Source: Spizellomyces punctatus DAOM BR117 (taxonomy: Eukaryota). Taken from it: a stretch of 64,000 bases of DNA. The notes beneath the pieces were generated by a model that saw only the letters and a program-made list of their open reading frames with translations, searched no databases and was not told the DNA's origin. Position 1 is the first letter of the stretch; every line of letters starts with the position of its first letter. Positions 1-64,000 of this stretch are shown in pieces. The position numbers were made by a program, and so were the translations under genes. The stretch lies in assembly GCA_000182565.2 (NCBI GenBank), contig KQ257457.1. One strand, 5' to 3'.

Positions 1-644
1 CAAGATTGTCACAATCGCGTTGTTCAAAAAGGGCGGAAGATTCCTTTGGAGATTTTCAGATGTGGGGATGCCAGAGGTTGGGGGGTAAGAACACTCCAAC
101 GAATAGCGAAAGGACAATTTATCTCAAAGGTGAGGCGTCAGGTCTGCAGCACCCCGTCGACTTACCATCTAATTTGCAACGTCGCTTGTGTTCAAGTACG
201 TTGGAGAAATGATTACATCTGAAGAAGCCGAGAAGCGAGGCAAGACGTACGATACAAATGGGGTGACGTTCTTGTTTGATATTGACTATGATATCGGAGA
301 ATATGATGGCGAAGGAGCAAAGTATTGTGTGGATGCGTATCGGAAGGGAAACATCGCTCGGTTTTTCAACCATTCATGCGACCCCAATATTGCCTCGTAC
401 GCGGTATATAATCTCCAGTATGTTCTCTCTGTGTAATCGTTGGTTCATCTATTATTCTTTGCAGGTTTTCATAGATAACTTGTCACCCGAGCAGCATCAA
501 CTTGCTTTTTTTGCCGTGAGAGATGTGGACGAAGGAGAAGAGCTCACATTTGATTATGCAGGAAGCACAAAACCTCATAGATCAAAGCGGGCTACTGCAT
601 GCCTCTGTGGTGCTGAAAATTGCAGAGGATTTGTACCGTTATAA
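1..644 (+). CDS. clr4: 3' part of SUV39/Clr4/DIM-5-like histone H3K9 methyltransferase (SET + post-SET), 5'-truncated by window, 2 introns
   Basis: Spliced reading gives [48 protein letters not shown], the SUV39-type SET/post-SET motifs. Confidence 0.85.
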
Positions 645-1469
645 AAGTTCACTCTAACGCTCAACTATTGCGAAGTTCGTGCCGCCCAATAGCTGAGGCA
701 CAACGTGGTTGCTGTTTGTAGACGAGTGAGAATCATCTGACAAGTATGAAGCCACTCTGCATGCGAGAGTTCATCTTTCATTTCATAGTGTTAATGCGCT
801 TGAAAACGTTAGCTCCTCAGGAGGGTGCGGGGAACTATTGCAGATGATCACTACACAACACCAATCTTCACGTCTGGTCGGTGAGAGGGTCCTGAGTCAT
901 ACCGAACCATTCAAACCGGATCCAAGCGCATGTTGACATAAGCTTCTCCGATGGATGGTCCACAAAACTTACGCCCGCAAGGCAGGCTATTCATCTGCTT
1001 CCAAAGACCAAATTTAGTAGAATTTCTACGACTTGGAAATCTACAGCAAGCGACAAATGTGATTCAGTCCCCAATTCTCGACATATCCAAAGGTGACACG
1101 GGCAGGCTAGTTTGCAACAAGAACATCTGTAGTCGAGCGAGATTTTAGCTGATGAGTTGGTTAAAACTGGTTGTAAGGTCAATAGTGGGGGGATGACATT
1201 ATCTGCTGCCTGCGCTGAGGTGTAAATATACTTGAATGATATATTTATATTTCTATGCAAGTGAGAAGTGGTGACTATTTTTAGTAACAATCGTTAAGGC
1301 GCCTCTTATCGCCTCATTTCCTGGCTGTTCGCAGTTGTTGTGGGACCGTTTCCCGTCCTATCCGAGAGCACTGAATCGGGGACTACAAGACGTAAATAAC
1401 AACAACACAGAAACAAAGTTAATCGATCGTTATCCTTGTCAAAAGCAGAACTTCACGTTGCGGTTTACC

Positions 1470-3130
1470 ATGATTACAGACGAGGTGATGAAGAAAGAAA
1501 CGAGTTCACCTTCTCCTTCCCCTCGCGGCATTGTAAGCTCTCCAACCAACAGCGTTAGTAAATCAATTCCTACAGGCTACCAAAAACAGCCAATTGAGAA
1601 AATGGTTCATGAGAACCAGCCGAAAGCAGCCTCACAGCCTCCAGACGTCGTTCAGCAGACAGCCAGTGCCGCGGAAGACGACGCCGTCCAAGAAAACTTC
1701 CCTTCGGGCCAGCAAATGCCAGTGGCAAGCCAAGTGGATGGTATGCCTGAGTCAGTTGATTGTGGAGAGTTGATGGATATTGACCCCGCTGAACAAGACG
1801 AAGAGGAGGATGACGAATATACAGATTCGGAAGTCAGCAGTTTGCATCCTCAAGATGAGATAGTCACTGCTAGTGACAGAAGATCTTGTGAACGTAAAGA
1901 GTCTATTTTTGAAACGTCAACCGAATCACTCCTGCGCAATGCAGAAAGAGGCCCTAGGCGCAAGCCAAAACGCAAGCGAACCTCGCCCGAACAGCTATCG
2001 GATCTCCTCTCCGTTTTCGATAAAACCGACACACCCTCCTACGAAATTCGGGAGCAGCTAGCGAAGAAGTTGAGAATGACGAATCGCGAGGTTCAGGTAC
2101 AAAGTTGCAATTTTCACGTTAGCGTTGCTCCAATGATCGCTAATCTTAATCCTGGGGGTGTTAGGTGTGGTTTCAAAATAGGCGAGCTAAAATGAATCGC
2201 AACAAAAGCGGTGCAGAAAAGCGAGCAATCGGAACTTCCCCTACTGCGGGCAACAGTAAGAGAGAATCGATATCTTCTGGCTCCGGCAGGCGCAGTTCCA
2301 GTGCCCAGCAGCTTCCCATTTCTATGTCCAGACGTAGCAGCGTGCTCGTTCCACATCCCGGTAACCGTCGCCCAACACTCCTCATCAACCCAATGATCCC
2401 CATGGCACCAAATGCGGCTGTCTCGCCAATGGTCCCGTTCATTACTAGTCAAGGTCACTTTGTCAACCCTGCCCTGACTGCAACCGGCACCACGATGCCC
2501 CAATTTATCGCTCCAATGTTTGTTCCGCCAAGCACTCCCGTTTCGTCAAACGCCCCGCGACAACAGCAATCAAAATCTTCACAAGCCGCAACGACGCAGC
2601 CTGCTTCAGTCCCACACTTCTTTCCACCGCCGACCATGATCTATCCTATGCCACAGTATATCATACCCTTTCCTTACCAAGCTATCGGTCAGCAACCCGC
2701 TCTGGCCCAAGCTGCCGGGGGGACACATATGACTGCATTTCCCCTTATGGCAGCCAGGCGTGCCTCTCAGTCGACAGTGAAAACCAAGGAGAGTAATTCC
2801 ATGTCCGCACCAAACTATATTGCAAAATCAGATCCGAAAAGCGTAGTACAGGCCTTAAACCAATCACGCTCAATGACATCGGACGGTCAAGTTTTAGGCT
2901 CGTCGTCTGCAGTGGCCAACAAACTAGAGCCGAAGCTCCGCACTTCTGCGGATTCGACAGGCAAGGAAGATGACGCTACAGCCGCGGCAGAGTTGCTTTT
3001 AAATGCAGCTCACATCATGAGCCGCCGTGCATCAATGTCTGCCGAAGCTGTGGAGGCGGAACGAAACAACAAGGCGATATCAATTGGACAGGATAAGGGC
3101 CCATCTGAAAAGATCTGGAGGCCGTGGTAG
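1470..3130 (+). CDS. Homeodomain transcription factor with C-terminal WRPW motif (intron ~2097-2164)
   Basis: RKRTSPEQL..L..VF..P....RE.LA..L.MT.REVQ|VWFQNRRAK homeodomain joined across a GT-AG intron; protein ends EKIWRPW*. Confidence 0.9.
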
Positions 3131-3324
3131 TGGCACCTCATGTCTGGAGATGTTGGTTGGGATGGGAACTTTGTGTATCTTTTCTTTTTCCCTTGAATTT
3201 TATCGTTAAAGAGATGTCAGACTGTGCATTTGGTCACGTTTGTCCTCTCCTCAAGTAAATGATCATTATCTATTTACACAATCGAAAATTACTACAAATA
3301 ATAAACGACAGAGTCCTTCATACT

Positions 3325-5519
3325 TCACATCATCGCCTTCAGCCCAGAAAAGTCTTCAGGATACGCTGGATTCCACATGCGTTCTTGCACGTAAGTCAGC
3401 AGCGCAGCAGCTCTTTCCTCGTCCCGCAAGGTAGCAGCTGGTACGGGTTGACCTGGGCTGGCGCCATACATGCGAACAATGGCAGGTTCATGAGCCAAAC
3501 CCTGTTGACCGCGCACATTAGTACAATGGTTCCATTCGTGCGATGAATATGAATCGCCTTACCTCACGTAGAGCCGTGTGAATCACGTCTCGGGCGATCA
3601 AAGCAGAGATCTCCCGAATGCGTTGCAATCGTGGGTATAAGCGCTGCTCACTCCGCTCCTCTTCTGTCAAGGATTCAGCCAGAGTGACGGCACTCTGGTA
3701 GACCATGTCATCGGTGACACGCTCCGCCTTCGCAAGGACAGTGCCGCGCCCAAGACCTGGGAAGATGTACATATTGTTGCCCTGCCCAGGCTCCAGCACT
3801 TGTTTGCTGTAGGGATCGAGAAAAGCCGGGAACGCCGTACCGGAGGCAAAAAGTACTTTTCCTTTTGTGTGAATCATCGCTTGCTCAAATGTACACTCTG
3901 CATTCTACGCCAGGAGAAACTGCCTGTAAGCCAATTGACCTTTGTTCCCAACGTGCGTACACTCATCCTGGCCTACCGTCAAGGGATTCGAAAGAGGGAA
4001 GATAATCGGTCGGTCGTTCATTGAAGCCATGAGCTCTATGATATCTGGCGTAAATGCTCCACCTTGACTTGCGAGCCCAATCAAAGCTGTGGGTTGAACG
4101 TAGTTGATCACATCCGCGAGAGTTTTGAATTGCTTGCCGCCGTTGTCCGAGCGAGCAAAGAGTGTTTTATGCTGAGGAAGTTTATCACCGCGGTCAAATG
4201 TCACCAGTCCTTTTGAATCTACAAGCCAAAATACATCTCTTGCAGCCTCTGGGCTCATCCCTCCAGATTTGATAAAATGATCCTTCAACTGGCTCGCGAC
4301 GCCAACCCCTGCAGAACCAGCTCCGAAGAACAGGATTCTATGCTTGTTCAATGGGACACCGGACATGGTCAAGGCGTTGATGAAACCGGACAGAATCACG
4401 GCGCCCGTCCCTTGTATGTCGTCATTGAAGCACAGGTATTCGTTCCGATATCGATCCAGAGTTTGGAAGGCATGTTCAGAACTGAAATCCTCGAATTGCA
4501 CTAGCATCTGCAGGATACGGGACGAAGGACATCAGAACAGCCGGCATACTTTAAGGGGCTGTAGTAAAATATGTCTCACATTTGGCCATTTCTTGCGTAG
4601 AGCCGCCATCACACTGTCAATATAATCAAAAAAATCTGGATCGCTTGGTCTTCGGCAACGCAGACCAAGGTACAAAGGGTCATTCAGGTACTTGTCGTTA
4701 TTCGTTCCCATGTCCAGGGTGATGGGAAGAGTACGAGAAGGGTCGAAGCCGGCGGCAGCGATGTACAAGGACAGTTTGCCGATTGGGATTCCCATGCCAT
4801 TTACCCCTGAGGTGAAATGCAACAGTGAGCACACACCTGGGATGGAGCCCATCTAATGTCCAGACGTACCTAAATCGCCCAAACCGAGAATACGGCTGCC
4901 ATCCGTGATAACGCATATTTCCGGGTTAGGATATGGCCAGTTGTCGAGAATTTCCGGAATATGATCCTTATCCTCCTTGGATAAAAAGAGACCTTCGACA
5001 AGACCAGGTGTATAGATGAGGGAGAATTTCTGACATGCCTCGCCCACAACAGGGGTATAGATGAGTGGTGTAATTTGCTGTTGTTTACAAGTCGGCAAAT
5101 TAGCATATATGAAACTCGAAAGGGTGAGTTTCCACGGTCCGGACACTTACAGTCAAATGATCAATGACGACACGATAGAAAAGGGTAACGTTTTCGCTCT
5201 TAAGACGAGATAGGTAGCAATACTTTTCAATGGGAGACTCCAAGGTATTAAGGAACGTGATTACACGTTCAATCTGTTGATCAAGAGTCTCCTGCGTAGG
5301 GGGAACAAGTCCTCGCAGACGGAGGCTGGTGCGGAGCTGTGGAGGAAATGATGTTCCTGTATTGAAATACTACATCAAAAATCGTCCAGATGTGAAGCAA
5401 CTAGTAAGCAATCAAGAAAATATTATAATACCTTGATTGATGTGTCTACTTTTTAGCACGGACATTCCACCTTTCAGGGGGGAGACGGTGTGCTTGTCGT
5501 TGATAGTTGTATTTGGCAT
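3325..5519 (-). CDS. MAE1: NAD(P)-dependent malic enzyme, multi-exon
   Basis: Motifs IYTPVVGEAC, ITDGSRILGLGDLG, QFEDF, FNDDIQGTG, FGAGSAG, IIFPLSNP, PGQGNNMYIFPG. Confidence 0.95.
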
Positions 5520-6582
5520 TTTCAGGGTAGCTTGAAGGAGGGAGGGTGGTAGCAATCCTGTATAGTTGGCTGTTGGAGATAAAGGACGCGTATGGAGGGT
5601 TGGTGAGGACCAACGGCCGGTGGAGGTGATCCCTCGCAACTGCGAGTGTGAGAGGCCCACAGGTTTTCGGGCAGATCTCATGACTAGCACCACGCTCCGC
5701 TATGGTGGTAAGATGGGTACAGGTAGCGGTGCAGTCTCCGAATGCTGATCAGGATGAGCCACTTCGAACACGAGTCAGGGCAAATGAAGCTACACGGCAA
5801 CTGCAGCGACGACGTGATTCCTTTCGATTCTGGAATCAGCGCTATCAGCTCATTGCGCACCCACTAGCCCCCCAAGATTTGCATGGCCTGCACGCCAAAA
5901 AGCACCCAGCGGCCATTTCTTCCTCTCAACACGCTGCACCCATACCTCCCACGCACTTCATTCACCTACCTTGGACAAAGAGGCACGGCCGGTCTCACTG
6001 GAGTTGATCGTATTGAAAGGAAGAAACCTTGCAAGCCAAGTGAGGAACTTTGAACGGGATGACAGGCAGAAAACCGACAGGGTGCGGATAAAGTCAACCG
6101 GAACGGGAAGAAGAAACGGGCGGACGAACGCGAGGACGGGGGGTTTTTATACGGCAAAGCCCAGTGAAAGATCTTATCTTGACGTCACACATGAGTCATT
6201 ATAGCAACCATCACATCCGGATTCAAATGTCCCAACCATCAGATCCATTTTGACAAATGTCACCGCAAATGTCATCAATACCCATTAGATCACATTAGAA
6301 TGACATTCCACTCAGCTACGGACAGCGCCGCAATGCTTAATTTGTGCGACAATCGGAAGTTTCCGGCTGCCATAGCAATCACAATGCCAGTAACACAGCT
6401 CCTGCCAGCACGTGAAGGATTCATTGACAGGTGGTATCACGTGTCTGTCATGACAACCCAGAGGTATTTCTATGAGTCATTGAGAAAACAAGATTCCTAA
6501 AGCTTCCAACCGACAGTTTGAACAGTTTTGCCTCTTGTCAATCATTGTCATCACGCTTCCTCCCACGCACACATCAATCGAA

Positions 6583-7192
6583 ATGGCCCGTCAACGTCGC
6601 TCTGCTGCCCCGTCCCGTCCATCGGCTCAGCATACCCAGACACGCCCCGCAACCACTGCGGCACACGCTCCAGCAGCTCATCCCCCTGCGCCCGCAGCTC
6701 CTGCTCCCCCTGCCCACGTTCCTTCCGCTGCACCTCAGCAGCCGGGTATTTTCGCCCAGATGGCTTCGACAGCTGCTGGCGTAGCTGTTGGTAGTGCGGT
6801 GAGTGGATGCTTGTCCTGATACTTGTTTTGCTACCGTTCAAGTTAGCTAATTCTATGATTAGGTTGGGCACACTATTGGAGCTGGATTGACCGGAATGTT
6901 TGGTGGCGGTTCCTCAGCTCCAGCCCCTGCCGAGCAGGCACCTCCTCAGCAACACGTGCAATCCCAGCATTTCGCTCAGAACCAGACGGCGTTCGCCGCC
7001 TGTGAACCTGACCAGAAGGCATTCCTCCGGTGTTTGGATCAGAACTCAAATGATATTAATGCCTGGTAAGAGAATGTGATTTTTGGTGATCGAGGATATT
7101 TGATCTCAATTTGCTTATCACGGCATTTTAGCCAATTCTACCTTGATATGTTGAAGCAGTGCCAGGCTGCCTCTCGACAGACTCTGGCCTAG
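6583..7192 (+). CDS. MIX17: Mitochondrial CHCH-domain protein Mix17/CHCHD2 family (2 introns)
   Basis: [63 protein letters not shown] twin CX9C. Confidence 0.92.
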
Positions 7193-7540
7193 GTGGTGTC
7201 CGGATATGGAGACAATCTGTGTGGCAAATTCATAGAAGGTCGCTGGGCCGAATAATATATAAAGGGGTTTTCTGCTTTCTACTGCTCACACATGATATTC
7301 AGTCGTTTTATTCCTTCCATCCTGCGACCTTGTCATGTTTCTGTAATCTCAGAAAACCTGCATCCACTGGGAAGGGTACACGTTCCTGAGCACTGCACTT
7401 ATTAAAGAGGTTTCAATGGTTTTGTCCCGAGCGATGAGAATTGAAAATTGGAAAGTTCGTTAAGATGACTTGTTAAATATTCACAATAAACACAACTTTG
7501 TTCACTTCATATGCAATCGGCTAACACATGCCCATAACTA

Positions 7541-7699
7541 CAACTCGTAGTGAAGAGATGATGGGTCAAGCATAGCAGGAACATTGCAGTGCGTGCGTTA
7601 ACCAGGTTTGATATATGACCTACTGGAATACTTAAGTAATTGCGACCTTAATAGACCAGTTCAAACCCTCTGCTATGATGGTTTCTTCACTACGAGTTG
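7541..7699. mobile_element. Small MITE-like element / 16-bp perfect inverted repeat
   Basis: CAACTCGTAGTGAAGA (7541-7556) is the exact reverse complement of TCTTCACTACGAGTTG (7684-7699); internal CATAGCAG/CTGCTATG also pair; TA on left flank. Confidence 0.55.
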
Positions 7700-8242
7700 C
7701 ATACAGTATGTAGACTGACCACTGTCAGCTCACGTGATCCGTAGGCGGAACTGGTTTCTGTCTTCAACAACCTCACGTGTGATCACGGGGGTAAGTGGTT
7801 AATGTCCACATACTGTACATAACCATCAAGGTTAACAGGCTCGAGGCCCGATTATTCCCATTCAACAGGCTCGGTGCCGACTATTCGTTGAACGTCCAAG
7901 AACCTTTCTGATGTCGTCTTGGGTTCCTGAAATCTCATACTCACATCGCATTCTGTAACCATATAATTATGTATCACGAAGTTCGCTCAATGAGAACATG
8001 AAATCAACTCACTCGGCTGCATATATGAGCGAAATGATGAAGTTCATTCTTTTAGGGTCGTGGCATCGGCTTTCATCGAATCTTGACTGCGCAGAAGCAC
8101 TCGCTGATTGTCAAGCAGATCGGAGATTTCCACGCTTTCTCGTGGCCGCCATATCGTCTTCTATAGATTCTTTATTGCGAAGAATCCGTCGCCCCGACGA
8201 TTTCTTGGACCGTCTATCCCGAAAGCTTGATTTTTCACACTG

Positions 8243-8650
8243 CGGGAGGTAGGTTATTGAGGCGCGAGGGGAGGGAGGTGGGTTGTTGCGGGAGGTAGGT
8301 TATTGACGTGCGCGCGAGAGAGGGAGGAATGTTATTGAGGCAAGTAGGTGATTGAGACGCACGCGCGAGGGAGGGAGGAATGCATGTTATTGAGGGAAGT
8401 AGGTTATTGAGCCGCGCGCGCGAGGGAGGGAGGAATGTAGGTTATTGAGGGAAGTAGGTTATTGACGCGCGCGCGAGGGAGGAGGGATGTAGGTTATCGC
8501 GAAGTAGGTTATTGAGGCGAGGAATGTAGCTTATCGCGGAAGTAGGTTATTGAGGCGAGGGATGTAGGTTATTGAGGGAGGTAGGTTATTGGCCTCAATC
8601 GCGCCAGGGAAGTATGTTATTGCGGGAGGGGAGGTAGGTCATTGTGTTGA
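8243..8650 (+). repeat. Degenerate G-rich minisatellite of ~16 GTAGGTTATT(GA) motifs separated by CGCGCG/GGGAGGGAGG spacers
   Basis: Motif read directly at ~8249, 8294, 8345, 8399, 8437, 8454, 8489, 8504, 8526, 8542, 8563, 8581, 8612, 8634 plus truncated copies. Confidence 0.9.
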
Positions 8651-9314
8651 ATTGCTGTGGATGATGGAGGGGGGGAGGGGAGGGGGACTCGGGAATGCCT
8701 CTCTTTTATGTGAAAATCCGCCCGTGCAAGAGACTGCGCAAAAGATCTAGGCTAAAATGCCCCCACATGGACTGGGCGTTATCTTCCCTTCTTCTCCTTT
8801 CCCCCTTAATGACATCCATCTCTATATCGATGTAACCACACCACAAGCGGTTCGAATGGAATACCCCATACAAAAGGGGAACATTTGTATGATTCCAATG
8901 GAAACCATGGGTTTATTTCTCGTCTTGTTCTGTCCCTGAAAGTAGCCACCAGGGCCACCATGGTCTACACCAGGATGACAGCGTTTTGTGTTATCTGATT
9001 ACGCGAGTCTCTATCATCGTATTATGTAAAAGGTGAGGGTCTCTTGTTGCGGATATTCGCATCACTGGTTCGACTTCAATCGATATATAGGCAGAGGTAC
9101 ATACATAGTGTGTGGGAAAATAGAAATGTCAGTGCCACGGAGCATTGCAGCCAGTGAATTAACCACACTTATTGTGAACCTCACGAAGATAAACAAAAAA
9201 ACGGGTCCAATATGTGCAGCCATGAACGGTGCAATTACTACATCTATGAGAAGAATATTCTGCAGTTTGCCACCTGCATGATGCTCTATGACTCAATCTA
9301 TCCACTCTTTTTTC

Positions 9315-9322
9315 TATATAAA
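9315..9322 (+). promoter_or_regulatory. TATA box of ghost element A cassette
   Basis: TATATAAA starting 100 nt upstream of ATG 9415; same spacing in copy B. Confidence 0.6.
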
Positions 9323-9414
9323 CCCCCCCTTGTCTGCCCCCCATCTTGTTTCTTTATCCCTCGACTCTCAAAGCATCTGCCCAACGCTCACGCAGCACTC
9401 TCAAGTCCATCATC

Positions 9415-9692
9415 ATGAGAATGCCGCTCTGGTGTCGAGGTCCTCGCCCTCCCGACAAAAACAACATAACCCCTTGCAAACACTATTACTGCTATGCTGT
9501 AATGATCGCAGGTATGCATTATCTTTGTATTTTCCCACGCCCGTATTCCGAGTCTAATTCTGATATACCTTAGTATCTGAACATCCTCCGACTAAAGAAT
9601 TTCGGAAGGGCTTAGTAGGATTTCTCTCGTGTGGTGGGCTTAGTTACCCAGTTAGAACAACCGTAATGTATTGCATGTGTAATTGGGTCTAG
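9415..9692 (+). CDS. Putative spliced 71-aa micro-ORF inside ghost element A (exons 9415-9511, 9574-9692)
   Basis: GTATGC..GTCTAAT..TTAG intron; spliced peptide MRMPLWCRGPRPPDKNNITPC...KGLVGFLSCGGLSYPVRTTVMYCMCNWV*; homologous ORF in copy B. Confidence 0.45.
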
Positions 9693-9728
9693 TGGTAGTT
9701 GGTTGGTTGTAAGGAGAGAATTACTTGG

Positions 9729-9817
9729 CTTTTCCGAACCAGTTATCGCTGGTTTATTCCCTGGTGTATTGTGTTGTGACATTTGTTATTGCCAATACAC
9801 TAAATCACATGAATAGC
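9729..9817 (+). ncRNA. Fanzor omegaRNA-like RNA: 74-nt scaffold (9729-9802) + ~15-nt guide AATCACATGAATAGC
   Basis: TTTTCCG-AACCAG/CTGGTT stem-TATTCCCTG-GTGTATTG/CAATACAC stem-TA, matching the architecture and (from memory) sequence blocks of the Spizellomyces punctatus Fz1 omegaRNA. Confidence 0.8.
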
Positions 9818-10155
9818 ATCATGCATCACAAATCTGGCAATCCGTTTCCAACCATGGACACCATGGCAACGACGTGACTCATCGTAGACTGGGAGCGATT
9901 TCCAATTCTGCAAATGCACTCCACAAGCAAACATGTTGATCAAGGCATTCTCCGTGCGCTCGCTGCAAAAAAATTTGGGAGTGGGGAATGGCGCTAACGT
10001 GCAGGTCCCGTTGCTCAAGAAGGTTACCGTGGTATTCGGTACAGATAAATGTCCAGCAAAGTCGTCACTAAGGTATCGTGCACCGCGACAGTGTTGTCCT
10101 CTACACTGGCTTGGTTAGCCGGTATTAATAGTCTCTTCTCCTAGCTCCTTTTACG

Positions 10156-11959
10156 TCAATGAGCTCCCCCGTATCTATAAAAGTAATCCTCACATCCAAT
10201 TCTCGACCCTTCCAGAGGAAGCCGACCACTGCGAGTTATCCCTTTCACTTGGTAGTTTATGCAGACTTTCGGTTTCGCAGCGGTCAAATGGTTATTCTGA
10301 CTGGTTTCCCATTCAGGAAATGACCACACTGTCTCAATTGACCTCCGAGAGTGTTTGACATCTGCATCCATGTATAACCGAATAATGACAGTGGCGCTTC
10401 CACCAGCGACATCACCGCAATGACCGATGCAACTCGCTTGCTTTTCGGCACCAACAAGATCGTAGAGAGGACTTGACAAATAATAGAGATGCTATAATGT
10501 CAAACGGAGTATGCTCAGCAGACCGTATCTGTAGGCATGACTGTCCTGCACTGACACGTCCGGTCTTAGACTTTTCAGCAGGCACACCAATTATTGGCAG
10601 CTATGGCATTCGCATAAATAATTCAATATATAAAGTGGATACATGCGTGCAACGGTTTCTAATGCCTAATTATCCCTCATGAGGGGCCCACAAGGAGCCA
10701 AGCGGATGAATGAACTTCAGCTCTCCCCGTTCAAACTCCCAATCGTTCCCTGTCAGCCATGACAATGCTCCTAACCTGAATTCAGCAATGTCATTTACGT
10801 CACGCAATTGATCGCTTTTCAAGCTACGATATGCTGTCCCATCCACCCCGAAATCATCTGCTACACTTTCGTCAATGAGTCCATCAGCTGTCGCCCGAGC
10901 ACTAGCTGCACCGACAGCATCGTCGATGTTTTGTAGGATCTGTCGAAGCCCGTGAGGGATTTTCCTATATTTCCAATTCATCAGTACGACCAATCCGCAA
11001 AGGATGTTGTTGCTCGGACAATCGCTGGTACCTTTTTGCCTCCTTAATTTCTTCAGTATCACCGTTCAAGCTCTCTTTCAAGTCCAAAACAATCTGGGCC
11101 CGAGCTCGCCAGTACCAGGCCTCCGCACGATTGATTGCCTCCCTTAGTTCATTCTCGCTAACAATATGACCAGGCTTTTGGCCCTCGCCCGCGCTGAAAT
11201 ACTGAATAGTAGAGTGACATATTAGCCTTCACAGAGACCAGACGGTGACAGATCAATCGACGTCATACCTCAATGAAGTCCTTCACAGTTGCCGGAAAAG
11301 CTGGGACAATGGCTGTCGCCTGAAAGAGTAATTCGTGCGGAAAGGTAACATGATAGCGTGGGATCCCATCTACTATGCGGAGTGTCCACAAAAGAATTCC
11401 TGGGTAGGAACTTTGAGTAAATGTGTGTTTCAAAGGTAGCAGTACGGTATTAACCTACCGAAAGATTCCCACCGAGCCCAATAGCTTGAAATATCTTGGA
11501 CTGCATCCCAGGACCCGAATTGCTTGTCCATCAACTTTTGCTCCTGATCGGCAACCGCGTGAGCTGAGCCAAAGCATCAACATTTCCCTTGCCGTTTCGT
11601 AACCCCACTCACTGTTTCTGTGAAAGACCTTGCAATTTTACTCTCGTCCACGGCTTTAGTCAGAGCGTCAAAGCTCTGTCGGATCCTTCCAGCTGAACTC
11701 ACAGCAATGAGCCTTCCTTGCAGACTTTTGCTAAATATAAGATTAAAAACTCACTCTCGTCCTTAGCATTTGCTGCAAGATAAGCTGCTTCTATTCCCCA
11801 TCGGGTCAATACTAGCTGCAAGGCACCAGCCCTCCGCGCGATCTCACTGGGACTTCTTTTCAAAAGGGGTGGAGGGTTTGTCACAGTCGCATACTTCCTG
11901 GCGAATGTTTCGCAATGCCGCAGATTGCTTCGCCCTGCAATTAATTTTCGTAACGACAT
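10156..11959 (-). CDS. Hypothetical multi-exon protein, possible mitochondrial presequence; 3' boundary uncertain
   Basis: Collinear minus-strand ORF segments (11699-11959, 10670-11062, 10156-10479); N-terminus MSLRKLIAGRSNLRHCETFARKYAT is Arg-rich and amphipathic-looking; divergent from SAPS gene. Confidence 0.45.
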
Positions 11960-12201
11960 GATCCGCCTAGTTGGTGCGATCATTCTGATAATTGCTGCTG
12001 GAAGGATGATAACCTCTGGGATGAATCGCGTATCATGTGATTTGTCGTGCAGGATTGACTTCAAAGCAGCGCTCAAAAGTGCTCTACGCGTTTAACCTGA
12101 AGGGGTTTCATCGAAGCAGCAACGCATCTCGTCACCTCCATAAAAATATTGGTTTGAGTGGCCACATTCGTCTTTCTACTCCAGCTTAGGACATAGACGC
12201 G

Positions 12202-15200
12202 ATGTTCTGGCGCTTCGGATTTCACAGTGCGTCTGCAATCGACGGTCTTCTGGACAAGGAAGGCGTTACGTTGGACGAATTGCTTGAAGAGGATGAATTG
12301 CTGCAAGAATGCAAAGCGCACAACACGAAGCTTATTGAATTGTATCCTTTTTGAAGAGCAAAAGCTTCACTTTACTGCCGGGGAGAGCTCTCGGCATTGG
12401 CCGCAGTGATCTTGAGAGTAGTGGGTGGGAATTTGGTCGGACTACGGCCAAGTCCCGTCTCTTGTTTTTATGAAGTCTTGTTTTAGTTTCAAATTAAGTG
12501 CACCTTAACTCCTTAACTCAATTTATTAGCTTATGCAAAACAGATGTTCTGGAGCAACTGCTTGGGTACATTATGGCCGAGGACCTCGATGAGAATAAAC
12601 GTTTTAAGTATGCTTTGCAGCCGCCTGTTTCCAACGTGCTCTTTCTAAAAACTCTATCCTCCAAGGTACCCATATCTCGCAAGTGAGATTCTAAGTTGCG
12701 AGATTTTTTCAATATGCGAAGCCATTCTCGCCAACATCGACCTATTGAAGAATTTCTGGACCCTTCTGGATAGACCTGCACCACTGAATCCATTGACCGC
12801 TAGCTATTTCACTAAAGTCAACAGTGTCCTACTGCAGAAGAAGATGCCAGAGGTGAATACACATTCGCTGTCAACAATTGGCAGTCAATACTGTAAAGAT
12901 GATGATTGCTGAACATTGTCGACTCTTTCAAAGATGATCACCTTCATTAGGGCTCAGCCGGATGTTGTTCAGAAACTTCTGGCTCACATAGGAAGCTCTG
13001 CAATTGCAGATTTGCTGCTCAAATTAATAAGCATGGAAGAGGTTCCAGAGGGTACCGGGGTGGTTGAGGTGAGTAGCTCGCGTTACCATTGATTGCGATG
13101 TCTACTAACGTGCGGAAAAACTCTTCAAGTGGTTGAGCAAAGAAGGATTAGTGTCGACTCTTGTAAGCCGACTGGACCCCAGTTTAGAAACGGAGGTAAT
13201 TCCGCCGGGGCACTCTATATTACCAACATGCATATAACCGTGATGTATAGACGCACAACACGGCTGCCCAAACCCTTCTGGATGTGATCGCTGTGAGCTA
13301 TTCGGCGATCGGGCCTCAGGAGTCATTGATGCCAACCGGACTGGGGGCATCCATAATGGGGGAACAAGGCGGAATGTTCTCTCCAAATTCCGGTGGTAAT
13401 GCCCTGGTTGATGAATTGAAAAGGTAGGTTGCATATACCTCTTCGCAAACGGCGCATGATACTAAGCTAACTCTATGAATAGCGAGATAATCATGAACAA
13501 ACTTGTCGACTATATGCTCGAAAAGTCTGCACCACATTCCGGCAGCACACTGACCAACGGAATCAATATAATTATTGAGCTCATTCGTCGATATTGCAGG
13601 TAAAGTCAATAATAGAACTCCGATAGTTATTTCATGATGCGTATTCAATGGATATAAATTAGCGAAATCGAACAAGCGGAATACCAGCAGCATCAGTATC
13701 AACAGCTACAGCAACAGCAGAGACAAGGACCTCCACCCCCATCAGACGAGAAATTGAAAGCGCTAGCTACGGATTTGAACGAACTACTGCGAGTCATTGG
13801 CTCGCGACTGCTGCAATTCGCTGAACTTATACATGCACCGAGACATAGTGTACGTGGTACCGCCTCATGTAGTAATATGTATCTCTCTGCTTACGCCTTC
13901 CACCAGGAACCTGTCAATACTACGATAGGCAAGCAACATCCTTTGGGATCTGAGCGCCTAAAAACGTGTGAGCTTTTCGCAGAAATTCTGCATCTACAAT
14001 ACCTCTATACTTCGAGTCCGCTCTTTGAGAGGCTCATCAGCGCCAAAAAAGTTACGGATGATGGCAAGAAGACTGAGGATGAAACAAGCGAAACGGCAGA
14101 TGAAAAAGCGAAACTCTCAACGAATCCAAATACTAGTGTCGCTGATGAACTTGTTGCAATAACAGACAAGTTCATTGATGCCAAGATTCTCCCAGTATGC
14201 TTGGTAAGATAGTCGCAATTGGCAATATTTCCGTTGTAGATATTTGATGTCCACCATATTCCTGAACAGGATTTGTTCTTTAATTTCCCTTGGAACAACT
14301 TTCTGCATTCTGTTGTGTATGATATGATTGCGAAAGTGTTCAACACTTACTCGTATACAAGCACTACCATCGCGAGCAAGCCACCTAGCCCTTTCAAACC
14401 AGAAGGCGATGTTGAAACTGCTTCACGGGAGCCGGAGACGGTCTCTGTACCTGTCCAAACCAATACTATTATCTCGGTCGAAGAGCAAATGCAGGCGGTG
14501 AAAGATGTTGTACGAAAACTTGTACTATCGGTAAGGTCCAGGTGGCGAATTGTTGCTCTAAGCCGCAGCTGAGAATTACTGTGCGTCAGATTTTCAAAGA
14601 TGGAGAGCTTACGAAGCGAATTACTAAAGCTCAACGCGACAACGACTTTGAAGTGTAAGTGACATGAAATCGTGAAGAAACCACATCGCAGTTTTCTAAC
14701 GGTTGTACCCGTCTCAGGACGCAACCACGAGGGGTACGGTTAGGGTACATGGGTCATTTGACGTACATTTCCGATGAAGTGTGCAAACTACTTGAAAAAT
14801 GTAGCGAAGATTTGAGTCAAGAGATAGGAGGTATTCACGGCGGTTTGTTCCAATGTGCAATGCGTCGATATAAATTTGTTGTTTTTACGTAGATCTTATA
14901 GGCGCAGAAGATTGGCAAGAATATGTCGCAGGCATATTGCGGGAGACGAAGGAAAGGGACAGGCAACCACTTGGCGGGGTTCGACCAAACGCTGGACCGC
15001 AACAAAATCATCTACCTCTGGTGACCGGTGTGGGTGGTGGATTTGCCGGTGGGGGGATGGATGATACGGACATTGGTGCCTCCATCAAAGGGGATGCTGG
15101 CAAACGGGAAAGCGATGATGAAGATGACCTTGATTCGATTGGCGCCGGGACCAGCGATGTATACGTGGGAGATGGAGACGTGGCCAGCGACCAGGTGAGA

Positions 15201-16137
15201 AACAGTACAGACAGCTCATGGTGGAAACGGGACGATGATACCTGGTCGAGGGAAGGCAACTACGACTAGAGTCATAAGATACGCTTCAAGTCGTACAATT
15301 TGTCGTTAGAGAACCAAGCGAGTCCTTGGACTTTTTTTTGGAACAATAACTATTCGGGCGGTTGCCCACAGAGTTTATATTTACTTACCTGCGTGCGCTT
15401 TGAACAATTTTCCGGGTTCTGAACGTTGATGTATGCTTTCATTAGTTTGCAAGATATCTCTGCCACCAGATTGTTGCTGATCTTCCAGACCGGTTTATGG
15501 GTGTTGAAAGTTCAGATGATGAGGAAGATGAATCAAACGCCGAGTGGATTGGGTAAATGTTCTCCTCTGGGTAAATTCAAGCGGCAATGCAGCTAACCCT
15601 GATTACATCTGTCTAGCGAATTCGAAAGTAAAGATTTTGACGTGAGGGAAGCCTTTGATCCAGTTAGTAAGAGGCATTCTGCAGAAGCACGGCTTTGACG
15701 TGATAATCTGACTGGCGCTTGGTTGATCCGGCAGGAGAATCCATTTCCTCACAAGCGATCGTCACTGGGGGAAGAATTCGATCCACCTAGGGGCGATGTA
15801 TCGTCCTCTATTTCCGAGGTACGAAAACAGAAATAGTCCTGGCCAAATCGTTGATATCTAAATTCCATTACGCATTTCTTTACGCACTTCCTATAGGCCG
15901 AGGAGTCAGCCAGTGAGACTAATGAAAGAGACCAGCAGAAGGATTCTTTTGACACGAACGAAATGCTCGGAGCGCTGGATACAAGTGCGTTGCAAACGGG
16001 ATGGTAGGTTCGAAGAGATTTGTATCACAGGACACGGCCGTTCATTATCACGAACTCTTGCCATATATAGGGCGGATTTCAGTCAGTTTAAGTCAGGTCC
16101 GGGTGAGACCCAGCAAGAGGGAGGAGGTGCGGAATAG
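12202..16137 (+). CDS. SIT4/PP6 phosphatase-associated protein (SAPS family, Sap185/Sap190-like), many exons
   Basis: [39 protein letters not shown]-terminus; [44 protein letters not shown] motifs. Confidence 0.92.
12342..12529 (+). other. U12-type (minor spliceosome) GT-AG intron 1 of SAPS gene
   Basis: 5' site GTATCCTTT; branch TCCTTAAC at 12510-12517 about 12 nt before AG; splicing restores frame ([16 protein letters not shown]). Confidence 0.85.
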
Positions 16138-16481
16138 TGAGTTGCTCTTATGTAAACGCTGGAACGTGGACTATCAACAGTAGTTATCTTGGGAATTATT
16201 TATTGCGATGTTTTCACTCGTTAGTCGATGGATGAAATACAAAAATCCGTTTGATCTACTAGTCCTTAGTAGTCTCATTTGTAGGTTGGTCAAGTGCAAT
16301 TCATGGTGTAACCGAGTCGATCGACCTCAAAACCAGGTCCTGCCTAGATTTGATGAAATCTTTCCGCAACAGAACAACAGGTGGACAGTCACGTAGAGGC
16401 TATATCTAGCAGACCCAGAGCACTAAATAAGCACTCACAACTGCGGTCGCCAATGAGGGTTGATCCGGGCTTAATTTATCA

Positions 16482-18715
16482 CTAGTTCGGTGTTCGGCAC
16501 GCCTCCAGCATCTTGCCAATATCTAATACCGCCCTGTCGTTCCCGTATTGTCCCAATAGCTGGACACCAACTGGCATGCCTTCCGTATCTTGTCCATAAG
16601 GTATCACCAGGGCTGGCAGTCCTGCTAGTGATGCAGGAATTGTCAATGCATCATCTGCGTATTCGTTGACTGGTGTCTCGCCGGTGTCGTTTGCAATGTC
16701 AGCAAGAAGTGGAGCTGAGCCCATTGCTGAGGGCGTTAAAAGAATATCTACACCGTTAGCGGAATTGTGGGAGCCGGAATCTGTTGAGCGCAAGGGGTTG
16801 GGTTTGGCAAAGACGTTGTCAAAGTCACTTTGGACCAGGCGGCGCAATTTTTGGGCTTGCAGGAAGTAGCTCGTGTATGAACTATAAACCATCTAGCGAG
16901 TTAGATTTTTTATAACATCGTTCGAGTAACCTCCACATACGCACTTGGCCTGCAATACGAAAGTTCCTAGCATGATTCTACGTTTCACTTCTGTTCCAAA
17001 CCCCTCTGTCCGTGTTGCAGTGTAAAGTTCATGCTTCAGCGTGCTATCACACCGCTCTGATTGGTGACCTGCATCTGGACGGTTAAAAAGTAGAAAAGGA
17101 CGCTGCTTCTTACGAGCCAAGAAATACCATATCGTATGCCATCATATCTCGCCAAATTGGATGATGCCTCTGCAGGAGCAATTACATAATACGCAGGAAG
17201 AGCGTGCTTTGTGTTCGGGAGCGAAACAGGTACCACTGTTGCTCCTCGCGATGCTAGATGCTGAGCGGCAGCATTCCACGCCTGTAGGACTGCAGACGAT
17301 AGGCCAGTCATAAAATACTCCTGCGGTGCGATACAGTTAGCAACAATTTGTCAGGTGCAGGCACCTAAGTTACGGACTGGCCATATACCTGCGGTATTCC
17401 TACTCTCACGCCATTCAGGTCTCCATGAAGTACAGTTGGTTCCTCATTGATTTGAAGACAGGTTGAATCCTTTTCGTCATATTGAGCAAGTATATCTTTG
17501 CATAGAAGTCCATGTGAGGGTCACAAGAGATAATTAGTCAGCGATGAAACCACTGTAGTAGCTTTACATTGTACCCTACCATACAAAATCTTTGCATCTG
17601 CCACTTTCTTCGTGAGTAAGCCGATGGTGTCTAATGAGCTGGCGTAGGCCACTAGACCACGTCGAGAGAATCGGCCATATGAAGGTTTGAACCCAACAAT
17701 GCCCGTATACGCCGCAGGAGTTCGCACACTTCCACCGGTATCCGAGCCAAGGGCACTAACAATTGACAACAGTTATTCTCTTACCGTGCCGTGGAAATAA
17801 TGGAAGATGACAATTTCACACCTACGCAAAGCACATATTAGCTGCAACAGCAGAAGCACTGCCACCAGAGCTGCCACCTGGAGATCTGCCTCCCAAATGA
17901 CCCTCAGGAACTGGTCCTAATGGGTTATAAGCGGGACCATGGGCACTGTGGATATTGGTGGAACTTATTTGCAGGGAGAAAGAGGAAGATCGTTAACAAA
18001 ACCATGTTAGGTATACGATAAAGTGAGATCTACACATACCCCATCCCAAATTCATCCATATTGGTTTTTCCAAGAATTATAACTCCGTGTTGCATTAGGA
18101 GCCTTACAGCAGTGGCATCGATAGGCGAGGTGAAGTCTTCATTTAAGAGGTTACTAGCTGTTCATGCGCTTTGGTGCCGCTATAGTCCAGCTAACCTTTC
18201 AGTATGTTTGAGGCACACGTAGTCGGGTGTTCCTTTGTACATATATTAGCTTTAACTGCAATCGGAATGCCGTCCAGCGGCCCCTGCGGCGTTCCTATAT
18301 TTTTGGCATATCATGTATCTCAGTTTCCCAACCACCCGCAAGTTTCTTTACAGATTGTACAAACCTTGAGCCCATCGTGCATCGGCGAGTAGGGCCTTCC
18401 GTATTAGCTCGTCCGTGGATGCCAAGTGTGTGAATGCATTCAAATGGCCATTCCGAGCCGCGATACGTTCAAGACAGCTCTTCAGGAGGGCCGAAGGAGT
18501 GGTTTTACGTGCTTTGAGGTCTGAGACTGCCTAATTGGATATTACCAAGTAACACGGTGAGTCCGCACCTATGGAATTACGAGCGCGATAATCCACACCT
18601 CCGAGATAGACAATAACGTGGGATCCTTCCTTGTGCCGATAAGGAACCTGGATATTGGGCGCGTTGCTTGGTACTGTTTATCCACCAGCAATGACTGGCA
18701 TCTTAGCACCCTCAT
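16482..18715 (-). CDS. HER2: Glutamyl-tRNA(Gln) amidotransferase subunit A (mitochondrial GatA/QRSL1), multi-exon
   Basis: [77 protein letters not shown] amidase motifs. Confidence 0.93.
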
Positions 18716-18993
18716 CTTGGTCAAAGAAGCAAAACGTTGGGTTTCATCAAGAGCGAAGAGAAATGGGCTAAGCCGCAGTACGCATTAAGTTGAAGTTCTC
18801 CCACGCTTGTCTTTAAATCTGTTTGGTGAAGGATTTTTACCGTAAGTTCATCCTTTGAAAGACTATATTCGTTACAAAGATGGACATCCGGGAGAATGGA
18901 CACATTGACATAACTAGGTAGGGATGGCGAGACAAGTAGTGTTGATGCATATCTAAGATATATACACAATTTGAGGGACTTCAAGGCAACTCC

Positions 18994-19740
18994 TTATTCC
19001 GCATCCCTTTGAGTGTTCAGCTGTCGTGTTTCCAGTTCATGGCGAGACTTTTCAATGTAGTACCGCGATACAGCATGCGGAATTGCGGTTCCTAACCCAT
19101 ATGCAAATAATCCGCCGAATCCAATGATCAGAACCCAATTTCTTAGTTTTCGTCCGCCGGTTGAAGCCCTGGAGGTCAGGGAGGGCAATCTTTCGTGCAG
19201 ATATGCTTTCGTTCGCCGGGCAGCACTTAGTGTACTCAATTGTAACCGTTCACCAGCCGATTGTGCGCTTTCGGCGACTTTGTTGCCAGCCGCATTGGCT
19301 GTCCACGAAGATCCGTTGAGCACTTTTTCAGATTGTTCTGCCACGGACTTTTTCGCAGTGGATGCCACATCAGACATGGCATTCGAAGCTCGGTTTGCTG
19401 CAACTTTGATCGTGCCTGTGAGGTTTGCTGCAGTGCTTTTCGCTAAGTTTTTGGCCGTTTCGCTCGCGGCACCGCGGATGTCCGATGATTTTGAAATGGC
19501 ATTTCGGACAATTTTACTGGCAGCATCTCCTGTTTGCAGTAACCTCGAAGATGCTTGGCTTTGTAGCTGAGACAGCTTGTGCACCGCAGCAGGCGAGAGA
19601 TTCCCCACCGACCGTTGCCAAGCGGCTTTTAAGCTGGTGAAGACCTTTTCTTCTTTTGTAGGGCTAGTTTTAGGCTGTTCTTTACCAAATGATTTCTTTG
19701 AAGTTGCGAACTGAGGGTTATCTTTATTCTGTGGATTCAT
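18994..19740 (-). CDS. Hypothetical 248-aa Ala/Ser/Lys-rich protein with C-terminal transmembrane segment
   Basis: Single ATG-started ORF; WVLIIGFGGLFAYGLGTAIP hydrophobic helix. Confidence 0.7.
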   Translation of the reverse strand: MNPQNKDNPQFATSKKSFGKEQPKTSPTKEEKVFTSLKAAWQRSVGNLSPAAVHKLSQLQSQASSRLLQTGDAASKIVRNAISKSSDIRGAASETAKNLAKSTAANLTGTIKVAANRASNAMSDVASTAKKSVAEQSEKVLNGSSWTANAAGNKVAESAQSAGERLQLSTLSAARRTKAYLHERLPSLTSRASTGGRKLRNWVLIIGFGGLFAYGLGTAIPHAVSRYYIEKSRHELETRQLNTQRDAE

Positions 19741-19888
19741 GATCGCATTGCTCTCTGGCCAGGATTATGCTGGTTTTTGATGTCATCTGGGTGACTCATC
19801 CCGTCCAATGACGTGGGACTAACCATTTTGGCTGCGAGGTTGAACTCCAACTTCGACTTTATACTTTCCATCACCCCAACTTTACAAG

Positions 19889-20900
19889 ATGAGTACTGCT
19901 GCCGCCCTGAAGTATCTTGTAGTGCCTGCCAAGTCAAAGCATACTGCAACCGTAGGTCCCTCAATGTGACCCATGAAACGTAGTGTGACTTCCATGTACC
20001 ACTGACTTAATTCCATTTTGGCTGTTGAAAGGTCTTTTTCTTGCACGGATTGGGCGACAGCGGGAATGGATGGTAAGGATAGACCCTACACGCAGGAAGA
20101 GGCGCTGGCGATCAACAGATGAATCTTGTATCACTAGGGCACCTGTTGCGAAGATGCTCCAACCATTACTTCCACACGTCAAGTGGGTGCTCCCTCATGC
20201 TCCTCAAAAGCCTGTAAGCATCAATTTCGGTATGGCCATGCCGGCATGGTAAGCTCAGATCAGACTCTCTTAGTTAGTGAAACGCTTATAAGTGATGAAT
20301 ACAGGTACGACATCCATCATCTGGGACCGGGTGGCCGAGAGGATGAGGCGGGGGTAATGGATTCCGTATCGAAAAGTAAGACGTGGTTTCATCGTTCAAG
20401 TGTACTATAGGTACTGATGTTATTGACGACTCTTTGCATTCGCAGTCACGGAACTTATCAATGACGAGATACGATCAGGAATCTCTGCAGACAGGATTGT
20501 CCTTGGAGGATTTTCTCAAGGAGCGGCAGTATCGATCGTCTACAGTCTGACCAGTAATACTAGACTTGCTGGCTTTACCTGCTTGAGTGGATACTTACCA
20601 TTGACGACCAATATTGACAAGGTGCTGACTAATATCGGTAGCGGAATGATGATGAGACTGCAGTCCTAATACGAAATATTTTTTTAGCTTACTAATTCAA
20701 CAAACAAGGGGACCCCCATGTTGATGTGTCATGGAGATGCAGATGAAGTGGTAGCTTACCAGTGGGGAAAGATGACATACGATAAACTCAAAGAGCTGGA
20801 TAGAAAGGTTGAATTTAAAACATATCGCGGGATGGGTCATTCAAGTTCGAATGATGAAGTCAAGGATGTCGCAGAGTTTTTGAAAGAGCTTTTGCCTTAA
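19889..20900 (+). CDS. APT1: Acyl-protein thioesterase 1 / lysophospholipase, multi-exon
   Basis: KHTAT..FLHGLGDSG, HVKWVLPHAP..MPAW, GGFSQGA, HGDADEVV, YRGMGHSS. Confidence 0.9.
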
Positions 20901-21268
20901 AGATGAAAGCAAACACTGAACCTGTAGTAGACGTGATCACTCGCACCTCGCGTGCCGTTTGAAGTTCACTTATAGATTGTAGCGTCAGCACAGGAAGGTT
21001 CCTGTGACCGATTGTTGAGGTCAAAGTGCTTTGAAGGGATCCGTGCATTTGGGTGCTTGTTGTAGGACCAATATAAACTGTTAGATGGGAAGGTTGGGGT
21101 TAATTTGTGTTTTGACTTCTTTACGAGAAAAGAGCGGGTTTCTCGTTAAATTCAGAAAATAGACCAAATAAAATAATAAATAACCCTAAAGGTTCATCTT
21201 CAGGACGTGGTATACTATCAATAGACTTTTCAAGCTGCTCGGCACAGGAGAAGAGCGTCTAACACACG

Positions 21269-24200
21269 CTATAATATTGCTAGCATATTATATAATAATG
21301 ATCTGATCCGGTAAAAGTCGCTGCCCACCTGCCCCTCCATTGTCAACTGTCCTGCAGCTGTTCGTTTTACAACAATTTTGCCATTTACGACTAGCACGCC
21401 TGATACAAATTCGGTTCCAAACCCTTCCGCCTGAAGCAGCCGCCGAAATTCTGAAAGTTTTAGATCGCCCACAATGACGGGGCGGTGTACTCTCTGATCT
21501 TCCACAGGGACAAAATCGAGAATGGGTACCACCGTGCTTGTTGCAGTTCCACTGGGCGTTGTAATGTCTCCCGGTGTTTGATCTGACATAAGGCCCGGAA
21601 TTTCGTCTTGCGGGAAGCGAATTATGCCGCTTACATACGCTAGTTCGTAGTCGGCGATCTATGTAATATACATGAATTCACAAAGGATTAATTCCTTCAT
21701 AGTATCACAGTGCTTTCAACGTACCGCAGCAACCTTCAAGGAGCTCACGAGCGAATCCGTTAATTTAACCTAAGACAAGTCGATATTAGCTTCATGCCGG
21801 CAAAGGAAATGCTAAATCTTCTCACCTGGTAAATATTGGTCGCCGCTGAAACATTGATACATTCGTTAACATGCGGCGTGTAGATTTCGGTAGTCATCGA
21901 CTCGGTCTCGGCGCAATACCCGGCAAGATCGTCGGTCGCTTCTTCGGATCCATGTATTAGAATCTGGGATAATATTTTTTCATTACTCCTGATTCCGAAC
22001 ACCACGCGTATCATTCAAGATTTGAAAACTTACCAACTTGCGTGGTGCCACTTGTGGCAAGATATTTTTGACGGATCGGCCATCTGAACGTCCTTCGAAG
22101 TCAATATACATGACTTTACATCGAATCTTAAGATTTGTCTCGCGTGTTATGTATTTCGAGGGTATTTTATCCTCCTCAGGTCGAATCCTATCCAGGTCCA
22201 TTGGTGTAGGCCCCTGCGCTGACTGCTTCAAATTACTAGCTGCGCCGATTGGATTGCTATCTCAACAGTGTTTCTCACCTCCTCCTCCTCAGCTGCCTGC
22301 TGCAAGGCATATTGATACTCTCCTCGCATGTATACAGCGGGGTCAATCTGTTCACCATAATCATCGACCCTCTTCCTCGGTTCATATGTCGGAAACATTC
22401 GATAGGACTGTGACTGTTTAAAGAAGCCACCTGATCGCGTTTGATCCTTCACATATATATCAAAGCCGGTAGCAAGAATGTTGGCAACCTCAGCCACCTC
22501 TCCTTCATCTTCACTCATGTCGCTTTCATCTTCTTCTATCAGCGAGCGTTGCTTCGCAAGACTCTCCAGTTCATGTTCACGACGCTGCTGTTCGCGGGCG
22601 AGGAACTCCGCAAGTTCTTCTCCTTCTAATGGAATTTTGGTCTTGACCTATTATACGACCAGTAAGACGAGCAAGCAGACGCGGATTCTCTGCTAAAGAA
22701 GCAACCATCAACTGACCGTCATAGGGAGGTCTAGTTCAATATTAACAGATGGGCGAAGTCCATTAGATTGTATTGGGGGCGCGTTTAAATTCCACTCATC
22801 ATAGAGGCGTCGGGTCATTGAGGTAGGTAGTCCTCGGTCAGGTAATATGATGATATTTTTGGGGTCTTCGCACCACTCTTGCAAGAGCTGACTAGACCAT
22901 CCGGTGTCCATGCTCGAGAGCGAGGCAAGGACCAGTTTTGGTCCATTTAATTTCTCAAGGTCCTTCATCCGGTACAATGTTCGCAAAAACCTTTTCAAAT
23001 ATCGCCCACTTGAGCACATGAGTTCCTGGCAAAAATGCGTTGCATGACCTTACTTGAAGTCGAACGGAACCTCACGCCTCTGTGAGAATGCCTGTGCCAC
23101 ACCGTCGCCCATCCATTCCAACATCGTTCTGGCTAATGTCATAGTGCGATAGCTCTGATGAGCTAAAAATATCAGTGCATACTGCACACGATTGAATGCC
23201 CAGTGCTGTTCAAGAAGGTAAGCTAGCTCCAAAACTCGGGTTGAAGAGTCGACTGGAATAAGAACGTTTGCTCCAGCGCTGAGTGCCGCGGTGATGGTAT
23301 CTATAAAACAATGGAATGTCAGCCCATATACTTTCTGCTCCCTCTAAGAATCACTGGCAGGAGAAACGCACCCACAAGAGCGGCATCACGGATTTTCCGG
23401 AGTGGCTGTTCACTGTTCGCATTATACGAATCCGTAATCAAAACCGACGGTCTTGCGAGGGCTTCGGTGGTCATGAGCACAGTGCCATTCAGATGGCTAT
23501 CCAAGCATTTTCAGTGGTCGCTTCTAGACAGCGCCAAACTACATTACTGCGAACCCACCGGTCTTTCTTGTGATTATAATCAACTGCATATACGATTTCG
23601 TCAGTATCCTTCTTGATCTTCCAGAGGGTGCCTCCTACAGTATGCCCTGCAGCATATGCAGTGATTGTGATGCCTTTACATCTCCCTGATGAACAGTAAT
23701 ATCGTCATGAATGCTACGTTTAGCGAATGCCTGCGCAACTACAAACCTGACAGCGAGAACGGCTGTGAATAACGCAATTGAACCATGTTTTCAAAAGCCG
23801 TGTCCACATGATCCAAGGTAAAAGTGGAAAAATCCTCGACATCGCTTTTGGACTGGTATGCATCATACATGCAAATCTGTCCCATATCGTGAACAGGAAC
23901 GGTTGCGTACGCAGGGCAGTTCAGGCCAAGACTGCCCACAGCGTAAGGGTAAGCTCCGAGGTGCTCAATATCTGCATGACTGATTAATACGGCATCAACT
24001 TGTTTCGCGATCCTGCACAGTCCAAATCCAAAAGAAAATGGGGACAATGAAAGGACAGTTTATTAAAGTCATTCGTAACAATCAGAGTTCGTAGAATCAA
24101 TTTTTATTATAGCCTCGGTAGCACACTCGATGTTCGGACCCATCTAGCTACATATCTTCCAAGTCTGACGTCCTCATAACCCGTCAGGTATCCCATCCGT

Positions 24201-24381
24201 GCCGGGCGCAACAGCGCAACCTGAATACTCACCGTTTGAGCTGCTTGAGGTCTTCTGGCTCAAATGCATCAGTCCATCCGCAGTCAAGAAGAAGCTTTGC
24301 TTCGTCGATTTCAAGTAAATAGCATAATGGGTCCTCGTTACGCGCGCCAGAAAGAGCGGTGAACTTGATGTATGCGCTCAT
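21269..24381 (-). CDS. CFT2: Cleavage and polyadenylation specificity factor subunit 2 (CPSF100), multi-exon
   Basis: [81 protein letters not shown]. Confidence 0.93.
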
Positions 24382-24679
24382 GTAATGGGTTGGACGGGAG
24401 CAAAGGAAGGAACGCACACAATTGTGATGATGATTCCTGTTGGCATGGCAATTGGCGCCAGCGCGTCCTCCGCGACCTTTTAGCGGGTCAGCTAAACAGA
24501 TCCCATCGCACGCAGAAACAAAGCGGCCAAAGGAGCAGAAAGGAGGCGGCCATAACTCAATTGTGTGCTCGAGAACATGGGAAAATACGTCCGGGCACGA
24601 TCAGTATGCAAGTCATGCCGACCACAGAATTGCTCACAAAGGTGTAGGTGTTATGCGATTAAGACGTCCAGCGTACTTA

Positions 24680-24904
24680 GTGTAGAGGTGACAGAAACTG
24701 GCACTAACTACTACACCAGGGGATAGTCTGGCTACTACCATACTTTTACGTTTTCATTACCAGCCCAAAGCGGGTATCGAGACGTACTCACGGCATGGTT
24801 GAGCTCAGATCGGTCAGTCCGTCTCTTTGCGCAGGCTGAGAGGCGGCTGATAATATCAAAATTATTCTAATTATGTGAAATATGGCTAATATGATGATGT
24901 ACAC
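24680..24904 (-). mobile_element. Partial/derived Fanzor ghost element, copy C (right end clear, left end tentative)
   Basis: 24678-24721 differs at only 2 positions from 47160-47203 (right TIR/omegaRNA 3' stem of copy B); possible left end GTGTAC.. at 24904 with TA at 24905-24906 (TTTA rather than CATA). Confidence 0.6.
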
Positions 24905-24940
24905 TAAATGAACCTATTACTGAACAAAGCTACGCCCGTT

Positions 24941-26395
24941 TCACGCTCGGAGACCGCATGCCTCTTCAATTTTACATTGAAGTACAGATAGCGCATCTTG
25001 CTTGAACATTAGAGCCCCATGGGCAGTCTTCTCAAGCCATAACAGTTCGACGTTCGAATTTTGAAGATACTGCCTAACTGCCTGCGAGGGAACTATCTGA
25101 TCGTTGCTCGACAAGAGAACGAGGTGTTGTTCACTTTTCGGGAGGTCCTCCTTGAATAATACATTTTCGGACCAATTAAAGTGTCGAGCGAGCGAGTGCG
25201 CAATGTAGAGCTCTCGAGAGACGAAATAATGCATCAGGAGCTCAGTAGTCGTCGTCGGTGCACGATACACGAAATTGTAAGCAATGGCTGGGTGAACCAG
25301 AAGGAAGACAATTGGATCAAGGAATAATGTAGAGGCGACCATATCAGGTCTATGGTGGATCATCCAACTCACAGCAGCCGTTCCGAGAGAATGAGCGATA
25401 AAGCAGGCTTTAGTGTGATTATGCCTGGTCAAGATGGTAGCGAGACTCGATACGGTATCTTCGATGCTAGGAACGGTCTCCGCAAGACGCATTGACACAT
25501 GCGGCCAATCGAGGAGGAACACATCAACATCGCGCGGCAAACGGGCCACAAGCGGCATATAATGCAGGAACCCGATGCCAATTCCGTGGATGAATACTAT
25601 AGGACGAGTATCCTCTAGTTTTTTTGCAGACGAAGATCCTGGGCGGTAAAAGTACCGCTGGCGAGTACCGGTAGTGTTCCCCTTGGCCGTAACTGAAGCT
25701 TCTCGAAAACCCAGAAACCGCAAGAAAACATGTCCGATAGCGTGCATGATCGAGATGGTTACGTAATATATGAAGGGTCGATGCAGCATTTGCATCTTAT
25801 CTATTGTCAACCGAATGCATTTGACGCGTTTATCGTACCCATCTTTGAGCCGATACTGAATTCGCTGCTCGGTTTCTTTGACCATCTCATCCACCTCTTC
25901 CAATTCTAAGTCATTAAGCTCGGTGTATTCCTTGTCGAAAAATGCCCAGGCAGCCCATTCAGCTACGTTCCCCCGGCGAATCTGCTCGATCGGAGTCTCA
26001 AAAAACCAGCCCTCAATCATCTTCCTTATGCTGGAGGCGTCTCCGATTGCGTTCAAACACTTTGCCAGAAGCGTCCGTCTCTCATCTGCATCCCGTGCAG
26101 CGTGTGCGGTTTGGCGCCTAGACCGTAATCTGTTGAAGGTATACAAGTGATACGGCAACCAGAGGGCCTCCACTAGCATCCATGTCGTATAGATATTGAA
26201 GGCAACACCCTTCCACCCGTAAGGGTAATTGGGGTATGCCAAGTCACGTCCGTGGATGCCATGCAAAAGAAAGTAGAGCAGACCAGCCACATACACATAG
26301 GCGAGCGGTGTAATACCAACAATAAGGAGGATAAGCAATTGACAAGCTCGGTAGCTGAGTGATTTGACGTCCATCGCTGACAGAACTCTTGGCAT
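24941..26395 (-). CDS. Membrane-anchored alpha/beta hydrolase fold protein
   Basis: Long intronless ORF; N-terminal TM helices; PIVFIHGIGIG, IAHSLGT nucleophile elbow, DQIVP, HG motifs; start codon uncertain. Confidence 0.85.
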   Translation of the reverse strand: MPRVLSAMDVKSLSYRACQLLILLIVGITPLAYVYVAGLLYFLLHGIHGRDLAYPNYPYGWKGVAFNIYTTWMLVEALWLPYHLYTFNRLRSRRQTAHAARDADERRTLLAKCLNAIGDASSIRKMIEGWFFETPIEQIRRGNVAEWAAWAFFDKEYTELNDLELEEVDEMVKETEQRIQYRLKDGYDKRVKCIRLTIDKMQMLHRPFIYYVTISIMHAIGHVFLRFLGFREASVTAKGNTTGTRQRYFYRPGSSSAKKLEDTRPIVFIHGIGIGFLHYMPLVARLPRDVDVFLLDWPHVSMRLAETVPSIEDTVSSLATILTRHNHTKACFIAHSLGTAAVSWMIHHRPDMVASTLFLDPIVFLLVHPAIAYNFVYRAPTTTTELLMHYFVSRELYIAHSLARHFNWSENVLFKEDLPKSEQHLVLLSSNDQIVPSQAVRQYLQNSNVELLWLEKTAHGALMFKQDALSVLQCKIEEACGLRA

Positions 26396-26654
26396 AAAAA
26401 AAACGGGGAGAAGCTCCCTCCTGGATTTTATATTCACCGTTTAAACGGCTATTGACCTTTTGAGCCGCTTTCCTCAAAAACCCTTTCAACTAGATCGGGT
26501 GATGGGCCATGCCAAGACTCCCCTGATTACGTGTGCAGCCGATGAGGCTTGGGACATGCGCGATGACGAACTTGTGTGACTGACACTCGCTGTTGACCCT
26601 ACTTAACGCTTTAACGCTTCGTTGGAAATTCTTCCGATTTAGCAACATTTAGAC

Positions 26655-28494
26655 ATGGCAACATTTCAAGGATTACGACGGTCTATGGTATCGTTGAACG
26701 CGCATGACCATCCAGAGCTGAACGTATTGATAACGGAAGAGAAGGTTGGCTCTTTGAAACGGCAACGTACATTGTTTGCACAAGTTAACGAAACCTTTCC
26801 AGGATGTTATGAAAGAGCTCCACAAATTTGCTAAAGAGAAGGCTGAAGGTAAGTACCATTCGCTGGTCGAGCAGTATTATTTGCAACTCACTCATTCCCT
26901 GTTGTCGTGCTGAAGCTGCAAAGTACATGGCTGTATGGGGTAAAACAGAACACACAGACGTTGCGGTGAGACTTGACATCAAAAGTACGTTTACAGTGAG
27001 GGAATCTTATAGTCCATTTAACAGGACATTACGGAAAAGTATCTAGTTCTATTTGAGGAGTTTGCAAAGTTCCACTATACGCTGATAGGTTCGCAGGCAG
27101 CTGTTCTTGTGGCTATGGCACAACTATTTATTGAACGTGATTTTCCGTATCCATGCAGAGCGCTATGAACTGTACCGTTCTCGCCTGAAGGAGATGAAAG
27201 CCCGCGAAGACAGCCTCTACGTCCTTCGTAAACGCTTGAAGGAACTTCAAGAAAAGTTTAAGGACGCAATAAAGAAGCAGAAGCCTCACGAAGGAATCAA
27301 ATTGGAACTGACTACTGTGGACCGAGATCTTGCAGAGCAGGAAGCAGCCTATGAAGGATATAAGCGCGCATCTTTCAAAGATGCTATGCACCTCCAATTT
27401 GATGCCTGGATGGAGTTTGCCAACAAGGTAGGGCACTGACGGTTATGGCCATGGGAACAGGATGTTGGTTTCACCTACTTGGATCACCTACTTTAGATTA
27501 CCATCTTTGCGACTTTTGGTAAATATCTCAGTGATCAGATACGTAAGTAGCTACGTGAGGGATGTAGAATTGTGCTACTCGGAAATTAAAAGTAAGGTCC
27601 TTCTCAGCGCAGGGCTCACTCGCACCTGGGCAAGAACTTCCTGCGTATGAAGGCGCCACGGTCACGACACGTATTGTTACGGATTTCCTTAAAGAACTAC
27701 GAACATACGATTCCCAGCACCATTCCGACACTCTCGAGCCAAATGTCAATCATCGTCGAAGCTCAGGCGCATCCTCCTTGAACATAGATGACGCCCTACC
27801 CCCTGTCCCAAGCCCAGAACCCACAGCTGCAAGCATCCCCCAACCTCCTCCAAAGCTTTACGCTCCACATCAGCGTGCCTCGTCTGGGGAAGGGGTGCCG
27901 TCGCAGGAAGGGTCACCGCGGTCGCACAGTCGAGAGAGTTCGATTCCCGTAAGATCGAGTGATCATCCGCCAAGTCGACGATACTATCAAGCGCCGGCCC
28001 CCTCTGGGTCACTAACAGCTGTCCCGTACGGGGTGGCCCCAGGAGGCTCTTACCTTCATGTACCACATCATGGCTCTTTACCGCGTGAGATCCCACCCGC
28101 AGCGCCGACTGGTTACCCTCCACATTCTAACTCATTACCGCGTGAAAGTATGCTCCCAGGAAGCTACAATGGCTCTGCCATATCATATGGTGCTCACCCG
28201 CCAGTTTACCAAACTCGGTCTCGCCCTGCCTCCCCTTTACCCTTAGGATCAGACACTGTAGCATGTCCCATATGCGCTCGCGCAGTACTGGTAGATAAGA
28301 TCAATGATCATCTGGACAGCCGCTGTGCGATGCACATGGTAGCAGTCGCATCAAGTGCAAATGGAGGATTACTGGTGGGATATGATGAATATAATGCTCG
28401 CGAGCAGATGCAGGCGCGACGAGAAGTTGTAAGTGGTGAGCTGATGAGCGACGAGGAAATTCGACAACGACTGGAACGGCTTAGAGTGCAATGA
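26655..28494 (+). CDS. Eisosome Pil1/Lsp1-like BAR-domain protein with Pro-rich tail and Rad18-type UBZ zinc finger
   Basis: LITEEK..AAKYMAVWG..DVADIT..ERYELYR..LK.M..RE..PGQELPAYEG resembles Pil1/Lsp1; C-terminal CPIC..INDHLDSRC. Confidence 0.8.
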
Positions 28495-28617
28495 AAGCAC
28501 CCAGATTTCATTCAAATAGAACTTATATTTCGGACAGGCGAGAATGCGAGCTTAGACTTAATGTTTATTTATTAAGAAGCCCCTGCACGCGGCGTAATAT
28601 TAGTGTCTTGTATGTAG

Positions 28618-31600
28618 TCAATCAATGGCAGTCATTTCGCGAAATTTAGTGAGTGTATCCAAAAATTCCGCAAAATTCATGGTCACTTGTTCATAGAGAA
28701 GCCTTGGCACCTTTTCTTTATGCACTCCTAGCCATTCCACCCACTCCCATGGAGTTGCGTCGCCAGTGACTTTAAGTTGAGGTTCGAAAACCATGTCGCC
28801 TGTTCGGACGAACTGCACTTTGTCGCGCTCATCCCCAGCTCTATCAGGAGGTGCATTTGCCTTAGCGTCCCCAGGAGAACCAACTTTCGCCGCCAGAGGC
28901 GCGGCACCATCATTTGAGCTTTGGGAGACAAGAGATGCAGTAGATACGCCGAATTTGGTGGGCGCACCGCTCAGTGGGCTAGGTCCTCCGTTCGTCGGCG
29001 AAGGTCCCGTAGTGCGACTTGCATTTTCAGACTTTGTGCTCTCGGATCTCGCCACCGCTTTCTGGTACAGTTGCACCAGATCTTGCAAATATTTGTAGAG
29101 GCCAAAATTCAATGCCACATCAATAGGACCACCAAAATCCGTGCGAAATGAAAATTCGACTTTGGGCTCCTCCAAAAAGGTTTCTGTAGCGAGCTTGATT
29201 TTGGTGGACGGTACACCAAAAACATTCTTGGTTGCAGCGGCAGTCATGAAAGCAAACCACTGAGCTGTACTCCACATGCTCTCTTCGGCTTGAGATATCG
29301 GCTTCGCGGCACCCTTCTTCACATTGAAACCACCCAATTCGAATGACGTGCTTTCAGCAGCCCTATGCGCGGCACTTGCGGATCCTTCGTAGTAGACCTC
29401 AAACCTTTTTGAAACTATTTGGGCGAAATCCGGATCACGGAAGTTATACCGGGTGAGAATCACAAAGGCTTCTCCTAACACTAGTCGAATCCGGCCGACA
29501 AGTGGACCCCATGGCGATTTGGCGAACGAAGCGCGATGAAGCGGCTTGGAGATGGATGTTGGACTAGGGATACTGGCGTCCACACTGCTAGGGCTCCGCA
29601 CTCGATCCTGCGGCCGCAACAAAAAGGATCCAGTGGACGGACTCGAAGAGACTGTTTCGCCGCGATTAGTTGTATTGGCGGAGACTGAGTCTATCCCTCT
29701 TTTTTCTTCAATTAACGCATGAAGGCGTTTGGCCAGATGTACCAGTGTGGGGATTGTTCGTCGAGACATGATCGCTTTGAATGTGTCCACCTTAATATCA
29801 GCACTACTGCAGAGCTCAGGGCCATCGTCACCGAGTGTCCATTGATCAGTGAGTCCGCCATGCAAAGGAGAGACGTGCACGATTAGGATTCTCTCGTACT
29901 GGTACTGCAACTGGGATCCTAAATGATCCACCCTGAGAGCAGCTTCCATTCCAACAAATGATGATCTTGCGGCAAAATTGGTGCGCAGGGGCCGTCTTGC
30001 GTCAAGATAAAAGTGCACTCCGTCAATGGATGTAATTCCGCTGAAGCGACCCTCACTTTTGACACCAATTGTCTCGCACTTGAATGTACCGGCTTTCTTC
30101 TCAAATCCAAAGGTAGACTTGGTTACGCTCCCACTCACAACGACATTTTCTAATCCAACAGTAGCTTTGCCAATAGCTTGCCCGAGATCCATGGCGAATT
30201 CGATTTGGTTTATTCGGGCGGCTACGTTGAAGTGGTCTGTCAGGGAGTGAACAGAATCACCGCCCAAGGAAAAGAGAGACGAGCGCTGCGTCTGCTTATC
30301 ATCGTCGAACTCGGGTGGGGATGAAGCCAAATTGCCTGATGGGAAGACGAATTGTGAGGGATGGTCCAACCACATACGTTGGAAAAGAAAGAAATCCTGA
30401 AGATGCCTAGCATTAAGATTTCCAATTAAGGAAGGAACACCGATTTCAATGGCATATGTCCGGTTATGCTTTCGCTCTATCATTGTCACGCTGAAGGTGA
30501 CTCGTGGTATCTCCGCATTTAGGCAATCTTCAGGGGAAAATGCATGTCGGAGCGCTCCGGACGTGCCCAGAATATTGGCGGTACAGCTCATATACTGAGT
30601 TCGGTCTTTGCTCACACCTTTCGGCAAGAACGAAAACATGAAATCCGCCTCATCCAAATTGAAGTTACAGCTGACTTTTGAAACGGGTTGGCAGCTGAGA
30701 CTGACTTTAGTTCTGGACAACCGCAAGTAGAAAGTAATTTTATGCCGTTGATACGCTACAAAGGTCGGATTTGTCTCCGTTTCATTACGTGGCTTTTTGT
30801 CGAGAGACTGATTACTGTCGTTCACGCCTCTTTCGATCTCCTCCTGATGCTTGAGAATCCGTCCGAGTTTCAGATTAGCATTCACGTCGCGAAAGAAAGT
30901 GACAATGTCCGGATGTAGAACATTATGCGTAGGGTGGATGACGAGTTCAAAATGGATGCCTTTCAATGAATCGTCGCCAAGGCTGGCGTGCTTTGATGAT
31001 GGTCCAATTATTGTTCTGCCCACAGTCAGCAACGTAAGTCCTGGAAGCGTGAGTACGTGTAGACAAGGATCTTCGCCATTGCTCGTTTCGCCCGTTCGCT
31101 GGCTTGCAGATCCGGTTGATGATAATTGGCTTGTGGATAGCGCTGGGGATTCAGCCGGAGCGCTCCTCTCTTTATTCCTAGCTGACCATAACTTACAAGT
31201 ACCGGCTTCAAACTCGAAACGGCCTTCAAAACTAACATGGAGGGCGCCTCCCGTGGACTCTCCGTTTGTTTCAATGTGGTTAGCGTGCCCGTCATCCTCT
31301 TCGAGCTCTTCCTTCGTGGTGACAGGCTTGCTGTGATCGTCACATTCGTCCACCGGTAATGATTGTGCAACTTTCTCACGCTCCCGCACGTAAATTGCAT
31401 TGAGCTGATTCAAATACTCGGTTATCGTTGCGTCTACTTCTAACTCAAACCCTCTGATACCAGAGTTCACACGGATGATATTCCGATCTTGTTCTAGCGT
31501 TCGGTGAAATTCGGCGTTGATGAGTTGCAGAATGATCCGATTTACGTTTGGATGTCCAGACGGGGAGAAATGCTTGTCATTTGCCGCCTCGAATATAGGT

Positions 31601-34600
31601 ACAAACTGGAAGCACAAATCAGTGATTCTTCCTGCAGCTGATTTCAAACGCATTGAATCAAGCTGAATCTCTTTAGCGGAAACTAGGAATGCCGGTAACG
31701 GGTCCAAACCGGACCCCGACATCGTGTTGCGCCGACTGGCTAGGCCAGGCGGTGCATTCTCTAGAATCTCACTGAAATTGCTCTCGTGTTCACGGAGCGG
31801 TATCGCGGCGCCTATTTGTCTTATTTTCACGAGGATCACTCTGTTTTCAAAGAATGAACGGTCTTTTCGCTCCGGTGATAATGGCAATCGTATCCCCTTT
31901 AGAAAACGTGTTGTATTCTCTTTCGCCCTCTTTATTTCCTTCGCCTTCTGTTGCTTTCGCCTGTCCAATTCCTTTGTATAAAACACCCCAGCTTCCGCCA
32001 TCGAAGTCATTGCTGTTGGCTGCAACACAGCATGGAGTTTATGGACTTGGATATAGAGCATCTCGAGATTATCAAAGTCCCGAGCCACCGTTTCAGCAGG
32101 TCCGTAATTCTGGACAGTGAGGCCCATCAGAACGTAGGCTAGCGGGTGCATCTTTGCTCGGGCGTTAGTCCTCCACTGCTGCCAATTTGGCATATTGAGG
32201 ATCAGTGATAAGGAGAAGCGGCGAGCCACGAAACGCCATGAAAGTATGTCAGCACCTATGGCAGTCGGCAATTCCAAGCTACCGGTGGACACGTCGCTTT
32301 GAGGGAAGTTTGTTACGAACCCATTCAAAGGATCGGATTCAAAGATTATGATGCTGTTGGGACTTTCGGCAGAAATGCGAAGGCCTTGAACAGTAATCTT
32401 CAGAGCATACAGAATCCTTGGAATCGCACCAGCGACCTTTTCCTTCTGATGACTTGCACCGCGTTTCGAATGTGCCTTTTTTCTGCTATAGAAGGCGAAG
32501 ACCTCCAAGATATCGTTCAACTCACCGCCGAGAACATTTTGCGCTGTAATCAGCTGGTCAATAATGCTCACGTCAAGACTTGCTTCGATTAAGTCCAGCT
32601 CCAATGTAGCTTCGATTCGCTTGGACTGCTGCAGAGGGACTGGCTGACGGACTGTTTCCAGGCTCTCACCCGGCATTGTTTGCGTTTGGGACGCTCCGTG
32701 TACAACTGAGCCTTTTGAGCTAGCGGTTGGCAAGTCAAAAGTTGTCCACTGGTTATCAGGTGAAGGCTCGTCAATATACGTCCTTGAGCTCGTCTTTCTC
32801 GCTAGAAATTTAACAGTATGACTAGCCAAGCGTGCCTCCCAGCCGATCCTCGTTTTCAGCATATTCGGCGCTCCCCCCAGAGCTGCTGGAGAATCGTCTT
32901 GACTAATTCCTATGAGCAGATTGTGGGCATCATAAAAGAAGTTCAGAGATGCCAATAAATCCGATTGAATTGACAAGTGGCTAAGTAAAAATTCAAGTCG
33001 AATACTCTCGAAGCGCGGTCGTGAAAGATTTCCGATCTTCGAGCTGGTGCTACGGCTCAAACCCTCCACGGGAACGTCTAGCTGTCCGCTGTCCCACTCT
33101 CGGACTAACCTATTGAAAAGGAAGTCATAACGAGGTAGATCTTCATCCCCCCATTTTTCCAGGAACGTGTGCAGCTTTAGCAAACTTCTGGGGAGACGCA
33201 AGCCAGCATAACGTATTACGGTGGCCAATGACAATATTTCTGACGGATGGACCACAGATCCTCGAGAGTCTGTGGATGAAGACTGGCTGACCGAAGCTGT
33301 TCCACTTATTTCGCCAAGCTCAAGCGATATCAAAGTTGCGGTATCTTGCAGCTTTCCGGCTCTCACAGTGCGTTCGTACATGGTAACGTTTACATCTGCC
33401 ACAGTTACCACAGTGTTGTGTAAGAGATGACCGGGCTCATACAGCGGTTCGCGCTGTTCCTCATAGATGTCTTGAGTTCTTTTGTTTGTGAGATGCATTG
33501 AACATGCCTGAATATTTCTCAGTGTAGCTTGTGCCACAAGATTGTGAGCAGCTGCCGTTATCGAGAATCTAGTCACAAGCCCCGTCCCAAAAAATACGAC
33601 AGGTAGTCCACGAAGCAGGGTTGTTTCCGAAGCGCTGCCAAGGGAAGCCAATATGTCACCCTGCTTTTGGGCGGCGTGGCTCCTTTCACTTGACTCCAGC
33701 CTCGCTTGAAACCAGCGATGTACCCGGAGGAAATGACGAACAAACCCAAAAAGGTTGGGATTGACAACGGTATCGATACGCTCTATTCGCGCTCTGCATC
33801 TCACATCCAAATGACCACAGCCGCTCTGCGACCGGGAGCCATTTAAGTTTCCCAACTGAGCGTCAATGTCAGACCCGAAGTCGCATTCCGCTGAAAGGTC
33901 CGGCACATCCCTGTCACACACACGGCTTTTGCCAGACATAACAATGGGCCCGACCATAATGGAGCTGTCGTCATTTTGGAATTCAATGATGGTGATGTCG
34001 AGTCTTGCAACATCCAACATCCCTTTCCAATTCAATATTCGGCTTAACGTCTCCATATTGGTTGCCGTCGCGGTGCACGGAACTGGTGGTTTCACATTGT
34101 ACAAGCCACGCAGTAGAGGTGTAGATGAGAGGTCGCTTACCTCCCATTGTCGCCAGGCGCCAAGATAACGGAGAATTGAAACATACATGAGTTTGGCGTC
34201 TGCATCCATGCTATTGCCCAACTGCCTACACATCTCTTCTTTCACGAGGTGCGGCAATGCTCGCAGGCAGTATCGAAGATGGGCGAGCAGCTTCCATCCA
34301 CTGTCATTCTGATGTCTACGGTTTCCCAGCAGCCACAGCGTCGACGGGTGTGTTAAGAAAACTGGATCTCCTGATATCTGTGAATGATAGGCCTTTTCCG
34401 CGACTAAGCTCACGAGCTTTTGAAGCTCCTTTCGCCGTCGTGCTCTGAATTCGCTAGCCAGCTTACTCACATCCGTACCGAACGTAACCCACTTGAAAAT
34501 GGCACCAAACATGATTTCTATAGTTTCGTTGATTGAAACGACAGACAAGTCCTTCGTGCTAATTTTCATTGAACTCCCATCTTGTTCTCCGGGTTTGAGA

Positions 34601-37600
34601 TCCGACCGCCAATCGAGATGTCCTTCCCACTGAATCTTTTCGGCTAGCAAATCTAGAACAACAGGAACGCCTTCTAGCGCCCCCTCCGCTGGGGTTGCGC
34701 GAGCATGTTGCTTCGCTGATGGGATGCCCACAATGCCCGCAGCATTCATATTTCCAACAAATCGCAGTTTGGTAGCAACTCTCTCGACATCAACGACGAA
34801 TTTGGCTTCGTTTTGTTGTGGCTCGCGAAATGCAGCCGTGGGGTTCTTGGTCGTCGTCTTGACTCTTCCAGTAACACCCGTAACGACAATATCGAATGAG
34901 CACAACAGTCTGTCAGATAACTCGTATCGAAGGGGCAGGTCATCATGCAAGAACGAAGTCACATCTGGAAGCAGCATATCTTGGATGCAATGAATATGTA
35001 CGGTGGGCGCGGAAACAAAAATTGACGAAGAAGTATACTGATATGCGAAGATCTGGATCAGACTATTCGTGTACTCCCTCTGAAATGCATCCATCATGGA
35101 CTCCGGTCTTAGCGGCTACACGGAATTAGAAATTGCTATGGCTGATCTCCCAAAATGAGTGCACTCACTCGACTTCCCAGATTCTCCAGCGCTTCCTGAA
35201 CAATGCGCAGAAAGATCGGTGTGATAAGAAATCGCAGAGGTCCCGAAAAGTCAACCGTAACCATTTTTCTCTCTTCACTATCCGAGTTCTCCGGGGCTTT
35301 CGCTTCGCCACGACGATATTTTCTCATAGCCCTATGGAATGGCCTCTCCATGTAGAAGTCGTCAGCATCAGTGGTCTCCCCATCTTCGGGGTCAACCGAA
35401 GTAAACTGTGTCATAGTGGGAGACCGTCCTAGTGAGTCGCGGTGCGAAGTATCGATATTGAATCTTTTCAGGTATGACCGATAAGGAATAGATCGGGAGA
35501 CCGCAGGTTGCTGGAACGATTGGTGCGGTACGCCCGATGGTTCTTGGTCTGTGAAAGTCTGCCACGTGTCAGAGTCCGCCAAAGGCGAGTGGTCGGAAGG
35601 TTCGTCCAAATCTCTAGAACCACTAGCACATAGGTCGCTCTTGAGACATTTGCTAGAATTATAGAAAAAAAAAACCGGCGTACTCACTCAGAGTCGCTAT
35701 CTGCTGCACGGTCGGACCACCCAGAACTTGTTGTGTCAGCAAATATATCTCGAACAGGACTCTCCTCTCTGGGAGTTGATTGGTGGGGGGTAACCTTAAA
35801 AGGGGGTGTGAAGAGTGGCAGATAGGGCAACCAATGAGTGTCATCCGCCGAGCGAACTTCCTGTCGTCTACGACCATTATTGACGTCTCCCTGATTGTAT
35901 AGGAAGGTGCACCGCTGGGTTGCGTCATCTTGGGTTTTGATAAAATCCATCTGTCTGGCTTGTGCCTCTGTCCAGTTGGGCATCTGCCTATATATGCAGA
36001 CCGACAGAGCTGTCCGCCCATTCAAAACTTCCACCCAAGAATAGTCACCGTTGGCTGCTGATCCATCTTCTTTATCCTTTGTCACCGCTAAACATCGGAT
36101 CAAGATATCCGGAACTTCAACGAATACGCGCTCGCTCCAATTCGCGCATATAAAATTGTCCATTTGCAGTCGCAATCCATGGGCTAGGTGCAGACTCGAC
36201 ACACTTCCTTGTCCCCACACTGAAATTTCAATACTTGTCAGCACTACTTGCACCGTTGTAATATCGGGTAGCGGTTGAGGTGCTACTAGAAGGTTATCCA
36301 TATCCGCGTAATGAAAAGAGAAGCACTCTAACGCCTGCTGTATGGCAGGCAGTGAAAACGGTTGCAACTCTCCCACAATCTGGCCAACAGTCAATCGCCA
36401 ATCCACAGCGTAAACTGCTCCTCGCGGGGGTCGTCCGAAAAGACGGTGCCCGCGCACTGTGATATCTGAATTGTGTTGTTTAACAGGTGCTTCGAATCGT
36501 TGTCCACTCCTGTTGATGGAACTGACCTTGAGCGCGCAAAAAATTGCGATCCTCGACGGGGTTCGGCTGTACAACTGAAGCCACAATCTGGGTGCGGGAC
36601 CAATGGATAGGCCGTAGATTAATTTGTACATCTAAACCGTTCACGCTAAGCCTACATGATCGTGTGCGTATATCAGATTCTTCGCATACCGTGGTAATGA
36701 TCATTATTGCGGTTCTCGACTTGAATTTCATTGATCGTAAGTACTGAGGCCTCCTGCACATCATATAGATTTTCCGGCAAGATGGCAACCGCATTTTGCA
36801 CTACCACTGTAATGTGGACCTCAAAAAGATTTGATTTGCCCTTTGCAATAAATTAGTGCTAATCTATCAGAGGTATGTGGTTCTTGCGCAGGTTCACCTT
36901 CGCTGCTTCCTGCTTTCGCCAAGCGGTCTCTGCCATAGTGGGATCAGCCGTTCTATTACGAAATTCGTCTGATGTCACGAAGTTATTGAAGTCTCCCATA
37001 TAATTTTCTTTGAAATAGACCAGATGTGTGATCAGGAAGCCGAATATGGTTGCGTGAACTGATGACGCCTGATTTAATTTCATCAGCACAAGACTAATAA
37101 CTTCAATGCCCAATATGAGTAGCGGTAAGTACCTCCACATTCATAGCTAAACTGTCTACATTCCCAAGTTTGTATGTATTGCAAAAACGATAGGATGCCT
37201 CAATGGCTAGATGACCGACTGTGCCAACATTGCGCGCTTCTTCCGTCAAATATGCACCGATAGTGTGAGATGCTGGAAAACTCATCCTAACGCGTGTCTT
37301 CTTGGACTGACAAGCGTTGTCAGCGCTTAGGAACGGAACACATAGATGTGAACATGTGCTTACCTCGACCTGGAACCCGACGATTGTCGCATCTTCCTCA
37401 AAATGGAGGAAGGGCATCGACACATCAAACCGTAAACGAGGACCGCTCACAATCAAATACACTATCAGACCAAATAGCTTAGTACGAAGGGCGAAGGTGA
37501 GTGTCGTCGTCCACATGTGCCGCTTACCATTATCATTCAAGTCATTTGGCTGGTTGATCACGTTATTCTGGTTTACACAGAAGATCAACTCAAAGTCTAT

Positions 37601-47858: not shown

Positions 47859-50800
47859 TTATTCGTCACCACTTGCCGCCTGTGATATAGTGCCGGGATT
47901 ATCATACTCAACGTGCTGTAACGATGTTTTTAAATTGCTTTCGCCTCCTTCGGTTCCCCTTGACTGCTCCTCTTGTTCGTAGCCCCCATTAACCTCTGCA
48001 TCTTGACCGTTCGCATCCCCATTCACAGTCTGTGGCTTTCTAGACTCGTCAGCCTCATCAGAAACCAAATCCTCAATCTCAACATCTGTTGCCTCTAGTC
48101 TGTCAGCCTCTGCATCCATCAATGGCAGTGTCTGATAAGACGCATCTGTCTCATCTTGTTCCAGGGCGTTATCGCTCCACCCAAAAGAGGGCCTGGCGTC
48201 TGGTGATGGCCATCCCCAGCCGTGCTCAGTGGGCGACCGGGACCCTCTTGCGTCTAAAAACGTATCTCCTCCGTCATTCACAGAAGATTGTCGCTGGCCC
48301 CAGTCAAAACCCACAGAAAAAGAAGCCGCAGGGCTTGACTCCCGGATTGGACCAAAAGGCGTACGCTCTGAAGATGGAAGACATGGGCCGTGATCAAGGT
48401 ACACACCCGGTGTTGTTCTCGCCTTCCGCTCCCGATTAACCGTCTCGGACTCTTCATTATCACTACTAATAGCCGAGCCACCCAGCGACCCGGCGGGTGA
48501 CACCTGAGGCGAATTGTTGCGCGTCGTTTCGGCTGATGTAGTAATCGGCGAGACCAAGCCCGTTCCAGACGGCTGTGATAAGTGGGTGCCCAGCGGCATA
48601 GGAAATGGAGCGGAAGGCGTACGTAAAAAAGAGCTCAACGAAGATTGTTCGGCTCTGGCGGCGGCTGCGGCTGCTTCCGCCGCAGCGGCGCGTTTTTGAA
48701 CTTCTTCCAGAACTTTGGTAAGATCCGTTTTGTTGCCTTTGTGTCGGCGTTGATAGAAGAGGAGGTACGCCGCAGACGTCTATAATTAAACCAGTTAGAA
48801 CGGCAGAGACGTACATGTATATAGCACTTACTAACCATAACATCGGATTCGTCAGTTTTGCTGACATGACTGTCATCGAAATGGTACCATTGCGAATCCA
48901 AAGCATTTTTGGCGTAGGCAGTATCTGGAATGAACGCATAAGAATCTGTAATTACGGCTGTGCCTCTGTGCTGGCCACTTACAGTGTCCACCTCCCAGCC
49001 CCCCATAGTGATTTGACACCGCGAACAAATCGTAGACGAGAGACTCCTCATCGTCAGAATCCGTAGCGGGTTCATACAAATATCCGATCCCTTCGCGTTC
49101 TTCGTCGCAGGGTGCGCCTGTCCCCTCTGCCTCCTCCGGTTTGGGCGTCCGGGTTTTCGCATCTTGATACGCAGCTTCTAACTCCTCGTCATCTGCATCG
49201 ACCAGGGGCTTGTCTAATGATGTATCGATAGTTTCTGAATCGACACGTTCAGACACCTCCATGCGATCCAGTTCCGACGATGCCGAAGCCCGTAAGGAGT
49301 CATCAAACTTTTCTGATCGCACTGCAGAGGCTTCAGCTGCCGATTGCGCCAGATTGACACTGGGTTCCCCTACGTCCATTTCGTCCGCAAACACGCCGTC
49401 GCTTGTCAGGGCGCTTCCACCTGAACCCACCTCGACATGTTGAGCCCTCGCGGTTTCTGCGGGCTTTTCCTTGTTCTCTTCTGGCAACGATCCACGTGAC
49501 CGCCATTTGCGGGCAGGCTGTTTGCCAACCACCACCTTGGTGAGGTCAAGACCTTGTATAGGCGCGTCTACATATGAGTCTATTTTATCGCTCATCATAC
49601 TACGGTATCCGCGCCCGGCATTGGAAAAGCGTTTCAGATGAAATACTAGAATCTAAATAACACGTCGCATTAGGTTTGATCGTTAGCAATTCATGCGCCC
49701 AGTTGATTACCTCTGGTACAGTCCAGATATCAAGCTTTTTCTTTGTCGGTCGATGCTCTTTACATTGAGGGCAATACCAACTGTTGTCATCTCCAAGCAC
49801 CTCTTCTTTCCGATATTCATCAAAACAGTCTTGCAGGGTAATTACTTTCCTTGGTCCGTTACGCTTCGCTTCCCACTCAGCACGCACCGCTTCATTGCCC
49901 GGATCTTCGCGCGTCTGATGAGGACAAGTAGATGTAAGTTCCGCAGCCCTTGAGACAATGTATCAACTCATTACCCACCGTGAACGCGTCCTCCCGCAAT
50001 ACGTAACGGGACACCGTGGTTCTCCACTCCATGAACAGTACCGCTTCCGCTTTGAATGAGCGAATGGAACTCAAGCGCAGTTTATCGTCGTCGTCTGAGT
50101 CACTCGCAGAGGTTCCTCCAGTTCTCCGTATGGCTTGATGCCCTCTCGAGAGAGATCGAGGACGGCGAACATATGAATGTGTCTGCATCGGATCCGAATC
50201 GGATGCCTCATCATCTGCATCTGTCGAGTCTTCGTCATCATTCTGCTTTTGCTGTTGCTCCTTCTTGTACAGCTCTTCCCCATCATATAGTAAAGTTCTT
50301 TCTGATTGGTAACTGTTCCACCCGCTCTGATAAAAGTCTATCACGGGCGGGGAGTAACGTTGTGCAGCTTGGGAAACGGACAGGACGAAGAGATCTTTGA
50401 TGGGCTCACATTTAACATTGGGACTACTCTCGACAAAGCGAATTGAGTTCTCAAAATCAAGTAACACGTCACTGGCACAAGAATCGAAGGATTCCGGGTA
50501 TTCATCAGGAATGCACCTGAAGTCGTTCATGAAGGACTCTTTTCCCTCTATTCGGCGCATTTGCTGTAATTCTTGAAGTTTCTCATATACATCTTGGATG
50601 CGCATCGATCCTTGCTGGAGAAACAGTGGAAATCTCGTATACCTTCGCAAAGTCCTCAGTACTGCCCGATAAAGACGTTCACTCGAAATAGCGTCTAAAA
50701 GTTCATCAACTTCTTGTTGTTCTAGTCCTCCACAACGGTTTGGTGTGATGATTGTTCGCATTGTAGCTGGGACGGATACTATCAAGGGAATTCCAAATTG

Positions 50801-53491
50801 CTCCCGATCAGAACGTGACATATGTGTAGGCTCACGTGTAAAATAAACGGGGATGTGTCTGATGTTCGCCACAGTCCTCTCCGCGTGGGGAACTTCGAAA
50901 AGATCCCAGTCAGGAGCTCCCAATTCCACCACATAAACCTCATCCTGGGTACCAATAGAGGTTACGGGTTCTGTATCTTCAAAGATTTTGAAGATTTTGC
51001 CCTGGTAGATCTCCACCGCATACACTCCAGTTGTACCGCGGTCCGGATCGTTCCAACCCATTCGGCGTATGACCAGCTCCTTAAGTGTCGCAATCGTCGC
51101 ATCCTTTGGTAAAATTAGATGCAAGACCCGAGGAATATCATCCTCAATGCTCTTTCCAATCCCCGGTTGCGGCATCGTCCGTACCGATAATATGATTTGT
51201 CGATGATCTGGAATTGGGACCGATAAAAACATGTACGGGTCGAAAGTTACTGACCACTTGCCGCAGACGGTACATTCAACGCGACTTTTGTACTGGCCCT
51301 GGAAGAGGTCAACGATGACGGAGTCATTCCGCAGACTATATATTTCCCAAGCCTTTGCTGCGATCGCTTCCTCAGGCTGCCCATCCATATCGGGAGCTTC
51401 AATATACGGCTTTTTTAAAATACGATTCAGGTCCTCGTGCAAGCCATCAACCAAGAAGCCAAGAAGCTCTTGAGAGTCTTGCTGCGAGTAACCCGAAAAC
51501 ATTGGATTGAACCGGCCGATCGTGCTTTTAAAACCGCGTGGAGCAAAGCTACCAGGTCGATCCGGATCAGGGCGCCATAATTGGAGGATAAGATCGGCAT
51601 ATGCAGCTGCTACTTCTCCCTTCATTCCGAGGGGATTGTCTCGGTTTAGCTCCTTTTCCCACAGCCCTTTCAGAAAATACTTTGTGAGAGGCGGCGTGTT
51701 GCTTAAACACTGCAATGCAGAGTTCATAAAGCACGTATTTCCGAGGTTGCTGAGACCCGTTGCTCCCACGGGCAGTCTTGTTCTGGCACGAGTCAGACTG
51801 AACCCCGATATCGCCACGTGGGATGTCGTCTTTGTTTGTGGTGCTGGATCTTCACGTGAGACTGGTGACAAAGGTTGATACCCTAGCATAAGAGGCTTTT
51901 TATCGGCTTCATCTTTCCCTTCGTCCTCCGCCAAGGGATTATTCAACCTCCTCATTAACCGTTCCCGTTTTGTCTCGGCTTTTATGGGTATGGAGATAGG
52001 GGACAGGGCATCTCTGGTGTCCACAGGATCTGCGAGCTCCGGAAGAAGTCCGCTTTCATGAATCTCTGCCCTATTTCAAAAAATCCTGATCAGTCCTATG
52101 ACAGGATCTTCTCTTCATGTATCAGATCTTTCAGCTTGCCTGGACTTGTCTCCGGTCGCAGATTGCTCTTTATTACCATCGCTTTTGTCTGCATCAGCTC
52201 TAAGCGCATTCGTATCCGCCCTCGCATGCGCGTCATCCGCGCCGTTAACCTGCCAAGGAGTCCCGGGTTCCTTTGTTTCCAACTCTGCACGCTGCACTCG
52301 ATCCACATTTAGCTCCCCAAGAGTCTTGTCTAAATCAGTTACAAGTACTCTTCCTTTCTTTGCGATTAACCATAATCGTGCGTTTGAAGTCTCAACTTGC
52401 AGCGGTTTGCATATTTGCTGCAGCGCTTCAGATAACGTCTCACCACGGAAAAGAGCACATCGTTTGATCTCAGATCGGTCTTTGGATGCGTTAATATGGA
52501 CAATTTCGAGCTGATGAGGATATACGTCTAAAACCCATTTCGATTCGAGTGACTTGGGTTCTTTAAAGGTACGCCGTTGAATTGCATGCCTTTCGTGCAC
52601 CATCCCGTACCTAAACATAGCACATCAACGACACCGATCAGCTGTTCACTAAGAGTACTTCCGAAATTACCATCTCAACAAGAGCCGCCAGATATCTTCT
52701 GATACAGCAACAAAGTCCACCGATTCTCGAAGGTTATCTTGGATTTGAGTGCACGTTTTAGTGGTAAAGAGGGTAGAGTTATTGATTGGGCCTGGAGGCT
52801 CGTCGAGGGATCTGCCTTTGTCAGACTCGGATGACACTACGTATTCGCTCCAATTTCGAAACCTGCAGTGATGATCAATATAAATTTGGCAGCCATTACT
52901 AGTACATCTATAGGTGATATACCATGGTATTGCAAGCAGGAAATATATGCCCTCGCTCTTTTTTCTAATGCTTTCTTGGATAGCAAGTCTCAAAGAGTTT
53001 TGCTCTGACGGGGGCGGTGGCTGCTCCATTGGCTGAACAACCGATATACTGTTGAAGGCTGAGACTGGCGGGATTTTTGGTGAGGCTTCAGACTCAGGGT
53101 CATAAATGTCGTTCACTGTCGCAACTCCAGTCCAGTTGCCAATTTGTGCCATTACAGCTCCATTATTCAGCTCTCCGTCGTTCACTACCGACGATGATGG
53201 TCGAGACTTCTCAGAATGCTCAGCTATGGTAGGTAGATCCACCTCCATCGGGCCGGCAGCGTGGAACGGAGTTGACGGAACTAGCTCGGGATCTCTGTTA
53301 TAATTTATTGCAAATTCTTGGAAACCTTGGCTTGGTGTTGGAGTACGGGGAACGTGTGGGCTATGCTTTGGAGGTTCAGGAGAAAGTGCTTCGTTTGCCG
53401 GCCGCTTGAGAGTCGTTGCCGGAATGGGAATCGCCTGGGAAACGGAGCACGCTTTGTGGGCAGACGACGACTGCGAAATGGGATGCACCAT
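47859..53491 (-). CDS. UBP12: Ubiquitin-specific protease, USP4/15/Ubp12-like (DUSP-UBL-USP), multi-exon
   Basis: DUSP (PPGPINNS..W), Cys box [39 protein letters not shown], His box [24 protein letters not shown]. Confidence 0.93.
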
Positions 53492-54139
53492 GTATGGTGT
53501 GTCGCGCAAATAATAGTGGACTAGGGGGGTGTACTGACTACGGGCCCATGCGCGACAAACTCCAGGCCGCTAAGAAACCCACCGATGAGAAAACCAAAAG
53601 AGCTTCCCAAACTCCTACAAGTCAATCGTGTAGTCCTTCGTTTGTCATTGCATAGTCACGTGCCATGGAAGGTATTGCACTGGCACCATAGTTTTGTGTA
53701 TTGTTTATTACGATGATCGATCATGCATTTGCCTATCCATGTGGCAATTTGCACTCATGCTTTCATCTTGTAGGGCAGGGTCAAAGATGTTCCTTTCAAA
53801 TCTGGTCCTCATGAAAGGTTAAAGAACACGAGTTGCTTTCAGTATGTCATCGACTATCAAAAATGGGGACATTTGGACAGACATGGTATCAAAACTCGCA
53901 AAAACATACATCATGGCAGGCGAGAGTAAGTTGCCAAAAAGCAAATGCAAAATGCCACTTGCATCATCGGACTCGATGCTGAAAACGTTCGGGAAACTTC
54001 TGGAGGACGCGCGTGTCACTGGGCCGTCCCAGTGGTGGCACTGCGAGTCCCAGGGCACAAAAAGCTTTGCTTCCCCCAATCTGATCTCTTCTGTAAGATC
54101 TTCCCCCTTCTCCTCGATTGCTTTCTCACGCCGCGGAAC

Positions 54140-55043
54140 ATGATGGCCACGTAAGTGTTTTGACTTGCTGGTGACCTGAGAGGATCTGACAAGCGGTTCT
54201 TCGCTGTTTGGGGCACATCCTGATCTTGTCGTTTTTTCGCTCATCGTGCATTGTCATCTAGAGACAAAGCTCTTGCACCAGAGGTCCTTTGGGCTCAAAG
54301 AGCTGACGAACTATTCGTTACCATCAACCTCAGCGATGTCGAAGATCCGAAAATTGACGTAACCCCTTCCAGTTTGAAGTTTGCCGGAAAGGCACGGGGA
54401 AATCAATACGCTGTGACCATAGACTTTTACAAAGAGGTCGACCCTGAGGTACGTTTATACTATTCTTTAGGTGCCAAATACATATATACACAATATTGAC
54501 TTTGTCTAAACTGGCAGACGTCAAAGCAAAGCATCACTGCGCGAAACCTGTCGTTTGTTCTTGCCAAAAAAGAGAAAGGACAAGAGTACTGGCCTCGCCT
54601 TACTAAAGAGAAGGGCAAACTTCACTGGCTCAAGACTGACTTCTCCAAATGGAAGGATGAGGATGAAGATGATGAACCTGTACAAGCCGGATTTGAGGGA
54701 ATGGATTTCTCCCAATTCCAAGGAATGGGTGGTATGGGCGGTATGAGCGGTATGGGTGGTCTGGGTGGTCTGGGTGGTCTGGGTGGTATGGGTGGTATGG
54801 ATTTCGGAGCTGGTGGAATGGATTTTGGCTCTGTAAGTACTTCCGTAGATTCTGAACATTTAGGATCGGCGTTCTCATTTGTTTCACATTGCTAGGACGA
54901 AAAGGATTCCGATGACGAGGACGATGAAGGTATGGACGTTCTTGAACTGTCATTGCCGACAAGTAATAAAAGCGTACTGACATTACCGTGCAGATATGCC
55001 TGATCTGGAGGTTGCCCAAGACAAGACTGAGGACAGCGCTTGA
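54140..55043 (+). CDS. SBA1: Hsp90 co-chaperone p23 (Sba1/Wos2), multi-exon
   Basis: PEVLWAQR, YWPRLTKEK..WLKTDFSKWKDEDE, GGM repeats, DMPDLE tail. Confidence 0.93.
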
Positions 55044-55255
55044 GCGTTTGTGTTGTTTTTACCTGATTACGTGTACAGGGAATATGCACTTTTGTTTGGA
55101 TGCCTATGGAGAACGCGCGTGATGTTATATAGTGTATTACGGAAAACCATTCCGCATTCTGCAATAGATCACACTGCCCATGACAAACAAGAATTCATGA
55201 CCTGCAACCATCTAAAGCAGCTCAGCTGTTGTCACCGTTCTTGTAGATTGTTGTG

Positions 55256-58200
55256 ATGCTTCCTACTATCACGCGCGATGCCATTTCCCTGCCGCATCCC
55301 ATCCTTCATCCCTCACCATTTGGCAACAACAGTGGATGCGCTGGCATGTCGACCACACAGAGCTTCACAGGACATGTGGATCCTGATAGAATACCAATTT
55401 TCATAAACAGCCTACCAGATCGAGAACGGCGCATTCACAAAGCTCGACGAGCACCTGCCCCGTCAACGGCTCCTCCGGGCGGTCCAAGTAGCTTTCCCAC
55501 TAGCGATGGCAATACGAGATCTAATTTGGGGAAGGTAGGAGGGTTAGTGACGTCTGGCATGGGTTCCCGGAAGGTCTCCTTTCACGCAGGGGTGGGAGGA
55601 TCTGCAAAGGCTGGGGAACAGCGAAAGCGGGCGAGGAAGGTAATATGCAGCGTATGTCAACCTATCATTGATCTTCAAATTCATTCCTTGTTTGGCGATG
55701 TTATTCAGGTTGTTCAATCAACACTGTCAGTTGCGGATTACCATGTTTTACCCATGACTTCTTTGCAAAGCTCCTTGCAACCAGCGACAACTCCACTCTC
55801 CCCACCCCGTCGTCACTTTCAGCGTAAGCAAGGGAGTACCATAAGGTCGGACACCTTGGAAGAGCTTCGACCCAGCTCCAATGTTGTCCTGAGTCCGCGG
55901 AAGAAGCCAAAGATTGGAGACTCTGCCTCCACTGGTCCTCCCGGGGAGTATTCGCGGCCCAGACAAGTGGATCGTTATTCAGCAACTAGCGGCTTCAACG
56001 ATGGCAGCACGATCCGAGACGGAGCTGCCGTTCAACCAGCGATTAAGCAGAAACCTTACAATCCCGAAGAAGTCCGCGAGTACATGAAGCAAAAGCGGAA
56101 GCAGAGGAAGAAGAAAAAAGGATTAGATATAGAGGAGGTGCCGCAAGAGCATCATCATATGAGAATGAAGCCATACGACGCCGAGAAGGTGCGGGCGTAC
56201 ATGCAGCAAAAGTTACTACAGCGGGATCTAGAAGAAAAAGCCAAAAGGCACGCACACAAAGAAAAGGCCAAGAAGACCGCAGACATGCTCGACAAGCTTG
56301 ATCTGTATCGTCGACAACAAAGGGAGATTCTTAGAAGGAAGGTAGAGACCGACACGAAGCGTGGATTTACCTTCAAGGCAACAGTACATACAGAGTCTGG
56401 GGATGGGATGGCAGACAGCGGGTCAAAAGACTACCCAGATTCCCAAGACATTGCTGCAGATTTGAATGAGCGGCTAAACCATGATGTCGACCAGCGCAAG
56501 GACGCCGGAATCATTCATATGGAGACTGATGAGGCTGAGGTACAGAAGCGTGCCCTCAAGCGCGTTCGCTCAAATGCAAAAGACGTCACTGCAATAGCCC
56601 CCCTTCACCGTTCACTCTCAGCACCTATACATAAGGAAATTGAAACCGAACTCGCACAGCCTGATCAGCACAATACTCCACGACAGGCGTGGCTCCCTCA
56701 GCCTAACACATCACCAAGGACGACTAGTCATCCAACACCATCTCAGCGAACTCAACCCAATGGCACGTTTCAGAGACTTCAAGCGCTAATGGTCACAGCT
56801 GAAGCATTACATCAACGTATTATCCGAACCCTGCCCAACACTGACGATGATACTTCCGTAACTGAAAGTTGTGCAGACCAGTCGTCAATGGATTGGACAA
56901 AAGAAGACGTGGCTCCTAGTTCGAGGCAGACGGATCGAATTCGAAACAAGACCGACCAGCATGTCCAGACTTTGCCCAACACTGACGATGATATTCCCGT
57001 AACTGAAAGCTATGCAGGCCAGCTGTCAATGGATTTGACAAAAGAAGACGTGGCCCTTGGTCCAAGGCAGACCGAACCAATCCGAAACAAGACCCACCAG
57101 CATGTGCAGACCCTGCCCAACACTGACGATGATATTTCCGTAACTGAAAGCTGTGCAGACCAGCCGCTAAGGGATTTGACAAAAGGACACGTGGCTCCTA
57201 GTCTAAGGCAGACCGAATCAATCCGAAACAAGACCCACCAGCACGTTGAGCCGCTTCCGCCATTAGGTGATCTGGAGTCTCCACCAATAGGGGACAAGTA
57301 TAGCGTGATAAATATCTTTACAAGGAAATTTACCATTGCTACCCTCGTTGCCCCTCATGATGCTAACGAGATGGAGGCGACCTGCGATGACGAGGTCATT
57401 GGGGGAGACATCATTGATGGTAGTGCTAGCGGTGACCAGCCATCAGAAGATTTGGACCCTGATAGTCATGATTCGGAACAGAAGGACTCTCAGTCTCACG
57501 ACCCTGATCGTCATGGTTCGGAACAGAGGAACATTCAGTCTCACGAGCCCGATAGTCATGATTCGGAACAGAAGGACACTCAGTCTCACATTGAAAGCGC
57601 TTATGAGTTGTCCAAACGTGATAACAATCCAGAGATCATTCCAGCTGATGGCCGTAAGGAGTCCTCGGAAAGATTTGAATCCCTTCGAGACACAAGCGTC
57701 AGCGGACCATCCACCAGTAATCGCATGAACGAAGATATGTCACCTTCGCAATTTAGCGATACCACAGATTCATCCGCTGTCTCAAGCGAATACTCAACCT
57801 CCAGATCGCAAATGAGCTACAGTTCATTTAACTCTCGCCGACACAGCCAGCCGCCTCGAACCGGCCGCCGGAACTATCATCGTGCTCCTCGGCGGCACGG
57901 AAGCACACGAGATGAGCTATTGTGTCCCTCTAGGCGATTATCACCACACTCGTTGTCCAGAAAATTGATGGCGGAGATCAACTTGCTAGAAGCTATTGAA
58001 GAGTCTCGGATTCAGCTCGCCGAACTTGAGACAACTGGTCGAACTGCTTTTGCGCAGAGTGAAGCTGTAACTTTGACACAAATCTTGGCCGAACGACAAA
58101 GGAAACATGACCGTGATTTGGAGGAGGCCAAGTACGAGAGGGAGCTGAAGGAGGCACAAATGGATTTAGGTGCACATGGCGTAGCAGAGACAGGGAGTCA

Positions 58201-61200
58201 AGCGGAGAACCAAAGAAATGATATGTATGACGAGGACTTTGAGGAGTTGTCTGACTTATTGTCTGTTGGAAGCGGCACCGCGGAGCCTTCTGGGAAGGCA
58301 AAGGACTTGGAAGACTTGTCTGACTTTTTATCTGTTGGAGGCGGCACCGCGGAGCCTTCTGGGAAGGCAAAGGACTTGGAAGACTTGTCTGACTTTTTAT
58401 CTGTTGGAGGCGGCACCGCGAAACCTTCTGGGAAGGGAAAGGACTTGGAGGACTTGGAGGACTTGTCTGACTTTTTATCTGTTGGAGGCGGCACCGCGAA
58501 ACCTTCTGGGAAGGCAAAGGACTTGGAGGACTTGGAGGACTTTTTATCTGTTGGAGGCGGCACCGCGAAACCTTCTGGGAAGGGAAAAGAATTGGAGGAC
58601 TTGTCTGACTTTTTATATGTTGGAGGCGGCACCGCGAAACCTTCTGGGAAGGGAAAAGAATTGGAGGACTTGTCTGACTTTTTATCTGTTGGAGGCGGCA
58701 CCGCGAAACCTTCTGGGAAGGCAAAGGACTTGGAGGACTTGTCTGACTTTTTATCTGTTGGAGGTGGCACCGTGGAAGCTTCTGGGGACGATATTCCTGA
58801 AGATTTGCCACCGGAACCTGACTCTCCCGTCTCTACCGTTTCTGACCATGTGGTCCCGGCCGATTTGCCTCGCTATCTCTCTATTGCCGAATTGCAAACT
58901 CGGGAACAAGCAGCTGCTGCTGCAGATGCATCTGGAGTTAGTTTGGAAGAACACGCGTATGACAGTGACTCCTTTGTCCCTATTGTGGAGTCCAACGCTG
59001 TACACAAGGCGCCTGAGGACGGTCCAGATATCGTGGAAGAAGTCCAATCTCAGTACGATAACGACTCGTTCGCTTCATCTGTGGAGCACAGTGATTTACA
59101 TAAGAGAGAACTGGTCGCTGAGGACAATCCATGCGGTGAGCTGGCTCGTCGCATAGAGCTTCTTCGGCGACAGATTGCTGAACGGAAACGAAAAGCCAAA
59201 CTTTTATATCAAGAGAAGCTTCAAAAGCAGCAAACTGTGAGACAGCGGATGAGGGAGACGGAAATGAAGTTGAAGCAACAGTTAGAGGTACGGGGTTTCG
59301 GACGACTATACGTGCGCTTTTCAATGAAATCCAATTCATCTTCCTTTGCAGGCGATCAATTCCATCATTTATCGAACTGAAGCGGAGATTGTGACGATTG
59401 GCATGGGGGTGGAACTGGATGTCGAGAGTTATACGTCTTTGTCAGCTGCTTCTATTGCCCGACAGTCTGTACCTCTCGAGCAACGAGAACAAGCGGCGGC
59501 TGCTGCAGATGCATCTGGAGTTAGTTTGGAAGAACAAGCGTATGATAGTGACTCCTTTGTCCCTATTGTGGAGTCCAACGATGTACATAAGGACGGTGCA
59601 GATATCGTGGAAGAAGTCCAATCTCAGTACGATAACGACTCGTTTGCTTCATCTGTGGAGCACAGTGATTTACATAAGAAAGAACTGGTCGCTGTGGAGT
59701 CCAACGATGTACACAAGGCGCCTGAGGACAGTTCAGATATCGTGGAGGAAGTCCAATCTCAGTACGATAACGACTCGTTTGCTTCATCTGTGGAGCCCAG
59801 TGATTCACATAAGGGAGAACTGGTCGCTGAGGACAATCCGGCTGCCATGGATGACATCCAAAATGAATACGATAGCGACTCATTTGTCCCTATTGTGGAG
59901 TCCAACGATGTACATAAGGACGGTGCAGATATCGTGGAAGAAGTCCAATCTGAGTACGATAACGACTCGTTTGCTTCATCTGTGGAGCACAGTGATTCAC
60001 ATAAGGGAGAACTGGTCGCTGAGGACAATCCGGCTGCCATGGATGACATCCAAAATGAATACGATAGCGACTCATTTGTCCCTGTTGTCGAGTCTACCGA
60101 TTTGCACAAGGCGCCTGAGGACGGTCCAGATATTGTGGAAGTCCAATCTCAGTACGATAACGGCTCCTTTGCTTCATCTGTAGAGCACAGTGATTTACAT
60201 AAGGGAGAACTGGTCGCTGAGGACAATCCGGCTGCTAAGGATGAAGTCCAAAATGAATACGATAGCGACTCATTTGTCCCTATTGTGGAGTCCAACGATG
60301 TACATAAGGACGGTGCAGATATCGTGGAAGAAGTCCAATCTGAGTACGATAACGGCTCGTTTGCTTCATCTGTGGAGCATAGTGATTTACATAAGAGAGA
60401 AATGGTCGCTGACGACGGTTCAGCTGCGGTGGAAGAAGTAGATGAGGACGACAAGAACCGGTTTGTTTCGTTTGTGGAGCCCAGCGATTTATGCAAGGGC
60501 GCTGAGGACCATCCGGCTGCCATGGAAGAAGTCCAAGATGAGTACGATAGCGAGTCATTTGTCCCTGTTGTCGAGTCTCCCGATGTGCGCGTGGGAGAAA
60601 TGTCCGTTGAGGACAATCCCACTGCGATAGAAGAAGTCCAAGATGAGTACGATAGCGACTCATTTGTCCCTGCTGTCGAGTCTACCGATTTGCGCGTGGG
60701 AGGAGAAATGTCTGCTGAGGACAATTCCAATCCCACTGCGATAGAAGAAGTCCAAGATGAACACGATAGCTCATTTGTCCCTGTTGTCGAGTCTACCGAT
60801 TTGCCCGTGGGAGAAATGTGCGCTGAGGACAATCCCGCTGCGATAGAACAAGTCCAAGATGCATACGATAGCGACTCATTTGAGCCTGTTGTCGAGTCTA
60901 CCGATTTGCGCGTGGGAGAAGTGTCCGCTGAGGACAATCCCACTGCGATAGAACAAGTCCAAGATGAAGACGATAGCGACTCCTTTGTCCCTGTGGTCGA
61001 CTCTGTAGATTTACACAAGGAAGAGCAAGACGCGATTCTAGAGCAGGTGGATCAAGATGTGAAGCTCGATGTAGATTTATCCGCTAAAGGATTGGAGACA
61101 TCCGTGGACCCTTCTGCAGAGGAGGATATCGTTGACCAGCTTTTGGCGGACTTGTTGGACGACGCCATCAAAGGTGCGTTGGTCATTTGTGTTGTTCTCG

Positions 61201-64000: not shown

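What the first reader, a model, noticed from the sequence alone, without database searches (positions are those of the whole stretch)
9104..9817. Nuclease-less Fanzor 'ghost' transposon A encoding an omegaRNA whose guide matches its own empty site
Seen: CATA|GTG...CAC|TA architecture, TA duplication, imperfect ~24-bp TIRs, a 74-nt two-stem scaffold overlapping the right TIR, then unique flank AATCACATGAATAGC. Removing the element and one TA recreates CATA+AATCACATG..., i.e. TAM directly followed by the guide target. Established (recalled): Spizellomyces punctatus Fanzor1 uses a CATA TAM and a ~75-nt right-end scaffold with a ~15-nt flank-derived guide, and has ORF-less ghost loci. Inference: this is a trans-acting guide donor that parasitises a Fanzor protein encoded elsewhere.
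Basis: partly seen in the sequence, partly recalled or inferred. Interest (0 to 1): 0.88.

Follow-up and report, generated by a model that had tools for sequence, protein, structure and literature searches.

The report
Known Fanzor ghost element, hybrid copy
This is a real nuclease-less "ghost" jumping element that carries a Fanzor guide RNA, a kind already published for this very fungus, although this copy is an unlisted hybrid that sits in the end sequences of a different Fanzor transposon family.

Summary
Window 9104-9817 reads CATA|GTG...CAC|TA. Its inverted ends match at 21 of 30 positions, which 0 of 200,000 random pairs reach. It has a 74-nt two-stem scaffold (9729-9802) and a flank that is unique in the window.

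The window is Spizellomyces punctatus DAOM BR117, where Saito et al. 2023 describe 134 "ghost Spu-1" loci, the CATA TAM and working ghost omegaRNAs. A second copy, B (47160-47811, minus strand), is one of their listed loci, and its scaffold equals their tested "Ghost2" at 74 of 74 positions.

What is new is minor:
- **Unlisted locus.** Element A is not in their coordinate lists, and its exact scaffold is not among the 126 scaffolds published in 2026. A sibling, gst23, is (71 of 75).
- **Hybrid build.** Both ends and 110 nt under the left end match the SPu-3 family of Bao and Jurka 2013, in reverse orientation. Positions 9309-9768 are the usual ghost cassette, 89-96% identical to B over 9550-9749.
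- **What changed in the RNA.** Only the tip of stem 2, which the published structure shows is not contacted, was replaced, plus one contacted loop base (G17 to A).
- **Cassette anatomy.** It has a TATA box, a short ORF and a 62-nt GT..AG intron that is spliced in cDNA-like contigs.

Whether A's own RNA is processed and used was not shown.

The parts
9104..9107 (+). CATA: the CA plus the first TA, equal to the published SpuFz1 TAM
   Evidence: Sequence. TAM and conserved CA from Saito 2023 passages.
9106..9135 (+). Left inverted repeat, counted from the TA
   Evidence: Matches the right IR at 21 of 30 and B's left IR at 19 of 30. By eye it matches the SPu-3 3' TIR at about 15-18 of 25.
9198..9307 (-). 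Stretch homologous to the SPu-3 5' subterminal region (about SPu-3 nt 42-174)
   Evidence: By-eye alignment of the print-out with the SPu-3 consensus. It gives 96 of 110 aligned columns, plus one 22-nt and one 1-nt gap.
9315..9322 (+). TATA box (TATATAAA), 93 nt upstream of the ATG. Similarity to copy B starts here.
9415..9511 (+). Short ORF, exon 1 (32 codons plus 1 nt), beginning MRMPLWCRGPRPPD
   Evidence: The same motif heads RefSeq genes SPPG_09412 and SPPG_08830 inside published ghosts.
9512..9573 (+). 62-nt GT..AG intron
   Evidence: Joint 9509>9572 (cut +2) in 2 contigs of run X1. The same two-exon structure is annotated in published ghost loci.
9574..9692 (+). Exon 2 up to the TAG stop (9690-9692). 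The reading frame differs between copies upstream of the shared tail, so conservation there looks nucleotide-level.
   Evidence: Compared by eye.
9729..9802 (+). 74-nt omegaRNA scaffold: lead, stem 1, linker, stem 2
   Evidence: Fold. Matches Ghost2 (identical to copy B) at 39 of 40, then 15 of 29, then 5 of 5. Matches gst23 at 71 of 75.
9764..9802 (+). Stem 2 hairpin with the right IR. It is the reverse complement of the SPu-3 5' terminal hairpin.
   Evidence: By eye, 34 of 37 columns against SPu-3 nt 1-36. On its own it folds at -15.0 kcal/mol, z = -4.6.
9803..9817 (+). Flank that would serve as the 15-nt guide
   Evidence: Guide length taken from Saito 2023.
47160..47811 (-). Copy B, a published ghost Spu-1 locus of 652 nt. 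CATA lies at 47813-47810 and the guide flank at 47159-47145.
   Evidence: The scaffold (47233-47160) equals published Ghost2 at 74 of 74.
24678..24743 (-). Remnant C, a solo right end: ghost-type IR and stem 2, with stem 1 not conserved
   Evidence: (D13). Its IR matches B's at 28 of 30. Its coordinates are not in the published list.

Best explanation
Element A is a 699-bp (9104-9802 with CA and both TA) non-autonomous Fanzor 'ghost' transposon of S. punctatus.

**How it most likely works.**
1. A TATA-box promoter inside the element drives a Pol II transcript.
2. That transcript carries a short ORF and a 62-nt intron, and reads out through the right inverted repeat into the flank.
3. Its 3' part forms the two-stem omegaRNA scaffold.
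4. A Fanzor1 protein encoded elsewhere in the genome binds this scaffold.
5. The RNA is trimmed to a 14-15-nt guide made of flank sequence.
6. The complex then recognises CATA followed by AATCACATGAATAGC, which is the unoccupied insertion site.
7. Cutting that site would favour repair from an occupied copy, and so retention of the element.

**The hybrid build.** The cassette from the TATA box to the base of stem 2 is the ordinary ghost cassette. It sits in reverse orientation inside a gutted SPu-3-family backbone, and the SPu-3 terminal hairpin supplies the tip of stem 2.

**Shown here or in print.**
- The anatomy and the fold.
- The genome identity.
- Splicing of family transcripts.
- Activity of the scaffold identical to copy B.

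**Inferred.**
- Processing and binding of A's own RNA.
- Cleavage in the fungus.
- Homing.
For: - **Anatomy and chance control:**
- **Genome identity.** Protein P0001 is identical to SPPG_05121, and B's published ends (727781-727810 and 728403-728432) fit a single offset.
- **Partner gene.** An Fz gene is listed on the same scaffold at 164464-166302.
- **Published class description:**
- **Scaffold match.** Published scaffolds are printed. B equals Ghost2 at 74 of 74. A matches it at 39 of 40 over the lead, stem 1, linker and start of stem 2, and at 5 of 5 at the end.
- **Stem 2 tip is dispensable.** The published structure says C40-G70 of stem 2 does not touch the protein and can be removed. 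That is the part A has replaced.
- **Compensatory pair.** Stem 1 shows a two-sided change between A and gst23 (A-U against G-C).
- **No nuclease gene.** The longest open frame overlapping A is 104 aa (9800-10114, minus, mostly flank); inside the element it is 91 aa. There is no real Pfam match.
- **Splicing.** A GT..AG joint at 9512-9573 appears in 2 contigs of run X1. X1 also carries GT..AG joints in the neighbouring gene, so it is cDNA-like.
- **Read-through.** The RefSeq mRNA of SPPG_08830 starts inside a ghost and runs about 300 nt past its right IR.
- **Copy-specific contigs.** X1 has a 97-nt contig over 9677-9773 and X9 a 152-nt contig over 9662-9813, both with 0 differences.
- **Hybrid origin.** By-eye alignments to SPu-3, together with the identity profile against B: under 0.5 for 9150-9349 and 0.89-0.96 for 9550-9749.
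Against: - **No RNA ends.** Nothing here shows an 88-90-nt RNA from A. All runs laid were contigs, which cannot show ends, strand or level, and X9 is only guessed to be RNA.
- **A contacted base differs.** A has A instead of G at loop position 17, one of the bases the published structure lists as contacted by the protein. The same change occurs in listed scaffolds gst6 and gst89, which were not among those tested.
- **Distant scaffolds edit poorly.** In the 2026 study gst7, gst8, gst16, gst73 and gst98 gave about 6-20% against 25-64% for close ones. The A-type scaffold gst23 was not tested.
- **Imperfect ends, unknown transposase.** A's ends match at only 21 of 30, and the transposase is unknown. 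Saito et al. found none.
- **The guide match is not independent evidence,** because it holds by construction.
- **The SPu-3 comparison was made by eye** on printed text, not by a program.
Confidence: 0.8

Rival explanations
1. Element A is a dead relic. It is a ghost copy that recombined with an SPu-3 fragment, no longer moves, and makes no RNA that any Fanzor uses.
For: - The ends match at only 21 of 30, against 26 of 30 in B.
- The G17A change lies at a contacted loop base.
- The locus is missing from the published lists.
- No RNA ends were seen.
Against: - The cassette is 89-96% identical to an intact listed ghost over 9550-9749.
- The junction with the SPu-3 hairpin keeps every proximal stem 2 position that the structure lists as contacted.
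- A sibling with the same hybrid stem 2 exists at another locus (gst23, 71 of 75).
- Contigs in two runs match A exactly across its copy-specific bases.
Confidence: 0.25
2. A's RNA serves the Fanzor protein of the SPu-3 family rather than SpuFz1, because its transposon ends are SPu-3-type.
For: - The ends and subterminal region are SPu-3-like.
- S. punctatus has three Fanzor1 families.
Against: - The lead, stem 1 and linker, which contact the protein, are of the ghost/SpuFz1 type.
- SPu-3's own 3' end lacks this stem 1 and linker layout. Two listed scaffolds of that type exist (gst8, gst24), and gst8 gave only about 6% editing with SpuFz1-v3.
- In A the RNA reads out through what is the 5' end of SPu-3, not the end where the SPu-3 gene would place its own RNA.
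Confidence: 0.12
3. The payload is the small protein. The element is mainly a carrier of a conserved short ORF, and the guide RNA is a by-product.
For: - All five copies seen begin M-R-x-x-(M/L)-W-(W)-C-R-G-P-R-P-P-D.
- In the three DNA copies seen, the four variable sites within the W-C-R-G-P-R-P-P-D codons are all synonymous third positions (by eye).
- RefSeq annotates two-exon genes there.
Against: - Beyond about residue 20 the copies diverge.
- Different copies read the conserved 3' half in different frames.
- There is no Pfam match above noise.
- No protein homologue was found.
- The part best conserved between A and B is the RNA end.
Confidence: 0.1
4. The inverted ends and the fold are chance, and there is no mobile element.
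For: None found.
Against: - 0 of 200,000 random pairs reach the end similarity.
- A second copy and a remnant lie in the same window.
- Contigs from other loci break off exactly at 9103 and 9802.
- The family is published.
Confidence: 0.01

Closest known systems
Ghost Spu-1 elements and ghost omegaRNAs of S. punctatus Fanzor1 (Saito et al. 2023, PMC10432273)
   Same: - Same genome.
- No Fz ORF.
- CA upstream of the 5' IR.
- The scaffold runs through the right IR, and the guide comes from the flank.
- The cassette is 89-96% identical to listed copy B over 9550-9749.
- B's scaffold equals the tested Ghost2.
   Different: - A's two IRs match the ghost IRs at only 19 of 30 each.
- The left 250 bp are unrelated to B.
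- The tip of stem 2 is different.
- The locus is not in the published coordinate lists.
gst23, one of 126 unique ghost scaffolds in PMC13434818 (Supplementary Data)
   Same: It has the same hybrid stem 2 and the same layout, and matches A at 71 of 75.
   Different: - It lies at another locus.
- Its stem 1 has G-C where A has A-U, and G at loop position 17.
- It was not among the scaffolds tested, and it is not described as a hybrid in the passages I read.
SPu-3, a Fanzor1 element of S. punctatus (Bao and Jurka 2013, PMC3627910): 2288 bp, 25-bp TIRs, TA duplication, 2 copies
   Same: A's right end matches the SPu-3 5' terminal hairpin at 34 of 37 columns. A 9198-9307 matches the SPu-3 subterminal region at 96 of 110. 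A's left IR resembles the SPu-3 3' TIR. All counts are by eye.
   Different: - A has no Fanzor ORF.
- A carries the ghost cassette, in reverse orientation, between the hairpin and the subterminal region.
Bacterial TnpB omegaRNA of IS200/IS605 elements (recalled, apart from the comparison made in Saito 2023)
   Same: - The guide RNA is read from the transposon's right end into the flank.
- A TAM sits beside the left end.
- The target is the empty site.
   Different: - This is a eukaryotic element with a Pol II-type promoter and a spliceosomal intron.
- It has TIRs with a putative TA duplication.
- No transposase is known.
- Nuclease and guide lie on separate elements.

Membership tests
Ghost Spu-1 element (Saito et al. 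2023) | Lies in a genome that encodes SpuFz1 elsewhere | tested here: met
   The window is NW_015971544 of S. punctatus DAOM BR117. An fz feature is listed on the same scaffold. The paper reports 19 full-length Fz genes.
Ghost Spu-1 element (Saito et al. 2023) | No Fz ORF between the inverted repeats | tested here: met
   The element is about 700 bp. Its longest internal open frame is 91 aa, and nothing in Pfam scores above noise.
Ghost Spu-1 element (Saito et al. 2023) | 30-nt IRs of the ghost type at both ends | tested here: not met
   A's IRs match B's at 19 of 30 each, and B's two IRs match each other at 26 of 30. By eye, A's ends are SPu-3-like. Copy B meets this feature.
Ghost Spu-1 element (Saito et al. 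2023) | Conserved CA upstream of the 5' IR, giving CATA with the TA | tested here: met
   A at 9104-9107 and B at 47813-47810.
Ghost Spu-1 element (Saito et al. 2023) | Conserved interior of about 550 nt | tested here: inconclusive
   Only 9309-9768 is shared with B. Positions 9150-9349 are under 0.5 identical.
Ghost Spu-1 element (Saito et al. 2023) | Two-stem scaffold of 74-75 nt over the right IR, similar to the Fz-locus scaffold | tested here: met
   A and B fold the same way. A matches Ghost2 at 39 of 40 in the proximal part. By eye, A matches the canonical scaffold at 31 of 39 over positions 1-39, with one two-sided stem change.
Ghost Spu-1 element (Saito et al. 2023) | 88-90-nt RNA with a 14-15-nt flank-derived 3' guide | not testable with these tools
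   Only contigs were available, and they cannot show RNA ends.
Ghost Spu-1 element (Saito et al. 2023) | The scaffold supports SpuFz1 cleavage | not testable with these tools
   This is published for Ghost1-4, and Ghost2 equals B's scaffold. It has not been done for A's scaffold or for gst23.
SPu-3 non-autonomous derivative (Bao and Jurka 2013) | SPu-3-type TIRs flanked by TA | tested here: met
   By eye, the right end matches at 34 of 37 columns and the left IR at about 15-18 of 25. TA lies on both sides. No program alignment was run.
SPu-3 non-autonomous derivative (Bao and Jurka 2013) | Internal sequence colinear with SPu-3 | tested here: met
   By eye, 9198-9307 (minus strand) matches SPu-3 nt 42-174 at 96 of 110 columns. 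The ghost cassette interrupts this colinearity after the hairpin.

The most novel reading that the evidence does not exclude
The ghost cassette may be a self-contained, gene-like module made of a TATA promoter, a short ORF, a spliceosomal intron, and an omegaRNA in the 3' part. Its first 14 or so residues (MxxxMWWCRGPRPPD) would be under purifying selection. The module would move between transposon backbones of different Fanzor families and take the tip of stem 2 from whichever terminal hairpin it lands next to. Guide-RNA modules and transposon ends would then be exchangeable parts, and ghost elements would not be simple deletion products of Fanzor elements.
Probability: 0.35. Interest if true: 0.55.

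Novelty: new member of a known kind. Interest (0 to 1): 0.27.

Why it matters
The class, its TAM, its scaffold and its use with SpuFz1 are published for this very genome, so the main finding adds nothing new. Three smaller points remain.

- **Incomplete published lists.** An unlisted locus and an unlisted solo end show that the published ghost lists, which were built on end similarity, are not complete.
- **A natural scaffold experiment.** The hybrid copy swaps the tip of stem 2 and the transposon ends for those of another family while every proximal contact position is kept. This agrees with the published trimming data.
- **How ghost guide RNAs are made.** The promoter, short ORF and spliced intron suggest they are cut from a Pol II transcript. 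I did not see this stated in the passages I read.

Tried and rejected
- **Whole-genome search.** No genome is held for this window, so A-type copies could not be counted.
- **Rfam.** 0 matches at E up to 1 over 8900-10000.
- **tRNA scan.** Two tRNA-Ser genes lie elsewhere and none in the element, so a tRNA-like internal promoter is not supported.
- **Bacterial promoter and terminator scan.** At chance level, and not relevant to a fungus.
- **Pfam on large ORFs.** I gave 25 of the 33 ORFs of 150 aa or more. The 8 left out overlap other frames or repeats: 30851, 48466, 57993, 58198, 58218, 59398, 60149 and 61132. No TnpB/Fanzor family matched, so there is no full-length Fz gene in the window.
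- **Homologues of the short ORF.** The first query was too short. The unspliced 52-aa frame of A found no candidate among proteins of 28-91 aa. Longer proteins were not searched, so this says little.
- **Longer RNA folds.** The 244 nt of A and 248 nt of B disagree with each other, and B is at chance (z = -0.24). There is no support for a conserved extended structure.
- **Published-supplement look-ups that failed.** Strings specific to A were not found, but the genome text there is printed in 10-letter blocks, so that search is blind. The product name 'ubiquitin' was not found either. The protein and coordinate route worked instead.
- **Earlier findings of this scan.** Nothing on this genome. 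The hits are in other genomes and point back to the same paper.
- **Read laying.** No contig covers 8783-9087 or 9820-9880, so nothing can be said about an empty allele or about the 3' end of the RNA.
- **Cluster look-up.** 2 of 10 ORFs were in the collection, and their names and accessions are withheld for window proteins.
- **Not attempted.** I did not type published consensus sequences into any program, so all comparisons with them are by eye. Saito's figure panels and PDF supplement could not be read and may show end logos that include the A type.
Full report
**1. The observation**

- CATA lies at 9104-9107 and GTG follows at 9108.
- CAC lies at 9798-9800 and TA at 9801-9802.
- AATCACATGAATAGC lies at 9803-9817.

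Counted from the TA, the two ends agree at 21 of 30 positions. None of 200,000 random pairs of 30-mers from the window reaches that.

The 74 nt at 9729-9802 fold into four parts: a 7-nt single-stranded lead, an 8-bp stem 1 with a 4-nt loop, a 6-nt linker, and a long stem 2 that ends on the last base. The energy is -25.7 kcal/mol, z = -5.9, and 0 of 200 shuffles fold as well. With 15 nt of flank added, the flank stays unpaired.

The flank has no other exact match in the window. With up to 3 mismatches there are 5 matches against 2.16 expected.

The statement that removing the element recreates TAM plus target is true by construction, because the guide is the flank. Only the CA in front of the TA is independent information.

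**2. Other copies in the window**

The repeat search found a second copy in inverted orientation, and a 66-nt fragment related to its right end.

Copy B runs from 47811 down to 47160 on the minus strand and is 652 nt long.
- CATA precedes it and TA ends it, followed by a different flank.
- Its ends agree at 26 of 30.
- It folds into the same layout as A.

Fragment C (24743 to 24678, minus strand) keeps the right IR (28 of 30 to B) and stem 2, but not stem 1.

**3. Where the window comes from, and what is published**

I read passages and the whole section 'Identification of omegaRNA from Fz loci' of Saito et al. 2023 (PMC10432273). For S. punctatus DAOM BR117 it states:
- 42 loci with full-length (19) or partial Fz genes.
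- 134 'ghost Spu-1' loci without the Fz ORF.
- A conserved region of about 550 nt between 30-nt IRs.
- A conserved CA upstream of the 5' IR.
- A 75-nt scaffold over the right IR, with a 14-15-nt variable 3' extension.
- The TAM CATA.
- 75-nt ghost scaffolds from four loci that edit human cells with SpuFz1 as well as the improved canonical RNA.

Its Discussion already proposes that ghost loci supply guides to Fz in trans.

Its supplement prints the canonical and Ghost1-4 scaffolds. B's scaffold equals Ghost2 at 74 of 74 positions (compared by eye).

The 487-aa ORF next to B (P0001) is printed letter for letter in the ghost-locus file as SPPG_05121. That record gives end features at NW_015971544:727781-727810 and 728403-728432. 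These fit window 47160-47189 and 47782-47811 with a single offset of 680,621.

The window is therefore that scaffold, and B is a listed ghost locus. The Fz-locus file lists an fz feature on the same scaffold at 164464-166302.

**4. Element A is not listed, and it is a hybrid**

*Not in the published lists.* With the same offset, A's ends should appear at about 689727-689756 and 690394-690423.
- The number prefixes 6897, 6903 and 6904 occur 0 times in the ghost and Fz locus files. The control prefix 7284 finds both numbers of B's left end.
- A 2026 paper (PMC13434818; passages, supplement search) extracted 126 unique scaffolds from the same annotation.
- A 14-nt string specific to A's stem 2 occurs 0 times there.
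- A 9-nt string of the A-type stem 2 occurs once, in gst23. gst23 matches A's 75 nt at 71 of 75, and two of the four differences form a compensatory pair in stem 1.

So A's locus is unlisted, and one sibling locus is listed.

*Uneven similarity to B*. Identity by position is:
- under 0.5 for 9150-9349;
- 0.64-0.77 for 9350-9549;
- 0.89-0.96 for 9550-9749;
- 0.72 for 9750-9799.

Within the scaffold, A matches B at 39 of 40 for the first 40 nt, 15 of 29 for the tip of stem 2, and 5 of 5 at the end. A's IRs match B's at only 19 of 30 each.

*Match to SPu-3.* Bao and Jurka 2013 (PMC3627910; passages, supplement) describe three Fanzor1 families in this fungus and print their consensus sequences. 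I compared these by eye with the reverse complement of A printed.
- A's right end matches SPu-3 nt 1-36 at 34 of 37 columns. That SPu-3 stretch is itself a terminal hairpin.
- A 9307-9198 matches SPu-3 nt 42-174 at 96 of 110 columns, with one 22-nt and one 1-nt gap.
- A's left IR resembles the SPu-3 3' TIR at about 15-18 of 25.

Read on the minus strand, A is therefore colinear with a gutted SPu-3. The ghost cassette (9309-9763) is inserted, in the opposite orientation, just after the SPu-3 5' hairpin. The joint lies in the GTGTA shared by both stem 2 versions.

These alignments were not run through a program, because I did not type published sequence into tools.

Uniform decay of an ordinary ghost does not explain these three facts together: a 96%-identical core, ends that are only 63% identical, and a 92% match of one end to another family.

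**5. What the swap does to the RNA**

The published structure lists the contacts as U5-C7, the stem-loop 1 bases U16-G20 and G22, the linker A29-C34, U35, G37, A72 and A75. It states that C40-G70 of stem 2 is not contacted and can be trimmed away.

A's replaced segment is positions 41-69. All the listed contact positions are kept except position 17, where A has A instead of G.

The same change is in listed scaffolds gst6 and gst89. I saw no test of them.

In the 2026 study, distant 'scaffolds' edited poorly. gst7, gst8, gst16, gst73 and gst98 gave about 6-20%, against 25-64% for close ones (source-data file). By eye, gst7 is the reverse complement of a ghost left end and gst8 is an SPu-3-type 3' end. 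I have not seen the sequences of gst16, gst73 and gst98. gst23 was not tested.

**6. The interior**

A and B share the following:
- A TATA box (A: 9315-9322).
- An ATG about 90 nt downstream (A: 9415).
- An intron with a GT..AG border and a CTAAT branch-point-like motif (A: 9512-9573).
- A stop at 9690-9692, 36 nt before the scaffold.

RefSeq annotates two-exon genes at this place in listed ghosts (SPPG_09412, SPPG_08830). The SPPG_08830 mRNA runs about 300 nt beyond the right IR.

Laying contigs of four runs on 8600-10400 gave these results:
- Run X1 has GT..AG joints in the neighbouring gene (10070>10143 and 10250>10316), so it behaves as cDNA.
- X1 also has a joint 9509>9572 (cut +2, that is 9512-9573) in 2 contigs.
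- A 97-nt X1 contig (9677-9773) and a 152-nt X9 contig (9662-9813) match A with 0 differences across bases that distinguish A from B.
- Other contigs break off at 9103 and at 9802, as expected for copies at other loci.

Contigs cannot show RNA ends, strand or level, and X9's RNA label is a guess.

*The short ORF.* Five copies begin alike: A, B, the first listed locus, and the two RefSeq genes. The shared start is M-R-x-x-(M/L)-W-(W)-C-R-G-P-R-P-P-D. In the three DNA copies I saw, the four variable sites in the W-C-R-G-P-R-P-P-D codons are all synonymous third positions. By my count about 26% of single changes there would be synonymous.

Further on, the copies diverge and read the conserved 3' half in different frames. 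That half is more likely conserved as nucleic acid. By eye it also resembles the 3' untranslated ends of SPu-1, SPu-2 and SPu-3.

**7. Mechanism and verdict**

The most likely reading is the published one.
1. The element makes a Pol II transcript that reads through its right end.
2. A Fanzor1 protein encoded elsewhere binds the scaffold.
3. The flank becomes a 14-15-nt guide.
4. The target is CATA plus that flank, which is the unoccupied site.

Established here or in print:
- The anatomy.
- The genome.
- Activity of the identical B scaffold.
- Splicing of family transcripts.

Still inference:
- Processing and use of A's own RNA.
- Cleavage in the fungus.
- Any homing.

One caveat on the empty-site logic rests on general knowledge of TA-duplicating cut-and-paste elements. 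Excision often leaves a footprint, which would separate the TAM from the target. The natural target would then be a never-occupied allele or sister copy rather than the excision site.

I searched the paper library for Fanzor with 'ghost' and 'SPu-3' (2 papers hold at least two of the terms, and none holds SPu-3 together with either). In the passages I read, I found no description of the hybrid or of the promoter and intron cassette. Figures, one PDF supplement and bioRxiv supplements could not be read.

The kind is already known. This locus is a new, slightly unusual member.

Noticed in passing
window 47160-47811 (-): This second ghost element is a listed locus of Saito et al. 2023, and its scaffold is identical to their tested Ghost2. 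The RefSeq mRNA of the neighbouring gene SPPG_05121 is drawn 330 nt into the ghost, antisense to the guide RNA. That may be an artefact of unstranded RNA-seq.
   Followed up: yes
window 24678-24743 (-): This is a solo ghost right end. The IR matches B's at 28 of 30 and stem 2 is kept, but stem 1 is not conserved. It is followed by TA and a different flank. Its coordinates are absent from the published ghost list.
   Followed up: partly
window 9415-9456 and 47551-47507 (-): The short ORF in ghost elements starts with a conserved MxxxMWWCRGPRPPD. All four variable sites seen in the core codons are synonymous. No family match and no homologue were found.
   Followed up: partly
PMC13434818 Supplementary Data, compared with window 47737-47811: About half of the published 'ghost scaffolds' (for example gst3, gst4, gst7) look by eye like the reverse complement of ghost left ends, not guide-RNA ends. 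This would explain the 'distinct second clade' and the low activity of gst7.
   Followed up: partly
window 8241-8646: A purine-rich tandem array with units of about 46-60 nt (GGGAGG...GTAGGTTATTGA...) lies about 460 bp upstream of element A.
   Followed up: no
window 45045-45126 and 62613-62695 (-): Two tRNA-Ser(TGA) genes sit within a 125-nt repeat that is 90% identical between them.
   Followed up: no
window 55253-61214 (+): Very long open frames (1375 and 622 aa) are built from nested tandem repeats with periods of 69, 141, 192-198 and 45 nt. They have no Pfam match.
   Followed up: no

What the first reader, a model, noticed from the sequence alone, without database searches (positions are those of the whole stretch)
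9315..9802. Ghost elements carry a spliced Pol II-type cassette (TATA - micro-ORF - intron - exon 2 - omegaRNA) instead of a nuclease gene
Seen in both A and B: TATA box 100 nt before an ATG, a pyrimidine-rich leader, a ~60-nt GT-AG intron with conserved CAG|GTAT donor, GTCTAAT branch point and TACCTTAG acceptor (9512-9573; 47452-47393), then ~155 nt leading straight into the scaffold. DNA between the left TIR and TATA shows no similarity by eye, so the cassette is what is conserved. Inference: ghost omegaRNAs are made from a dedicated capped, spliced host transcript and processed from its 3' UTR. I am not aware of this guide-expression module being described.
Basis: partly seen in the sequence, partly recalled or inferred. 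Interest (0 to 1): 0.92.

Follow-up and report, generated by a model that had tools for sequence, protein, structure and literature searches.

The report
Spliced mini-gene inside Fanzor ghost transposons
Two nuclease-less "ghost" Fanzor transposons in a Spizellomyces genome each carry a small spliced gene that runs straight into the guide-RNA scaffold, which suggests how these orphan guides are made.

Summary
Element A (window 9104-9802, +) and element B (47813-47160, -) match the published "ghost Spu-1" elements of Spizellomyces punctatus: 30-nt inverted repeats, CA before the left repeat giving CATA, no nuclease ORF, and a 75-nt omegaRNA scaffold spanning the right repeat.

Both copies share a TATA box exactly 100 nt before an ATG and an ATG-free pyrimidine-rich leader. 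Both have a 60-62-nt GT-AG intron with a CTAAT branch motif, then 154-158 nt leading into the scaffold.

Public RNA-library contigs contain the predicted exon-exon junction 9511/9574. None of the three listed RNA contigs that reach that point retains the intron. Other RNA contigs run from the end of the ORF into the scaffold.

After splicing it runs 71 (A) or 74 (B) codons to a shared stop, and compensating indels keep it open.

That the ghost omegaRNA is cut out of this transcript's 3' end remains an inference, as do the transcription start, the cap and any role for the peptide. Ghost elements and their scaffolds are in print. I found no description of the spliced cassette in the passages I read; supplements were closed.

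Verdict: partly supported, moderately interesting.

The parts
9104..9135 (+). Element A, left end: conserved CA (9104-9105) plus the 30-nt left inverted repeat (9106-9135). CA plus the first TA of the repeat reads CATA, the published SpuFz1 TAM.
   Evidence: The paper passages give 30-nt IRs, CA upstream of the 5' IR, and TAM 5'-CATA.
9136..9314 (+). Element A, variable segment between the left repeat and TATA.
   Evidence: 48% identity to the same segment of B. A-like copies of 9103-9217 exist elsewhere (X1 record 1).
9315..9414 (+). Element A, TATA box (9315-9322) and 92-nt pyrimidine-rich, ATG-free leader.
   Evidence: The transcription start is not mapped.
9415..9511 (+). Element A, exon 1 coding part (32 codons plus 1 nt).
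9512..9573 (+). Element A, 62-nt GT-AG intron with a CTAAT branch motif.
   Evidence: Sequence. Joint 9511/9574 in RNA run X5 and in X1: table 5.
9574..9692 (+). Element A, exon 2 coding part with the stop at 9690-9692.
   Evidence: 93% identical to B.
9693..9727 (+). [quoted passage not shown]
   Evidence: 94% identical to B.
9728..9802 (+). Element A, 75-nt omegaRNA scaffold with two hairpins. Its last 30 nt are the right inverted repeat (9773-9802).
   Evidence: Position obtained by counting 75 nt back from the right end, as the paper describes. Fold -25.7 kcal/mol, z -5.5.
9803..9817 (+). Element A, flank that would supply the 14-15-nt guide.
   Evidence: Inferred from the paper's description. 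X9 record 17 runs to 9813.
47782..47813 (-). Element B, CA (47813-47812) plus the 30-nt left inverted repeat (47811-47782).
47555..47654 (-). Element B, TATA box (47654-47647) and 92-nt leader.
47453..47554 (-). Element B, exon 1 coding part (34 codons).
47393..47452 (-). Element B, 60-nt GT-AG intron.
47270..47392 (-). Element B, exon 2 coding part with the stop at 47272-47270.
47160..47234 (-). Element B, 75-nt omegaRNA scaffold including the right inverted repeat (47189-47160). The guide flank is 47159-47145.
24673..24750 (-). Third, right-end-only copy (C). It has a B-like right repeat and stem 2, a different stem 1, and no cassette upstream.
   Evidence: (family D11).

Best explanation
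A and B are two of the 'ghost Spu-1' elements of Spizellomyces. These are non-autonomous, TA-flanked inverted-repeat elements that lack the Fanzor (SpuFz1) gene but keep its omegaRNA scaffold at the right end.

Their conserved interior is a small Pol II-type gene. It consists of a TATA box, a 92-nt ATG-free CT-rich leader, an ATG in good context, a host-type 60-62-nt spliceosomal intron, and a last exon. That exon holds the end of a 71-74-codon ORF, a 35-nt spacer and then the 75-nt scaffold.

Proposed mechanism:
1. The unit is transcribed and spliced. Splicing is shown by RNA-library contigs.
2. Transcription runs through the right end into the flank. This is partly shown.
3. SpuFz1, made in trans from a full-length locus, binds the 3' scaffold plus 14-15 nt of flank. 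The upstream part is trimmed away, as TnpB trims its own mRNA. This step is inferred.

In this reading the ghost copies the layout of the autonomous element, which is gene, then omegaRNA in the 3' UTR. A short spliced ORF stands in place of the nuclease gene. The ORF appears to be kept open; whether its peptide has a function is unknown.
For: Identity:
- Both copies have 30-nt IRs, CA before the left IR giving CATA, a 592-637-nt interior without a nuclease ORF, and a two-hairpin 75-nt right-end scaffold. This fits the paper's description of ghost loci and the CATA TAM.
- A window protein sits in a 90% cluster with a protein named from Spizellomyces sp. 'palustris'.

Cassette:
- It is conserved in 2 of 2 full copies.
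- The intron has the size and signals of ORF-joining introns of neighbouring genes, which are 52-73 nt with CTAAY.

Splicing:
- RNA-Seq run X5 has a contig with joint 9509->9572. With the cut moved by 2 this is 9511/9574, GT..AG, with 36 nt on the short side and 2 other letters in 118.
- Of the 7 X5 records listed (12 were laid), 3 reach the end of exon 1 and all 3 lack the intron. These are record 11 (the joint), record 12 (53 letters between 9495 and 9606 where the DNA has 110) and record 10 (loose end reading ...CAG|TATCTG).
- X5 depth in the intron bin 9529-9565 is 0.
- In X1 the joined form has depth 6244 in 2 contigs, against 257 for intron-bearing contigs.

Co-transcription with the scaffold:
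- X17 record 9 (9654-9803, metatranscriptome) and X5 record 16 (9666-9771) cross the scaffold's 5' border with more than 31 nt on both sides.
- X9 record 17 (9662-9813) is identical to the window and passes the right end by 11 nt.

ORF kept open:
- Two 3-nt indels and a compensating 1-nt/4-nt pair leave the same start and stop.
- The 3 substitutions in the WCRGPRPPD stretch are all synonymous.
- Of 10 listed population variants in the ORF, 5 are synonymous against 21% expected.

Precedent: TnpB processes its own mRNA into omegaRNA (PMC10278001; title and start of abstract seen in the listing).
Against: - No single contig links exon 1 to the scaffold. All laid data are short contigs, which cannot show starts, ends or strand.
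- One spliced X5 contig (record 10, depth 2.2) carries 60 further letters upstream of 9359. By my count this reaches past the TATA position, so not all transcripts start behind the TATA box.
- X1's library type is not on record (labelled 'DNA?'). If it is DNA, intron-less DNA copies exist and the RNA junctions could come from them.
- RNA libraries can contain DNA.
- The mature omegaRNA reported from Fz loci is only 88-90 nt, and nothing here shows how its 5' end is made.
- The middle ~22 codons of the ORF are read in different frames in A and B although the DNA there is nearly identical.
- No homologue of either exon peptide was found anywhere.
- Outside the scaffold the last exon shows no convincing fold: z -2.5 in A, -0.2 in B.
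Confidence: 0.5

Rival explanations
1. The cassette is mainly a protein-coding cargo gene. The ghost elements spread a 71-74-residue cysteine-containing peptide, for example a factor acting with or against Fanzor or the unknown transposase. The omegaRNA is merely co-located, or is made independently.
For: - The ORF is open across the splice junction in both copies, with the same start and stop despite four indels.
- The N-terminal 22 and C-terminal 28 residues are conserved.
- Changes in the conserved N-terminal stretch are synonymous only.
- Listed variants in the ORF split 5 synonymous to 5 non-synonymous, against 21% synonymous expected.
- The ATG has A at -3, and the leader has no upstream ATG.
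Against: - The central third is frame-shifted between A and B.
- The part of exon 2 that is 100% identical as DNA is read in two frames, which points to constraint on the nucleic acid rather than the protein.
- No homologue or Pfam family was found.
- Only two copies could be compared.
Confidence: 0.2
2. The ghost omegaRNA is transcribed on its own from within the last ~100 nt of the element. The TATA-ORF-intron unit would then be a captured or relic host-like gene piece that is transcribed but irrelevant to guide production.
For: - The mature omegaRNA is short (88-90 nt).
- 75-nt ghost scaffolds alone work with SpuFz1 when driven by U6 in human cells.
- Copy C keeps only the right end, without a cassette.
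Against: - RNA-library contigs cross the scaffold's 5' border.
- The segment from the intron's 3' end to the scaffold is the best-conserved part of the element, at 93-94%, whereas the repeats themselves are 55-63%.
- No donor gene was found.
Confidence: 0.2
3. The 'spliced' form is not made by splicing. On this reading it comes from intron-less DNA copies of the element, such as deletion variants or retrocopies.
For: - X1, labelled 'DNA?', holds the joined form at depth 6244.
- Other deletion joints exist in X1: 9226->9349 and 9611->9770.
Against: - The skipped piece is exactly GT..AG, with branch and acceptor signals conserved in both genomic copies.
- 2 of 2 full copies in the window keep the intron, whereas in X1 intron-side depth is about 1% of exon depth. 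That pattern is what an RNA library would give.
- Depths of long X1 contigs differ 3.7-fold (98.6 against 360.7).
Confidence: 0.07

Closest known systems
Ghost Spu-1 elements of Spizellomyces punctatus (Saito et al. 2023, Nature, PMC10432273; passages read)
   Same: 30-nt inverted repeats, CA before the left repeat, no Fz ORF, a conserved interior of several hundred nt, and a 75-nt omegaRNA scaffold over the right repeat with the guide taken from the flank.
   Different: In the passages I read, the paper calls the interior only 'a conserved region of around 550 nt'. The words intron, TATA and processed do not occur in its main text. Here the interior is resolved into promoter, leader, spliced ORF and 3' UTR, with RNA support for the splice.
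Autonomous Spu-1 / SpuFz1 locus
   Same: [quoted passage not shown] TA flanks and the CATA TAM are also shared.
   Different: The gene there is a 633-638-residue intron-less nuclease. The ghost ORF is 71-74 codons, spliced, and shows no similarity to any solved chain; the collection searched should include the deposited SpuFz1 structure 8GKH.
TnpB omegaRNA biogenesis from the nuclease's own mRNA (PMC10278001, listing) and nuclease-less IS200/605 derivatives (PATEs; recalled, not checked here)
   Same: The guide RNA lies at the 3' end of a longer transcript and is used by a nuclease that may be supplied in trans.
   Different: Those are bacterial, with no Pol II promoter, no intron, and no replacement ORF.
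Spliced small-RNA host genes of eukaryotes (snoRNA/miRNA host genes; general knowledge)
   Same: A Pol II, spliced transcript with weak coding potential whose main product may be a small RNA.
   Different: Those small RNAs usually lie in introns. Here the RNA lies in the last exon at the very end of a mobile element, and its 3' part comes from the insertion flank.

Membership tests
Ghost Spu-1 element (Fanzor-less omegaRNA element) | Two ~30-nt inverted repeats with CA upstream of the left one | tested here: met
   Left and right repeats pair within each copy, and CATAGTGTG is at both left ends. The canonical Fz-locus repeat was not available for comparison.
Ghost Spu-1 element (Fanzor-less omegaRNA element) | No Fz/TnpB-like ORF between the repeats | tested here: met
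   The interior is 592-637 nt. The longest stop-free frame of the spliced model is 94-97 codons. There are no Pfam hits.
Ghost Spu-1 element (Fanzor-less omegaRNA element) | 75-nt structured scaffold spanning the right repeat | tested here: met
   Both copies give the same two-hairpin fold: z -5.5 with 0 of 200 shuffles as good (A), and z -3.0 with 1 of 200 (B). By my reading of those folds, one stem-2 pair changes U-A to G-C between A and B.
Ghost Spu-1 element (Fanzor-less omegaRNA element) | Host is Spizellomyces punctatus | tested here: inconclusive
   The genus is supported. The species is inferred only from the presence of these elements.
Ghost Spu-1 element (Fanzor-less omegaRNA element) | The omegaRNA binds and guides SpuFz1 | not testable with these tools
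   Published for four ghost scaffolds, but not for these two copies.
Spliceosomal intron | GT-AG ends, branch motif, host-typical length | tested here: met
Spliceosomal intron | Exact exon-exon junction present in RNA | tested here: met
   in X5, 3 of 3 listed contigs reaching the exon 1 end lack the intron.
Spliceosomal intron | Joined form absent from genomic DNA | tested here: inconclusive
   X1 holds the joined form, but its library type is not on record.
Pol II promoter-driven gene | TATA box at a fixed distance upstream, ATG-free leader | tested here: met
Pol II promoter-driven gene | Mapped capped 5' end and poly(A) site | not testable with these tools
   Only contigs were available, which show no starts or ends.
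Protein-coding gene | ORF open across the junction in all copies | tested here: met
   2 of 2 copies, at 71 and 74 codons.
Protein-coding gene | Purifying selection on the amino-acid sequence | tested here: inconclusive
   Listed variants split 5 synonymous to 5 non-synonymous, against 21% synonymous expected. However, the central third is frame-shifted between the copies.
Protein-coding gene | Homologues or a known domain | tested here: not met

The most novel reading that the evidence does not exclude
Ghost Spu-1 elements are not empty shells. They would be bifunctional genes: one spliced Pol II transcript yields a conserved 71-74-residue peptide and, from its 3' end, a trans-acting omegaRNA. 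The peptide would act in the Fanzor/transposon cycle as a partner, regulator or inhibitor of SpuFz1 or of the still unknown transposase. That could explain why ghosts (134 loci) outnumber Fz loci (42) about three to one.
Probability: 0.15. Interest if true: 0.8.

Novelty: new variant of a known kind. Interest (0 to 1): 0.55.

Why it matters
How eukaryotic Fanzor guide RNAs are made in their native hosts is not settled. The published work drives them from U6 or yeast vectors.

The paper counts 134 ghost loci against 42 Fz loci. If each ghost carries its own promoter, intron and kept-open ORF feeding the scaffold, then most of the cell's guide repertoire would come from dedicated Pol II transcription units. 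That turns the biogenesis question into simple tests: TATA and splice-site mutants, 5' end mapping and long reads.

It also offers a natural Pol II design for expressing omegaRNAs. Finally, it raises the question of whether a small peptide travels with the guides.

Tried and rejected
Searches and look-ups that returned nothing useful:
- No whole genome is held for the window, so a survey of all ghost loci was impossible.
- Rfam gave nothing relevant in 8500-10500: one miRNA match at E 0.88, well below its gathering score.
- Two exact-pattern scans of metagenome contigs, using an exon 2 motif and a scaffold motif, gave 0 hits.
- Exon 2 peptide against the 5.8-billion-protein set, lengths 71-2000: no candidate.
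- Read-through exon 1 ORF against 1.84 billion representatives: 3 hits. By inspection all are translated tandem repeats, so they are spurious.
- PDB sequence search with the exon peptides: 0 hits for exon 2, and only chance hits at E above 1 (antibody, lysozyme) for exon 1. None is a Fanzor chain.
- Pfam: 0 families for the four peptides.
- Earlier scan notes: none.

Weak or unusable results:
- Folding the whole last exon gave no robust structure: z -2.5 in A, -0.2 in B.
- Uncovered parts (flanks 8900-9084 and 9825-9935 in X1; the end of the scaffold in X5) cannot be used as evidence.
- The 18 listed runs that I did not lay (X2-X4, X6-X8, X10-X16, X18-X22) have small shares and say nothing.
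- A possible degenerate left end for copy C near 24905 rests on an 8-nt match only, so I dropped it.

Rejected idea: that the ghost ORF is a remnant of the SpuFz1 N- or C-terminus. There is no similarity, and the paper says only the 75-nt region resembles Fz loci.

Full report
**What is in the sequence**

The window holds two full copies of one element: A at 9104-9802 on the + strand and B at 47813-47160 on the - strand. Exact 33- and 45-nt core motifs occur only at these two places, against 0 expected by chance.

Identity between A and B, segment by segment:

| Segment | Identity |
|---|---|
| Left 30-nt repeat | 63% |
| Left repeat to TATA | 48% (unalignable) |
| TATA to ATG (100 nt in both copies) | 62% |
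| Exon 1 | 78% |
| Intron | 72% |
| Coding part of exon 2 | 93% |
| 35-nt spacer | 94% |
| 75-nt right-end scaffold | 80% |

By my reading of the scaffold alignment, its first 42 nt are nearly identical and the terminal repeat is much more diverged.

- TATATAAA / TATAAAAG boxes.
- Leaders of 72% and 68% C+T without any ATG. These fall in the top 0.2% and 0.8% of 92-nt windows.
- GCAG|GTAT donors.
- AGTCTAATTC, with the branch A 16 nt from the intron end.
- ACCTTAG|TATCTG acceptors.

A loose search for the same signal layout finds introns that join long ORFs of neighbouring genes. Examples are 2097-2164 (+), 68 nt, joining 274 and 321 codons, and 48831-48780 (-), 52 nt, joining 115 and 103 codons. 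These neighbouring introns are inferred from ORF continuity only. By that comparison the ghost intron is of the host's ordinary type.

**What the elements are**

A 484-residue hydrolase encoded in the window (24944-26395, -) is on record in public protein sets. Its 90% cluster mate is named from Spizellomyces sp. 'palustris'.

Saito et al. 2023 (PMC10432273; section 7, all passages containing 'ghost', and further passages read) describe the following in S. punctatus:
- 42 loci with full or partial Fanzor genes.
- 134 'ghost Spu-1 elements' that lack the Fz ORF.
- Ghosts have 30-nt inverted repeats, a conserved CA before the left repeat, and 'a conserved region of around 550 nt'.
- A 75-nt omegaRNA scaffold spans the right repeat, and the guide is the next 14-15 nt of flank.
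- The SpuFz1 TAM is 5'-CATA.

A and B fit each point. CA plus the first TA of the repeat reads CATA at both left ends. The interiors are 637 and 592 nt with no long ORF. The last 75 nt fold into the same two hairpins in both copies: A -25.7 kcal/mol, z -5.5, 0 of 200 shuffles as good; B -20.0 kcal/mol, z -3.0, 1 of 200.

Bao and Jurka 2013 (PMC3627910, section 5 read) describe the parent SPu-1 element as about 2.1 kb, with one ORF, 33-bp TIRs and TA duplications.

**Is the intron spliced?**

No genome is held for the window, so I used public runs. The 801-nt element was found in part in 21 of 22 listed runs, none holding half or more of its sampled words, and 6 are on record as RNA. I laid four runs at 80% likeness; all are contigs, not reads.

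In X5, an RNA-Seq library of a root metagenome, 12 records were laid and 7 are listed. Three of the listed records reach the end of exon 1, and all three continue without the intron:
- Record 11 (2 other letters in 118) has the joint 9509->9572. With the 2-nt ambiguity this is 9511/9574, ends GT..AG, with 36 nt on the short side.
- Record 12 has 53 letters between 9495 and 9606, where the DNA has 110. By my arithmetic that is the size expected for a B-like spliced form.
- Record 10 ends in a loose tail reading ...CAG|TATCTG.

X5 depth in the intron bin 9529-9565 is 0, against 26-50 in the flanking exon bins.

In X1 the joined form stands in 2 contigs at depth 6244, against 257 for the two intron-bearing contigs. 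X1's library type is not on record and the tool labels it 'DNA?'. I read it as behaving like RNA, for two reasons:
- Both genomic copies in the window keep the intron. Its last 26 nt are over 80% conserved between A and B, yet the intron-side depth in X1 is about 1% of the exon depth.
- Its long contigs differ 3.7-fold in depth (98.6 against 360.7).

This reading of X1 is an inference. If X1 is DNA, intron-less copies exist, and that rival gains weight.

**Does the transcript reach the scaffold?**

Three contigs cross the scaffold's 5' border (9727/9728) with more than 31 nt on each side:
- X17 record 9 (soil metatranscriptome), 9654-9803.
- X5 record 16, 9666-9771.
- X9 record 17 (library type guessed as RNA), 9662-9813. 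It is identical to the window and runs 11 nt past the right end.

So RNA-library molecules that contain the scaffold also contain the end of the ORF. Several things are not shown:
- No contig spans from exon 1 to the scaffold.
- Contigs cannot give starts, ends or strand.
- One low-depth spliced contig (X5 record 10) extends 60 letters upstream of 9359. By my count that is beyond the TATA position, so some transcripts start further upstream.

**The ORF**

Unspliced, it ends at the acceptor TAG after 52 or 53 codons. Spliced, it runs 71 codons in A and 74 in B to a shared stop.

Evidence that it is kept open:
- The first 22 and last 28 residues are conserved.
- B differs from A by two 3-nt indels and by a 1-nt deletion that a 4-nt insertion 66-69 nt further on compensates.
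- The three substitutions in the stretch coding WCRGPRPPD are all synonymous.
- Of the 10 variants within the ORF listed for X1/X5, 5 are synonymous against 21% expected, and 6 lie at third codon positions. My own binomial estimate is P about 0.04, and the tool notes that 2 further variants are not shown.

Evidence against a protein under selection:
- The ~22 codons between the compensating indels are read in different frames in A and B, although the DNA at the start of exon 2 is identical.
- No homologue or domain was found.

I conclude that the frame is probably kept open. Whether that is for a peptide or only to keep the transcript mRNA-like cannot be decided from two copies. In the latter case, a stop in the last exon would avoid nonsense-mediated decay; this is my speculation.

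**Most likely mechanism**

The ghost mirrors the autonomous element. It has a promoter-driven gene whose 3' UTR is the omegaRNA scaffold, with the guide supplied by read-through into the flank.

- Shown: the conserved anatomy, the exon-exon junction in RNA libraries, and RNA-library contigs joining the ORF end to the scaffold.
- Inferred: initiation behind the TATA box by Pol II; one continuous precursor; and binding by SpuFz1 made in trans, with trimming of the upstream part. The precedent is TnpB, which processes its own mRNA (PMC10278001; title and start of abstract from the listing).

**Novelty**

Only two papers in the library hold both 'Fanzor' and 'ghost'.
- Saito et al.: the main text has 0 occurrences of intron, TATA, processed or polyadenyl, and mentions promoters only for U6 vectors.
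- The 2026 Nat Commun paper (PMC13434818; all 5 'ghost' passages read): it treats only the 74-76-nt scaffolds, 126 sequences in two major clades. A and B may represent those clades, since their right repeats are among the least conserved segments (whole scaffold 80% against 93-94% for exon 2 and the spacer).

Searches for Fanzor with non-autonomous, small RNA, polymerase II, biogenesis, spliced, or SpuFz1 with ghost and intron found nothing on a ghost transcription unit.

**Limits**

- Only two full copies were compared.
- All RNA evidence is from short contigs of environmental or unlabelled runs.
- No transcription start, cap, poly(A) site or strand was obtained.
- The link between this transcript and the mature ghost omegaRNA is untested.

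Noticed in passing
window 24673-24750 (-): A third copy with the right end only. It has a B-like 30-nt repeat and stem 2 (83% to B over 66 nt) but a different first hairpin, and no TATA/ORF/intron cassette upstream. It lies about 190 nt downstream of the stop of an alpha/beta-hydrolase gene (24941-26395, -). It may be a remnant of another Spu-1 subfamily or of an Fz-type locus.
   Followed up: partly
window 9773-9802 vs 47189-47160, and 9106-9135 vs 47811-47782: A and B have clearly different terminal repeats (left repeats 63% identical, right repeats also strongly diverged). Each copy's two repeats still match each other, and stem 2 of the scaffold is kept with one compensatory pair. This looks like two co-evolving ghost subfamilies, possibly the two scaffold clades reported in 2026.
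   Followed up: partly
X1 joints 9226->9349 and 9611->9770; X5 loose end at 9717: Other family members carry internal deletions. One lacks the TATA region and sits at the end of a 2109-nt contig. One lacks most of exon 2 and the scaffold. One RNA contig jumps from 9717 to a short, different right end.
   Followed up: no
window 8241-8614: A G-rich minisatellite of 46-60-nt units (GGGAGG...GTTATTGAGG) lies about 500 nt upstream of element A.
   Followed up: no
window 56823-61023: Several families of long tandem repeats (units of 45, 69, 141 and about 195 nt) lie inside very long ORFs (55247-59380 and 59328-61214, +), which suggests a highly repetitive protein gene.
   Followed up: no
window 9803-10114 and 47074-47159: A and B both point towards the 3' end of a convergent neighbouring ORF. 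Read-through that supplies the guide would therefore be antisense to the neighbour's 3' end.
   Followed up: no
Parts of the element (shares of 0.05-0.19 of the sampled words) are held by runs labelled with at least seven further coded organisms and by root and soil metatranscriptomes. Only X1, X5, X9 and X17 were laid, so the rest is unverified.
   Followed up: partly
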